Assembly (NCBI GenBank): GCA_033763375.1
Contig: JANRKR010000056.1
Span: forward strand, 1-46,777
Direction: 5' to 3'
From: Rickettsiales bacterium
GTDB lineage: Bacteria > Pseudomonadota > Alphaproteobacteria > Rickettsiales > UBA1997
Length of the DNA stretch: 46,777 bases
In this document: one piece after another, positions 1 through 46,777 of the stretch
Numbering within the stretch: the first letter of the stretch is position 1
Layout of the letters: every line of letters begins with the position of its first letter
Notes under the pieces: model-generated
Told to the model about the DNA's origin: nothing
The model's database searches: none
What the model saw: the letters and a program-made list of their open reading frames with translations, nothing else
Program-made: the position numbers and the translations under genes

Positions 1-2
1 AT

Positions 3-1757
3 TTAGGTTTGCAAGATAAGCTTGCTAAAAAAATCGCTAATGAAAATTCGATGAATTATTCATCAAATTTTCTAACTCAAAAAGTTAACAGAACTATTGA
101 AAAAAACGCCAAAGCTCTGGTTTTGACTGATGATGAAAAAAAATTAATCGCTGGTAAAGAAAAAGAACGTTCTCGCGCTCTTGGTCAAGATATCTTTTAT
201 CCCAATTACTACGAAAATTTGGAAAAAACTCTAAATATTGATCTGCCGCTGGCTTCGTTTAAAGGCGTATCTTTTTTAAATAAGTCGCCAAATGAAATTT
301 CTGTCACTTTCAACGACAGCACCAACAATATTGCTTATATTCACATTCCTGGCACAAATCAGGCTTATGTGCGGGCGCAATTGTGCAAGCAAGATGGTCC
401 AATGACAGTTTGTGAAAATGGTAAAAAAGTAATCAAAGAATATAAAAAAGGCGATGTGGTTATTGATAGTGAAACAATTTTTCACTATGTTCCAACCATG
501 ATAAAAGATAAAAACGGCAATCCAACTTTAGTTCAGCAAGTTGGAGTTGATGGAAAGCCGCTTTATGAATATAGACCAGTTGGGCTTGAAGATACATATT
601 CACAAACTGCTGGCAACTTATTATCGAAAGGTGCTGATACTATTTTAGGTATTGCCAGCCTTGGTCTTCTTTCATCAGGAAGAGATACTAAATCACGCAT
701 AAAGCGCGAATTTGGTTTGGATGATTACGAACATGTTGTAAAAAGATATAAAGATATAAAAGTTTTGGCGGTTGCTACTAACGAAAATGGTGAAAGATCA
801 GTTGCCACACTTCATGACGGTAAAGCTGTAAATCATTCAGTTTTGGGCAGAGAAGAAGTTAAAGTTGTTGACGCTCCTGAACCAATGAATGTTAATAAAG
901 ATTTGCTTGGCATTAGAGCTGATAAAGATTCTAACGGCGCAGAAATCAAATTTGTTTTTGATGAAAAGGGTAATTTAAAAGATGATGGCAATCTTTGCAC
1001 AATAGAAGCCAAGAATAGTTCCAAGGATTTTTATGGATATGGTCGCTATGTTAGTTGTGATAATTTTAAAATTGGTCAACTACAATTATTTGCCAAGGTT
1101 GGAGTTATTACCGGTGAAGGATCAGTTTTAAACCATTCAGGAATTTCTTCCGCAAGAGATGGAGATATATTTTTCAAACAAAATCTTTATTACACAAATC
1201 CAGCCAATCCAAATGAAAAGCTTCCAATGTTTAAGAATGATGGATCTTTCAAAGATTTAAGTGCTGATTTTTTGAAATATTGTCGAGATAATGGAATTCA
1301 ACTTACAGCTAAAGATATAGCAAATCTGGTTTATAATTTTCAGAATAATTTTAGTGCAGCAGTTTCTGTAGAAATTGAGAAGCCAAAAGATATACAAGAA
1401 TTCGATGGTTCCAATATTTCTCGTACAAAGTATCAATTACAATCCATAAACGCGCCAATGGTTGTAAGGCCAGGCAAAGCTGTTGAAAATGATGTATCTT
1501 TGAAAGAAGATTTATTGACCTTGCGCGCAAACACAATTGCAGCAAGTGCAGCTTCAAGAACAACGCCTGATTTTAGTAATTTAAAAGAATTAAATACCCA
1601 AGTTACTAATATCAAAAACTATAAAAACTTATCGGCAGAAAGAAAAGCTAAACCAGTTAGCGCTGCTTTTGGTCTTTTAGGTAAACCAAATACTGATTTT
1701 AAACCAACTGGAGCTGAACTTCTTAAAGCATCTGCAGAACGTCGTCAACATGTTTGA
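3..1757 (+). CDS. Hypothetical protein, 5'-truncated by the window edge (at least 582 aa)
   Basis: Long ORF whose frame stays open to the window start; its stop overlaps the mnmG start by 8 bp; no family motif recognised. Confidence 0.75.
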
Positions 1758-3639
1758 GAAATTTGATGTAATTGTTATTGGTGGCGGACATGCTGGCGTT
1801 GAGGCAGCTTGCGCTGCGGCGCGAGTTGGTTCTGAAGTTTTATTGATTACTAAATCGCCACAAAATCTTGGTGAGATGTCTTGCAATCCTGCAATCGGTG
1901 GCGTTGCCAAAGGAACAATTGTTAAAGAAATTGATGCGCTCGATGGAATAATGGCAAAAGCAATTGATGAAGCCGGAATTCACTTTCGTATTTTAAACGC
2001 TTCCAAAGGTGCCGCAGTTCATTCGCCCAGAGCGCAAGCTGATCGCAAGCTTTACAAAAAAGCCATCAACAAAATTTTACAAAATTATCCTAATCTTAAA
2101 ATTATTTTTGGTGCGGTTGAAGATATCGCTGTTGTTGATGGTAAAGTTGAGGCGTTAATTTTGGCTGACGGAAAAAAATTTTTTTGCAAAAACATTATCC
2201 TAACTACCGGAACATTCTTGCGTGGCATGATTCACATTGGTGATCAAAAAACGCCAGCGGGAAGAGTTGGTGAAGCGCCATCACACGGAATTTCAAAAAC
2301 TTTAGAACAACATAATTTTATTTTAGGGCGTCTTAAAACCGGAACGCCACCTAGAATTTTAAAAAGCTCAATTGATTTTTCAAAACTTGAAGAACAGCCA
2401 GGCGATAATCCGCCGCAGCCATTTTCTTATTTAAATGATGAAATTAAAGTGGCGCAAATCTCTTGTTTTATAACTTATACCAATATCAAAACTCATCAGA
2501 TTATCAAAAATAATTTAGATAAATCGGCGATGTATGGCGGATATATTTCTGGCGTTGGTCCAAGATATTGCCCGTCAATTGAAGATAAAGTTCATCGTTT
2601 TTTTGATAAAGATCGTCATCAAATTTTTTTAGAACCAGAAGGTTTGGAAAGTGATTTAATTTATCCAAATGGCATTTCTACCTCGCTGCCGCTTAATGTA
2701 CAAATTGAATTTTTGCACACAATTCCCGGTTTAGAAAATTGTCAAGTTACGCAAGCTGGCTATGCTATTGAATATGATTTTGTTGATCCGCGCCAATTAT
2801 TACCAACGCTGGAAACTAAAAAAATTCGTGGTTTGTTTTTTGCTGGACAAATCAATGGAACAACTGGTTATGAAGAAGCGGCAGGACAAGGAATTGTCGC
2901 TGGAATTAACGCCGCGCTGCGTAGTAAAAATTCTCAAGAAGAATTTATTTTAGATCGATCAGAAAGTTATATTGGCGTAATGATTGATGATTTAACCACA
3001 TTTGGAACTTCTGAACCTTATCGTATGTTGACTTCGCGTGCGGAATATCGTTTAAGTTTGCGTGCTGATAATGCTGATTTACGTTTGACTGAAAAAGGCA
3101 TCAAATTTGGTTGTGTTGGTTTTGAGCGTGCTGAAATTTTTAAAAATAAAAAAGAAAAAATTCTGCAAGCGACAGAATTTTTACAAGAGCTGAAAATTTC
3201 ACCAAATAAATTAAGTAATTTTGGCGTTACGATTAAGCAAGATGGAGTTGTGCGCAACGCCTTACAATTATTATCTTTTCCTGAAATAAATTTTGACGTT
3301 TTAGAAAAAATCTGGCCACAAATTGCCAAAGAAAATTCTCGAATTGGGGCGAGGTTAAAAAATCAAATTGCAATCAATGCAATTTACAGTTCTTACTTGC
3401 AACGCCAAGAACAAGATTTACAGATTTTTCGTAAAGAAGAAAACATGAAAATTCCTCTTGATCTTGACTATAACAACATCCAAAGTCTTTCTAGTGAAGT
3501 AAAAGAAAAGCTTGGCAAGTGGCGTCCAGCAACGATTGGTGCCGCTTCCAAAATTCAAGGAATCACTCCTGCAGCAATTATGGCAGTGATGATTTATGTC
3601 AAAAATAATTCTGTTAAAAATTTTAGAGAAAATAAATAA
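1750..3639 (+). CDS. mnmG: tRNA uridine 5-carboxymethylaminomethyl modification enzyme MnmG (GidA)
   Basis: [19 protein letters not shown]-binding start, [53 protein letters not shown]. Confidence 0.98.
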
Positions 3640-3642
3640 TCA

Positions 3643-4572
3643 ATGATTGCCGATTTCTTCAAATGTAACTTTTTTGGTAACCTTTTTAGTGGCAAGATTT
3701 TCGGTGACATTTTTTTTAGTGACAATTTTTTTAAATATCGCAGTTTCTTATTATTTTTTGTTTTTATTTTAGCTGCAGATATTTCCCATGCTGATCAAAG
3801 CTACGTCGATAATCCTCAATTAGTTCAAGAAATTGAAAAAACCTTACTTTTTGACAAAGATTCGCGTCAGCAAATTGATTTTTATAAGCCAAAAAAAAAT
3901 CAAAAAAAATCTGATATTGTCATTGATCGTGGCGATAAATCCTTTAATGCTGAATCGTCAGTTAAAATTATAGTTGTTGATCCAAAAACATCAGATAGTG
4001 AAATCAGAGAAAAAGAAAAGTTAGCTTATAATTCAGCCTTGATTGGTCAATATGAAGTTGCAATTGAGCTTTACAAGCAAGTTTTAAATGCCGAGCCAGA
4101 TAATTATTATGCCAAATTTTCTTTGGCGGTGGTTTATCAAAAATTGGGTCAATATCGTCAGGCGAAAACCGCTTATTATCAATTATTAAAAGCTGATGTT
4201 GATAACAAAGAAGAAATTATTGGAAACCTATTAGCAATTCTGGTTGATGAATCTCCTAAAGATGCGCTATATCTGCTTTCAAGACTTACTATTGAAAATC
4301 CTAAATCTTCTTACATTTTAGCTCAGGCTGCTTTGGCTTACGACAAAGCAAAAAATTACGATCAGGCAATTATATTGCTTAAAAAAGCGATAATTTATGA
4401 TGATAAACGCCCTGATTATAAATATAATTTGGCGGTGATTTATGACAAAATCGCTGACTACTCCAGCGCTCTTTCTCTATATTCAGAAGTTTTGAAAAAC
4501 AGCGATGGTTCTGATCAGTCAATTCCTGTTGATCAAATAAAAAAGCGCATTGAATTTATTAGAAAAAAATAA
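3643..4572 (+). CDS. Exported tetratricopeptide-repeat protein (true start possibly downstream)
   Basis: Hydrophobic segment FLLFFVFILAADISHA followed by TPR-like helices (AIELYKQVLNAEPDNYYAKFSLAVVYQKLG; YKYNLAVIYDKIADYSSA); directly upstream of pilT. Confidence 0.75.
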   Translation: MIADFFKCNFFGNLFSGKIFGDIFFSDNFFKYRSFLLFFVFILAADISHADQSYVDNPQLVQEIEKTLLFDKDSRQQIDFYKPKKNQKKSDIVIDRGDKSFNAESSVKIIVVDPKTSDSEIREKEKLAYNSALIGQYEVAIELYKQVLNAEPDNYYAKFSLAVVYQKLGQYRQAKTAYYQLLKADVDNKEEIIGNLLAILVDESPKDALYLLSRLTIENPKSSYILAQAALAYDKAKNYDQAIILLKKAIIYDDKRPDYKYNLAVIYDKIADYSSALSLYSEVLKNSDGSDQSIPVDQIKKRIEFIRKK

Positions 4573-4586
4573 AATAAAGGTTCCAA

Positions 4587-5642
4587 ATGATTATTGAAAA
4601 AATTTTAGCTTTCGACATCGAAAAAATTCTATCTTACGCCAAAAAGCAAGGTTGTTCGGATGTCCATATTTCTACAAATGCTGTTCCTATTGTCAGAATT
4701 GACGGCGATATGATACCAATTCCTGGCATGACGGTTTTAAATAAAGACCAAGTTCGAGAAATGATTTATTCGGTTATGACCGAGCCACAAAAAAAGATTT
4801 ATGAACAAAAATTAGAATTAGATTTTTCTATTCAAGTTGGTGAAGATTTACGTTTTCGTGTCAATGCTTTTAGAACGATTGCCGGTCCTGCAGCGGCTTT
4901 TCGTGAAATTCCAAATGTAGTAAGAACTCTTTCCGACCTTCATGTTCCAGAAGCGGTTCGTACTTTAACCAAACTTACTAAAGGTTTGATTTTAGTTGTT
5001 GGACCTACAGGAAGCGGCAAATCAACTACTCTTTCTGCTTTAATTGATCAAATTAATGTTACTCAAGATGTTCACATCATAACTATCGAAGATCCGGTAG
5101 AATTTGTTCACAAAAATAAAAAGTCTCTGGTTAATCAGCGCGAAGTTGGCAGCAGCACTTTATCATTTTCAAACGCTTTGCGCAGCGCCTTGCGTGAAGA
5201 TCCTGACGTTATTTTGGTTGGCGAATTGCGCGATGTTGAAACAATTCAATTAGCTCTTACCGCAGCTGAAACCGGTCATTTGGTATTGGCAACTTTACAC
5301 ACTAGTTCTGCTGCTCAAACTATTAATCGTATTATCGATGTTTTTCCGGCGGAAGATAAACCAGTTATTCGCAGTATTTTATCATCTTCAATAAAGGCAG
5401 TAGTTTCGCAAAGATTGGTCAAAAAAATTGGCGGTGGTAGATGCGCTATTTTTGAAGTTATGATTGCTAATTCCTCAATTCGTAACTTGATTCGCGAAGA
5501 TAAAATTCCTCAAATTAATTCAATTATGGAATTAGGTAAAAAGGCTGGAATGTGCACGATGAAAGATTCAATTAATGAACTTTTAGAAAGAGGTTTTATT
5601 TCAACAGAAGTTGCTCAAGAAGCTTCAACTGCCAGCGAATAA
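4587..5642 (+). CDS. pilT: Type IV pilus retraction ATPase PilT
   Basis: SDVHIS, RFRVNAF, Walker A GPTGSGKST, ITIEDPVEF, NQREVG, LREDPDVILVGELRD, AETGHLVLATLHT, and IRNLIRE (AIRNLIRE-type PilT motif). Confidence 0.93.
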   Translation: MIIEKILAFDIEKILSYAKKQGCSDVHISTNAVPIVRIDGDMIPIPGMTVLNKDQVREMIYSVMTEPQKKIYEQKLELDFSIQVGEDLRFRVNAFRTIAGPAAAFREIPNVVRTLSDLHVPEAVRTLTKLTKGLILVVGPTGSGKSTTLSALIDQINVTQDVHIITIEDPVEFVHKNKKSLVNQREVGSSTLSFSNALRSALREDPDVILVGELRDVETIQLALTAAETGHLVLATLHTSSAAQTINRIIDVFPAEDKPVIRSILSSSIKAVVSQRLVKKIGGGRCAIFEVMIANSSIRNLIREDKIPQINSIMELGKKAGMCTMKDSINELLERGFISTEVAQEASTASE

Positions 5643-5796
5643 AGCTCTGTCATAATCTTCTGTCTTTGATTAGCGAAATTGTCTTGTGTTGTTTTTGTAG
5701 TCGCCTTGGGCCTTTATAATTATGACGTTCGAATTGAACTAAGAAAGATTACAAAAAGTTTTTTAGCAAAATTAAAACTGATTTTAAAAAAATAAT

Positions 5797-7191
5797 ATGA
5801 ACTCAATATTTAGAGCCAAAATATTTAGAACTAAAAGCATCGAAAGTATTATTGAGGGTGCAAAGAAAAATTCTCTTAAAAAAACTTTAGGATCGATTGA
5901 TTTAATTTTATTTGGTATTGGCTGTACTATTGGTACCGGAATCTTTGTTTTAACTGGAATTGCTGCAGCGCAATATGCTGGTCCGGCAATTGCTATTTCT
6001 TACGTTTTGGCCGGTCTTGCCTGTATGTTTGCGGCTTTAGCTTATACTGAACTTGCGGCGATGGTTCCAGTTGCTGGCAGCGCTTATACTTATTCATATG
6101 CAATTCTTGGTGAATTTGTGGCGTGGTTGGTGGCTTGGGGTTTAATTTTAGAATATACAGTTGCGGCTTCAACCGTTGCTGCTGGCTGGTCAGGATATTT
6201 TATCGGTATATTAAAATCTGGCGATATTATTATTCCCGAGGCTTTAACCAAAGTTCCATCCGATGGCGGTATAATAAATCTGCCGGCAGTTTGCGTAGCT
6301 TTTTTTGTTGGCACTCTTCTTACTTTTGGCACTAAAGAAAGTGTGATGGTTAATCGTATTTTAGTGGCGATAAAACTTGGCGTAATTTTTTTGTTTTTAA
6401 TTATTGCGGCGCCGCACATCAAAATGGAAAACTATACCAATTTTATGCCTTACGGTTGGCACGGTGTTGGCGCTGGTGCTGCGGCAATTTTCTTTGCTTA
6501 TTTAGGTTTTGATGCAGTCGCTACAACTGCCGAAGAATGTAAAAATCCTAATCGCGATTTACCAATTGGCATTATTGGTGGTTTAACAATTTGTGCGATT
6601 TTGTACGTTTTAGTTTCGCTGACGTTGACCGGAATTGTTAATTACACTGAATTAAACAATCCTGAGCCAATGGCTTTTGCGTTGCGCGCCAATGGCAGCA
6701 CAATTGGTTCCGCCTTGGTTGGAACTGGAGCCGTTGCCGGAATGTTAGCGGTTTTGTTGGTTTTAATGTATGGACAATCTCGTGTTTTTTTTGTTATGGC
6801 GCGCGATGGTTTGATGCCATCAGCTTTTTGTAAATTGCATCCAAAATTTGCAACTCCTTACTTAGGTTGTATTTCTGTTACTATTGCCGTGATGGTAATT
6901 TCTGGCTTTACACCAATTCACACTATGGGAAATATGAGTAGTTTAGGAATTCTTTTTGCTTTTGTGGTTGTAGCTTTTGGTGTTTTAGTTTTGCGTTTAA
7001 AAAGACCGGAATTACATCGACCTTTCAAATGTCCGGCAGTTTTTTTAGTAGCGCCAATTGCGATTATTAGTTGTGGATATTTGATGTATAATTTACTTCT
7101 AAAAACCGGCGTTCCTTTTTTAACCTGGTTCACACTTGGCACTATTGTTTACGCTTTATATGGTTATCGCAAAAGTTATCTCAATAAATAA
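5797..7191 (+). CDS. APC-family amino acid permease (cationic amino acid transporter-like), copy 1
   Basis: GIGCTIGTGIFVLTG, AGPA, PVAGSAYTYSY, FFAYLGFDAVATTAEECKNP, SRVFFVMARDGL; many hydrophobic segments. Confidence 0.92.
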   Translation: MNSIFRAKIFRTKSIESIIEGAKKNSLKKTLGSIDLILFGIGCTIGTGIFVLTGIAAAQYAGPAIAISYVLAGLACMFAALAYTELAAMVPVAGSAYTYSYAILGEFVAWLVAWGLILEYTVAASTVAAGWSGYFIGILKSGDIIIPEALTKVPSDGGIINLPAVCVAFFVGTLLTFGTKESVMVNRILVAIKLGVIFLFLIIAAPHIKMENYTNFMPYGWHGVGAGAAAIFFAYLGFDAVATTAEECKNPNRDLPIGIIGGLTICAILYVLVSLTLTGIVNYTELNNPEPMAFALRANGSTIGSALVGTGAVAGMLAVLLVLMYGQSRVFFVMARDGLMPSAFCKLHPKFATPYLGCISVTIAVMVISGFTPIHTMGNMSSLGILFAFVVVAFGVLVLRLKRPELHRPFKCPAVFLVAPIAIISCGYLMYNLLLKTGVPFLTWFTLGTIVYALYGYRKSYLNK

Positions 7192-7199
7192 AATTCCTA

Positions 7200-8603
7200 A
7201 TGTCGCTGCTTCGTAAGAAAACTATTCAAGAAATTTTAGCTAACGCTGAAAAAAACACTCTGAAAAAAACCCTTGGCGCTTTTGATTTGGTGATGATTGG
7301 CATTGGTTGCACCATTGGCACCGGAATTTTTGTCGTAACCGGAATTGCTGCTGCAACCTACGCTGGTCCAGCAATTGCTATTTCTTATTTTTTAGCTGCT
7401 GTTGTCTGTATTTTTGCCGGCTTGGCTTATGCCGAATTAGCATCAATGGTTCCGGTTGCTGGCAGCGCTTACACTTATTCTTACGCTGTTCTTGGTGAAT
7501 TTATTGCCTGGTTAGTTGGTTGGGGTTTGGTTTTAGAATATGCTATTGGCGCTTCCACGGTTGCTTCTGGCTGGTCGGGCTACATGGTTGGAATTTTAAA
7601 ATCGGGCGGCATTTTAATTCCCGAAGCTTTGGCAAACTCGCCGGCAAATGGCGGAATTATTAATTTGCCAGCAGTTTTAATTTCTTTGTTTATTGGCGTT
7701 TTGCTTTTTCGCGGCACTAAAGAAAGCGTTAAATTAAATCGTATTTTAGTGGTCACAAAATTGGGTGTGATCTTTTTATTTTTGGTCATTGCCACGCCAA
7801 TGATTAAGATGGATAATTGGTCAGATTTTACGCCATTTGGCATTAGCGGAATTTTTATTGGTGCGGCAACAGTTTTTTATGCTTATATCGGTTTTGATGC
7901 AGTTGCTACAGCGGCGGAAGAATGTAAAAATCCTAAAAAAGATTTGCCAATTGGTATTATTGTTTCAGCAGCAGTTTGCGCTGTGCTTTATGTGGCAGTT
8001 TCTTTGGTATTAACCGGAATTGTGCGCTATGACACTTTAAATAACGCTGAACCTTTGGCGCGAGCGTTGCGTGAAAATGGCAGTAATATTGGATCAGCTT
8101 TAGTTGCAACTGGCGCAATTGCCGGCATTACCTCGGTTTTATTAATTTTAATTTATGGTCAATCGCGCATTTTTTTTGTGATGGCACGCGATGGATTAAT
8201 TCCACCAGCTTTTTGTAAATTACATAAAAAATTTGCTACACCACATTTTGCCGTAGCTTTTGTTTCGATTGCTGTAGCTTTAATTTCAGGCTTTTTTCCG
8301 CTTAAAACTTTAAGTCACATGACTAGCCTTGGCACTTTGTTTTCTTTTGTAATTGTGGCAATTGGAGTTTTAGTTCTTCGTAGAACCGAGCCAAATTTAC
8401 CGCGCAATTTTAAATGTCCGGCGGCTTATTTTACTGTTCCTGTTGCTGTAATAAGTTGTGGCTATCTGATTTATAATTTGTTGATCGAAAATGGAATCTA
8501 CTTCTCAATTTGGACTATAATTGGTCTGATCATTTACTTTGGCTATAGTTATAAAAATAGTCCGCTTGGAAAAGCTAATTATAGCATATCCCATCTTAAA
8601 TGA
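7200..8603 (+). CDS. APC-family amino acid permease, copy 2 (tandem paralogue)
   Basis: Same motif set as copy 1 (GIGCTIGTGIFVVTG, PVAGSAYTYSY, YAYIGFDAVATAAEECKNP); 8-bp gap from copy 1. Confidence 0.92.
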   Translation: MSLLRKKTIQEILANAEKNTLKKTLGAFDLVMIGIGCTIGTGIFVVTGIAAATYAGPAIAISYFLAAVVCIFAGLAYAELASMVPVAGSAYTYSYAVLGEFIAWLVGWGLVLEYAIGASTVASGWSGYMVGILKSGGILIPEALANSPANGGIINLPAVLISLFIGVLLFRGTKESVKLNRILVVTKLGVIFLFLVIATPMIKMDNWSDFTPFGISGIFIGAATVFYAYIGFDAVATAAEECKNPKKDLPIGIIVSAAVCAVLYVAVSLVLTGIVRYDTLNNAEPLARALRENGSNIGSALVATGAIAGITSVLLILIYGQSRIFFVMARDGLIPPAFCKLHKKFATPHFAVAFVSIAVALISGFFPLKTLSHMTSLGTLFSFVIVAIGVLVLRRTEPNLPRNFKCPAAYFTVPVAVISCGYLIYNLLIENGIYFSIWTIIGLIIYFGYSYKNSPLGKANYSISHLK

Positions 8604-8645
8604 TGCAATTGAATTTTTCTAAGACTCAATCTTTATAGCACGTAT

Positions 8646-8887
8646 ATTTGAGGCGATTATCCCAAAAAGCACAACCAGCCCCGTCATGAAGACGGGGTGA
8701 CAAAGTCGTGAAGACGGGGGACAGTGTGGCTAGATCTTAACCAAGATTGTCACCCCGTCTTACTCTTTTCATCTCTTTTACTCTTGTCACTCCTTCTTGC
8801 TCTTGTAACTCCGTCTTACTCTTTTCATCTTTTTTAATCTTGTCACACCCCTTTTTACTCTTGTCACCCCGTCGCATGACGGGGTCC
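8646..8887. repeat. REP/RPE-4-like composite palindromic element with an internal degenerate tandem array
   Basis: Hairpins CCCCGTC-ATGAA-GACGGGG (8679-8697) and ACCCCGTC-GCAT-GACGGGGT (8866-8885), each with a TGTCA foot in opposite orientations; six 18-21 bp units resembling TTGTCACCCCGTCTTACTC (8747-8860); related copy at 43307-43460; lies between convergent genes. Confidence 0.8.
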
Positions 8888-8941
8888 ATTTACTTATAAA
8901 TTAGAACAAAAAACCATTAACGTGTTAGTCCGTTTATCTTT

Positions 8942-9397
8942 TTAAATTGATTTTGCGGCGTTGCCAGCTAGCTGATCCGCCACTTCGTTGTAATAGTTAC
9001 CATCATGTCCTTTTACCCAAATCCAAGTAGTTTGATGTTTAGTAACTTCCAAATCTAATTCTTGCCATAAATCAATATTTTTTATAGGCTTTTTATTGGC
9101 GCCTTTCCAGCCGTTTTTTTTCCAGTTTGCAATCCATTTGCTGATGCCATCCATAACATATTTACTATCGGTGTAAATTTTTACTTCCGTTGGTTTTTTT
9201 AAAAGTCGCAATGCCTCGATTGCGGCGCGCAATTCCATGCGATTATTGGTGGTGTTTGATTCAGATCCGGAAATTTCTTTGCGATGTTCTTTGTAAAGCA
9301 AAACGGCGCCAAAGCCGCCATTTCCTGGGTTTCCTAAGCAAGCGCCATCAGTATAAATTTCAACCACTGTTTTTGGCGAAGCTTTTAAATTAATCAT
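8942..9397 (-). CDS. rnhA: Ribonuclease HI
   Basis: [50 protein letters not shown]. Confidence 0.97.
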
Positions 9398-10203
9398 GCT
9401 AATTTTTTAGATTGATCAATTGCGGCATTAAGCGCTTTTTTAAAAAGATTTTTTAAGGCAGAATTTTTTTGTAAAATTTTAAGTGCCGCTTCAGTTGTGC
9501 CGCCTTTGGAAGTAACATCTTGACGCAGATTTTCAAAATCAATTTCAGAATTGCATGACATCAAAGCGCTGCCCAAAAACAGTTGTTTGGTTAATTCCAA
9601 AGCTTGCTCTTTTTTGATTTTATGACTTTGGGCAATTTCATAAAAAATTTCTTGTAATAAAAATATGTAAGCCGGACCAGAGCCAAAAATTGCTGTGATA
9701 ACGTTAAATAAATTCTCACTTTCTAATTCAATAATTGCGCCAAATTTATTGAAGATTTTTTCTAATTTTTTTAACTCAAGTTTTTTGATATTTTGATTAC
9801 AAAGATAAGCAAAAATACCTTGAGAATATTGGGTTGGCAAGTTTGGCATTGCTCTGACAATTTTAGCTTTTTTGCCAAAAATTTTTTCAAAAAAAGTAAT
9901 TTTTTTGCCAGCTAAAATTGAAATGAAAATAGTGTTGGAGTGAAAAATTTTATTGTTAGCAAATTGAGCTAGAACTTTAGCGCTTTCTTGTGGTTTGATT
10001 GTTAAGAAAACTAAATCAGCTTGATAATTTTTAGGAAGTTGACCGGCATCTTTAAAGCATTTTATTTCAGCGGAAAAACTTTTTTTATTTGTAGGTTTTA
10101 TAACTTTAATTTCAGAGGCGAGGGCGCTTTTTTCTTCAATTAAATTATGAAGTAAAATTGCACCCATTTTGCCGCAACCTAAAAATAAAATATTTTGTTT
10201 CAT
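9394..10203 (-). CDS. proC: Pyrroline-5-carboxylate reductase
   Basis: [41 protein letters not shown]. Confidence 0.93.
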
Positions 10204-10208
10204 TATGT

Positions 10209-11006
10209 TTAAGCTTTGCGATCGGCAATTGCTTGCTTAATTTCAGCAATTGCTTTTGCTGGATTCAAGCCTTTTGGACAAGCATTGGCACAGTTCATAA
10301 TTGTATGACAACGATAAAGTTTGAAAGGATCTTCAAGTGCGTCAAGCCTTTCTTCGGTAGCTTCATCGCGTGAATCAGCAATCCAACGTTGTGCTTGTAA
10401 TAAAATTGCTGGTCCTAAATATTTATCAGAATTCCACCAATAGCTTGGGCAAGAAGTTGAACAGCAAGCGCACATAATACATTCATAAAGCCCGTCGAGT
10501 TTTTCGCGATCTTTAGGAGATTGTAATCTTTCTTTATTTGGATTTTGTGGCGCTTCAGCTTGCAGCCAAGGTTTGATTGATTTATGCTGTTCGTAAAAGT
10601 GAGTTAAATCAGGAACCAAATCTTTAATGACCGGCATGTGCGGCAATGGATAGATTTTTACATTAATGCTTTTGCAATCTGAAACTGCTTTTGTGCAAGC
10701 TAATGTATTGGTGCCGTCAATATTCATGGCGCACGAGCCGCAAATTCCTTCGCGACAAGATCTGCGAAAAGTAAGTGATGAATCATAATCAGATTTAATT
10801 TTGATCAGCGCGTCCAAAACCATTGGTCCGCAATCATCAAGATCAATTTCAAATTTATCGATATGCGGATTTTTTTTCTCAATATCTTCTGGATCATAAC
10901 GATAAACTTCAAAAATGCGGACATTTTTTGCACCAGCTTTGGCTTTAAAAATTTTACCAGCTTTTTTGTCAATTTGTGAATTTTTTGGAAGTGTAATTTC
11001 TGCCAT
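10209..11006 (-). CDS. sdhB: Succinate dehydrogenase iron-sulfur subunit
   Basis: [51 protein letters not shown]. Confidence 0.98.
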
Positions 11007-11029
11007 AAATTTTTTAAGTAATAAATTAA

Positions 11030-11114
11030 CCCGTATATACCTTTAACACGGGCGGGGTTTCCCACAAGCGTGGGGCGCGACTCGCGTGCGCGTTGCCGAA
11101 TCCCCAAAGGGATA
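11030..11114. repeat. GC-rich multi-hairpin intergenic element (family shared with 38935-38971)
   Basis: Stems CCCGT/ACGGG (11030-11052), CCCAC-AAGC-GTGGG (11061-11074), CGCGAC-TCGC-GT(G)CGCG (11076-11092), TCCC-CAAA-GGGA (11101-11112); imperfect outer IR TATACCTTT/AAAGGGATA. Confidence 0.65.
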
Positions 11115-11130
11115 AAGCTTAAATTAATTC

Positions 11131-11676
11131 TTAGATATCGACCAGTATTACGTAAACTGGTACCGCGGGAAAATGTCGTTTTAATCTTTCAATATCATAA
11201 ACTAGCTGCTCCCCATAAGAAACTCCGCTAGACATTTGTTGTTGTAAATTATGGCAAGGAACTATTTCAACTCCGACATCAGCCTTGTTTTCATTAAAGA
11301 AATATTGAAATTTTGCCATATCATAAAACATAAAAGCATATTTGCCGAACTGTACTTCAACCAACACTTTTTCTTTTACAAAATCAATTTGTTTGAAAGA
11401 GCCTTTTATTATTTTTTGATAATTTGGAATTTTAATATCGTAAGTATCTCGTAATTCTTTATAACCTTTTTTATTAAATTGATCTTTAAATTTTTTATTA
11501 AGCTCAACTGGCGAATAAAGCATCTCGCCAGACATGGTTTTTTCTTTGCTAATTTTATTTTTTTCTATTTTTTTTATGGAAAAAATAGAATCTTTGATTT
11601 CTTTGTAAATTTTTGGGTGATCGACTTGAAGGATTTGTTTTCCGCCAAGATGAGAATATTCATAAATAATTTTCAT
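11131..11676 (-). CDS. Type II restriction endonuclease, BglII/BstYI family
   Basis: N-terminal MKIIYEYSHLGG and catalytic segment QIDFVKEKVLVEVQFGKYAFMFYD (D...E-V-Q signature of BglII/BstYI enzymes); overlaps the methyltransferase 3' end. Start placed at the internal ATG (the ORF track starts at 11688). Confidence 0.85.
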   Translation of the reverse strand: MKIIYEYSHLGGKQILQVDHPKIYKEIKDSIFSIKKIEKNKISKEKTMSGEMLYSPVELNKKFKDQFNKKGYKELRDTYDIKIPNYQKIIKGSFKQIDFVKEKVLVEVQFGKYAFMFYDMAKFQYFFNENKADVGVEIVPCHNLQQQMSSGVSYGEQLVYDIERLKRHFPAVPVYVILVDI

Positions 11677-12547
11677 ATCTTTTATCAAACAGATCGTTTT
11701 GTTTTATAATCAAAGGCTCTTTATATATCTCTTTTTTCATAGACCTAATTTTTGCTTCATCATTGAGTGCTGACTCTATTCTTTTTTTTGCAATTTTAAT
11801 GTATTTATTTTCTATCTCAGAGCCAGCGCATCGTCTTTTGTGAATTAACGCTGCAACAAAAGTTGTTCCAGAACCAGCAAATGGGTCTAAAACTAAATCA
11901 TCAGTTTTTGTCATTGATAAAATTAGTCTTTCAACCAGCTCAACAGGAAATTGGCAAGGGTGACTGGTTTTTTCGACATGATTATTTTTTACATTTGGTA
12001 TTTCCCAAATATCAGACGGATTTTTGCCAAGTGGATTACAAGATAGCTGACCTTTTTTTAAGCCTTTGAAGTATTTTTTATTAGGATATTTCTGAGGAAT
12101 TCTTATTGGGTCAAGATTAAAAAAATAGTTTTTTGTTTTAGTGAACCAGTTTATTGTTTCGTAGCGTCCAGAAAGTCTTTTTTGGGCATGAAGACCATGA
12201 CCAAAATGCCATATTATTCTGTTTCTCATTTGCATACCAAGTTCAGAAAATATTGGATAGATCAATGTGTCTATAGGAATTATTTGTCCTGAATCAATAT
12301 AATTGCCAACCTGCCAGCAAATACTTCCTTCATCTTTTAAAATTCTATGGCACTCGCCTATTACTTTTTTTTGAAACTCTAAATATTTTTCTATTTTAAT
12401 CTTTTTTTCATATTCTTTTCCAACATTGTAAGGCGGAGAAGTAACTACTAGCTGAGTCGATTTGTCTGGAATTTTTTTTAAAAAATCCAGGCAATCTCCT
12501 TCGTAAAGAGTAACGATATTTTTATAAGAAAAATTTTCGTAAATCAT
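11660..12547 (-). CDS. Site-specific DNA methyltransferase, N4/N6 family, beta class (probably m4C)
   Basis: GDCL, motif IV VTSPPYN before motif I LDPFAGSGTT, GKNPSDIW, HPCQFPVELVERLI. Confidence 0.93.
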   Translation of the reverse strand: MIYENFSYKNIVTLYEGDCLDFLKKIPDKSTQLVVTSPPYNVGKEYEKKIKIEKYLEFQKKVIGECHRILKDEGSICWQVGNYIDSGQIIPIDTLIYPIFSELGMQMRNRIIWHFGHGLHAQKRLSGRYETINWFTKTKNYFFNLDPIRIPQKYPNKKYFKGLKKGQLSCNPLGKNPSDIWEIPNVKNNHVEKTSHPCQFPVELVERLILSMTKTDDLVLDPFAGSGTTFVAALIHKRRCAGSEIENKYIKIAKKRIESALNDEAKIRSMKKEIYKEPLIIKQNDLFDKRYENYL

Positions 12548-14356
12548 TTAATAAACCCGTTTTTTTGGAGGAAAAGCCTGAACATCGTTGCTCAAAGGCT
12601 TTAGAACCACTTCGCGATAATCGATTTTGGTTTTTCCTGCATTATCGCACCACATGATTGAATGTTTTAGCCAGTTTTCGTCATCACGATCTTTAAAGTC
12701 GTCGCGCGCTTGTGCACCGCGGCTTTCTTTACGATTCAGAGCGCAAGCAATTGTAACCAAAGCTTGCGAACGTAAATTATCAAGTTCAAGTGCTTCAATT
12801 AAATCGCTATTCCAAATAAGACCGCGATCTTCGATTTTAAGATCTGCAAAACTTGCAAAAATATCATGCATTTTTTCTAAGCCTTTTTTCATTGAATCTT
12901 CAACTCTAAAAACTGCGGCGTGACTTTGCATACAATGTTGCATTTCGCTTCTGATTTTGGCGGTAGAATTTTTACCATTTGAATTTCTGATTTTATCAAA
13001 TCTTTGTAGTGATTCTTCGCCGGCATTGGCTTGAAGTTCAGCTTGCGTAGCGTTTGGTTTAACAATTTCAGCAGCGCGAATTGCAGCAGCGCGACCAAAA
13101 ACCACTAAATCCAGAAGTGAGTTTGAGCCCAAACGATTAGCGCCGTGAACCGAAACACAAGCTGCTTCGCCAATTGCCATAAGTCCTGGAACAATTTCAG
13201 TTTTGCCATTTTTAACGGTTAAAACTTCAGCCTTAAAATTAGTTGGAATACCGCCCATATTATAGTGAACCGTTGGCAGAACCGGAATTGGTTGTTTGGT
13301 AACGTCAACGCCAGCAAAGATTTTAGCGGTTTCAGAAATGCCAGGAAGTCTTTCGTGAAGAACTTTTGGATCTAGATGATTTAAGTGTAAATAAATGTGA
13401 TCTTTTTTAGGACCAACGCCGCGTCCAGCAAGAATTTCCATGGTCATAGCGCGTGAAACTACGTCACGACTGGCTAAATCTTTGGCACTTGGTGCGTAGC
13501 GTTCCATAAATCTTTCACCTTCAGAATTAACTAAATAGCCACCTTCGCCGCGCGCACCTTCAGTAATTAAGCAGCCCGAGCCATAAACTCCGGTTGGATG
13601 AAATTGCACAAATTCCATATCTTGTAGCGGCAAGCCAGCGCGTAAAACCATGGCATTGCCGTCACCGGTGCAAGTGTGCGCCGAAGTAGCAGAAAAATAA
13701 GCGCGACCATAACCGCCAGTTGCAAGAATAACTAATTGACCTTTGAAACGATGAATTGAGCCATCAACCATTGAAAAAGCTGTAACGCCGCGGCAAATTC
13801 CATTTTCCATAATCAAATCAAGCGCGAAATATTCGATAAAAAATTGGGCGTTATGTTTTAGCGATTGTTGATAAAGCGTGTGTAAGATTGCATGTCCGGT
13901 GCGATCAGCTGCGGCGCAAGTTCTTTGTGCGGGTCCGCCTTCGCCGTATTTTTTGGTCATGCCGCCAAAAGGACGTTGATAAATTTTACCGTCCCCGGTG
14001 CGAGAAAAAGGCACGCCGTAATGTTCAAGTTCAATGATTGCATCAATTGCTTCGCGACACATATATTCAATTGCATCTTGGTCGCCCAACCAGTCAGAAC
14101 CTTTGATGGTGTCATACATATGCCAGCGCCAGTCGTCTTCACCCATATTTCCTAAAGCGGCAGAAATTCCACCTTGCGCTGCAACAGTGTGCGAGCGAGT
14201 TGGAAACACTTTTGAAATGCAAGCAGTTGAAAGACCTTTTTGTGCCATACCAAAAGTAGCGCGAAGTCCAGCGCCGCCAGCGCCAACAACGATCACATCA
14301 AATTCATGGTCAATAATATTATAATTTGCGATTTTTGTCTCTGTCATTTTATCCAA
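12548..14356 (-). CDS. sdhA: Succinate dehydrogenase flavoprotein subunit
   Basis: [51 protein letters not shown]. Confidence 0.98.
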
Positions 14357-14708
14357 TTAAATGAAGTCTAACAATTGCGATCACTGCTGCCACTGCAGTT
14401 GCAATTGAAATAAAGTGAATAAGCATAATTAAAAAATGCATAGTGGTTTTGTTGGAAACGTAATCTTCAATGATCACGCGCATTCCAAGCGAACCATGAT
14501 AAAGCGAAGTAGTAATTAGTAAAATTCCGGCAACAGCGTTGATTGGATAAGCGAAAAAAACTGGTAAATAACCTTGCGGATCTTCGGCAATTTTTATGAA
14601 AGAAAGTACAAACCAAATTATTAGAGGAATTAGCGCGATTGCTGAAACTCTTTGAGTAAGCCAGTGATGAGCGCCAGTTTTGGTTGATGGAGCAATTTTA
14701 ATTTTCAT
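14349..14708 (-). CDS. sdhD: Succinate dehydrogenase hydrophobic membrane anchor
   Basis: [26 protein letters not shown]; three hydrophobic helices; operon position. Confidence 0.93.
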
Positions 14709-14710
14709 GA

Positions 14711-15190
14711 TTAAGACATTTTAAGATAAAGCACCGTGCCAATTGAAAGAATGGTTAGGATGATAGATAAAATAATTACTAAAATGCCATTGCGCTTTGC
14801 GGTTGCAATTTCAAAGCCTTTGCCCAAATCCCAAAATAAATGACGAATGCCATTACATAAATGGTAATAAAGCGCAAAAGTAATAAAAATTATTGCGCCC
14901 CAAAAGCCGTAATTAATAATTTGAGTGATTGGACAATTACAAGTTTCCGCAGCCTCAGAAACATTGGTTTTATAAGTATAAAAAACTATGAACCACGAAA
15001 ATGCTAGAACTGATAAATATAAGCCAATGCCGGTGAAGCGATGTAAAATTGAAGTGAATGAAGAAATATTCCAGCTATATATTTGAATGTGTGGCGAAGT
15101 TGGTCTTTTGGTTGATCTTTTGTTGGTTTCGCTCATATTATTTTTTTTATCAGACATTATTTTTGTAAATTTTAGGTACGATTTTGGCAA
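14711..15190 (-). CDS. sdhC: Succinate dehydrogenase cytochrome b556 subunit (true start probably at a downstream Met)
   Basis: RPTSPHIQIY, SILHRFTG, YHLCNGIRHLFWDLG. Confidence 0.93.
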   Translation of the reverse strand: MPKSYLKFTKIMSDKKNNMSETNKRSTKRPTSPHIQIYSWNISSFTSILHRFTGIGLYLSVLAFSWFIVFYTYKTNVSEAAETCNCPITQIINYGFWGAIIFITFALYYHLCNGIRHLFWDLGKGFEIATAKRNGILVIILSIILTILSIGTVLYLKMS

Positions 15191-15273
15191 AAAATTTGTT
15201 TCTATATTTAAAAACTGCTGCCAGTCTTTACAACCAATTTTTGTAAATTCTTTAAAAAATTTTCACACGAATC

Positions 15274-16263
15274 ATGACTAAAAAAGCTTTAATCACCGGA
15301 ATCACCGGTCAGGACGGATCATACTTGGCTGAATTTTTACTTGCCAAAGGTTACGAAGTTCACGGCGTAATTCGCAGATCAAGCAGCTTTAATACTGATC
15401 GCATCGATCATCTTTATAATGATACTAAAATTTCGGGCGTAAAACTTTTTTTGCATTATGGCGATTTGGCGGATGCTTCTAACATGTCGCGTTTGCTGGA
15501 AAAAATTGTTCCTGATGAAGTTTATAATTTAGCGGCGCAAAGTCATGTTAAAGTAAGTTTTGATATTCCGGAATATACAACCGATGTTGATGCAACTGGA
15601 GCGTGCAGAATTCTTGATGCGATAAAAGATACGCGCATCAAAACTAAATTTTATCAAGCTTCATCAAGTGAAATGTTTGGCAAAGTGCAAGAAATTCCGC
15701 AAAAAGAATCAACGCCATTTTATCCACGCAGCCCTTATGCTTGCGCTAAACTTTATGCACATTGGTTGACGGTTAATTATCGCGAAAGCTACGGAATTTT
15801 TGCTTGCAGCGGCATTTTATTTAATCATGAATCGCCAAGAAGAGGCGAAACTTTTGTAACGCGTAAAATAACCCGCGGTCTTGCTGATATTATGGCAAAA
15901 AAATCATCTAAACTTTATCTAGGAAATCTTGATGCCAAGCGTGATTGGGGTTTTGCTGGCGATTATGTTGAAGCGATGTGGTTAATGTTACAAGAGCCTG
16001 AAGCTGACGATTATGTTATTGCCACTGGCGAAACTTATTCAGTTAAAGAATTTCTTGATGAAGCTTTTGGAATTGTTGGTTTAGATTGGCAAAAATATGT
16101 TGAAATTAGTGAAAAATATTTTCGTCCTGCCGAAGTTGATTTATTGATTGGCGATTCTTCCAAAGCCAGAAAAAAACTGGGCTGGAAGCCAAAAGTAAAT
16201 TTTAAACAATTAGTTAAAATGATGGTAGAAGCTGATTTAGCAAAAGTTGGAATTAAAATTTAA
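15274..16263 (+). CDS. gmd: GDP-mannose 4,6-dehydratase
   Basis: [66 protein letters not shown]. Confidence 0.97.
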
Positions 16264-16268
16264 TTTAA

Positions 16269-16724
16269 ATGGCACGAATAATTTTTGGTCTTGGATCAAA
16301 TCTTGGCGATCGAAAAAACTATCTAACACAAGCGCTTAAAAAACTTGAAGATCAACTGGCGCTTAAAAATATCAAACAATCAAAAATATTAAAAAATCCG
16401 GCGTTGCTTTTGCCAAATTCACCAATTCAGTGGAATCAAGAATTTTTTAATCAAGCCATTTCAGCCGATATTGATTTAGAAAAATTTTCACCACTAAAAA
16501 TTTTAAAAATTATTAAAGAAATTGAAAAAAGCTTGGGACGACAAAAGCTAGAAAAATGGGCGCCGCGAGAAATTGATATTGATATTTTGTTAATTGAAAA
16601 TCTGGTTATTAATATTGCTGACGAATTAATTATTCCTCACGCGCAAATTTTTAATCGCGATTTTGTAATTCAAAACATAACTGAAATTGAGCCAAATTGG
16701 CGTAGTTGGAATACTAGCTGGTAA
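16269..16724 (+). CDS. folK: 2-amino-4-hydroxy-6-hydroxymethyldihydropteridine diphosphokinase
   Basis: GLGSNLGDR, FFNQA, IEKSLGR, WAPREIDIDILL, IPH...RDFV. Confidence 0.92.
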   Translation: MARIIFGLGSNLGDRKNYLTQALKKLEDQLALKNIKQSKILKNPALLLPNSPIQWNQEFFNQAISADIDLEKFSPLKILKIIKEIEKSLGRQKLEKWAPREIDIDILLIENLVINIADELIIPHAQIFNRDFVIQNITEIEPNWRSWNTSW

Positions 16725-17598
16725 GTGGAACTCCCCATTTTCTACTTAAATATGATTCAATTGCTGATCTTTCGTCATTTTTTAAAGCGCGATTATAAAT
16801 TATTATTTCGCCAATATAGCCCAAAAAATAATCGGTTGTAGTATTGCTGCGACCTAAGTAAAAAGTTGCTGATTGTGATACCGGTAAAATATAGCTAGCG
16901 GCTGATCTTAGAATTTGGGTTCCATCAACTTTAATGTCACTAAAACCATCGGAAGAGTGAGAAAAAGATAAAATTTTAGGATTATTGTGAAAATTGTTAG
17001 TCACCGCAGTATTTATTCTGGCGCTAGCTCCAAAATCAAAATATATAGTTCCATTATGAGGTGAGTGAATTACCAGCCTTGGCGCATTAACATTCCAACA
17101 TATTGCTGTGGTAGTTGTAGTAGAAGTAGTAGTTGATTTTTGTAAAATAAAAATAGTGGTTTGATCAGAGCTAAATAAGCTAGAACCTAAAACGTTAGTG
17201 TTTTGTAGATATTGATTGGAGGTGTTATTAAAATTTAATGCTGGAAGTCCGTTAATTGCGCTTTTAGTGTAAGTTGGTTGATTGCCGATGGTTGATTGCG
17301 ATACGTTGGTTTTTTCATAAGTTCTTTGATCGTTTAAGTCATACCAATCAGAAACTTTTGTTCCATCGCTATCTTGTCCAGTTGGAAAAGCTCTTTCCGA
17401 AGTGGCATCTAACCATAATGACAAGCCGCTTATACCAAGAACCGGCGCACTATTGCTTAAAGTTCTGGCGGTACTTAATTTGAACTTACTAATCAAAGCA
17501 CTTCCCGAAGTAATTCCAGCAATCAAGATTCCGATGATTAAAATTACTATTGATAATTCGATTAAAGAAAACGCTTTATTGATAATTTTTTTATTCAT
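16714..17598 (-). CDS. Prepilin-type N-terminal cleavage/methylation protein with a LamG/ConA-like C-terminal domain
   Basis: KA|FSLIELSIVILIIGILIAG class III signal with Glu5; LSLWLDA, VSDWYDL, QPTY...AINGLPALNF and GYIGEIIIYNRAL...IESYLSRKWG resemble LamG-like jellyroll domains. Confidence 0.8.
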   Translation of the reverse strand: MNKKIINKAFSLIELSIVILIIGILIAGITSGSALISKFKLSTARTLSNSAPVLGISGLSLWLDATSERAFPTGQDSDGTKVSDWYDLNDQRTYEKTNVSQSTIGNQPTYTKSAINGLPALNFNNTSNQYLQNTNVLGSSLFSSDQTTIFILQKSTTTSTTTTTAICWNVNAPRLVIHSPHNGTIYFDFGASARINTAVTNNFHNNPKILSFSHSSDGFSDIKVDGTQILRSAASYILPVSQSATFYLGRSNTTTDYFLGYIGEIIIYNRALKNDERSAIESYLSRKWGVPLTS

Positions 17599-17729
17599 TT
17601 TTTATTAATTTGTATTCTATGGATATTTTAATATTGCTGCTTTCTTAATTAGAAAAATTTGTATTTTTTAGTATAAAAAGAATTTTTTGAATAAAGATTT
17701 ACTTATTGAAAATATTAAAAATATTAAAA

Positions 17730-19133
17730 ATGAACCAAAATATTCCTGAATTTAGTGTTAGTGAATTTTCGCGTGCTATCAAAAATTTAATTGAAGATGC
17801 GTTTGGTTATTTGCGTATTAAAGGCGAAATTTCTGGCTTGAAACGCGCAACTTCAGGACATCTTTATTTTAATTTAAAAGATGAAGATGGATCGCTTTCA
17901 GCGGTTTGTTTTCGTGGCGCTGCAGCAAATATTAATTTTGAAATTGCTGATGGTTTGCAAGTTTGCGCTTCTGGAAAAATTACCACTTTTGCTGATCGTT
18001 CAAATTATCAGATAATTGTTGAAAAGCTTGAAATAGCTGGAATTGGTGCCATTTTAGAAATGCTAGAAAAGCGGCGCCAAAAATTAATCGCTGAAGGTTT
18101 ATTTGACGAAATTCACAAAAAACCAATTCCATTTTTCCCCAAAATTATCGGCGTAATAACCTCGCCAACGGGCGCTGTTATTGAAGATATTAAACATCGT
18201 ATTGAAGCGCGTTGTCCAACTTCTATTAAACTTTATCCAAGTTTGGTTCAAGGCGAAAAATCTGCCGGTGAAATTATTTTAGGCATAAAATTTTTTAACA
18301 AATTAAAAAAAGAAGATCGTCCTGAAGTTATTATTATCGCGCGTGGCGGCGGATCTTTCGAAGATTTAATGCCGTTTAATGATGAAAATTTGGTGCGCGC
18401 AGTTTTTGCTTCAGGAATTCCAGTTATTTCTGCGATTGGTCACGAAACTGATACAACGTTAATTGATTATGTCGCTGATTTACGTGCTCCAACACCAACT
18501 GCAGCGGCAGAATTAGCGACACCAATTTTGATTGATTTAAAAAATAATCTAAAATTTTTTGACGAGCGTTTAAATTTTTTAGCGCAAAATTTTTTGGATG
18601 AAAAATTAAATCATTTAAAAAATTTGCAAAAATATATTGTCGATCCGCTTAGAATCTTAGAGCAAATTCAACAAAAATTTTTAGCTTTGGAAAAAAATTT
18701 AACTATTACCGCAAATAATTTTTTTGTTGCTAAAAGCCAAAAACTATCTGCCTTACCAACTTCCACTAATTTAATTTTTCATCAAATAAAAATAGCTGAA
18801 CAAAAAATTGAACATAGTTTAAGTCTTTTAAAATCAAGATCGGAGAGTTTCTTAAAAAATGAAAATATTCGTTTAGAAAATTTAATAAAACTTTTAAAAG
18901 CTCAGCATTATCGAGAAATTTTAAAGCGCGGATTTGCTTTAATAAAAAATGAAAAAGGTCAGATAATTTCTGCAATCAATCAAATTAAAACTAAAGAAAA
19001 AATTATTACCGAAATTGCTGATGGCGAATTTACCTCTTACATATTAAGCCTTGATAATAGAGCTTTTGCAGCAGAAGAAAAGGTGCCAGAAAAAAAGATC
19101 AATGACGAAATCATTCAACCAAAATTTATTTAA
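17730..19133 (+). CDS. xseA: Exodeoxyribonuclease VII large subunit
   Basis: IKGEIS, SGHLYFNLKD, IGVITSPTGAVIEDI, IIARGGGSFEDL, SAIGHETD, RAPTPTAAAE. Confidence 0.97.
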   Translation: MNQNIPEFSVSEFSRAIKNLIEDAFGYLRIKGEISGLKRATSGHLYFNLKDEDGSLSAVCFRGAAANINFEIADGLQVCASGKITTFADRSNYQIIVEKLEIAGIGAILEMLEKRRQKLIAEGLFDEIHKKPIPFFPKIIGVITSPTGAVIEDIKHRIEARCPTSIKLYPSLVQGEKSAGEIILGIKFFNKLKKEDRPEVIIIARGGGSFEDLMPFNDENLVRAVFASGIPVISAIGHETDTTLIDYVADLRAPTPTAAAELATPILIDLKNNLKFFDERLNFLAQNFLDEKLNHLKNLQKYIVDPLRILEQIQQKFLALEKNLTITANNFFVAKSQKLSALPTSTNLIFHQIKIAEQKIEHSLSLLKSRSESFLKNENIRLENLIKLLKAQHYREILKRGFALIKNEKGQIISAINQIKTKEKIITEIADGEFTSYILSLDNRAFAAEEKVPEKKINDEIIQPKFI

Positions 19134-19137
19134 TATT

Positions 19138-20115
19138 ATGCAATTTCAAACGCCGCAATTTTGGACTAAAAAAAATCTACTGTCATTTTTGCTGCTGCCT
19201 TTGAGTTGGATTTATTTTTTGGTAAGTTTGCTGTTAAGAAAAAAAAGTTATAAAATTTCCAAGCCGGTAATATGTGTTGGAAATCTTATTGCGGGCGGTT
19301 CAGGTAAAACTCCAACTGCAATTGCGCTTGGAAAAATTTTGCGTGAAATTACCATTAAAGGAAATTTTGAATTCGCTTTTTTAAGCGCTGGATATATGGG
19401 CGATGGCGCTAAATTTGTTTTACTTAATGAAGGAAAACATGTGGCAAAAAATGTTGGTGATGAGCCGATGTTATTGACGCAAACTGCTTTAACTTTTGTT
19501 GCTAAAGATCGGCTTTTTGGCGCTAAACAAATTGATAATATCAAAAAAATTAAAGCGATTATTCTTGATGACGGTATGCAAAATAATTCATTGCATAAAG
19601 ATTTAACTATTGCGGTTGTTGATGGAAAAATTGCTTTTGGTAATGGTTTTATGATTCCTGCCGGACCAATGCGTGAGCCACTAAAACTTGGTTTAAAAAA
19701 AGCTGATTTTGTAGTAGTAATTGGTGAAATGACTCCAGATTTAGAAAAAAAATTATCAGGAAAAAAAATTGTTTTAGCGCGTCTGATAACAAAAAATTTG
19801 GCTGAGTTTTCTGGTAAAAAATTATTAGCTTTTTGCGGTTTGGCTTATCCACAAAAATTTTTTACATTCTTAAAAGATTCTGATCTGGAAGTTTTGCAAG
19901 AAAAAAGTTTTCCCGATCACTATAATTATAAAATTGAAGATTTGGATAGTATCTGTAAAATAGCGCATTTGAAAGGTTTAGACTTAATCACAACCAAAAA
20001 AGATTGGGTAAAATTTCCGCCAATTTTTCAAGAAAAAATTGCTTATTTGGATGTTGAATTAGAATTTGTCGATCAAGAATTTGTTGCACAAGAATTGCGC
20101 AAAATTGTCGGCTAA
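19138..20115 (+). CDS. lpxK: Tetraacyldisaccharide 4'-kinase
   Basis: PVICVGNLIAGGSGKTP, GDEPMLL, ILDDGMQN, PAGPMREP, FPDHY, TTKKDWVK; start set at ATG 19138. Confidence 0.94.
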   Translation: MQFQTPQFWTKKNLLSFLLLPLSWIYFLVSLLLRKKSYKISKPVICVGNLIAGGSGKTPTAIALGKILREITIKGNFEFAFLSAGYMGDGAKFVLLNEGKHVAKNVGDEPMLLTQTALTFVAKDRLFGAKQIDNIKKIKAIILDDGMQNNSLHKDLTIAVVDGKIAFGNGFMIPAGPMREPLKLGLKKADFVVVIGEMTPDLEKKLSGKKIVLARLITKNLAEFSGKKLLAFCGLAYPQKFFTFLKDSDLEVLQEKSFPDHYNYKIEDLDSICKIAHLKGLDLITTKKDWVKFPPIFQEKIAYLDVELEFVDQEFVAQELRKIVG

Positions 20116-20140
20116 AAGTTTTTAAATAATATCTTGATCC

Positions 20141-21130
20141 ATGAAACTAGAATTTTATGCAAAACAAAAAAATATTGCGGATGCTTTAATTTATTTAGCG
20201 CGTAGCAACTTAAATAATCACAAATTTAAACAAAATTTGAATTTGATTAAATTAAAAATAAAAAATATCCGCTATATCGTTGAAGCTTTATTGGTAAGAT
20301 TTGGTCTGTGGTTTTTTAGTATAATTGGCTTAAATAATGCTTCAAAATTAGCGGCAAAAATTGCAGTAATTATTGGTAAAAAAATACCAGTTCATCAGCT
20401 GGCTTACAAAAATTTAAGTAATGCTTTGCCCAATTTAAATGAAATACAAAAAGAAAAAATATTAGATGACATGTGGGATAATTTAGGGCGCGTAGTTGGC
20501 GAATATCCGCATGTTGCCAGATTTAGCGAGCAAGAATTAAGAAAATTTGTCAAAATTACCGATGAAACTATCGATAATATTGCCGCGATGAAAAATGGTA
20601 AAAAAGGTGGTATAATTTTTTCTGGTCATTTTTCGAACTGGGAACTGGGACCAAAATTACTTAGCAGCTTTGGCTTAAAAGTTGGAACGGTTTATCGTCC
20701 ACTTAATAATCCTTACGTTGAAAAAATGACGGCTGCAATTCGTGGCACTGAAATGATTACTAAAAGTGCTCAAGGAAATCGTCGTATTATCGAAATCATT
20801 AAAAATGGCGGTTATGTTTTGATTATGGCTGATCAAAAAATTAGCGAAGGCGAGGCGATTCAGTTTTTTCATGATACTGCGGTGACTACAACTGCAATTG
20901 CCCGAATTGCTTTAAAATATAATGCTGCACTTATTCCTGCCAGAATTATCAGAACTGCTAAAGCTTTTGAATTTTGTGGCGAAGTTGAAAAACCTCTTGA
21001 AATTCAAAGAAGTGATAACATAAATGAAGATGTTTTTAAATTAACGCTTGCGATTAATCGTAAACTTGAAAGTTGGATTACTCAATATCCGGCTCAGTGG
21101 TTTTGGGTTCACAACCGCTGGAAAAAATAA
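20141..21130 (+). CDS. Lipid A biosynthesis acyltransferase (LpxL/HtrB family)
   Basis: SGHFSNWEL, YRPLNNP, MADQK, YPAQWFWVHNRWK; follows lpxK. Confidence 0.88.
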   Translation: MKLEFYAKQKNIADALIYLARSNLNNHKFKQNLNLIKLKIKNIRYIVEALLVRFGLWFFSIIGLNNASKLAAKIAVIIGKKIPVHQLAYKNLSNALPNLNEIQKEKILDDMWDNLGRVVGEYPHVARFSEQELRKFVKITDETIDNIAAMKNGKKGGIIFSGHFSNWELGPKLLSSFGLKVGTVYRPLNNPYVEKMTAAIRGTEMITKSAQGNRRIIEIIKNGGYVLIMADQKISEGEAIQFFHDTAVTTTAIARIALKYNAALIPARIIRTAKAFEFCGEVEKPLEIQRSDNINEDVFKLTLAINRKLESWITQYPAQWFWVHNRWKK

Positions 21131-21154
21131 ACTCCCTCAATAAAAAATAAAAAT

Positions 21155-21664
21155 ATGAAACTTAATCTTCGCACAATTCTTGTTTTGGCTCTAATTCCTT
21201 TTATTTCTTCTTGCGCCTTTTTTAATGGCAAAAAAGTTGATGTTGCAATTAATAGCACTCCGTCAGGAGCTGATGTTTTTATTGAAGGCAAAAACTATGG
21301 CAGAACTCCTTTAACTTTAAACATAGAGCCTAAGCCTTACAATGCAGTTTTGGTTAAAGAAGGTTATGGTTCGACAAATTTGAATATGGAAATTTGGTGG
21401 GGCACAATCAGAACTAACATCAATGGCGAAAGAACCGGCGACGGCACCAGATGTTTCTTGGATATGATGACTTTAATATTTTCTTTCAACATGTATAACA
21501 AAGAAAGATGCGGTGATTTTAAAGAAAAAACTTATAATGTTGTAATTCCAAAAAGTGGCAATTTTTCTAAAAACTCAACAATGAGTGTCGGACAAAATCC
21601 AGGCGATATGGTTCCTTACTATTACAATCAGGATCTGAAAAAAAATCGTGGCTTGGCAAGATAA
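21155..21664 (+). CDS. PEGA-domain lipoprotein
   Basis: Lipobox ISSC after a hydrophobic signal; INSTPSGADVFIEGKNYGRTP...LVKEGY PEGA-like motif. Confidence 0.8.
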   Translation: MKLNLRTILVLALIPFISSCAFFNGKKVDVAINSTPSGADVFIEGKNYGRTPLTLNIEPKPYNAVLVKEGYGSTNLNMEIWWGTIRTNINGERTGDGTRCFLDMMTLIFSFNMYNKERCGDFKEKTYNVVIPKSGNFSKNSTMSVGQNPGDMVPYYYNQDLKKNRGLAR

Positions 21665-21682
21665 TAGCCAAAAGTTGTAACC

Positions 21683-21724
21683 TTGTCTTTTGCTAAAAGA
21701 ATTTTTTCTCAAAGCAAAAGACAA
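21683..21724. terminator. Probable terminator hairpin between convergent genes
   Basis: Perfect 12-bp IR TTGTCTTTTGCT (21683-21694) / AGCAAAAGACAA (21713-21724). Confidence 0.5.
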
Positions 21725-21797
21725 AGTTTTGTGTGGAATTTTGATTTGAATCTAAACTGATTAGGTTTGAAAACAGACTCTAAATTTATCTGCAGCT

Positions 21798-22472
21798 TTA
21801 TTTAATCAATCCATCTTTTATTGAAACAATTCGATTAGCTCTTTTTGCTAATTCTAAATTGTGAGTAACCATCAAGCAGCCAATTTTGTAGGTCTTAACT
21901 AAATTTTGTAAAATCTCAAAAATTTTTTCAGAAATTGTTGAATCCAAATTTCCTGTTGGCTCATCAGCTAAAATTATCGAAGGCTGCGAAACCACGGCGC
22001 GCGCAATTGCAACGCGTTGTTGTTGTCCACCTGAAAGTTGTGCTGGTTGATAATTGAAGCGATCTTCTAAGCCAACTTCGGTAAGAATTTTTTTTGCCAA
22101 ATCAATCGCTTGTTGTTGTTTTTTTCCCTGAATTAAAAGTGGCAAAGTAACATTTTCTAGAGCAGAAAATTCCGGCAATAAATGATGAAATTGATAAATA
22201 AAACCAATATGATTTTTACGTAAAGCGGTGCGTGTGAAATCGTCAGCTTTTGTGGCGTCAATATTATCAATGAAAATTTGTCCCGAAGTTGAAGAATCAA
22301 GCAATCCGGCAATTTGTAACAAAGTTGTTTTGCCTGATCCTGAAGGTCCGATTAGCGCAACTAATTCGCCTTTTTTTATTTCAAGATTGGCATTTTTAAT
22401 AACCTCGATTGTTTGTCCGGCTTGCAAGAAATTTTTGGTAACTGCAATAAGTTTAAGAGCGTAATCAGACAT
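21798..22472 (-). CDS. lolD: Lipoprotein-releasing system ABC ATP-binding protein (LolD-like)
   Basis: [55 protein letters not shown]; TAATG overlap with the CarD stop. Confidence 0.85.
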
Positions 22473-23716
22473 TATTTTTTTCTCTTTTTCTTTCTTGGTT
22501 TATCATCGTCATCTTCATCTTCGTCGTCGTCAGCGCTGACTCCGCCATAATCAAAATCGTCTTCCTCTTCTTCCTCGTCATTTTCTTCTTCCTCTTCTTC
22601 TTCGTCACCTAAATTTTTAGAGTCATAATCAAATTCATCAAACTCATCTTTTTGATTAACTTTGCCCTCAACACCAAGCTTGTCTTTGGCGGTTATGATA
22701 ATTTTTTCTTTAGCTTCTTCAAAGTCTATTGCATAAATCACCGAATATTCTGCTGCCAGACGATGAACGGCAGTTTCGTAAATGATGCGTTCAGAATATG
22801 AGCGATCGCCATCTTCAATATCACGAGTCAAATCGCGTAGAACCTCTGCCAAAAGCATAATGTCGCCAGAATTGATTTTGGTTTCATATTCCTGAGCGCG
22901 ACGACTCCACATGCCTTTTAATTTTTTTACGCCGCTGCGTAAAGTTGTAAAAACTTCGTCCATTTGTGATTTTGAAACTAAATGGCGTAAGCCAATTTTT
23001 TCTGAGCTATTAACCGGAATTTTAATAGTTAGTTTTTCTTTTTCGAAATACATCAGATAGCAACTGTAATCTTGACCAAGTACTAGCATTTTTTCAATTT
23101 CAACAATTTTACCAACGCCATGCGAAGGATAAACCGCGTAATCGCCAGCCTTGAAAGTTACGCGATGGCGAGATTCCGGAAGTTTTTTGACGATAATTAA
23201 GTTTTTTTGTGCTTCGCTTTTTTTCTCAGGAGCTTTGTCAATTTCCTTTTCTTTATTTTTATTTTCGCTGCTATTTTTTGCTTTGGCGATAATTTTTGCG
23301 GAAGTTTTAACTTCAGCTGATTTTGCTTTGAGTTTGCTGTCTTTTTCTATTGATTTGCCAGCAATTTTTTTTGAGGGTTTTTCGGTTATTTTTTTGACTG
23401 AAGTTTTTTTAACTGCCAAATCTTTTTTAGCTGCTAAAGGTTTTTTAATTGCCAAAGGTTTTTTCACTGGTTTTGCGATAATTTTTTGCGCAACCTTCTT
23501 TTTTTTAGAAGCCTTAGCTAGATTATTTATTTTTTTTGCTGGCAATTTTTTGGACGCAGTATTTTTATTTTTTGGCGCTGCTTTTTTATCAATTTTTTTA
23601 ATTGATTTGTTATTTTTTTTAACTTTCACGCTATCTTTTTTAGATGCTTTAGTAATTGATTTTGCTGATTTGTTTTTCATTGGCTGGTTTTTTGCTTTCG
23701 CTTTTTTTGTAGGCAT
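22472..23716 (-). CDS. carD: CarD/CdnL-family RNA polymerase-binding regulator with a long Lys/Ala-rich N-terminal extension and an acidic C-terminal tail
   Basis: FKAGDYAVYPSHGVGKI, IGLRHL, WSRRAQEYETKINSGD, AEVLRDL, SYSERIIYE form the CarD core; about 185 aa of K/A/S-rich N-terminus; D/E tract ending in KPRKKKRKK. Confidence 0.88.
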   Translation of the reverse strand: MPTKKAKAKNQPMKNKSAKSITKASKKDSVKVKKNNKSIKKIDKKAAPKNKNTASKKLPAKKINNLAKASKKKKVAQKIIAKPVKKPLAIKKPLAAKKDLAVKKTSVKKITEKPSKKIAGKSIEKDSKLKAKSAEVKTSAKIIAKAKNSSENKNKEKEIDKAPEKKSEAQKNLIIVKKLPESRHRVTFKAGDYAVYPSHGVGKIVEIEKMLVLGQDYSCYLMYFEKEKLTIKIPVNSSEKIGLRHLVSKSQMDEVFTTLRSGVKKLKGMWSRRAQEYETKINSGDIMLLAEVLRDLTRDIEDGDRSYSERIIYETAVHRLAAEYSVIYAIDFEEAKEKIIITAKDKLGVEGKVNQKDEFDEFDYDSKNLGDEEEEEEENDEEEEEDDFDYGGVSADDDEDEDDDDKPRKKKRKK

Positions 23717-23908
23717 AACCTAATAATTAAAATTTAAGTTGATTTACGCGACAGTGTCATAAAAATATTAATTTAATAATGCATAAAAAAATCAAAGCTA
23801 AAGTAATTAAATTAAAAAAATATTCTAATTTAAAAAAGTGCCAATTAGAGTTGCAAGATCGTTTTCCAAAGACAAGAGCCTTATTAAATATTTCAAAGTC
23901 ATTGTTGA

Positions 23909-23923
23909 TTAAGCGCTAATTAA
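23909..23923. promoter_or_regulatory. Possible CtrA-binding box
   Basis: TTAA-GCGCTAA-TTAA (TTAA-N7-TTAA), 45 bp upstream of the M23 peptidase start; could occur by chance in AT-rich DNA. Confidence 0.3.
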
Positions 23924-23968
23924 GCTTTTATAAACAAGGCTCTCTATAAAATTCCAAAATCTTTAATC

Positions 23969-25375
23969 TTGAAAAATTTAATCGAGAAACTCAGAAAAAT
24001 TGACAAGTTAGCTTTGTGTAATTTTTTTGATTTCACCATTGAACATAAACTGTTTAAGCCAATTGTAATTTTAATTTTGGTCAGCTTCGTTTTGATAACT
24101 GGCTTTGACTATGTGCAAAATGTGATTGATGATTATCGTGATTATTCACTGCGCAAGAGTCAAAGCACGCCAATTAAAATTAACATTTCAACTTCGGCAA
24201 TCAACTTTGATCTTGATGAAGAGCAGATTTTAGATCATACCGTGAAGCAGGGCGATACTATAACAAAAATTTTATTCGATTTAGGTGTACCAGAAAATGA
24301 TGTTTTTGCTATTTTAGGCGCGATGAAAAAAGTTTTTAATCCAAAAGATATTATTAAGGGCAATCAGATCAGCATAAAATATAAAGTAAAAATTGGTTAT
24401 AATGGTCAGGATAAAATAAATAATGCTGCTGATAAAGTTTTTGGCAAAACCGTAATTGTTAACAATCTTTCTCTAAGTTCAACGCCGGAGCAAGAAATTG
24501 TTGTTACGCGTAAAAATGATGGCAATTACGATGCTCGCGAAATTAAAGTTAATCTGCAGCGTTATGTTTCAAGATATTATGGCACTCTAAAAAACGGTTT
24601 TTATTTAGATGGTGTTGAAGCGGGAATTTCTCCAACTGCCATGATGAATATGATTCAACTTTACAGTTATGATATTGACTTCCAGCGCGATATTCACAAT
24701 GGCGACAAGTTTGAAATGTTGGTTGAAAGTTTTTACAACGAAGATGGTAAAAAAATTAAAGACGGCAATGTTTTATTCTCGTCACTGACTTTGCAAAAAA
24801 ATCGCTCCATCAATTTTTATTTACACAAAATTGACGGCAAAATTGAATATTTTGATGAAAAAGGTAACAGCGTCAGAAAATCTTTACTTAGAACTCCAAT
24901 AAACGGCGCGCGCGTTTCTTCTGGTTTTGGCATGAGACGTCATCCAATTTTGGGATATTCAAAAATGCACAAAGGAATTGATTTCGCTGCGATGCAAGGC
25001 ACACCAATTTTAGCGGCTGGAAGTGGTGTTATTACTTACTTTGCGCCCAAAGGTGGTTACGGTAATTTTGTCCAGATTAAACATAATTCTGATTATTCGA
25101 CTGCTTACGGACATGCCAGCAGATACGCTGCCAGATTACATGTTGGGTCAAAAGTAAAACAAGGTCAGGTAGTTGCGTATGTTGGCAGCACTGGAAGATC
25201 AACTGGTCCGCATTTACATTTTGAAATAATTTATAAAGGTCAGCAAATCAATCCGGCAAAAGTTAAAGCAACTTCTGGCTTGAAACTTGTTGGCAAAGAG
25301 TTGATGCGCTTTGAAGCTGATAAAGCCGAAATCAATAAATATCGCCAAAATATTCCCAATCAAATCAAGCGCTGA
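23969..25375 (+). CDS. M23-family peptidoglycan DD-endopeptidase (MepM-like) with an N-terminal membrane anchor
   Basis: SSGFGMRRHPILG, MHKGIDFAA (HxxxD), YGHAS, GSTGRSTGPHLHFE; HTVKQGDT LysM/OapA-like segment. Confidence 0.92.
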   Translation: MKNLIEKLRKIDKLALCNFFDFTIEHKLFKPIVILILVSFVLITGFDYVQNVIDDYRDYSLRKSQSTPIKINISTSAINFDLDEEQILDHTVKQGDTITKILFDLGVPENDVFAILGAMKKVFNPKDIIKGNQISIKYKVKIGYNGQDKINNAADKVFGKTVIVNNLSLSSTPEQEIVVTRKNDGNYDAREIKVNLQRYVSRYYGTLKNGFYLDGVEAGISPTAMMNMIQLYSYDIDFQRDIHNGDKFEMLVESFYNEDGKKIKDGNVLFSSLTLQKNRSINFYLHKIDGKIEYFDEKGNSVRKSLLRTPINGARVSSGFGMRRHPILGYSKMHKGIDFAAMQGTPILAAGSGVITYFAPKGGYGNFVQIKHNSDYSTAYGHASRYAARLHVGSKVKQGQVVAYVGSTGRSTGPHLHFEIIYKGQQINPAKVKATSGLKLVGKELMRFEADKAEINKYRQNIPNQIKR

Positions 25376-26463
25376 TGAAAATCGTTAATATTCTTTTTAA
25401 TCACAAAAAATCCAAAAGTGATAATCATATTTTGGGTGTTGAACGCTGCTTTATTGATTATGCCAAATATTTGATTTTGCAGGGTCATCAACTGCTTTCA
25501 ATAACCAAAAATAAAATGGTTTTTAAAGATGATGTTAAAAAAACCGGTTCAAAATTTTTGGAAGTTGCTGCTTTTGGTCAAGGCGATATCTGGTCAATTT
25601 TAATTATCGCTTTTGCTTTTATTAAATTTGCTCCTGATGTTGCAATTTGTCATTCAGGAAGAGCGATGTTTTTCGCTCGTTTAGCGCGTATTTTATCTTT
25701 TAGAAAATTTCCAATTGTGGCAATTGATCACGGCATCAATCCCAAAAAATTTTTAAAAGCCGATTATGTTTTAACGGTCAATTCCTATTTCAGCAAAGAA
25801 TTAATAAAAGCTGGCAAAGCACCGGAAACTGCTTTGGTAATTCCAAATATGATGGAAGTTCCAAAAAATTTTGTGCCTTTGGTTAAACCGCCATTTCGTC
25901 ACCCAATTAAAATTGGTTCTTTAGGACGACTTTATCCAGAAAAATATTTTGATAAAATGATACGCGCTTTGGCAATTTTGCGCGATTGGGGAATTGCCTG
26001 TGAATATGTTATTGGTGGCGTTGGTCATCAGGAAAATTATCTGAATAATCTGGCGCAAGAATTAGGTGTTGAAAAAAACTTTAAAATTTTGGGCTGGGTT
26101 TCTGATAAAAAAACTTTTTTTGAAAATATTGATATTTTTATTTTACCTTCTTTTGGTGAAACTTTTGGCATAGTTTTGTTGGAAGCAATGCTTTATAAAA
26201 CTCCAATCATTACCAGTAATAGTTGGGGTCCTGACGAAATAATCACCGACAAAATTAACGGTTTAAAAGTGCCAAGAGAAGATGAAGAAAAAATGCCGCA
26301 GTTAATTGCGCAGGCAATTAAAACTCTAATTGACGATCAGGATTTCGCCAAAAAGCTTGCCGAAAATGCCTATGAAACTTTCTTTAAAAATTATAGTTGT
26401 GAAATGGTGGGTAAAAAATTAAGTGACATTTTACAAAATATTGTCGCGCAGAAGCATCGCTAA
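25375..26463 (+). CDS. GT4-family glycosyltransferase
   Basis: GVER, IGSLGRLYPEK, DIFILPSFGETFGIVLLEAM (EX7E), TPIITS. Confidence 0.88.
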   Translation: MKIVNILFNHKKSKSDNHILGVERCFIDYAKYLILQGHQLLSITKNKMVFKDDVKKTGSKFLEVAAFGQGDIWSILIIAFAFIKFAPDVAICHSGRAMFFARLARILSFRKFPIVAIDHGINPKKFLKADYVLTVNSYFSKELIKAGKAPETALVIPNMMEVPKNFVPLVKPPFRHPIKIGSLGRLYPEKYFDKMIRALAILRDWGIACEYVIGGVGHQENYLNNLAQELGVEKNFKILGWVSDKKTFFENIDIFILPSFGETFGIVLLEAMLYKTPIITSNSWGPDEIITDKINGLKVPREDEEKMPQLIAQAIKTLIDDQDFAKKLAENAYETFFKNYSCEMVGKKLSDILQNIVAQKHR

Positions 26464-26469
26464 AAAAAT

Positions 26470-27432
26470 TTACCATCTTAAAATAATAGAGCCCCAAACC
26501 AATCCTCCGCCCAAGGCTTCCAAGACAATAACATCGCCTTCTTTGAAACGATTTTGTGAATTTGCTAAATCAAGCGCCAGCGGAATTGACGCTGCAGAAG
26601 TATTAGCGTGATCTTCGACAGTTAGAATTATTTTTTCTGGCGGCAGTTCTAAGCGATTAGCTACGGCGTTTAAGATTCTTACATTGGCTTGGTGAGGCAC
26701 TAAAAAATCAATATCTTTGATAGTTAAATTAGCTTTTTTAAGAGCGCTTAAAACCGATTTCGACATTTTATCAACCGCATGTTTAAAAACTTCTTTGCCC
26801 GACATTTCGATAAAGCCGGATGTTTGACTTGAGCTAATTCCACCAGAAGTTTTGAGAATTTCGTTTAAAGAACCATCCGAGTTTAAATTAGAACAAATAA
26901 TACCGTGATTTTTTTTAGAATTTGCTTGCAAAATGACGGCGCCAGCGCCATCGCCAAAAAGCACGCAAGTATTTCGATCTTGCCAATCAACAATACGCGA
27001 TAAAGTTTCGGCACCAATTACCAAAGCATTTTTAACTTGTCCTTGCTTAATAAAATTATCAGCAATCGCCATAGCATAAACAAAACCGCAACAAACTGCT
27101 TGAACATCAAAAGCAAAAGCAGATTTAGCGCCAATTTTAGCTTGAATCGTAGTGGCAGTTGCTGGAAAGGTTAAGTCTGGAGTTGTGGTTGCCAAGATAA
27201 TCATGTCGATTTCTTCCGCTTGCAGATTAGCATTGATTAATGCTTTGTTGGCTGCTTGGCAGGCAAGATCAGAAGTTAATTGATTGGCGCTAGCAATATG
27301 TCTTTTTTTAATTCCGGTGCGTTCAACAATCCAAGAGTCAGTGGTATCAACAGTTTTTTCCAAATCAAAGTTGGTTAAAAATTTTTCTGGTAGATAAGAG
27401 CCGGTGGCAATTATTTTGCTGTTAATTTCCAT
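26470..27432 (-). CDS. fabH: 3-oxoacyl-ACP synthase III
   Basis: TGSYLPE, RTGIKKRH, DVQAVCCGF, LFGDGAGA, PHQANVRI, NTSAASIPLAL. Confidence 0.97.
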   Translation of the reverse strand: MEINSKIIATGSYLPEKFLTNFDLEKTVDTTDSWIVERTGIKKRHIASANQLTSDLACQAANKALINANLQAEEIDMIILATTTPDLTFPATATTIQAKIGAKSAFAFDVQAVCCGFVYAMAIADNFIKQGQVKNALVIGAETLSRIVDWQDRNTCVLFGDGAGAVILQANSKKNHGIICSNLNSDGSLNEILKTSGGISSSQTSGFIEMSGKEVFKHAVDKMSKSVLSALKKANLTIKDIDFLVPHQANVRILNAVANRLELPPEKIILTVEDHANTSAASIPLALDLANSQNRFKEGDVIVLEALGGGLVWGSIILRW

Positions 27433-27443
27433 AATTAGATTTT

Positions 27444-28490
27444 TTATGAATCGTTAAAAGCGGCTTGAGTATCGTCTGACGAGACTTTTAATTCTTCAGT
27501 GATGCGTTCATTAATTCTATTTTCAACCAGTGAAATAGCAACTTTGATTGCGTTAGAAAATCCAAGCCCGTCAGTGCTGCCGTGACTTTTTACTACAACG
27601 CCGTTTAGTCCAATTAACATTGCGCCATTATGCAAACGTGGATCAATATTTTTAATGGCATTGCGAATTGGCGATCTGGCGAATAAATAGCCAATTTTAC
27701 CGAGCAAAGAATTATTAAATCCTTCTTTGACAATAGAGACAATTAGTTTGGCGGTTCCTTCAATTGCTTTTAGAGTAATATTGCCAGAAAAGCCATCAGT
27801 CACAACTACGTTTACCGTGCCTTTTATAATGTCGTCGCCTTCAACATAGCCATAAAAGCAATCTTTAACTTTGCTTTCTTTTAGTAATTGTGCGGCATTT
27901 TTTACCGCATCTGAACCTTTTAAATCTTCTGAGCCAACATTTAAAATTCCAATTGAAGGTTTTTCAACTTTCAAAACAACGCGGGCAAAAGCATGTCCCA
28001 TGATTGCGAATTGATAAAGCACGTCAGAAGGACATTCAACATTTGCACCCATATCAAGCAAAACTGTGCCAGTCTTTTTTTGATTAGGAATAGAAGTGAC
28101 AATTGCCGGACGATCAATTGAAGGAAGAGGTCGTAATACAATTTTGGCAATTGTCATCAAAGCGCCGGTATTGCCGGCAGAAATTGCTACATCAGCTTTG
28201 CCATCTTTAACAGCATCAATTGCCAAGCGCATACTTGAATTAGTGCCTTTACGCAAAGCAACGGATGGTTTTTCTTCAGCAGAAATAAATTCTTCGGTGT
28301 GAATAAGAGTATGAACAGAGTTAAGCTGATGAAGCTTACTCAAAAAAGGATTAATTTTTTTGGCGTTACCAAAAAGTAAGAAATGAACGTTGGGATTTGT
28401 TTTGGCAATGATTTGCGCTCCTTCCAGAACTGATCTTGGAGCATTGTCGCCACCCATACAATCTAATGCTATAGTGTATTTTTTAAACAT
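27444..28490 (-). CDS. plsX: Phosphate acyltransferase PlsX
   Basis: IALDCMGGDNAP, SAGNTGALM, IDRPAI, LDMGAN, VVTDGFSGN, KSHG. Confidence 0.97.
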   Translation of the reverse strand: MFKKYTIALDCMGGDNAPRSVLEGAQIIAKTNPNVHFLLFGNAKKINPFLSKLHQLNSVHTLIHTEEFISAEEKPSVALRKGTNSSMRLAIDAVKDGKADVAISAGNTGALMTIAKIVLRPLPSIDRPAIVTSIPNQKKTGTVLLDMGANVECPSDVLYQFAIMGHAFARVVLKVEKPSIGILNVGSEDLKGSDAVKNAAQLLKESKVKDCFYGYVEGDDIIKGTVNVVVTDGFSGNITLKAIEGTAKLIVSIVKEGFNNSLLGKIGYLFARSPIRNAIKNIDPRLHNGAMLIGLNGVVVKSHGSTDGLGFSNAIKVAISLVENRINERITEELKVSSDDTQAAFNDS

Positions 28491-28510
28491 TAGAAAATGA
28501 GGTTAATTTG

Positions 28511-28717
28511 TTATTCTTCTGTAGCGATCTTTTTTTCTTTCTTCTTCAAGATTTGTTTGCCGTTATAATAGCCATCAAGAGAAATGTGATGAGGAAGTTT
28601 AAATTCGCCAGTTGTTTTATCGGTTATAACATTGGCAATTTCTAAAGAATAAGAACCGTTGCTGCCTCTTCTCATGTTGCGTCTTGATTTTGATTTTTTT
28701 CTTTTAGGAACTGCCAT
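28511..28717 (-). CDS. rpmF: 50S ribosomal protein L32
   Basis: [17 protein letters not shown]...GEFKLPHHI...GYYNG; upstream of plsX-fabH. Confidence 0.96.
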
Positions 28718-28940
28718 AAGTTAATTATCTTAAAGTTTATTGAATTCAGTTTATTAAAAAAACTGTTAGCGAATTATTTTTTTTGCGAAGATATTTTAAG
28801 AAACTGTCGCGAAATCAAAAATTATAGAAAATTTCTGATTTTATAAAGATCTGATTTACAGAAATCTAATTAAAAATTGTTACCTGAAGCAAGCGCAATT
28901 TATAAGTGGGCTTGAATATAGATAAGCGCTTTCATAAAAT

Positions 28941-28970
28941 CAAAGAAAATTTAAGCAAAGAAAATTTAAG
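28941..28970. repeat. Perfect 15-bp tandem direct repeat in the rpmF/bamE divergent spacer
   Basis: CAAAGAAAATTTAAG at 28941-28955 and 28956-28970. Confidence 0.7.
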
Positions 28971-29098
28971 ATCGTTGCTTAAGCTTTATTTTTATAATTA
29001 AGTTTCTTGATTATTTTTCTGCAGCTCAATTTACAAAAGCCTTAGTTTTATTTGAAAAACACAAATATTTTATAAAAACAAATACTAAAAACAAAGGG

Positions 29099-29530
29099 AT
29101 GAAAATTTTTTTTTACAGCTTTTTTTTAATTTTGATTTTGTCTTCTTGTATAAGAAACACCGAGCGCAATGGCTATTTATTTGATTTATCTGATTATCAG
29201 CTTTTACAAGAAGGCATAACCAGCAAAGAAAGAGTTTTGAAAATTATGGGTTCTCCTACAATTATTTCTAATTTAGATGTTGATGAAACTTGGATTTATT
29301 ATGCGGAAAGCATTGATCATATTTTATTTTTCTTGCCCAAAATTAATGACAGAAAAATTATAGCTTTAAAATTTGATGCCGATCAAACAGTTAGAAGTAT
29401 TGAAAATATTGATTTAACGCATGAAAATCAAAAAATGCATTTTGTCAGTAATTACACCGAAGTTAGCAGCAATAAAATTGGATTCTTTAAATCACTTTTC
29501 AGCAATGTTGGACAAGTTAAAGCACAATAA
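29099..29530 (+). CDS. bamE: Outer membrane protein assembly lipoprotein BamE (SmpA/OmlA)
   Basis: Lipobox LSSC; NGY; GITSKERVLKIMGSPT; TWIY; ALKFD. Confidence 0.85.
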   Translation: MKIFFYSFFLILILSSCIRNTERNGYLFDLSDYQLLQEGITSKERVLKIMGSPTIISNLDVDETWIYYAESIDHILFFLPKINDRKIIALKFDADQTVRSIENIDLTHENQKMHFVSNYTEVSSNKIGFFKSLFSNVGQVKAQ

Positions 29531-29852
29531 AATTTTTCTCTTTTTAATTTTAACAGCTTTTTTTAGCTGTCATTTTAAGCCAAAAGTTCCAGATTTTAAC
29601 ACTGAAATTGTTTGTCCAAATGGTTCAGTAACTCTAGTCAAATTCATCCGCGCCAAAGATTTAAGAAAAGCAATTTTAATTTCTTATCAAAATAAAAAGT
29701 TACAAAAAACCTCAGAATATTATACGCCGATTCGTTTAGAAGATGGTCGTTCTTTTGCGCTTAGAAATGTTAGTCCGGAAGTTGCTTCAACCTGCGATTT
29801 GGTTGAAAGCAAAGTTGGCGAAGTTGACGCAACCTATGTGCATCACTTTTAA
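29505..29852 (+). CDS. Hypothetical protein, possible lipoprotein
   Basis: ATG at 29505 gives a basic N-terminus, hydrophobic IFLFLILTAFF and SC; overlaps the bamE 3' end. Confidence 0.6.
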   Translation: MLDKLKHNKIFLFLILTAFFSCHFKPKVPDFNTEIVCPNGSVTLVKFIRAKDLRKAILISYQNKKLQKTSEYYTPIRLEDGRSFALRNVSPEVASTCDLVESKVGEVDATYVHHF

Positions 29853-29870
29853 AACCAGATTGATCTTTTA

Positions 29871-30734
29871 TTAAATCAAGCGCCAAGCTGATTGATCTTT
29901 GAATAATTCGTGAAGAATTTTATTGTTGATAGTATGACCGGTTTTTACGCCAGTGAATTGACCAGCAATGTAGTAGCCGGCAAGATAAATATCGCCGATA
30001 AAATCAAGAGTTTTATGACGAACTAATTCATCTTCATAGCGCCAGCCTTCTTCATTAACAATTCCATCTTCGCCAATCAAAATAGCGTTTTTCATCGATC
30101 CGCCTTTAGCTAAACCCATTTTGTATAATTGTTCAATTTCATGTTTAAAACCAAAGGTGCGGGCGCGACATAAATCATTTTTGAATGATGCAAAAGTAGT
30201 TTTATAATCGAAACTCTGCTTTTTTATATGTTTGTGATCAAAGTCGATATGAAGAGTAATTGAAAAATCAATTGCCGGTTTTACCTCAATTGATTTGCCG
30301 TCATCTTCTTCAACTTTAACAGTTTTCAATACTTCAATAATATGGCGAGTTTTTTCTTGAATATTGATACCGGCGCATTCAATCAGAAATACAAAAGGTT
30401 CAGAACTGCCGTCCATAATTGGCACTTCAGCGCCATCAATATCAATAAATAAATTATCGATACCACAACCCCAAATTGCCGCCATTAAATGTTCGATAGT
30501 GGAAACTTTAGTGCCAAATTCATTAGCCAAAGTTGTGCCCAAGTTGGTGGTAACAACATTTTTGTAATTAGCTTTAATCAAAGATTTCTCTGGCGCAACG
30601 TCGGTTCTACGAAAAACAATGCCGTTATCTTGCGGCGCTGGAATTAAAGTTATAGTAGCGTCATGACCAGAGTGCAAGCCAACGCCGGTGCAGCTTATTT
30701 TGCTATTAATAGTTTTTTGAGAAGAGATGAACAT
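29871..30734 (-). CDS. lpxC: UDP-3-O-acyl-N-acetylglucosamine deacetylase
   Basis: GVGLHSG, STIEHLMAA, EVPIMDGSS, ARTFGF, RHKTLDFIGD, GH. Confidence 0.97.
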   Translation of the reverse strand: MFISSQKTINSKISCTGVGLHSGHDATITLIPAPQDNGIVFRRTDVAPEKSLIKANYKNVVTTNLGTTLANEFGTKVSTIEHLMAAIWGCGIDNLFIDIDGAEVPIMDGSSEPFVFLIECAGINIQEKTRHIIEVLKTVKVEEDDGKSIEVKPAIDFSITLHIDFDHKHIKKQSFDYKTTFASFKNDLCRARTFGFKHEIEQLYKMGLAKGGSMKNAILIGEDGIVNEEGWRYEDELVRHKTLDFIGDIYLAGYYIAGQFTGVKTGHTINNKILHELFKDQSAWRLI

Positions 30735-30788
30735 AAAATTATAGAAATTATGAAACTAATTAGGTTTGCAAACGGGTTATAACATTAT

Positions 30789-30930
30789 GGCGCTGTCGCA
30801 AATCCTATCTTTTGCTGTAAATTTTGTTGTTGATTCATTTTTTTGCTCCTCATGGATGTCTATATCCACTGCGTCGCCAAAAAATGAATCGCCTAAAAAT
30901 TTTTTGCAAAAGCGGATTTGCGACAGCGCC
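30789..30930. mobile_element. 142-bp MITE / RPE-like palindromic element with a 5-bp target duplication
   Basis: Perfect 17-bp terminal IR GGCGCTGTCGCAAATCC/GGATTTGCGACAGCGCC, further pairing CTTTTGC/GCAAAAG and GATTCATTTTTT/AAAAAATGAATC, central TGGAT...ATCCA stem; flanked by ATTAT on both sides (30784-30788, 30931-30935). Confidence 0.8.
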
Positions 30931-30935
30931 ATTAT

Positions 30936-31631
30936 CTACAAAAAGTTACTGATTTTTTCTTTGCTCCAGGGAAATTTTGCCGCATTTCTTCTATTAATCA
31001 AAAAAGTTTTGCAGATTAAATCGTAAGCAGTGGTTTTTCTTTTGCTGATAATTTGAATTTGTGTCCACAATAAAAATATAATTCCTAAAAATATATTCAG
31101 CCAGGAAGCGGTAACGGTTTGATAAAAATTAATATTATGCTGAATCTGATAACCAAGAAGATACATGATAAAAACAAATGGCATTACCGATAAAAAATAA
31201 TGCATTAAAGCTTTATTAAAACCAAGAGTTGAACCATTTTCCTTGATAATTACAATATTCATTATGCGTTTGCCGATCGTTGCTTGCCAAGCTGAAGAGT
31301 TTAACAATGCGTGATAAAGTGCGCCAACAAAAATTACGGTAGCGTAAAAAAATAGCGCGATAAGAAAAATGCGATGATGAGTAACAAAGCTGATATGATC
31401 GGCATTATTTTTTACAAAATCAGTGCCAAATTTTTCTTTAAATTCAGCTAAAAATTTTTGAATTTCCAAATTAACAAAAAGTAATCCTAAAATTTGTGCC
31501 GTAAAAATACGCAGAAATAAAACAATCGTAATATCAATTCCACCAGCAACAGCGCGAGAGAAAGATTTAGCGTAAATTTTATCTACAGTTTTCTGAGTTA
31601 AAAAATTTGTAAATAATTTTTCAATGTTCAT
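30936..31631 (-). CDS. RDD-family membrane protein
   Basis: YAKSFSRAVAGGID, SSAWQATIGKRIMNIVI, YDLICKT (R-D-D pattern); several TM helices. Confidence 0.8.
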   Translation of the reverse strand: MNIEKLFTNFLTQKTVDKIYAKSFSRAVAGGIDITIVLFLRIFTAQILGLLFVNLEIQKFLAEFKEKFGTDFVKNNADHISFVTHHRIFLIALFFYATVIFVGALYHALLNSSAWQATIGKRIMNIVIIKENGSTLGFNKALMHYFLSVMPFVFIMYLLGYQIQHNINFYQTVTASWLNIFLGIIFLLWTQIQIISKRKTTAYDLICKTFLINRRNAAKFPWSKEKISNFL

Positions 31632-32577
31632 AGCCTGATTTTTTAATAGTTATTTTATGATTTTTTTGATCAAATAAAGTTACGCTAAACTTTTTATTAG
31701 TTGCTTTAACAAAGCTGCCAATGCAAGTCAGATCAAGTTTTAAATTTTGTGCTAATTGTAAAATTTTTTGATGATTCTTTGGATTTACAGCAAAAATTAA
31801 TTCATAATCATCACCGCCACAGATTAAATCGGTAATTTTTATTTGAGAGTTATTTTGCAAAGTTTTTTTTGCCGCTTCAGAAAACGGCACTTTATCTAAA
31901 AAAATTTCAGCACTAACTTGTGAAGATTGGCAAATATGGTTTAAATCAGCCAGCAAGCCATCAGAAACATCAATTGCACATCGCGAAAGATTTTTATCCA
32001 ATAATTGTTTTCCCAACTCAACTCGCGGCGATGGCAAAAAATGTCGTTGTTGCAAATATTTATTTTTAATTCCTTTTAAACCCAAAAAAGCGTCGCCAAT
32101 TGTTCCGGAAACAAAAATTAAATCACCATCTTGCGCCTGATTACGCAGTAAAATTTTACCTTTTTTAATAATACCAAAAATTGTAATTGAGAAAAAAAGT
32201 TTTTTTGCTGCAACGGTATCGCCACCAATTAAAGACAGCTGAAATTGATCTTGAACTGATTTTAATCCACTAACAAATTGGCGTAAAAATCTGGCATCGG
32301 TATAATTATTTTTAGAAAATCCTAATAAATAATGAAGTGGCTTCGCACCAGATGCAGCAAGGTCAGAAATGTTGGTAAGCAGAAGTTTTGCTGCAATTTT
32401 AGCAACATTTTGCGATCTTAAAAAGTGAACATCTTCAACAAAAATATCTTTACTAACGACTAATTCTTCATCTGCTTTTAATTTTATTTTTGCTACGTCG
32501 TCTTGAAGATTTTGCGCAGCTTGGTGACTTTTGGTTAAAGGTTTAAAATATTTTTCAATCAGCTGAAATTCTCTCAT
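31621..32577 (-). CDS. thiL: Thiamine-monophosphate kinase
   Basis: MREFQLI, DDVA, VEDVHF, NISDLAASGA, LIGGDT, VSGTIGDA, IDVSDGLLADL, GGDDYEL. Confidence 0.95.
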   Translation of the reverse strand: MREFQLIEKYFKPLTKSHQAAQNLQDDVAKIKLKADEELVVSKDIFVEDVHFLRSQNVAKIAAKLLLTNISDLAASGAKPLHYLLGFSKNNYTDARFLRQFVSGLKSVQDQFQLSLIGGDTVAAKKLFFSITIFGIIKKGKILLRNQAQDGDLIFVSGTIGDAFLGLKGIKNKYLQQRHFLPSPRVELGKQLLDKNLSRCAIDVSDGLLADLNHICQSSQVSAEIFLDKVPFSEAAKKTLQNNSQIKITDLICGGDDYELIFAVNPKNHQKILQLAQNLKLDLTCIGSFVKATNKKFSVTLFDQKNHKITIKKSGYEH

Positions 32578-33317
32578 AATTTAAAATCAACAATCACGCC
32601 ATTTTCGATAAAACGATTGAGCAAAGTTCCAATATCGAAAGTTTTTTTATTTTCTTTGCAGAGAATTTTATATATTTCGTAAAGCTTTTTTCCTTGTCGT
32701 ATTTTGATTAAAAACAAAAATTCTATTTTACTAAGTTCAATAATTCTTCCGTTGTATATCAGCATGAATTCTGCCTTGGTAAAGTTTTTTATTTTTTTTT
32801 CTTGTCGCCAAATTGAATAAATCGCCAATTTTGTCTTAAATAAAGTAACACGATCGTCAACATTAAAAGTTAAATCAGAAAAATCTTTTTGGGTAATTTT
32901 TTTAAATTTTTTTAGGTCAAATTTTTTTCTTCTTTCGTCAAAAAAATAAGAATGATGATGTAAAAGTTCTAACTGCGCTAAATCTTTTAAATATAATGGT
33001 TTACATGATTTTATAAATTGTGGAAATTTTTTACCAAATTCGTTTAAATCGCCACTTTTAGAAGGAAATTTTTGGCAATATTTTTTGGCTAATTCGCAAA
33101 AATTTTTTTCACCCAAAATTTTTTTTGTTACCAAAAAAATTGACGATAAAACTGCAATAAAATTTCCCAAAACATTATTGCGATAAATGTCTAAGCGAGC
33201 AAGCGCTTCAAGGTTTGGATGTAAAATTTCTTGCAGAATTTCTTGATCAGATTTGCTAAAAATATGTTTAGCAAATTGCTGTTGAGTTTTGATCAGGCTA
33301 GAGTTTTTTTTGCTCAT
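32574..33317 (-). CDS. DUF2063-family partner protein (HvfC/BufC-like peptide-recognition partner of MNIO enzymes)
   Basis: QQQFAKHI...RLDIYRNNV...LSSIFLVTKKILGEKNF...FPSKSGDLNEFGKKFPQFI...YLKDLAQLE; directly downstream of and overlapping DUF692. Confidence 0.85.
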   Translation of the reverse strand: MSKKNSSLIKTQQQFAKHIFSKSDQEILQEILHPNLEALARLDIYRNNVLGNFIAVLSSIFLVTKKILGEKNFCELAKKYCQKFPSKSGDLNEFGKKFPQFIKSCKPLYLKDLAQLELLHHHSYFFDERRKKFDLKKFKKITQKDFSDLTFNVDDRVTLFKTKLAIYSIWRQEKKIKNFTKAEFMLIYNGRIIELSKIEFLFLIKIRQGKKLYEIYKILCKENKKTFDIGTLLNRFIENGVIVDFKL

Positions 33318-34179
33318 TTTCTAAAATCTTTTTAGCTTTTTTTGATTCGCCAAGTAACACTTCAAAGTCTGGAAAGTCTTGATCCCATTCTATTAAAGAA
33401 GGAACTTTGCCAAAAATTTCTATAGCCATTTTATAAATTTGCCACACTTGTGAATTGACCAAATTATTGTGAGTGTCGATAAGAATTTTTTTATGTTTTT
33501 TGCCGTCAAAAATTTCTGATTGAGAATGTCCGGCTAAATGAATTTCTTTAACAATTTTTTTATTAAGTTTTTTTAGATAATTTATTGGTTCAAACTGAGC
33601 GCAATTTTGCCAACTAACAAAAATATTGTTTACATCTAAAAGCAAAGCGCAGCCAGTTTTAGCGGTGATTTCATTGATAAAATCAGCTTCAGACATTTCT
33701 GATTTTTTAAAAGCTAAATAAGCAGAAGGATTTTCAATCAGAATTTGAGATTTGAGAAAATCCTGCATTTGTAAAATATTATCTGTAATTGCCTGCAATG
33801 ATTCTTTGGTGTAAGGTAAAGGCAACAAGTCATTGAGATGATTTTTGTTAATTCTTCCCCAAGAAATATGATCAGAAATTAAAAAAGGTTGAGTAATTTC
33901 GGCTAAAGCTTTTAGTTTTTTTAAATGGTTTAAATCAAGTTTTTGAGAGGATCCAAGCGAGTTTCCAACTGAATGCAAGCTGAGAGGAAAATCTTGGCGA
34001 ATTGTGATTAAATTTTTTACGGCGACGCTGTTTAGATCGTAATAATTTTCACTGTGGATTTCGATCCAGCCGATTTTTTTTGAGATTTTTCGAGGATTTT
34101 TTAGAAAGTGTGGAACATATTGAGATCTAAGCCCAACTCCGGCTAGATTTGACGGAGTTGGAACTTTTTTAAAACTCAT
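33298..34179 (-). CDS. DUF692 multinuclear non-heme iron oxidative enzyme (MNIO; MbnB/TglH/ChrH/HvfB/BufB family)
   Basis: GVGLR, WIEIHSENY, LSLHSVGNSLG, ISDHISW, DLLPLPYT, LIENPSAY, LLLDVNN, EIHLAGH, IDTH, LIEWD. Confidence 0.93.
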   Translation of the reverse strand: MSFKKVPTPSNLAGVGLRSQYVPHFLKNPRKISKKIGWIEIHSENYYDLNSVAVKNLITIRQDFPLSLHSVGNSLGSSQKLDLNHLKKLKALAEITQPFLISDHISWGRINKNHLNDLLPLPYTKESLQAITDNILQMQDFLKSQILIENPSAYLAFKKSEMSEADFINEITAKTGCALLLDVNNIFVSWQNCAQFEPINYLKKLNKKIVKEIHLAGHSQSEIFDGKKHKKILIDTHNNLVNSQVWQIYKMAIEIFGKVPSLIEWDQDFPDFEVLLGESKKAKKILENEQKKL

Positions 34180-34189
34180 AAGACTAAAA

Positions 34190-34480
34190 TTAGTTTTTAG
34201 TTTCTTCAGTTTTAGTTTCTTCTTTTTTTACAGCAGATTTTTTATGTTTTTTGCTTTTGGTTTTAGAAGCGCATTTATTAGCTTCATCTTTCATTGCTGA
34301 ACATTTGTGAGCTTCATCTTTTTTGCCAGAGCATTTGTGAGCTTCATCTTTTTTAGCAGCGCAGCCATTTTTAGCGCCACAGAAATTAGCTTCGCTTTTG
34401 CCACCAAAATGTGAACAAGAAGCAACAAGGCTAAGAGTTGCTATACCAGCAGCAACTGATTGTAAGAATTTTTTATTCAT
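34190..34480 (-). CDS. Putative RiPP precursor: Cys-repeat lipoprotein
   Basis: Signal MNKKFLQSVAAGIATLSLVAS|C22; Cys at 34, 40, 50, 60, 70; three 10-aa repeats KKDEAHKCSG / KKDEAHKCSA / MKDEANKCAS; 10 bp upstream of DUF692. Confidence 0.85.
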   Translation of the reverse strand: MNKKFLQSVAAGIATLSLVASCSHFGGKSEANFCGAKNGCAAKKDEAHKCSGKKDEAHKCSAMKDEANKCASKTKSKKHKKSAVKKEETKTEETKN

Positions 34481-34657
34481 AGAATTTACCTATAATTTTA
34501 GATTATTTTGGATAGAAAAGCGAGTCATTGGTGATGTAATTGCCGCGGCAAATTATTTAGTAAATTTGACTTGTCAATTGTCTGTTGGAAATTCTAATCT
34601 AAATTAGCTTTGGTTAAAAACTTTAGTTAAAAACAAATTCAAATAAATTCTTTCAAA

Positions 34658-35866
34658 ATGATTAAAGAGCAATTTTTAAATAATATTAAATCCGAGTTAG
34701 AAGCTTTAAAAACAAGCGGTCTTTATAAAAATGAATATGAAATTATAACGCCACAATCTTCGGCAATTGAGATAAATTATTCTTCAGTAAAAAAATCGGT
34801 TCTTAATTTTTGTGCGAATAACTATTTGGGTTTGGCTAATAATAAAAGTTTGATTGAAATAGCTAAGAAATCACTTGATGAATATGGTCTTGGAACTGCT
34901 TCAGTGCGCTTTATTTGTGGTACTTTTGACCTGCATAAAACTTTTGAAAAAAAGCTTAGCGAATTTTTAGGATTTGAAGATGTTATAACATTTTCATCCT
35001 GTTTTGCTGCAAATGGTGCGGTTTTTTCAGCGCTTTTTGATGAACAAGATGCAATTATTTCAGCTGATTTAAATCACGCCAGTTTGATTGACGGAATCAG
35101 ATTATGCAAAGCAGCGCGCTATTTTTATAAATTTGACGATATGTTGGATTTAGAAAAAAAGTTACAAGAAGCGCAAAAAAATAAAACTCGTGTGATTGTT
35201 ACCGATGGCGTATTTTCAATGGATGGAGACATTGCTAAATTAAATGAAATTTGTGATTTGGCAGAAAAATATGATGCTTTGGTTTTGGTTGATGATTCTC
35301 ACGCTACCGGATTTATTGGTGAAAATGGCAGAGGAACTCTTGAATATTGTGGCGTTGAAGGTCGCGTTGATATTTTAACTTCAACGCTCGGTAAAGCTTT
35401 GGGCGGCGCTGGCGGTGGATTTATTGCTTCAAAAAAAGAAATAATTGAAAAGTTGCGCAATAAATCGCGTCCATATCTTTTTTCTAATAATATTTTACCT
35501 TTAGTTGCAGCTGTTGGAATTGAAATTCTTGACATGATTATTGATTCAAAAACTTTGATCAAAAAACTGAGTCAAAACACAACTTATTTTAGAGAGAAAA
35601 TGTTAGCAGCCGGTTTTGATTTACGTGATAAAAACGCTGTTCATCCTGTTGTGCCGGTAATGCTTAATGATGAAATTTTGGCAAGTAAATTTGCTAAAAT
35701 GATGATTGAAGAAGGAATTTATGTAATTGCTTTTTCTTTTCCGGTTGTGCCAAAAAATCAAGCGCGTATTCGTGTGCAAATTTCAGCGGCGCATGAAAAA
35801 GATCATTTAGATTCAGCAATTGCTGCTTTTATAAAAGTAGGAAAAAAGCTTAATGTAATAAATTAA
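34658..35866 (+). CDS. kbl: Glycine C-acetyltransferase (2-amino-3-ketobutyrate CoA ligase)
   Basis: LNFCANNYLGLA, ASVRFICGT, LNHASLIDGIRLCKA, TDGVFSMDG, DDSHATG, TLGKALGGAGGG, ARIRVQISAAH. Confidence 0.95.
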   Translation: MIKEQFLNNIKSELEALKTSGLYKNEYEIITPQSSAIEINYSSVKKSVLNFCANNYLGLANNKSLIEIAKKSLDEYGLGTASVRFICGTFDLHKTFEKKLSEFLGFEDVITFSSCFAANGAVFSALFDEQDAIISADLNHASLIDGIRLCKAARYFYKFDDMLDLEKKLQEAQKNKTRVIVTDGVFSMDGDIAKLNEICDLAEKYDALVLVDDSHATGFIGENGRGTLEYCGVEGRVDILTSTLGKALGGAGGGFIASKKEIIEKLRNKSRPYLFSNNILPLVAAVGIEILDMIIDSKTLIKKLSQNTTYFREKMLAAGFDLRDKNAVHPVVPVMLNDEILASKFAKMMIEEGIYVIAFSFPVVPKNQARIRVQISAAHEKDHLDSAIAAFIKVGKKLNVIN

Positions 35867-35897
35867 CTAAGATTCTAAACAGGCTCTAATTAAAAAA

Positions 35898-37028
35898 ATG
35901 AAAAATCCACGCCACTTTTTAAAAGAATTTAATTTATATTTTTTGATAATTCTTTTTGCGCTCACTTCCTGCAAAACTACTGAAGAAAGAATGCAGAAAA
36001 ATCTTCATTCAACTTGGCAAGAATATTTTCAAAAAACTTTTGATCAAACAGCACCAATTGAAGTTTTAGTTGTAACTAACCGTAATTCTAAAGATCAATT
36101 TTTTAGCTGCGAAGATAGTCAGTTTGGCGTTGAAGTTAATCAGGATTTAAAATTGGGGGATTTAAAATTTGGTATTTGTAAAATTAATGTTCCAAAAAAT
36201 CATATTGTTGGCGAAATAGAATTTGCCAAAGATAAAAAACAATCAGAACAAAATTTCTTTAAAATTTTAGATAGTAAAGCTTTGCAAGAAAAAGATTTTT
36301 TTGTTGAAGCTAAAAAGATCAAACGCCAAGCTTTAGTTTTTGTTCATGGTTTTAATGTGCGTTATCAGGAAGCAGTTTTGCGTGCAGCTCAAATTGCTTA
36401 CGACTTAAAATATCAGGGCGCAGTTATTCTTTTTACTTGGCCGGCTGGCGCGAAAGAAGGATTTTTAGCAGATAAAATGCTTAATAAAACCTATGCTGAT
36501 AATGCTAAAAATGCTGCTGATTCAATTCTGGCTTTTAAAAATTTTTTACTAACTCTGCAAAAAAACGATATTAAAATTAATTTGATAGTTCATTCGATGG
36601 GTCATCAAGTTGTGCTTCCGGCTTTACAACTGATTTCTGAATCTTATCCGCAAAAAACTTTGATCAGTAATTTAATTTTAAATGCGCCGGATTTTGAAAT
36701 TGGCCAATTTCGTAAGTTCGCGCCAAATCTTAAAAAAGTTAGTGATCATACCACGCTTTATTGCTCACAAAATGATAAAGCGATGATAGCTTCTAAAAGT
36801 TTCAATAATAATGATCGTCTTGGTGCTTGTGCTTTTATTGAAGAAATTGACGTAATAAATGTCGGCGAAATTGACAATTCAACTTTAGGTTTGGGACATG
36901 GTTATTATTCTTCACGACCAATTTTGTCCGATGTTTTTCAAACTCTTTTAGGAATTGACGCAAACAAAAGATTGTTTGTAGCTAAATCTGATTCAAATGG
37001 TTTAGATAAATATTTTTTGCGTAGATAA
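35898..37028 (+). CDS. Alpha/beta hydrolase lipoprotein (DUF900-like)
   Basis: Lipobox LTSC; VTNR; VFVHGFNV; FTWPA; VHSMG nucleophile elbow; NAPD; GHGYY. Confidence 0.82.
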   Translation: MKNPRHFLKEFNLYFLIILFALTSCKTTEERMQKNLHSTWQEYFQKTFDQTAPIEVLVVTNRNSKDQFFSCEDSQFGVEVNQDLKLGDLKFGICKINVPKNHIVGEIEFAKDKKQSEQNFFKILDSKALQEKDFFVEAKKIKRQALVFVHGFNVRYQEAVLRAAQIAYDLKYQGAVILFTWPAGAKEGFLADKMLNKTYADNAKNAADSILAFKNFLLTLQKNDIKINLIVHSMGHQVVLPALQLISESYPQKTLISNLILNAPDFEIGQFRKFAPNLKKVSDHTTLYCSQNDKAMIASKSFNNNDRLGACAFIEEIDVINVGEIDNSTLGLGHGYYSSRPILSDVFQTLLGIDANKRLFVAKSDSNGLDKYFLRR

Positions 37029-37083
37029 TGACATCATCACAAATCTTATTTTTTGCAAAAGCGCAATTTATGACGGTGCCATA

Positions 37084-37212
37084 ATGATAATCGATCCTAA
37101 AAAAATTCCCGACAAATCATTGATAATAGCAAAATCAACTGCAATTGCCTTGATGATTGTGCTAATAACTTTGGTGATAATCTTTATAATTTTAACTTTA
37201 ATTAAATTATGA
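37084..37212 (+). CDS. Small single-pass membrane protein (42 aa; below the ORF-track cutoff)
   Basis: Hand translation MIIDPKKIPDKSLIIAKSTAIALMIVLITLVIIFIILTLIKL*; its TGA overlaps the dgt ATG (ATGA). Confidence 0.55.
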   Translation: MIIDPKKIPDKSLIIAKSTAIALMIVLITLVIIFIILTLIKL

Positions 37213-38363
37213 ACTTTCAATTAACAGCATTTGCAGTGGATGAAGCTAATTCTCGTGGCAGGCTTCATAAAGAAATTTATGACGATTCAAGATATCGCTC
37301 AATTTTTGGTCGTGATCGTGACCGCATTATCAACTCTTCAGCCTTTCGGCGCCTGCAATATAAAACTCAAGTTTTTGTTAATCATGAAGGTGATCACTAT
37401 CGCACGCGTTTGACTCATTCATTAGAAGTTGCGCAAATTGCTCGTTGGATTGCTGGCGCGCTTAAAGTAAATAAAGATTTGGCAGAAATTGTCGCTTTGG
37501 CACATGATCTGGGTCATACGCCTTTTGGTCACGCTGGCGAAGAAGCGCTTAATGATAAGATGAAAGACTATGGCGGCTTTTCTCACAATGCTCACACTTT
37601 AAAAATTATTACCAAATTAGAAACGCGTTTTATTGAATTTGAAGGTCTTAATTTGTCTTGGGAAATGCTAGAAGGCGTAGTTAAACATAATGGTCCAATT
37701 CTAAATCATTTGGAACTTCCTGATTATATTTCGGAATATAATTCCAAGCATGATTTAGATTTAAAAAACTTTCCATCAATTGAAGCACAAATTTCGGCAG
37801 TTTCAGACGATATTGCTTATAATAGTCACGATATTGAAGATGGTTTGCGCGCTGGTTTATTCAAGATTGAAGATCTTTTTTATCTGCCAATTATTGGTGA
37901 TATTTATCGTGAAGTTATTCAAAAAAATCCTAATTTTCGAAGAGAATCAATAGTTGGTGAAGCCAATAAAAGATTGGTTTTATTTTTGGTTACCGATGTC
38001 ATTGATAATATTAAAAGAAACTTGCGGGAAAATAAAATAGTTAGCACTAAAGATGTTTATGAATGCAAAAAATTATTAGCAAGTTTCTCGCCCAGAACAG
38101 AATTTGCTAATCAAACTTTAAAAAAGTTTTTAATGCAAAATATGTATCGTCATTCCACGATAAATCGCATGACTTTGAAAGCTAAAAAAATTATCGGCGG
38201 ACTATTTGATTATTATATGCAAAGTCCGGGATGTCTTCCCGGAGATCTTACCGCAACAGCAATCAAAATTTTTGATAAAAAAACTTTGGCAATTTTTGTT
38301 GCCGATTATATCGCTGGCATGACTGATCGTTATGCTATTAAAGAATTTGAAGAATTAGTATGA
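37209..38363 (+). CDS. dgt: Deoxyguanosinetriphosphate triphosphohydrolase (dGTPase)
   Basis: RDRDRIINSSAFRRLQYKTQVF, RTRLTHSLEV, AHDLGHTPFGHAGE, DDIAYNSHDIEDG, DYIAGMTDRYA. Confidence 0.95.
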   Translation: MNFQLTAFAVDEANSRGRLHKEIYDDSRYRSIFGRDRDRIINSSAFRRLQYKTQVFVNHEGDHYRTRLTHSLEVAQIARWIAGALKVNKDLAEIVALAHDLGHTPFGHAGEEALNDKMKDYGGFSHNAHTLKIITKLETRFIEFEGLNLSWEMLEGVVKHNGPILNHLELPDYISEYNSKHDLDLKNFPSIEAQISAVSDDIAYNSHDIEDGLRAGLFKIEDLFYLPIIGDIYREVIQKNPNFRRESIVGEANKRLVLFLVTDVIDNIKRNLRENKIVSTKDVYECKKLLASFSPRTEFANQTLKKFLMQNMYRHSTINRMTLKAKKIIGGLFDYYMQSPGCLPGDLTATAIKIFDKKTLAIFVADYIAGMTDRYAIKEFEELV

Positions 38364-38914
38364 ATAATATTTTACCATATTTAGGAAAATTTCCTGAAAT
38401 TGACAATTCAGCTTTTATAGCGGCAAACGCAATAATTTCTGGCGCAGTTACAATTGGTAAAAATTCTGGAATTTGGTTTGGCTGTGTTTTGCGTGGCGAT
38501 GTTACTAAAATTACAATTGGTGAAAATACCAACATTCAAGATAATTGCGTTTTACACGGTACTAGACCAAATCATGCCCAAAATAAAACAGGGTCGCAAG
38601 GTGCTCCGGTTATAGTTGGAAGTCATGTCACTATCGGACATAATGCCATAATTCATGCTTGTATAATTGAAGATTACGCCTTTATTGGCATGGGTTCAAT
38701 TGTAATGGATCTAGCACGGGTTGAAAAATTTGCCATGTTAGCGGCCGGCGCAGTTCTTACTCCTGGGCGAGTTATAAAAAGTGGACAAATATGGGCGGGA
38801 AATCCAGCAAAATATTTTCGCGATATGACAGAAGCTGAAAAAAATTATATCAAAATATCTGCTGATAATTATGCCGATTTGGCAAGAGAATATACCAAAT
38901 CTAAAATCTATTGA
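38360..38914 (+). CDS. Gamma-class carbonic anhydrase family protein (YrdA/PaaY-like)
   Basis: Hexapeptide repeats, VLRGD, TNIQDNCVLH, VTIGHNAIIHAC, WAGNPAK. Confidence 0.92.
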   Translation: MNNILPYLGKFPEIDNSAFIAANAIISGAVTIGKNSGIWFGCVLRGDVTKITIGENTNIQDNCVLHGTRPNHAQNKTGSQGAPVIVGSHVTIGHNAIIHACIIEDYAFIGMGSIVMDLARVEKFAMLAAGAVLTPGRVIKSGQIWAGNPAKYFRDMTEAEKNYIKISADNYADLAREYTKSKIY

Positions 38915-39015
38915 TATTACTTGATTTGGTATATGGGGTTCCCCGCAAGGCGGGGCGTGACTCGTGTCACGAAAAAATAAATCAATACCAAATCTAAAGA
39001 ATTTAGATTTGGTAT
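38890..39015. repeat. Nested palindromic element: GC-rich double hairpin flanked by two ATACCAAATC hairpins
   Basis: ATATACCAAATC/GATTTGGTATAT (38890-38934); CCCCGC-AAG-GCGGGG and CGTGAC-TCGT-GTCACG (38941-38971); ATACCAAATCTAAA-GAA-TTTAGATTTGGTAT (38985-39015). Confidence 0.75.
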
Positions 39016-39054
39016 AAGATCGGTAAGTGATAAAAACTATATAATTGGCTGATA

Positions 39055-39858
39055 GTGTCTGATTTCTTTAATCAAAATCAAATTGAAAAAATTATTTCCT
39101 GTGCCTTTGCTGCCGGAGAAATTGCTGATAAATTTTTCAGGTTACGCAATTTTGAAGTTATAACAAAATCAGATAACACCAAAGTTACCAGCGCTGACAT
39201 TGCAATTAGCAAATTTATTGATGAAAAATTAACCAAAGAATTTCCACAAATTCCAATTATCTGCGAAGAAGGAAAATTGCGGCAGGTTGATGATATTTTT
39301 TGGTTGATCGATCCAATTGACGGCACAACAAGTTTTATTGAAGGTAATGTTGAATTCGCAATCAGTATCGCCTTGATAAAAAATAACCGAGCAATTTTTG
39401 GTCTGATTTATGCGCCGCTTTTTGAAAATGGTAAAATGATTTTTTCTAATCATAAAAACCAGATAATTGCTCAAGATAAATCTGGCAAAAATGCAGTCAT
39501 AGAATTTAGTAAATCTTCTTCAGATTTGTTACGAATTGTAACCAGTCCAAGAACTAAAGATGTTGATATTAAAAATTATTTAAAAAAATTTTATCCAGAT
39601 ATTGATAAAAATTTTGTTGTTACAAGAGTTTCTTCGGCAATAAAATTTTTGCATATTCTAGAAAATAAAGCTGATCTTTATTTACATTTTCGTCAATCGA
39701 TGGAATGGGATACCGCTGCAGGTCAAGCCTTAATTGAAATGATGAATGGACAAGTTAAAACTATGGTTTTTAATCAAGATCAAATCTTACTGACAAAAAA
39801 TTTAAGTTATAAAAAACCAAACTTTCTTAACCAATCTTTTGTAGCTTTCATTAATTAA
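39055..39858 (+). CDS. cysQ: 3'(2'),5'-bisphosphate nucleotidase (CysQ / inositol monophosphatase family)
   Basis: KSDNTKVTSAD, IICEE, FWLIDPIDGTTSF, SSAIKF, MEWDTAAGQA; GTG start. Confidence 0.85.
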   Translation: MSDFFNQNQIEKIISCAFAAGEIADKFFRLRNFEVITKSDNTKVTSADIAISKFIDEKLTKEFPQIPIICEEGKLRQVDDIFWLIDPIDGTTSFIEGNVEFAISIALIKNNRAIFGLIYAPLFENGKMIFSNHKNQIIAQDKSGKNAVIEFSKSSSDLLRIVTSPRTKDVDIKNYLKKFYPDIDKNFVVTRVSSAIKFLHILENKADLYLHFRQSMEWDTAAGQALIEMMNGQVKTMVFNQDQILLTKNLSYKKPNFLNQSFVAFIN

Positions 39859-39870
39859 ATTTTTTGAATT

Positions 39871-40182
39871 ATGGTGCATAAATTTACAACAAATTGTAAT
39901 TTTCGTGGACAAAAACTTCCAGTTACTTTTTATGTTGGAAACCCAGCTGCCGGCAATCATCCATTGGATCATCAGGCTAAATGGCTAAGTAAAGAAAAAG
40001 GTGGAAATATTCCGCGCGAAGTTATGGACGCTTTTACAAAATTAAAAGCCATTGCTGACAATGGTCGAATTTCTTTTGAAGAACTTTGTAAATATGTTGT
40101 CGATGAATTAAACTCTGCAAACACTCTTGAATCAGACTTTAACAAAGCTTCACAACTTTCATCAAAAAATGATAAAAAATAG
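39871..40182 (+). CDS. DUF2610-like protein
   Basis: KFTTNCNFRGQ...FYVGNP...HPLDHQAKWLSKEKGGNIP..VMD...ISFEELCKY matches my recollection of the DUF2610 family common in Rickettsiales. Confidence 0.7.
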   Translation: MVHKFTTNCNFRGQKLPVTFYVGNPAAGNHPLDHQAKWLSKEKGGNIPREVMDAFTKLKAIADNGRISFEELCKYVVDELNSANTLESDFNKASQLSSKNDKK

Positions 40183-40184
40183 TA

Positions 40185-41144
40185 ATGAATAAAAAATTAG
40201 AATCTTCAGGTCAGAAAAATAAAAAACATATTGCGGTTTTGATGGGTGGCTGGAATTCGGAAAGAGAAGTTTCGCTTCAATCTGGCGAAGCAGTTTATAA
40301 AGCGCTTCTTAAGTTGGGATATCGCACCACTAAAATTGATTTTTCACGACAAATTTTTTCTCAAATTCAGGAAGTAAAACCTGACATAATTTTTAACGCA
40401 TTACATGGTCAATATGGCGAAGATGGAAGAGTGCAGGGCTTTCTTGATATTTTAAATATTCCTTACACTCACAGTGGAATTTTGGCTTCAGCAATTTGTA
40501 TGGATAAAGTTTTAACTAGAAAAATTTGTGATACGGTTGCAATAAAATCGCCGCGTTACGAAGTACTTAAAAAAAATTCAGATGCTGAAAATAAAGACAA
40601 ACTTTTTGCTATTGGCAAACCTTTTGTGATCAAGCCAATCAATGAAGGATCAAGCATTGGCGTAGAAGTTATTTTGCCTAATAATCAATTCGATCTTGCT
40701 AATTATCATTGGCAATATGGCGATGAAGTAATTGTTGAAGAATATATTGCTGGTCAGGAAATTCAGGTGGCAGTTATGGATAATAAAGCTCTTGGCGCGA
40801 TTGAAGTTAGACCGCATGGATTATTTTATGATTATAAATGTAAATATACTAAAGGCATGACAGATTATATAATGCCGGCGCAAGTTTCTGCTGAAAAATA
40901 TTCAGAAATTTTAGATTTAGCACAAAGATGTCATAAGGTTTTGGGTTGTTCTGGAATCAGCCGTATTGATTTTATTTTAAATAATAAAAATGACGGTGAT
41001 AATAATTTTTATTTGCTTGAAGCCAATACTCATCCCGGATTTACCGAAACTTCTTTGGTGCCAAAAATTGCCAAACATGTAGGAATTTCTTTTGAAGAAA
41101 TTGTCGAATATCTGCTTAAATCAGCACGATGCGGAATTGTCTAA
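40185..41144 (+). CDS. ddl: D-alanine--D-alanine ligase
   Basis: VLMGGWNSEREVSLQSG, FNALHGQYGEDG, IPYTHSG, KPINEGSSIG, FYDYKCKY, LEANTHPGFT. Confidence 0.97.
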   Translation: MNKKLESSGQKNKKHIAVLMGGWNSEREVSLQSGEAVYKALLKLGYRTTKIDFSRQIFSQIQEVKPDIIFNALHGQYGEDGRVQGFLDILNIPYTHSGILASAICMDKVLTRKICDTVAIKSPRYEVLKKNSDAENKDKLFAIGKPFVIKPINEGSSIGVEVILPNNQFDLANYHWQYGDEVIVEEYIAGQEIQVAVMDNKALGAIEVRPHGLFYDYKCKYTKGMTDYIMPAQVSAEKYSEILDLAQRCHKVLGCSGISRIDFILNNKNDGDNNFYLLEANTHPGFTETSLVPKIAKHVGISFEEIVEYLLKSARCGIV

Positions 41145-41145
41145 A

Positions 41146-42057
41146 ATGAAAAAATTTTCTTTTTCTAAAATCTATATTTTCAAAGAAAAATTTTCTAATT
41201 TTATCTGGGAAAATCCTTGGTGGCGCTGGTTAAAAGTTTTTTTGCGTCATAAAGTTTATCCAGTTTTATCAAAAATTATAATTACTTTATTTCTTATAAT
41301 TTTGGCGATTTTGATTTTGTTGAAAATATTCAAGCCAACATATTTAGAAAAAATTTATCAGCATTCTTCTTTTTATTTTTTTCATTATCTTAATTTAGAT
41401 AATCAAAATTTTTCTCAGCCAAAAATTACCGGCAACAAGCGCACTTCTAATGAAGAAATCACCACTATTTTTAACGATGTAGTAAAAAATTTTACCAAAG
41501 CTGAATTGCAAAAAAATGATCAGCAAATTTATCAGCCTTTAATAAAAAAATTAATTACTGAAATTAAAAAACGTTCGCCGTGGGTTAATAAAATTACTAT
41601 CACCAGAACCATGCCCGACTCAATAAATATCGCAATTATCGAGTATGAGCCATTTGCTATTTGGCAAAATGATGGTAAAAAATATATCACTGACAAAGAT
41701 GGCAATACAGTTTTGGTTGATAATATTGAACAGTTCAAACATTTGGTAATATTATCTGGAAAAGGGGCGAATAATCATGCCAAATCTTTATTTAATATTT
41801 TTGCCATTGATCCAAATTTAAGCAATCGAGTTTATTCAGCAACTTGGCTTGGCGGCAGAAGATGGGATATTAGATTTGACAATGCGCTTTTAATAAAATT
41901 ACCTGAAGACAATATTGCCGAAGCTTGGCATAATTTAATAAAAATTTATAATTTGCCTGGATCAATTGTCGGTTTAAAAGTTATTGATTTGCGTGTTGAA
42001 GGTAAAATTTATCTCGAATATCAAGATTCAATAATTAAAGAATTGAAGACTCTCTAA
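41146..42057 (+). CDS. ftsQ: Cell division protein FtsQ
   Basis: Single TM helix, POTRA-like ITGNKRT...PWVNKITITRTMPD, EYEPFAIWQ, RRWDI, IDLRV; between ddl and ftsA. Confidence 0.9.
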   Translation: MKKFSFSKIYIFKEKFSNFIWENPWWRWLKVFLRHKVYPVLSKIIITLFLIILAILILLKIFKPTYLEKIYQHSSFYFFHYLNLDNQNFSQPKITGNKRTSNEEITTIFNDVVKNFTKAELQKNDQQIYQPLIKKLITEIKKRSPWVNKITITRTMPDSINIAIIEYEPFAIWQNDGKKYITDKDGNTVLVDNIEQFKHLVILSGKGANNHAKSLFNIFAIDPNLSNRVYSATWLGGRRWDIRFDNALLIKLPEDNIAEAWHNLIKIYNLPGSIVGLKVIDLRVEGKIYLEYQDSIIKELKTL

Positions 42058-43293
42058 ATGAAAAATGTCAAGAAAGGAAAAGTAGTTGCATGCCTTGATA
42101 TGGGAACTTCCAAGCTAGTTTGTCTTATTGCCTCGATTGGTAATAATGACGAAATTAAAATTCTTGGTTATGGTCATAAAGAATCCAAAGGAATTTCTGA
42201 TAGCGCTATTTCTGATATGCGTTTGGCGCAAAGGTCAATTACCAATGTTATTTCCGAAGCTGAAAGAATGGCAGGTTTTAATATTGATCGGGTGGTGATT
42301 GGAATTTCCGGAAGTCAGGTTACATCTTCACGCAAAGAGGTTAGTGTGAAAATTGCGTCAGACATTGTTAAGGCAACAGATATTTCTAACCTAGCAAATA
42401 AAATTCGTAGTGAATTTAAAAAAAATAATCGCGAAATTATTCACCTAATTCCGTTGCAATATCGTATCGATGATTCCTCGCCAGTTGTGAATCCGCGTTA
42501 TATGTCAGGTGAAAAACTTTATGCCAGATTTCATATTGTTTCTACTTCACAAACCACTATACGCAATATCGAAAATTGTCTAAAAAGATGTCAGCTTTCT
42601 GCTAATAATTATATTGTTGAACCTCATGCTGCAATGCTTTCTTGTCTTAATGAAGGCGAAACAAATTTAGGAACTTTATTGATTGATATTGGTGGCAGCT
42701 CAACTTCTTTTTGTATAACTTTGGATGGAAAACTGTCTTATGTCGGTAATTCACAAATTGGTGGAATGCACGTCACTAAAGACATTGCAACTATTTTAAA
42801 TATTTCTTTTGAAGTGGCAGAAAAAATAAAAAATCTCAATAGTTCGTTGTTAATAAGTCCAATTGAAGAAAAAGAATTGATCAGTTTAAAAGCTTCCATG
42901 CCAAGTGACGGACCAAATATGATTCGCATGACACGAGCCGAATTTCGCGACATTATGAAATCGCGTATCGAAGAAATATTTGAATCAGTAAAATCAACTT
43001 TAGAAAAAGCTGGCGTGCCACTTTACTTATTAAGCAATATTGTTCTTACCGGCGGCGTAACTTCAACTGTTGGAATTGACAAGTTGGCAAGTGAAATTAT
43101 GGGAAAAAGCGTTCGCATCGGCTATCCCAATAAATTTAATAATATTGCTTCAGAAATATTAAATCCAACTCACGCTTGTTCTTTGGGCATGTTAATTTTT
43201 TTAAAAAACATGCATATTAAAGATAAAATAAAAAATGGTTTTGAAACCAGAGTAAGTTGGTTTCGCAAGATGATTGATAAACTCGCTGCCTGA
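42058..43293 (+). CDS. ftsA: Cell division protein FtsA
   Basis: LDMGTSKLVCLI, IDIGGSST, GGMHVTKDIA, AEKIK, IVLTGG, VRIGYP, amphipathic C-terminus WFRKMIDKL. Confidence 0.96.
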   Translation: MKNVKKGKVVACLDMGTSKLVCLIASIGNNDEIKILGYGHKESKGISDSAISDMRLAQRSITNVISEAERMAGFNIDRVVIGISGSQVTSSRKEVSVKIASDIVKATDISNLANKIRSEFKKNNREIIHLIPLQYRIDDSSPVVNPRYMSGEKLYARFHIVSTSQTTIRNIENCLKRCQLSANNYIVEPHAAMLSCLNEGETNLGTLLIDIGGSSTSFCITLDGKLSYVGNSQIGGMHVTKDIATILNISFEVAEKIKNLNSSLLISPIEEKELISLKASMPSDGPNMIRMTRAEFRDIMKSRIEEIFESVKSTLEKAGVPLYLLSNIVLTGGVTSTVGIDKLASEIMGKSVRIGYPNKFNNIASEILNPTHACSLGMLIFLKNMHIKDKIKNGFETRVSWFRKMIDKLAA

Positions 43294-43306
43294 TTTAGAA
43301 AATGTT

Positions 43307-43460
43307 AGGCGATTTATACCAAGAAGCACAACCAGACCCCGTCATGAAGACTAAGGTGACAAAGTTATGAAGACGGGTTGGTTAAGATCTAGCCACACTG
43401 TCACCTTAGTCTTCATGACGGGTTTTGAAAAAATTGTGAATCAAGGGATAATCACCAAAT
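43307..43460. repeat. Second member of the 8646-8887 REP/RPE-4-like family, as two inverted half-copies
   Basis: Perfect 24-bp IR CCCGTCATGAAGACTAAGGTGACA (43338-43361) / 43399-43422; shares AGCACAACCAG and, in reverse orientation, GACAGTGTGGCTAGATCTTAACCAA with the 8.7-kb copy. Confidence 0.85.
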
Positions 43461-43811
43461 GTTAACCAGTTCAATCACTTTAATTGTAATAGTTTTTTCT
43501 TCGCTGGAATAATAACTCCATTTACTCCTCCAATTCCTTTATTCTCTTTCAGAAGTTGGACAAGTTCTGGCAAGAATGATGATGCTATGTGCCATTACTT
43601 CATAGCCGAAACTAGACCTGCTACAAAAGTTTTATTGAAAGTATCTGATAAAATTTACGAACCAAAAGAGTTAGAAGGAAATTGGGGGTTAACAAAATAT
43701 ATCTTCCCAATTCGCGCTAAAAACCTCGATTCAGGAACTCTAATTGTAGAAAAAGACGGAGAAAAAATCGAAGTTCCATTTGAGTACAAGTATTACAAGT
43801 TCTGGTATTAA
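43452..43811 (+). pseudogene. Probable 5'-truncated gene remnant (ORF track calls only 43587-43811)
   Basis: The frame is open from 43452 with protein-like sequence (..CNSFFFAGIITPFTPPIPLFSFRSW..) but has no ATG until 43587; it begins at the edge of the repeat element. Confidence 0.5.
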
Positions 43812-43820
43812 TTGTTGTAG

Positions 43821-43998
43821 TTATGTTGCCTCCAATCAAAACTAACCTCAAATTCAGAATCTAATTCTTATTCACTTGGAGGAAATATTGGCTTTAACAA
43901 CTCAAACAACAATCAAGATAGACTTTGGACTGATAATGTGGCATCAATAATTGGAACAAATTCGGTTATGATAAACGCAGAAAACAACACTAATATCG
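43821..43998 (+). pseudogene. Fragment resembling the hemagglutinin-repeat region of FHA/CdiA-type exoproteins
   Basis: Hand translation LQSKLTSNSESNSYSLGGNIGFNNSNNNQDRLWTDNVASIIGTNSVMINAENNTNI, without a start codon; resemblance judged from memory of such proteins. Confidence 0.45.
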
Positions 43999-44027
43999 TG
44001 AACCGCACCCCTTTTTTAAATAACTCG
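43999..44027. mobile_element. Possible solitary IS3-family terminal inverted repeat
   Basis: TGAACCGCACCCCTTTTTTAAATAACT resembles IS3/IS150-group ends (TGAACYGCACCCC); it lies where the hemagglutinin-like similarity stops; no transposase in the window. Confidence 0.4.
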
Positions 44028-44081
44028 TCTCTTCTAAATCTGAATTACGGATTATTTAACTTTTTTGAATTGAATTTTATG

Positions 44082-44654
44082 CTAAATATTTCTGCCGCCG
44101 TTTTCATGGCTGCGATCCAGTTTCATATGTTTTAATTTTTCAACATAACTCATATCGTCAAAATCACTGGTTTTTTGATTATTTTTTCTTTTCTTACCGG
44201 TAAGAGCGCCAATTCCTAAAGCTTCTGCTGATTTTTGATGGTGTTTTTCAGCGGCAATTTTTTCTCTTTTTTGTTTCCAGATTAATGATTTCATTCCAGT
44301 TGTATTAAAAACATCAACTGACATTTTTTTAATTTCTTCGCCGCGATCATCCCAAACATCTTTTACGTGAATTTCTTTTTGCTCTTCTTGCTCAAGACCG
44401 CCGTTTTCAATGCTTAAATTGCGTTGTTGATCATTGGTTGGTTTGATTAAGTTTTTTCTATATTTATTTTTTATAGCTGCGTCTTGTTCAGAGTGTTTGG
44501 CAAAATTTTCTGAGGCAGATTTTTTTTCATTTTTTTTATCATCGTCGTTTTTGTCATCGTCTTTTTTGATAAAATTTTGATCATCATCTTTATCGTTTTT
44601 TGCGGCTTTTTTTAAAGCTTCTTCAAAGTTTTTTTTATTAGAATTATGCAACAT
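44082..44654 (-). CDS. Hypothetical highly charged protein
   Basis: 190-aa K/D/E-rich ORF starting 3 bp after the mfd stop; ends SYVEKLKHMKLDRSHENGGRNI. Confidence 0.7.
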   Translation of the reverse strand: MLHNSNKKNFEEALKKAAKNDKDDDQNFIKKDDDKNDDDKKNEKKSASENFAKHSEQDAAIKNKYRKNLIKPTNDQQRNLSIENGGLEQEEQKEIHVKDVWDDRGEEIKKMSVDVFNTTGMKSLIWKQKREKIAAEKHHQKSAEALGIGALTGKKRKNNQKTSDFDDMSYVEKLKHMKLDRSHENGGRNI

Positions 44655-44657
44655 TTT

Positions 44658-46775
44658 TCAAAGAAGTTTTGTAAGTTGATTAATCACATTTTGTGCTGAA
44701 ACAATTTTTGATTTAGTTGATTTTATATCACAATTAAAAAGCACTTTTTGTCCGGCATGAATTTTTATTTGATTTTTACTGGAAAAAACCATTTTTAACA
44801 AAGCGTCAGGATTAGCGAATTTATTGTCTTTGAAGCTAATTAAAATTCCCTGATAATTTATTTGTGAAATTATTTCTAATTTTTCTACACCAATTTTTTT
44901 ACAAGCAGTTTTTAATTTAGAAATTTCCATCAGATTTAAAATTTCATCGCTAATTTTACCAAAGCGATCCGTCATTTCGTCGATAAGATTTTTTTGATCA
45001 TCATCATTTTTTATCGCAGCAATTTTTTTGTAAAAGCTCAGGCGCAAAGATAAATCTTCAATATAATTTTCAGGAATAAGTAAAGAAATTCCTAGTTTGA
45101 TCGTGATAGTAAAATCATCATCGATAAAGTTTTGCAGATTTTGTGAAGAATTATTTTGCAGTAAATCTGGCGAGTTTTTCAACTGCGAAATAGTTTCTAA
45201 AAGCATTTGCTGATAAAGCTCAACTCCGGTTTCTTTAATGTGACCTGATTGTTCATCGCCAAGTAAATTACCGCTGCCGCGAATATCCATGTCATGAGTT
45301 GCAATACTAAATCCAATTCCAAGCGAATCTAAATTTTGCATCACTTCTAATTTTTTGCGCGATTCATCGGAAATTTTTTTACGATTATCCAGCATCAAAT
45401 AACAATAAGCGCGCACTTTGCCGCGACCAACGCGACCACGCAATTGATAAAGTTGTGATAGACCAAACATTTCCGATTTATAAATAATCATGGTATTGGC
45501 TTGTGAAATATCGATGCCTGATTCAATGATCGTAGTTGAAAGCAGCATATCAATTTTACCGTCAACAAAATCATTCATGATTTGATCAAGTTGGCTTGGT
45601 GGCATTTGTCCATGAGCGTGAGTAATTTTTATTTCCGGCAATAAAATTTTTAATCGCGGTTCCATCTCTTCAATATCACGAATTCTTGGCACTACAAAAA
45701 AAATGCGACCACCGCGATTATATTCACGCATTACTGCTTCGCGAACAATTACCGAGTCGTAAGGCATAACAAAATTGCGAACAGCAAGACGATCTAGTGG
45801 TGGCGTGGCAATTAAGCTTAAATCTTTAACTCCGGTTAATGACATTTGTAAAGTGCGCGGAATTGGTGTGGCAGAAAGCGTTAAAACGTGAACTTCATTA
45901 CGCAATTCTTTCAGACGTTCTTTTTGAGCAACGCCAAAATGTTGCTCTTCGTCAATAATTACCAAAGCTAAATTTTTGAATTTAATATTTTTTTGTAAAA
46001 GTGCATGCGTTCCGATAACAATATTTACTTGACCAGATTCAATTTCGCTGCGTACTTTTTTAGCATCAGAAATATTAATCAAACGCGATAGTTGGGAAAT
46101 TTTGATGTTAGTTCTAGAAAATCTCTGACAAAAATTTTTGTAATGTTGACGAACCAAAAGTGTGGTTGGCGCAATTACTGCGATTTGATTAAATTCATTT
46201 TGATTATTTCCGCAAACAATTGCAGCAGCGCGCAAAGCAACTTCGGTTTTTCCAAAACCAACATCGCCGCAAACCAAACGATCCATTGGCGAGCCACGAC
46301 GTAAATCTTCTTCAACTTCTTCAATTGCGCGCATCTGATCTTGAGTTTCAACAAAACCAAAACCATTTTTAAATTCGTCATAAAAATTTTGATCGGCAAC
46401 AAAAATTGCCGCTTTTTTTAAATGACGCGCTGCTGCTATTTTTAAAAGTTCTTCTGCAGCAACTTTAATTCTTTTGCGAACTTTTTCTTTGCGATTTTTC
46501 CAGGCGGCAACGCCAAGACGATCAAGCGTAATTAAAGAGTTTTCAGCGCCATAGCGCGAGATATAACCAATATCATCAACCGGCACATAAAGAACATCGC
46601 CGCCGCCATATTCAATTTTAATCATATCGACTTTGATGCCGCCGCTATCAATTAAATTTATGCCTTTAAAGCGTCCAATGCCATGATCGCGATGAACAAC
46701 CAGCTCGTCAATTGCAATGCTTAAACCTTCTTCAATTAATCTTTGCGAAGCGGCGGCGCTGGTTTTTTTACGAAT
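44658..46775 (-). CDS. mfd: Transcription-repair coupling factor Mfd (5' part outside the window)
   Basis: VVHRDHGIGRF upstream of the ORF-track start, MDRLVCGDVGFGKTEVA, IIDEEQHFGV, SATPIPRTL, QLRGRVGR, TRCF C-terminal domain; frame open to the window end. Confidence 0.97.
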   Translation of the reverse strand: MRKKTSAAASQRLIEEGLSIAIDELVVHRDHGIGRFKGINLIDSGGIKVDMIKIEYGGGDVLYVPVDDIGYISRYGAENSLITLDRLGVAAWKNRKEKVRKRIKVAAEELLKIAAARHLKKAAIFVADQNFYDEFKNGFGFVETQDQMRAIEEVEEDLRRGSPMDRLVCGDVGFGKTEVALRAAAIVCGNNQNEFNQIAVIAPTTLLVRQHYKNFCQRFSRTNIKISQLSRLINISDAKKVRSEIESGQVNIVIGTHALLQKNIKFKNLALVIIDEEQHFGVAQKERLKELRNEVHVLTLSATPIPRTLQMSLTGVKDLSLIATPPLDRLAVRNFVMPYDSVIVREAVMREYNRGGRIFFVVPRIRDIEEMEPRLKILLPEIKITHAHGQMPPSQLDQIMNDFVDGKIDMLLSTTIIESGIDISQANTMIIYKSEMFGLSQLYQLRGRVGRGKVRAYCYLMLDNRKKISDESRKKLEVMQNLDSLGIGFSIATHDMDIRGSGNLLGDEQSGHIKETGVELYQQMLLETISQLKNSPDLLQNNSSQNLQNFIDDDFTITIKLGISLLIPENYIEDLSLRLSFYKKIAAIKNDDDQKNLIDEMTDRFGKISDEILNLMEISKLKTACKKIGVEKLEIISQINYQGILISFKDNKFANPDALLKMVFSSKNQIKIHAGQKVLFNCDIKSTKSKIVSAQNVINQLTKLL

Positions 46776-46777
46776 AA

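What the first reader, a model, noticed from the sequence alone, without database searches (positions are those of the whole stretch)
32574..34480. DUF692 (MNIO)-DUF2063 RiPP-type cluster with an unfamiliar Cys-repeat precursor
Seen: three tightly packed co-oriented genes, a 96-aa secreted Cys-repeat peptide, a DUF692 protein with its usual His/Asp/Glu motifs, and a DUF2063 partner. Known: DUF692 enzymes (MbnB, TglH, ChrH, HvfB, BufB) oxidatively modify Cys in ribosomal peptides, and the precursor-DUF692-DUF2063 layout matches oxazolin (HvfABC) and bufferin clusters that make metal-binding peptides. Here the repeat is xKDEA(H/N)KC, with Cys exactly 10 residues apart (C40, C50, C60, C70) plus an EANFCGAKNGC unit, rather than the EGKCG repeat of HvfA. 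Inference: a distinct MNIO product family in a Rickettsiales-like host, possibly for copper/metal or oxidative stress.
Basis: partly seen in the sequence, partly recalled or inferred. Interest (0 to 1): 0.85.

Follow-up and report, generated by a model that had tools for sequence, protein, structure and literature searches.

The report
Lipid-anchored bufferin-type copper peptide cluster
Three neighbouring genes in an uncultured freshwater Rickettsiales-like bacterium look like a bufferin/captophorin-type pathway that turns cysteines of a small lipoprotein into metal-binding groups; it is a new precursor family within an already known class.

Summary
Three co-oriented minus-strand genes encode a 96-aa Cys-repeat peptide (34190-34480), an MNIO/DUF692 enzyme (33298-34179) and a DUF2063 partner (32574-33317).

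The enzyme passes NCBIfam's BufB (bufferin maturase) cut-off. The peptide matches no curated precursor model (DUF2282/BufA1, BufA2, CefA/HvfA).

All 55 family members carry [VIAL][AT]SC at Cys22, and the genome has Lgt, LspA, Lnt and LolA. The product is therefore probably a lipid-anchored peptide.

The family was found only in the window's own GTDB family: 56 of 126 genomes there, and 0 of 361 sampled genomes from other families of the order.

The motif K-C-[S/A/G] is present in 37 of 37 MNIO-bearing genomes whose lipoprotein I retrieved. It is absent in 11 of 11 MNIO-less genomes that keep the orthologous lipoprotein. A three-gene tree reads those cases as secondary enzyme losses.

Papers from 2024-2026 already describe this class: bufferins, oxazolins and "captophorins" (5-thiooxazole Cu binders), including lipidated members.

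Verdict: a new precursor family in a known class, of moderate interest. Chemistry, lipidation and metal binding are inferred, not shown.

The parts
34190..34480 (-). Precursor gene: 96-aa lipoprotein-type, Cys-repeat, Lys-rich peptide
   Evidence: ORF. It has 54 relatives plus itself. No curated family hit.
34415..34480 (-). Signal peptide, residues 1-22, ending in the lipobox V-A-S-C (Cys22 = predicted lipidation site)
   Evidence: A lipobox pattern was found in 55 of 55 family members, at Cys22 in 54 and Cys24 in one. S21, C22 and S23 are conserved in 90% or more. Lgt, LspA, Lnt and LolA are present in the genome.
34268..34393 (-). Cys core, residues 30-71: E-A-N-F-C-G-A-K-N-G-C-A-A, then three K-D-E-A-(H/N)-K-C-(S/A) units (C34, C40, C50, C60, C70). 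These are the predicted MNIO target sites.
   Evidence: Cys positions. C34 is invariant; C40 and C50 are conserved in 90% or more. The K-C-[SAG] motif co-occurs with MNIO presence.
34271..34363 (-). 30-nt tandem DNA repeat (3.1 copies) that encodes the 10-residue peptide repeat
   Evidence: Tandem Repeats Finder: 83% matches, score 117.
34193..34267 (-). Lys-rich C-terminal tail (residues 72-96, ends ...KTEETKN). It is also kept in orthologues from genomes without the enzyme.
   Evidence: Alignment. MNIO-less orthologues end ...KTETKKN or ...KTEEKKN.
33298..34179 (-). MNIO (DUF692) enzyme, BufB class
   Evidence: PF05114 308 bits. NF050167 BufB 328.3 bits (cut-off 310). HvfB 215 (cut-off 360). 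PDB 3BWW at E 5.9e-37. H42, H69, H104, E149, D182, N185, H214, D235, H237, E264 and D266 are invariant in 18 of 18 sequences.
32574..33317 (-). DUF2063 partner protein (PME1 type): helical N-domain plus RRE-like C-domain
   Evidence: PF09836 78.4 bits. AlphaFold model with pLDDT 88.1. The best Foldseek match is TglI, 8hi7_A (E 5.7e-4, TM 0.56), followed at E 0.15-0.9 by RRE domains (TbiB1, lasso B1, PqqD), each about 100 aligned columns.
34566..34577 (-). Conserved TTGACAAGTCAA inverted repeat (contains a -35-like TTGACA) in the kbl-precursor spacer, 86-97 nt upstream of the precursor ATG. Possibly a promoter/operator.
   Evidence: By my reading of the alignment, the block is identical in 12 of 15 aligned spacers, and TTGAC is invariant in 15 of 15. 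No function was tested. The promoter scan did not list it.

Best explanation
This is a minimal bufABC-type (captophorin/bufferin-class) RiPP cluster whose substrate is a small lipoprotein.

Proposed course of events:
1. In the cytoplasm the iron enzyme (MNIO), held to its substrate by the DUF2063/RRE partner, oxidises the Cys residues that are followed by a small residue: C34, C40, and the [H/N]-K-C-[S/A] sites C50, C60 and C70. The most likely product is 5-thiooxazole, at -4 Da per site.
2. The Sec machinery exports the peptide.
3. Lgt, LspA and Lnt acylate Cys22 and remove residues 1-21.
4. Ser at position +2 suggests Lol-dependent transfer to the outer membrane.

The mature product would be a 75-residue, disordered, Lys-rich peptide tethered by lipid. 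It would carry up to five thiooxazole/thiolate ligands that sequester Cu (or another soft metal) in the envelope.

Shown here: the gene content, family assignments, conservation of the lipobox and the Cys sites, synteny, and co-variation of the K-C-small motif with enzyme presence.

Inferred only: the chemistry, which Cys residues are modified, the lipidation, the location and the metal.
For: (1) Enzyme class. The enzyme passes the BufB equivalog cut-off (328.3 vs 310) and PF05114. Ligand-type residues are invariant. It aligns to MNIO structures 3BWW and MbnB.

(2) Partner. It has a DUF2063 N-domain. Its fold is nearest to the MNIO partner TglI, followed by weaker short matches to RRE domains.

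(3) Gene order. The order precursor-enzyme-partner, with a 10-nt gap and a 20-nt overlap, is the order reported as strictly conserved for bufABC (PMC12452194, section read).

(4) Synteny. MNIO lies directly downstream of the peptide gene in 22 of 25 related loci. DUF2063 follows in 20 of 25; two of the five misses are contig ends.

(5) In two of the three loci that lack it, an orthologous MNIO-DUF2063 pair sits elsewhere with no peptide gene of its own upstream. Those peptides keep K-C-[SAG] sites.

(6) Co-variation. At least one K-C-[SAG] occurs in 37 of 37 MNIO-bearing genomes whose lipoprotein I retrieved (window included). None occurs in 11 of 11 MNIO-less genomes. A three-gene tree places the MNIO-less lineages on it (g2, g15, G100, G113) inside a clade whose outer branches (g7, g14, g4) have the pair (UFBoot 95 and 86). 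That points to several independent losses, each with motif loss.

(7) The residue after the conserved E-x-D is Gln in 18 of 18 MNIOs paired with this precursor type. It is E, T or A in 12 of 12 MNIOs of the same or a sister family paired with other precursors.

(8) Lipoprotein. The lipobox is present in 55 of 55 members. Lgt, LspA, Lnt and LolA are present.

(9) Precedent. All characterised MNIO-PME1 clusters install 5-thiooxazoles and bind Cu (PMC13097082, section read). A lipidated member, NedA, was made in E. coli (PMC13056109, passages).
Against: - There is no experimental datum for this system.
- The precursor matches no curated precursor model. The partner is far below the HvfC cut-off (37.7 vs 142).
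- No DoxX gene is in the cluster or anywhere in the genome, which is 97% complete. No sigma/anti-sigma or other metal-linked gene is adjacent; the neighbours are kbl, thiL, an RDD protein and lpxC. The copper link therefore rests on analogy only.
- Orthologous lipoproteins persist in genomes without any MNIO: genus g2 has 0 of 23 genomes with MNIO, and g15 has 0 of 4. The protein must therefore have a role that needs no modification.
- The K-C-[SAG] motif was defined after looking at the sequences, and related genomes are not independent samples.
- The tree uses three genes with missing data. The placement of g2 and g15 within g1 is weakly supported (UFBoot 40-63).
- In BufA1 bufferins not every Cys is modified (recalled, not from a call), so the number of modified sites is open.
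Confidence: 0.7

Rival explanations
1. The small lipoprotein is not the MNIO substrate. It is a conserved envelope lipoprotein of this bacterial family that merely lies next to the enzyme genes. The real substrate is an unannotated or distant peptide.
For: Orthologues with the same signal peptide, Lys-rich tail and C-terminal ...KTE.KKN sit at the same kbl-thiL position in genomes with no MNIO at all. In two genomes the enzyme pair is unlinked from it. The DAG-RiPP paper lists several non-RiPP lipoproteins that sit in or next to bufferin clusters (PMC13056109, figure legend read).
Against: No other Cys-containing ORF lies between the spacer and the enzyme gene. K-C-[SAG] sites are present in 37 of 37 MNIO-bearing genomes and absent in 11 of 11 MNIO-less ones. 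The unlinked enzyme pairs have no peptide gene of their own. Enzymes paired with this peptide share an invariant Gln at a position that differs in enzymes paired with other precursors.
Confidence: 0.1
2. The peptide is the substrate, but the enzyme installs a different modification (an oxazolone-thioamide, or another Cys oxidation or cross-link) or serves a metal or stress other than copper.
For: MNIOs catalyse many different reactions (abstracts listed). Structural assignments for this very subclass were disputed until 2025-2026 (PMC13097082 abstract; preprint abstracts). The sequence context E-A-[H/N]-K-C-[S/A] and the Gln after E-x-D are not those of any characterised enzyme-substrate pair. 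There is no copper gene next to the cluster.
Against: The enzyme is above the BufB equivalog cut-off. Every characterised MNIO-PME1 cluster so far gave 5-thiooxazoles (PMC13097082).
Confidence: 0.15
3. The cluster is a decaying remnant with no current function in this genome.
For: The enzyme pair has been lost repeatedly in close relatives. Some relatives show stop codons inside matches (G095 MNIO with 1 TAG; G113 peptide match with 2 TAA).
Against: All three window ORFs are intact. All ligand residues are invariant. The genes are tightly packed with overlaps. The enzyme is 61-74% identical across 17 relatives with mean column identity of 76%. The genome is small (1.5 Mb), where dead genes rarely stay intact.
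Confidence: 0.05

Closest known systems
NedABC of Neisseria dentiae (lipidated oxazolin-type 'DAG-RiPP'; PMC13056109, passages read)
   Same: A precursor with an SPII lipoprotein signal, followed by MNIO and a DUF2063-type partner. Lys-Cys-small target sites. Modification in the cytoplasm before export and triacylation.
   Different: NedA carries EGKCG 5-mers. Here the sites are E-A-[H/N]-K-C-[S/A] at 10-residue spacing plus N-x-C-G-A-K-N-G-C-A-A. The enzyme here scores as BufB, not HvfB. There is a long Lys-rich tail. The family is confined to one uncultured lineage.
HvfABC / oxazolin, fontiphorin, gonophorin (captophorins of the 'Lys-Cys' group; PMC13097082, PMC11252979)
   Same: Precursor-MNIO-DUF2063 layout. 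Repeated Lys-Cys sites followed by a small residue. Sec-type export signal. A likely disordered, multi-site metal binder.
   Different: No hit of the window peptide to the CefA model NF038108, which I read (from recall) as the HvfA-type family; the best relative reaches 19.4 bits vs cut-off 30. HvfB score is 215 vs cut-off 360. The residue after E-x-D is Gln here and Phe in 3BWW. No DoxX/HvfX gene.
Bufferins BufA1 (DUF2282) and BufA2 with BufB/BufC (PMC11626156 seen as search listing and abstract only; PMC12452194 sections read)
   Same: The enzyme is above the BufB equivalog cut-off. bufABC gene order. About 16% of Buf2 precursors are predicted lipoproteins.
   Different: The precursor has no DUF2282 or BufA2 similarity. 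There is no folded domain: the Atlas model has pLDDT 0.35. No sigma/NrsF/DoxX genes. True BufA1-like and BufA2-like clusters exist in relatives and look different.
'Cluster X' CxxxxC lipoprotein precursors (PMC13056109) and the 'CxxxxC' family (PMC12452194)
   Same: Uncharacterised MNIO-associated peptides with signal peptides (SPII lipoprotein type in Cluster X) and a conserved pair of Cys.
   Different: Here the conserved pair is C-x5-C (CGAKNGC), with added K-C repeats. Whether these published groups include any member of this family could not be checked because the supplements are closed.

Membership tests
MNIO / DUF692 (PF05114), BufB subclass (NF050167) | HMM score above the curated cut-offs | tested here: met
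   PF05114 308 bits (cut-off 25). NF050167 328.3 (cut-off 310). HvfB NF003818 215 (cut-off 360) is not met.
MNIO / DUF692 (PF05114), BufB subclass (NF050167) | Conserved His/Asp/Glu/Asn iron ligands of the TIM-barrel site | tested here: met
   H69, H104, E149, D182, N185, H214, D235, H237 and E264 are invariant in 18 of 18 sequences. They align with the matching motifs of 3BWW and MbnB. Which residue binds which iron is recalled from MbnB literature, not tested.
MNIO / DUF692 (PF05114), BufB subclass (NF050167) | Iron- and O2-dependent conversion of Cys to 5-thiooxazole | not testable with these tools
   Needs co-expression, MS, UV and NMR.
PME1 partner (DUF2063 + RRE) | N-terminal DUF2063 domain | tested here: met
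   PF09836 78.4 bits (cut-off 27.2), residues 11-102.
PME1 partner (DUF2063 + RRE) | C-terminal RRE-like winged-helix fold | tested here: met
   Model pLDDT 88.1. The whole chain is nearest to TglI 8hi7_A (E 5.7e-4). The following matches are RRE domains of TbiB1, lasso B1 and PqqD, weak (E 0.15-0.9) and about 100 columns each; that they fall on the C-terminal part of the model is my reading, as the output gives no aligned range. 3DEE was not among the listed hits.
PME1 partner (DUF2063 + RRE) | HvfC equivalog score (NF050145) | tested here: not met
   37.7 bits vs cut-off 142.
Captophorin / bufferin-type cluster | Cys-rich precursor with a Sec signal directly upstream of MNIO, then the partner (A-B-C order) | tested here: met
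   The layout recurs in 22 of 25 related loci.
Captophorin / bufferin-type cluster | Frequent accessory DoxX (not obligatory) | tested here: not met
   No PF07681 match in the own genome at 97% completeness.
Captophorin / bufferin-type cluster | Cu binding by the modified peptide; induction by Cu or oxidative stress | not testable with these tools
   No RNA run was listed. A binding assay is needed.
Known precursor families: DUF2282/BufA1, BufA2 (NF050166), CefA (NF038108; read from recall as HvfA-type) | HMM match above cut-off | tested here: not met
   The window peptide gave no such hit, even at E<=10. Among 55 relatives, 6 touch CefA weakly; the best is 19.4 bits vs cut-off 30. As a control, a BufA2-like peptide from a relative does hit NF050166.
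DAG-RiPP (RiPP-lipoprotein hybrid) | Lipobox with invariant Cys at the end of the signal peptide | tested here: met
   55 of 55 members by pattern. SignalP was not available.
DAG-RiPP (RiPP-lipoprotein hybrid) | Host lipoprotein pathway present | tested here: met
   LspA, Lgt, Lnt and LolA are all above cut-off in the own genome.
DAG-RiPP (RiPP-lipoprotein hybrid) | Diacylglyceryl/acyl modification of the mature N-terminal Cys | not testable with these tools
   Needs lipoprotein extraction and MS/MS.

The most novel reading that the evidence does not exclude
The precursor is a dual-use protein. It is a family-wide small envelope lipoprotein with a job of its own (Lys-rich tail, N-terminal Cys pair). 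On it an MNIO pathway writes a variable number of thiooxazole metal sites. Where the enzyme was lost (at least four or five times), the scaffold survived and only the K-C-small target sites decayed. That would give a natural series showing how a RiPP precursor and an ordinary protein grade into each other. It would also offer a ready-made set of natural negative-control substrates for defining MNIO site selectivity, including the Gln at the position after E-x-D.
Probability: 0.35. Interest if true: 0.55.

Novelty: new member of a known kind. Interest (0 to 1): 0.4.

Why it matters
If the reading holds, the known class of thiooxazole copper-binding peptides gains a precursor family that is always a lipoprotein. 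It sits in a small-genome (1.5 Mb), uncultured freshwater lineage labelled Rickettsiales. One survey of reference genomes found the order Rickettsiales depleted in such clusters (PMC13097082). In the window's GTDB order, however, 173 of 401 sampled genomes carry an MNIO.

The more useful point is comparative. Relatives with the enzyme, with an unlinked enzyme, and without the enzyme all keep the same lipoprotein scaffold. Site rules for the enzyme can therefore be read from natural variation and then tested with a few constructs.

It does not open a new kind of biology. The chemistry, the partner protein and lipidation of such peptides are all in print.

Tried and rejected
- Complex prediction (enzyme + partner + precursor, each as an alignment). 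One search did not complete because the machine was busy. The same request was sent again as and collected. The verdict was 'no answer': score 0.49, but 0.44 with the enzyme replaced. This is no evidence either way.
- The look-up of sequencing runs for RNA: no RNA holder was listed.
- Rfam and tRNA scans of the window: nothing found.
- Promoter/terminator scan: not above the shuffled expectation, and it gave no terminator inside the cluster.
- ESM Atlas: only unnamed clusters and sub-threshold structure rows. No lead.
- PDB sequence search with the partner protein: no hit.
- TLC (ATP/ADP translocase) search: no hit, but the control genomes were silent too, so it is uninformative about lifestyle.
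- Rejected idea: that L016, L019 and L024 show loss of the pathway with an unmodified precursor. In two of them the enzyme pair is simply elsewhere in the genome.
- Rejected idea: membership in HvfA/CefA, BufA1 or BufA2.
- Not done: an SSN of the enzyme; a SignalP run (no such tool); a look at Table S2 of PMC12452194 and at Dataset 2/Table S6 of PMC13056109, which may already list members of this family (supplements closed).
- The claim that this precursor family is not described in print rests on searches and on the sections and passages read. It does not rest on supplements.


Full report
WHAT IS THERE

On the minus strand of the window lie three tightly packed ORFs:
- a 96-aa peptide (34190-34480);
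- a 293-aa protein (33298-34179), starting 10 nt after the peptide's stop;
- a 247-aa protein (32574-33317), which overlaps the enzyme gene by 20 nt and the next gene, thiL, by 4 nt.

The neighbours are housekeeping genes. Glycine C-acetyltransferase (kbl) is divergent upstream. thiL, an RDD-family membrane protein and lpxC lie downstream.

The peptide has Cys at positions 22, 34, 40, 50, 60 and 70. The three K-D-E-A-(H/N)-K-C units are mirrored by a 30-nt tandem repeat in the DNA (3.1 copies).

THE TWO ENZYME-SIDE PROTEINS

The 293-aa protein matches Pfam PF05114 (308 bits). It also matches the NCBIfam BufB equivalog 'MNIO family bufferin maturase' at 328.3 bits, above the cut-off of 310. The HvfB model gives 215 bits, below its cut-off of 360.

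It aligns to the MNIO structure 3BWW at E 5.9e-37 and more weakly to MbnB and TglH. In an alignment of 18 relatives the ligand-type residues H69, H104, E149, D182, N185, H214, D235, H237 and E264 are invariant.

The 247-aa protein has the DUF2063 domain at residues 11-102 (78.4 bits). It is far below the HvfC equivalog cut-off (37.7 vs 142) and has no sequence match in the PDB.

An AlphaFold model built from 19 relatives is confident (pLDDT 88.1, pTM 0.82). Foldseek puts the MNIO partner TglI first (8hi7_A, E 5.7e-4, TMq 0.56). Weaker short matches to RiPP recognition elements follow: TbiB1, a lasso-peptide B1 protein and PqqD, each about 100 aligned columns at E 0.15-0.9. I read these as covering the C-terminal part, although the output gives no aligned range. 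This is the architecture that Gadgil et al. call PME1 (PMC13097082, section read).

THE PEPTIDE

It matches no Pfam or NCBIfam family, even at E<=10. The library does contain the relevant precursor models. A BufA2-like peptide from a relative hits NF050166. Six of the 55 family members touch the 'Cys-every-fifth RiPP peptide CefA' model weakly. The best of these is 19.4 bits against a cut-off of 30, in a member with NKCSA 5-mer repeats.

A search of the 5.8-billion-protein collection gave 55 proteins (the window's own included) among 58 candidates.

The family alignment shows:
- an invariant N-terminus, MNKKFLQS...;
- S21-C22-S23 conserved in 90% or more;
- C34 invariant;
- G35, A36, N38, G39, C40, A41, A42, K43, K44, E46, K49 and C50 nearly invariant;
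- then a variable number of further units;
- a Lys-rich tail ending ...KTEEKKN.

All 55 members have a lipobox-type pattern [VIAL][AT]SC. The number of Cys after the lipobox Cys is 2 in 3 members, 3 in 26, 4 in 17, 5 in 4, 6 in 3, 7 in 1 and 9 in 1.

The own genome (1.5 Mb, 97% complete) encodes LspA, Lgt, Lnt and LolA. No SignalP tool was on hand, so this rests on the pattern and its conservation.

WHERE ELSE IT OCCURS

A pattern scan of one genome per species (185,579 species) gave 25 confirmed loci out of 237 stretches that matched a pattern. All are in MAGs titled Rickettsiales, Alphaproteobacteria or similar.

In these loci MNIO follows the peptide gene directly in 22 of 25. DUF2063 follows in 20 of 25. 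Two of the five misses are contig ends and three are real.

Most loci share the order kbl <-> peptide-MNIO-DUF2063-thiL-RDD-lpxC.

Within the window's GTDB family:
- the peptide profile hits 56 of 126 genomes;
- MNIO hits 53 of 126;
- in the window's genus, my tally of the two tables gives both in 30, peptide only in 3, MNIO only in 4 and neither in 6 of 43.

In a sample of 400 genomes of the order, the peptide profile hit 19, all in the window's family, at E<=1e-5. It hit 0 of 361 in the other families. MNIO itself is common in the order (173 of 401).

Other MNIOs in the family sit behind other precursors:
- DUF2282-like peptides;
- a second lipoprotein-type Cys/Lys-rich family;
- in one relative, a BufA2-like peptide with ECF sigma, NrsF, a fused MNIO-DUF2063 and DoxX.

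THE NATURAL EXPERIMENT

Three of the 25 loci lack the enzyme pair next to the peptide gene. In two of those genomes an orthologous MNIO-DUF2063 pair lies elsewhere, with no peptide gene of its own upstream. Their peptides keep two K-C-[SAG] sites each.

In genus g2 (0 of 23 genomes with MNIO) and g15 (0 of 4) a clearly related lipoprotein persists. It has the same kind of signal peptide, the same Lys-rich tail and a similar C-terminus. In g2 it sits in the same kbl-thiL slot. It has only a CxxxC or CxxxxC pair.

Counting the motif K-C-[S/A/G] in the mature part gives:
- at least one in 37 of 37 MNIO-bearing genomes whose lipoprotein I retrieved (window included);
- none in 11 of 11 MNIO-less genomes (one search read).

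Not in this count:
- G109 (peptide cut by a contig end);
- G092 and G082 (no ORF passed my filter);
- five g2 genomes that I did not fetch.

The motif was chosen after seeing the sequences, and relatives are not independent.

A maximum-likelihood tree was built from kbl+lpxC+thiL: 27 genomes, LG+G4, 1000 ultrafast bootstraps, rooted on a genome of another family. Redundant g1 loci and genes covered by less than 80% were left out. The tree puts the MNIO-bearing genera g14, g4 and g7 outside a clade of g1+g2+g15 (UFBoot 95 and 86). The MNIO-less lineages are therefore best read as secondary losses: g2, g15, G100 and G113 on the tree, and G096 off it. The exact place of g2 and g15 is weakly supported (40-63).

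A RESIDUE THAT TRACKS THE PRECURSOR TYPE

Gadgil et al. report that the residue after the catalytic Asp of FonB governs selectivity around the Cys. It is Phe in Lys-Cys enzymes and Asp in Cys-Lys enzymes (PMC13097082, section read).

Taking the Asp of the conserved E-x-D as its equivalent (an inference; I had no FonB sequence), I found:
- 3BWW has D-F;
- the fused enzyme next to the BufA2-like Cys-Lys peptide has D-D (translation);
- the 18 enzymes paired with this peptide family all have D-Q;
- 12 enzymes of the same or a sister family paired with other precursors have D-E (10), D-T or D-A.

HOW IT MOST LIKELY WORKS

By analogy with BufBC, HvfBC, FonBC and NedBC, the proposed sequence is:
1. 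The partner's RRE holds the peptide.
2. The iron enzyme converts Cys followed by a small residue into 5-thiooxazoles in the cytoplasm.
3. Sec exports the peptide.
4. Lgt, LspA and Lnt lipidate Cys22 and cut off residues 1-21.
5. Ser at +2 suggests Lol transfer to the outer membrane.
6. The tethered, disordered, Lys-rich peptide (Atlas model pLDDT 0.35) binds Cu in the envelope.

The genome also has an HMA-domain P-type ATPase and a multicopper oxidase, but no DoxX. Every step after the gene assignments is inferred.

COMPARISON WITH WHAT IS KNOWN

The class is well described:
- bufferins and the survey of MNIO precursors (PMC12452194, sections read);
- oxazolin (PMC11252979, abstract only);
- the unification as captophorins (PMC13097082, sections read);
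- lipidated members (PMC13056109, passages read).

The survey notes 'hundreds of small annotated ORFs' with signal peptides and 1-18 Cys in front of MNIOs, not sorted into families. This family may be among them, but the supplements were closed.

What I did not find in the papers searched:
- this precursor family;
- its universal lipobox;
- the 10-residue E-A-[H/N]-K-C-[S/A] unit;
- the Gln at the selectivity position;
- the persistence of the scaffold after enzyme loss.

VERDICT

This is a real and intact cluster, and a new precursor family inside a known class. Interest is moderate (0.4). Confidence in the mechanism as stated is 0.7. The main rivals are:
- different chemistry or a different metal (0.15);
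- the lipoprotein is a bystander (0.1);
- the cluster is a decaying remnant (0.05).

The complex prediction gave no verdict and no RNA data were listed. Both are reported only under Tried and rejected.

Noticed in passing
window 34566-34577 (minus strand), in the kbl-precursor spacer: The inverted repeat TTGACAAGTCAA, inside a block CAATTGACAAGTCAAAATTG, is identical in 12 of 15 aligned spacers of related genomes (my count from the alignment). It contains a -35-like hexamer and could be a shared promoter/operator for the divergent genes.
   Followed up: partly
L027 (a relative's genome), 59-3582: A second, different cluster in a related genome: ECF sigma, NrsF anti-sigma, an 88-aa BufA2-like Cys-Lys peptide, a 547-aa fused MNIO-DUF2063 and a DoxX-like protein. 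Many MNIO matches elsewhere in the order sit in open frames of 500-650 aa, which suggests such fusions are common there.
   Followed up: partly
L094, L096, L097, L098, L105, L106 (upstream of MNIO genes in six genomes of the same family): A second lipoprotein-type precursor family (MSNKSKFLKS...SSC, then K-x-C-S-type sites) that the window's peptide profile does not detect. Its enzymes have E-W-D-E rather than E-W-D-Q.
   Followed up: partly
L028 and L029 (two relatives): The MNIO-DUF2063 pair has moved to a site just after a 268-272-aa ORF, with no peptide gene upstream. In L029 it is followed by an HvfX/DoxX-like gene. The peptide gene stays at the kbl-thiL site.
   Followed up: yes
window 35898-37028 (+): The DUF900 alpha/beta hydrolase next to kbl also begins with a lipoprotein-like signal (…FALTSCK, read from the translation). 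It keeps this position in most related loci.
   Followed up: no
L021, 7118-8026: In one relative about 900 nt separate the MNIO and DUF2063 genes, which overlap or abut in the other loci. The insert was not examined.
   Followed up: no
G095, G113, G121, G102, G032 (relatives): Stop codons are reported inside some peptide or MNIO matches, for example 1 TAG in the G095 MNIO match and 2 TAA in the G113 peptide match. These are possible pseudogenes or only the ends of short ORFs. G121 has two peptide-like genes, one next to the enzyme and one elsewhere.
   Followed up: partly
window 6001-8000: GC rises to 0.40 and AT skew drops to -0.25, against about 0.33 GC elsewhere. No rRNA, tRNA or Rfam match was found in the window.
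   Followed up: no

Follow-up and report, generated by a model that had tools for sequence, protein, structure and literature searches.

The question raised by this locus is whether the product of a small gene directly upstream of an MNIO gene could be a modified peptide and a membrane-anchored lipoprotein at the same time, i.e. whether MNIO-modified cysteines and a diacylglyceryl-cysteine anchor could occur in one and the same chain, as an earlier sequence-only reading of this DNA had proposed. The gene lies in a window of 46.8 kb (46,777 nucleotides), by which we mean the whole stretch of DNA analysed, from a Rickettsiales bacterium; the remainder of this window is devoted to ordinary chromosomal housekeeping at 34% G+C. 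As set out below, we regard it as likely, with a probability of about 0.72, that the 96-aa protein serves as precursor to a lipid-anchored modified peptide of the bufferin/captophorin type, a so-called 'DAG-RiPP'.

Features of the precursor gene and its neighbourhood

The precursor gene and its product can be divided into the following segments:

34190..34480, minus strand: precursor gene, a 96-aa ATG ORF plus stop, encoding signal peptide, Cys core and Lys-rich tail
34418..34480, minus strand: signal peptide, residues 1-21, with K3 and K4 in the n-region, an uncharged h-region and V19-A20-S21
34415..34417, minus strand: TGT codon of Cys22, where diacylglycerol would be attached and the mature lipopeptide is predicted to begin
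34271..34381, minus strand: core, residues 34-70, with the C34-x5-C40 pair followed by the K-C units C50, C60 and C70, predicted MNIO targets
34271..34363, minus strand: 30-bp tandem repeat in 3.1 copies, coding for 10-residue K-C units
34193..34264, minus strand: Lys-rich, low-complexity C-terminal tail, residues 73-96, from the translation

The translated ORF starts with a short basic region (Lys3 and Lys4) and continues through an uncharged stretch (F5-A20) into the lipobox V19-A20-S21-C22 with Ser23 at +2, which agrees with the L-V-A-S/C22 motif and the Ser at +2 described in the sequence-only reading. The Cys repeats and the Lys-rich tail described there were likewise recovered, as five cysteines are found beyond Cys22, at residues 34, 40, 50, 60 and 70, and the final 24 of the 96 residues form the tail. 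Counted from Cys22, the mature precursor would comprise 75 residues, including 20 Lys, 4 His, 8 Glu and 3 Asp with zero Arg. A 30-bp duplication had been named as the origin of the repeats, and Tandem Repeats Finder placed 3.1 copies of a 30-bp unit, with 83% matches, at 34271-34363, which corresponds to three 10-residue units, each with K-C at its end; a 23-mer inside the repeat occurs exactly twice on the plus strand (34302-34324 and 34332-34354) and in none of 100 shuffles. The structure predicted for the precursor in the ESM Atlas is disordered (pLDDT 0.35), and an ESM Atlas search with the precursor yielded unnamed clusters only. Comparison with Pfam and NCBIfam gave zero family matches for the precursor, and inspection of the whole 96-aa sequence showed the EGKCG motif to be absent. 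A scan of positions 30700-34800 for promoters and terminators gave counts no higher than in shuffles, and a search for sequencing runs covering 32574-34620 returned none, from RNA or otherwise.

Downstream of the precursor, four genes follow on the same strand:

33298..34179, minus strand: MNIO (DUF692) of BufB type, 293 aa (PF05114, 6.4e-92; NF050167)
32574..33317, minus strand: DUF2063 partner (BufC / PME1 type), 247 aa (PF09836, 78.4 bits vs cut-off 27.2)
31621-32577, minus strand: thiL-like gene, overlapping its upstream neighbour by 4 nt
30936-31631, minus strand: RDD-family gene, overlapping its upstream neighbour by 11 nt

The precursor gene is separated from the MNIO gene by 10 nt, while the MNIO and DUF2063 genes overlap by 20 nt. 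The assignment of the enzyme to the BufB type follows from model NF050167 (MNIO_BufB), with which it reached 328.3 bits (cut-off 310); the HvfB model remained below its cut-off (215 vs 360), as did the HvfC-family model applied to the DUF2063 protein (37.7 vs 142). The closest solved structure to the MNIO is PDB 3BWW (5.9e-37), and an alignment of 36 sequences shows no variation in the MNIO columns for His, Asp and Glu. Inspection of the translations revealed no signal peptide in either the MNIO or the DUF2063 protein. Upstream of the precursor lies a divergent kbl-like aminotransferase gene. The order precursor-MNIO-DUF2063 (A-B-C) recurs in related loci, and the extended order, with divergent kbl followed by precursor-MNIO-DUF2063-thiL-rdd, recurs across the genus. 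The thiL and rdd genes still follow the precursor at sites that have no MNIO pair, and the thiL-like and RDD-family genes are probably co-transcribed housekeeping genes outside the pathway. Neither a Lactamase_B_2 nor a DoxX gene is present at the locus, and a search of the 97%-complete genome for DoxX (PF07681) gave no hit. DoxX (BufD) is frequent in bufferin clusters and not obligatory, buf2 clusters being without it. The genome also encodes a CopA-like frame and a multicopper-oxidase-like gene. In another part of the window, a BglII-like restriction endonuclease and an N4/N6 DNA methylase (11131-12547, minus strand) lie between the succinate dehydrogenase genes for the iron-sulfur protein (10209-11006) and the flavoprotein (12548-14356).

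Conservation of the predicted lipoprotein signal

The sequence-only reading had relied on the pattern [LVI][ASTVI][GAS]C, which fits the window precursor and 36 of 55 homologues; the other 19 carry Ala at -3 and Leu at -4 and follow a broader rule only. As the narrow pattern covers no more than these 36, lipoboxes were scored with a broader PROSITE-type rule, which applies to all homologues (55/55) retrieved from a collection of 5.8 billion clusters. A profile search of 1.84 billion protein representatives returned only 51 clusters (50% identity) at E-values up to 0.001, showing that the precursor family is small, and the same rule held for 51/51 of these distant cluster representatives despite their widely differing cores. 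The queries of both searches contain the signal peptide, so that both homologue sets may favour members that have retained it. A less circular count was obtained from 32 unique species-level genes that were fetched via their first eight residues alone, a motif that leaves the lipobox outside. Cys occupies position 22 in 32/32 of these genes, encoded by TGC as well as TGT, and the flanking residues (A, I, L, T or V at -3; A, S or T at -2; A or S at -1; A, H, N or S at +2) are all lipobox-allowed, while pN/pS for codons 2-23 across the 32 genes amounts to 0.40. For a separate, lipobox-selected set of 31 genes, the Cys22 codon is TGC in 22 and TGT in 9. The signal-peptide columns of the homologue alignment are invariant or almost so. 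Conservation of C22 and the lipobox in homologues, which had been put forward as a check on the lipoprotein proposal, thus came out in its favour.

The machinery that would act on such a signal is available, as Lgt, LspA, Lnt, LolA and LolCE are all encoded in the genome (1.5 Mb, 97% complete) with scores above curated cut-offs. A crude census of the genome found 45 of 1368 ORFs to conform to the lipobox rule, with Ser as the commonest residue both at -1 (29/45) and at +2 (14/45). Ser-Cys lipoboxes also occur in three other proteins encoded on the plus strand of the window, namely a DUF900 hydrolase (35898-37028), BamE (29099-29530) and a PEGA-domain protein (21155-21664), and illustrate the liking of this genome for Ser at -1. 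Because the lipobox is conserved and the Lgt, LspA, Lnt and Lol components are encoded, the 96-aa precursor is, as judged from its sequence, very probably a lipoprotein.

Core cysteines and possible selectivity sites of the MNIO

The family is characterised by a C-x5-C pair, decapeptide repeats of the form [HN]-K-C-[SA] and a lysine tail. In the homologue alignment, C34 is invariant, and C40 and C50 are conserved in at least 90% of sequences. The first two core cysteines show C-x5-C spacing in 53/55 homologues, and distant relatives with C-x4-C exist, e.g. P0077 and P0094. Core cysteines number between 2 and 9 across the 55 homologues, most often in the contexts KNGCA, ANKCS, SNTCG and AHKCS, and the tails of the homologues have a mean length of 33.6 residues with 36% Lys, most of them with a K-x-N end. 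Of the 206 core cysteines of this set, 201 are followed by S, A or G and 92 are preceded by K. For FonBC substrates, the need for a small residue after Cys and the occurrence of Lys-Cys motifs were described in PMC13097082. With a small residue following and Lys frequently preceding, the core contexts fit these preferences; the S-C-S context of C22 is such that the FonBC rules alone would not bar it as an MNIO substrate either.

The same publication names Arg15/Arg16 and Asp249/Phe250 of FonB as selectivity sites (PMC13097082). The FonB numbering was placed on our MNIO columns by inference, from an alignment that does not include the FonB sequence. Alignment to 3BWW, the H. somni MNIO, gave R-R and D-F for that enzyme, compared with R-S and D-Q for the MNIO of the window. 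Gln267, next to the invariant Asp266, is found in 31/31 MNIOs of the genus, while the position is occupied by A, T or E in five enzymes of sister families and by Phe in 3BWW. Residue 267 may, on these sequence grounds, be the selectivity site equivalent to FonB Phe250.

Within its own genome the precursor is present once, with no second copy, and no DUF2282 gene was found there; the single precursor together with the missing DUF2282 gene leaves the MNIO without another candidate substrate.

Distribution and genomic arrangement of the family

The MNIO was found in 44 of 61 related genomes, including 29 of the 36 other genomes of the genus, and the 31 MNIOs of the genus form one clade (support 100/98) apart from the five sister-family MNIOs. 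The 25 species-level loci of the genus derive from uncultured lake and groundwater MAGs, labelled by their depositors as Rickettsiales, Alphaproteobacteria or, probably wrongly, Rhizobium or Rickettsia typhi. A family member is encoded within 21 of these loci and stands directly before the MNIO gene in 20 (L028 is cut by the contig start), at a distance of 6-18 nt or overlapping it (the distance in L029 was left out). The remaining four MNIO loci (L021, L022, L024 and L027) have no adjacent precursor, which renders the link between enzyme and substrate less than absolute. Taken together, the evidence that the precursor is the substrate of the adjacent MNIO is good but not absolute. In L022, the relocated DUF2063 gene is directly followed by an ORF for a hydrophobic 154-aa protein (3159-3623, plus strand), an apparent membrane protein that might be DoxX-like.

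Precursor and enzyme genes lie apart from each other in three to four species. G021 (L092, 1501-1758), G034 (L090) and G025 (L091) encode a lipobox precursor at the site between kbl and thiL without MNIO or DUF2063, and in L058 the precursor likewise stands directly before thiL with neither enzyme gene in between. The MNIO-DUF2063 pair of G021, G025 and G034 lies at another site, next to a gene with a product of ~270 aa. Genome mining based on gene neighbourhood would miss some members of the family for this reason. The reverse arrangement was observed in L024 (G017), where MNIO and DUF2063 lie beside kbl and the gap of ~160 nt holds no precursor ORF; a profile search of this genome (94% complete, with 8000 bases outside the search) did not find a family member. 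In the basal or divergent loci L018, L025 and L055, precursor, MNIO and DUF2063 lie downstream of the ~270-aa gene and not at the kbl-thiL site, a placement that suggests two chromosomal sites for the cluster, with reciprocal losses.

At the MNIO loci of the sister families, a DUF2282 match lies directly upstream of the enzyme gene in L030 and L034, and a DUF2282-like ORF is found in L032. Both kinds of precursor meet on contig C70 of G009, where a DUF2282 precursor (L076, 1408-1659, plus strand) is convergent with, and just downstream of, the lipoprotein-type cluster L025. Two further sister-family DUF2282 precursors, in L073 (1345-1737, minus strand) and L079 (1456-1743, minus strand), end in C-terminal repeats of the E-G-K-N-[GS]-C type, which resemble the G-A-K-N-G-C element of the window precursor.

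Proposed maturation and alternative explanations

The best-supported reading of the locus remains the one proposed from the sequence alone, in which one peptide would carry both MNIO-modified cysteines and a diacylglyceryl-cysteine anchor: the lipobox is conserved, the lipoprotein machinery is encoded, and MNIO and DUF2063 are adjacent. Family membership and the literature lead us to infer that core cysteines would first be converted into 5-thiooxazoles, by the BufB-type MNIO acting with its DUF2063 partner while the peptide is still in the cytoplasm. The likeliest targets would be the K-C-[S/A] units at C50, C60 and C70, while C34 and C40 may either be targets as well or form a disulfide, by analogy with C38-C43 in HvfA. 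The peptide would then be exported by Sec, whereupon Lgt would add diacylglycerol to Cys22, LspA would cut between Ser21 and Cys22, and Lnt would N-acylate the new N-terminus. LolCE and LolA would probably carry the 75-residue lipopeptide to the outer membrane, a destination suggested by the Ser at +2 and by the presence of both transport components in the genome; as it depends on the sorting rule of E. coli, this is the weakest step of the scheme. At the membrane, the lipopeptide would bind copper or another thiophilic metal, in analogy to bufferins, oxazolin and NedA.

Several features weigh against this scheme, among them the missing match to any bufferin or oxazolin precursor model, the lack of an EGKCG motif, the DoxX gene not found in the genome, and the CopA-like frame and multicopper-oxidase-like gene that the genome already encodes. 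Doubt could also begin at the signal peptide. V-A-S/C is acceptable as a signal-peptidase-I site too, V19-A20-S21 being in keeping with the rule of small residues at -3 and -1. The peptide might then be a soluble periplasmic product like BufA1 or HvfA, with Cys22 kept as one more core cysteine that serves as a ligand, in a disulfide or as an MNIO target, and the founding bufferins and HvfA were indeed reported to be processed by this route (PMC11626156, PMC11252979). Such a signal, however, would hardly account for an entire lipobox kept at a fixed distance from the N-terminus throughout all three homologue sets while the cores diverge widely, and the genome does encode Lgt and LspA. The DUF2282-type precursors of sister families within the same order provide a direct comparison, as their signals end in A-x-A-type sites without Cys at +1 and the lipobox rule applies to 0/30 of them. 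We therefore consider processing by signal peptidase I quite improbable. Even less credence is given to the idea that the MNIO also modifies Cys22, which would block Lgt and LspA and leave the peptide held in the inner membrane by its uncleaved signal peptide. The S-C-S context does resemble the core sites in the small residue that follows Cys, and modification was reported to precede export (PMC13056109), but in lipo-NedABC and lipo-DybAH the N-terminal lipobox Cys was found triacylated, with core motifs explaining the mass changes (PMC13056109), and an unused lipobox would be expected to stray from the allowed residues in at least some members; we regard this scenario as extremely unlikely.

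A more serious objection concerns the enzyme, since the product could be an ordinary small Cys/Lys-rich lipoprotein that is no MNIO substrate at all and owes its position to inherited kbl-thiL synteny. The precursors of G021, G025, G034 and L058 that directly precede thiL without the enzyme genes would be compatible with this, as would the G017 enzyme pair, for which a precursor was not found in the part of the genome searched, and the zero matches of the precursor to family models. Against it, the precursor occupies the bufA position before the MNIO in most of the 25 genus loci, the MNIO-DUF2063 pair is retained elsewhere in the genomes that have the precursor unlinked, the genome from which the window derives has neither a DUF2282 gene nor another precursor copy that could serve as substrate, and the core Cys contexts fit those of known MNIO substrates. 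On balance, a lipoprotein unrelated to the MNIO appears unlikely, and the lipid-anchored, MNIO-modified peptide is retained as the preferred reading.

A wider interpretation is offered as a tentative one, about which we are ourselves rather doubtful. The precursors could constitute a genus-wide family of lipid-anchored captophorins in uncultured freshwater 'Rickettsiales' with reduced genomes, having the anchor signal in every member examined and their own fixed Gln at the selectivity site. Gain and loss of the 30-bp K-C unit (2-9 core Cys) would tune metal capacity, the MNIO-DUF2063 pair would be able to serve in trans, and the outer-membrane lipopeptide would shield the cell from copper at its surface or in the periplasm. 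If such a reading were true, it would place a copper shield in an order whose reference genomes were reported to be depleted in MNIO-PME1 clusters (PMC13097082). If expressed and lipidated as predicted, the peptides would add a third sequence type to the MNIO-modified lipoproteins known from experiment, beside the chryseobasin-like and EGKCG types, one in which the lipid-anchor signal is found in every family member examined and not in a minority. The natural variants of the family, with their unequal numbers of repeats, either His or Asn two positions before Cys, and C-x4-C or C-x5-C spacing, could help to delimit the sites that MNIO enzymes accept from those that are spared. As to how MNIO-modified lipopeptides are made, the family leaves present views as they are.

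Comparison with published MNIO-modified peptides

The expectation that known precursors use ordinary signal peptides holds for HvfA, reported as a signal-peptidase-I substrate (PMC11252979), and for BufA1 and BufA2, for which signal-peptidase-I-cleaved or periplasmic species were described (PMC11626156). It does not extend to about 16% of the Buf2 bufferin precursors, which have predicted lipoprotein signals (Antoine 2025, PMC12452194), nor to DybA and NedA, which were isolated from E. coli membranes in triacylated and MNIO-modified form (Chen 2026 PNAS, PMC13056109). The latter study named such RiPP-lipoprotein hybrids DAG-RiPPs and assigned SPII signals to subsets of bufferins and oxazolins and to 'Cluster X', an uncharacterised group marked by a CxxxxC motif (PMC13056109). 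MNIO genes were moreover noted to be preceded, in hundreds of cases, by small unclassified Cys ORFs that bear a signal (PMC12452194), the structure of oxazolin was revised to a 5-thiooxazole, and bufferins, oxazolin and their relatives were united as captophorins (PMC13097082).

According to the published descriptions, the closest parallels are the DAG-RiPPs lipo-NedABC from Neisseria dentiae and lipo-DybAH from Dyadobacter crusticola, with which the present system shares a precursor with an SPII lipobox and additional cysteines and a cytoplasmic MNIO lacking a signal peptide. The bioinformatic hallmark of a DAG-RiPP, i.e. an MNIO-cluster precursor with an SPII signal and further cysteines, is found here from genes alone. 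NedA, as described, also resembles our precursor in its Lys-Cys motifs and in the combination of an MNIO with a DUF2063-type partner; it differs in having EGKCG repeats, in place of which the present family shows a C-x5-C pair, a long lysine tail and [HN]-K-C-[SA] units that recur every 10 residues, and the MNIO of the window is of the BufB and not of the HvfB type.

With bufferins and captophorins in general, the locus has in common the gene order precursor-MNIO-DUF2063, a Sec signal, a BufB-type enzyme above cut-off and a Cys core. Unlike bufferins, the precursor falls outside the described precursor families, and a DoxX gene was not found in the genome; within the 25 families that the homologues hit most frequently, DUF2282, Buf_6/12Cys and Buf_EGKCG do not appear (0/55). 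The precursor is also predicted to be disordered, whereas BufA1 was modelled as a small folded protein (PMC11626156). A descent from DUF2282 (BufA1) by deletion was considered and found to be unsupported, as hhalign assigned a probability of 65% with signal peptides included and 6% without them. With signal peptides, C34, C40 and C50 had been paired with the first three DUF2282 cysteines; after trimming, the best match moved to the C-terminal Cys-repeat tail of L073, and a score as good was reached in 2 of 100 column shuffles.

HvfA, the oxazolin precursor of Haemophilus influenzae, has a similar layout as far as it is described, with a signal, a Cys pair (C38/C43 there, C34/C40 here), Lys-Cys repeats with a small residue and a length of ~95 aa; its C38-C43 pair was reported as a disulfide and its repeat cysteines as modified (PMC11252979). 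HvfA differs in being a reported signal-peptidase-I substrate with EGKCG repeats and DoxX in its operon. Finally, the CxxxxC family (PMC12452194) and Cluster X (PMC13056109) likewise comprise small, signal-bearing precursors associated with MNIO and DUF2063 that have a close Cys pair, and Cluster X members also carry lipoprotein signals (PMC13056109). Compared by their descriptions only, these groups differ from the present family in spacing, which is C-x5-C in most homologues here and C-x4-C in some relatives, and in that the locus has neither a DoxX nor a Lactamase_B_2 gene; the present family may still coincide with one of these clusters. Full-text searches did not find a paper on the precursor family, which may nevertheless be contained in the supplementary lists of PMC13056109, PMC12452194 and PMC13097082. 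As lipid-anchored MNIO-modified peptides were already published in 2025-2026, the principle is not new; the contribution of the present locus lies in an unmodelled family of precursors from uncultured freshwater bacteria labelled Rickettsiales.
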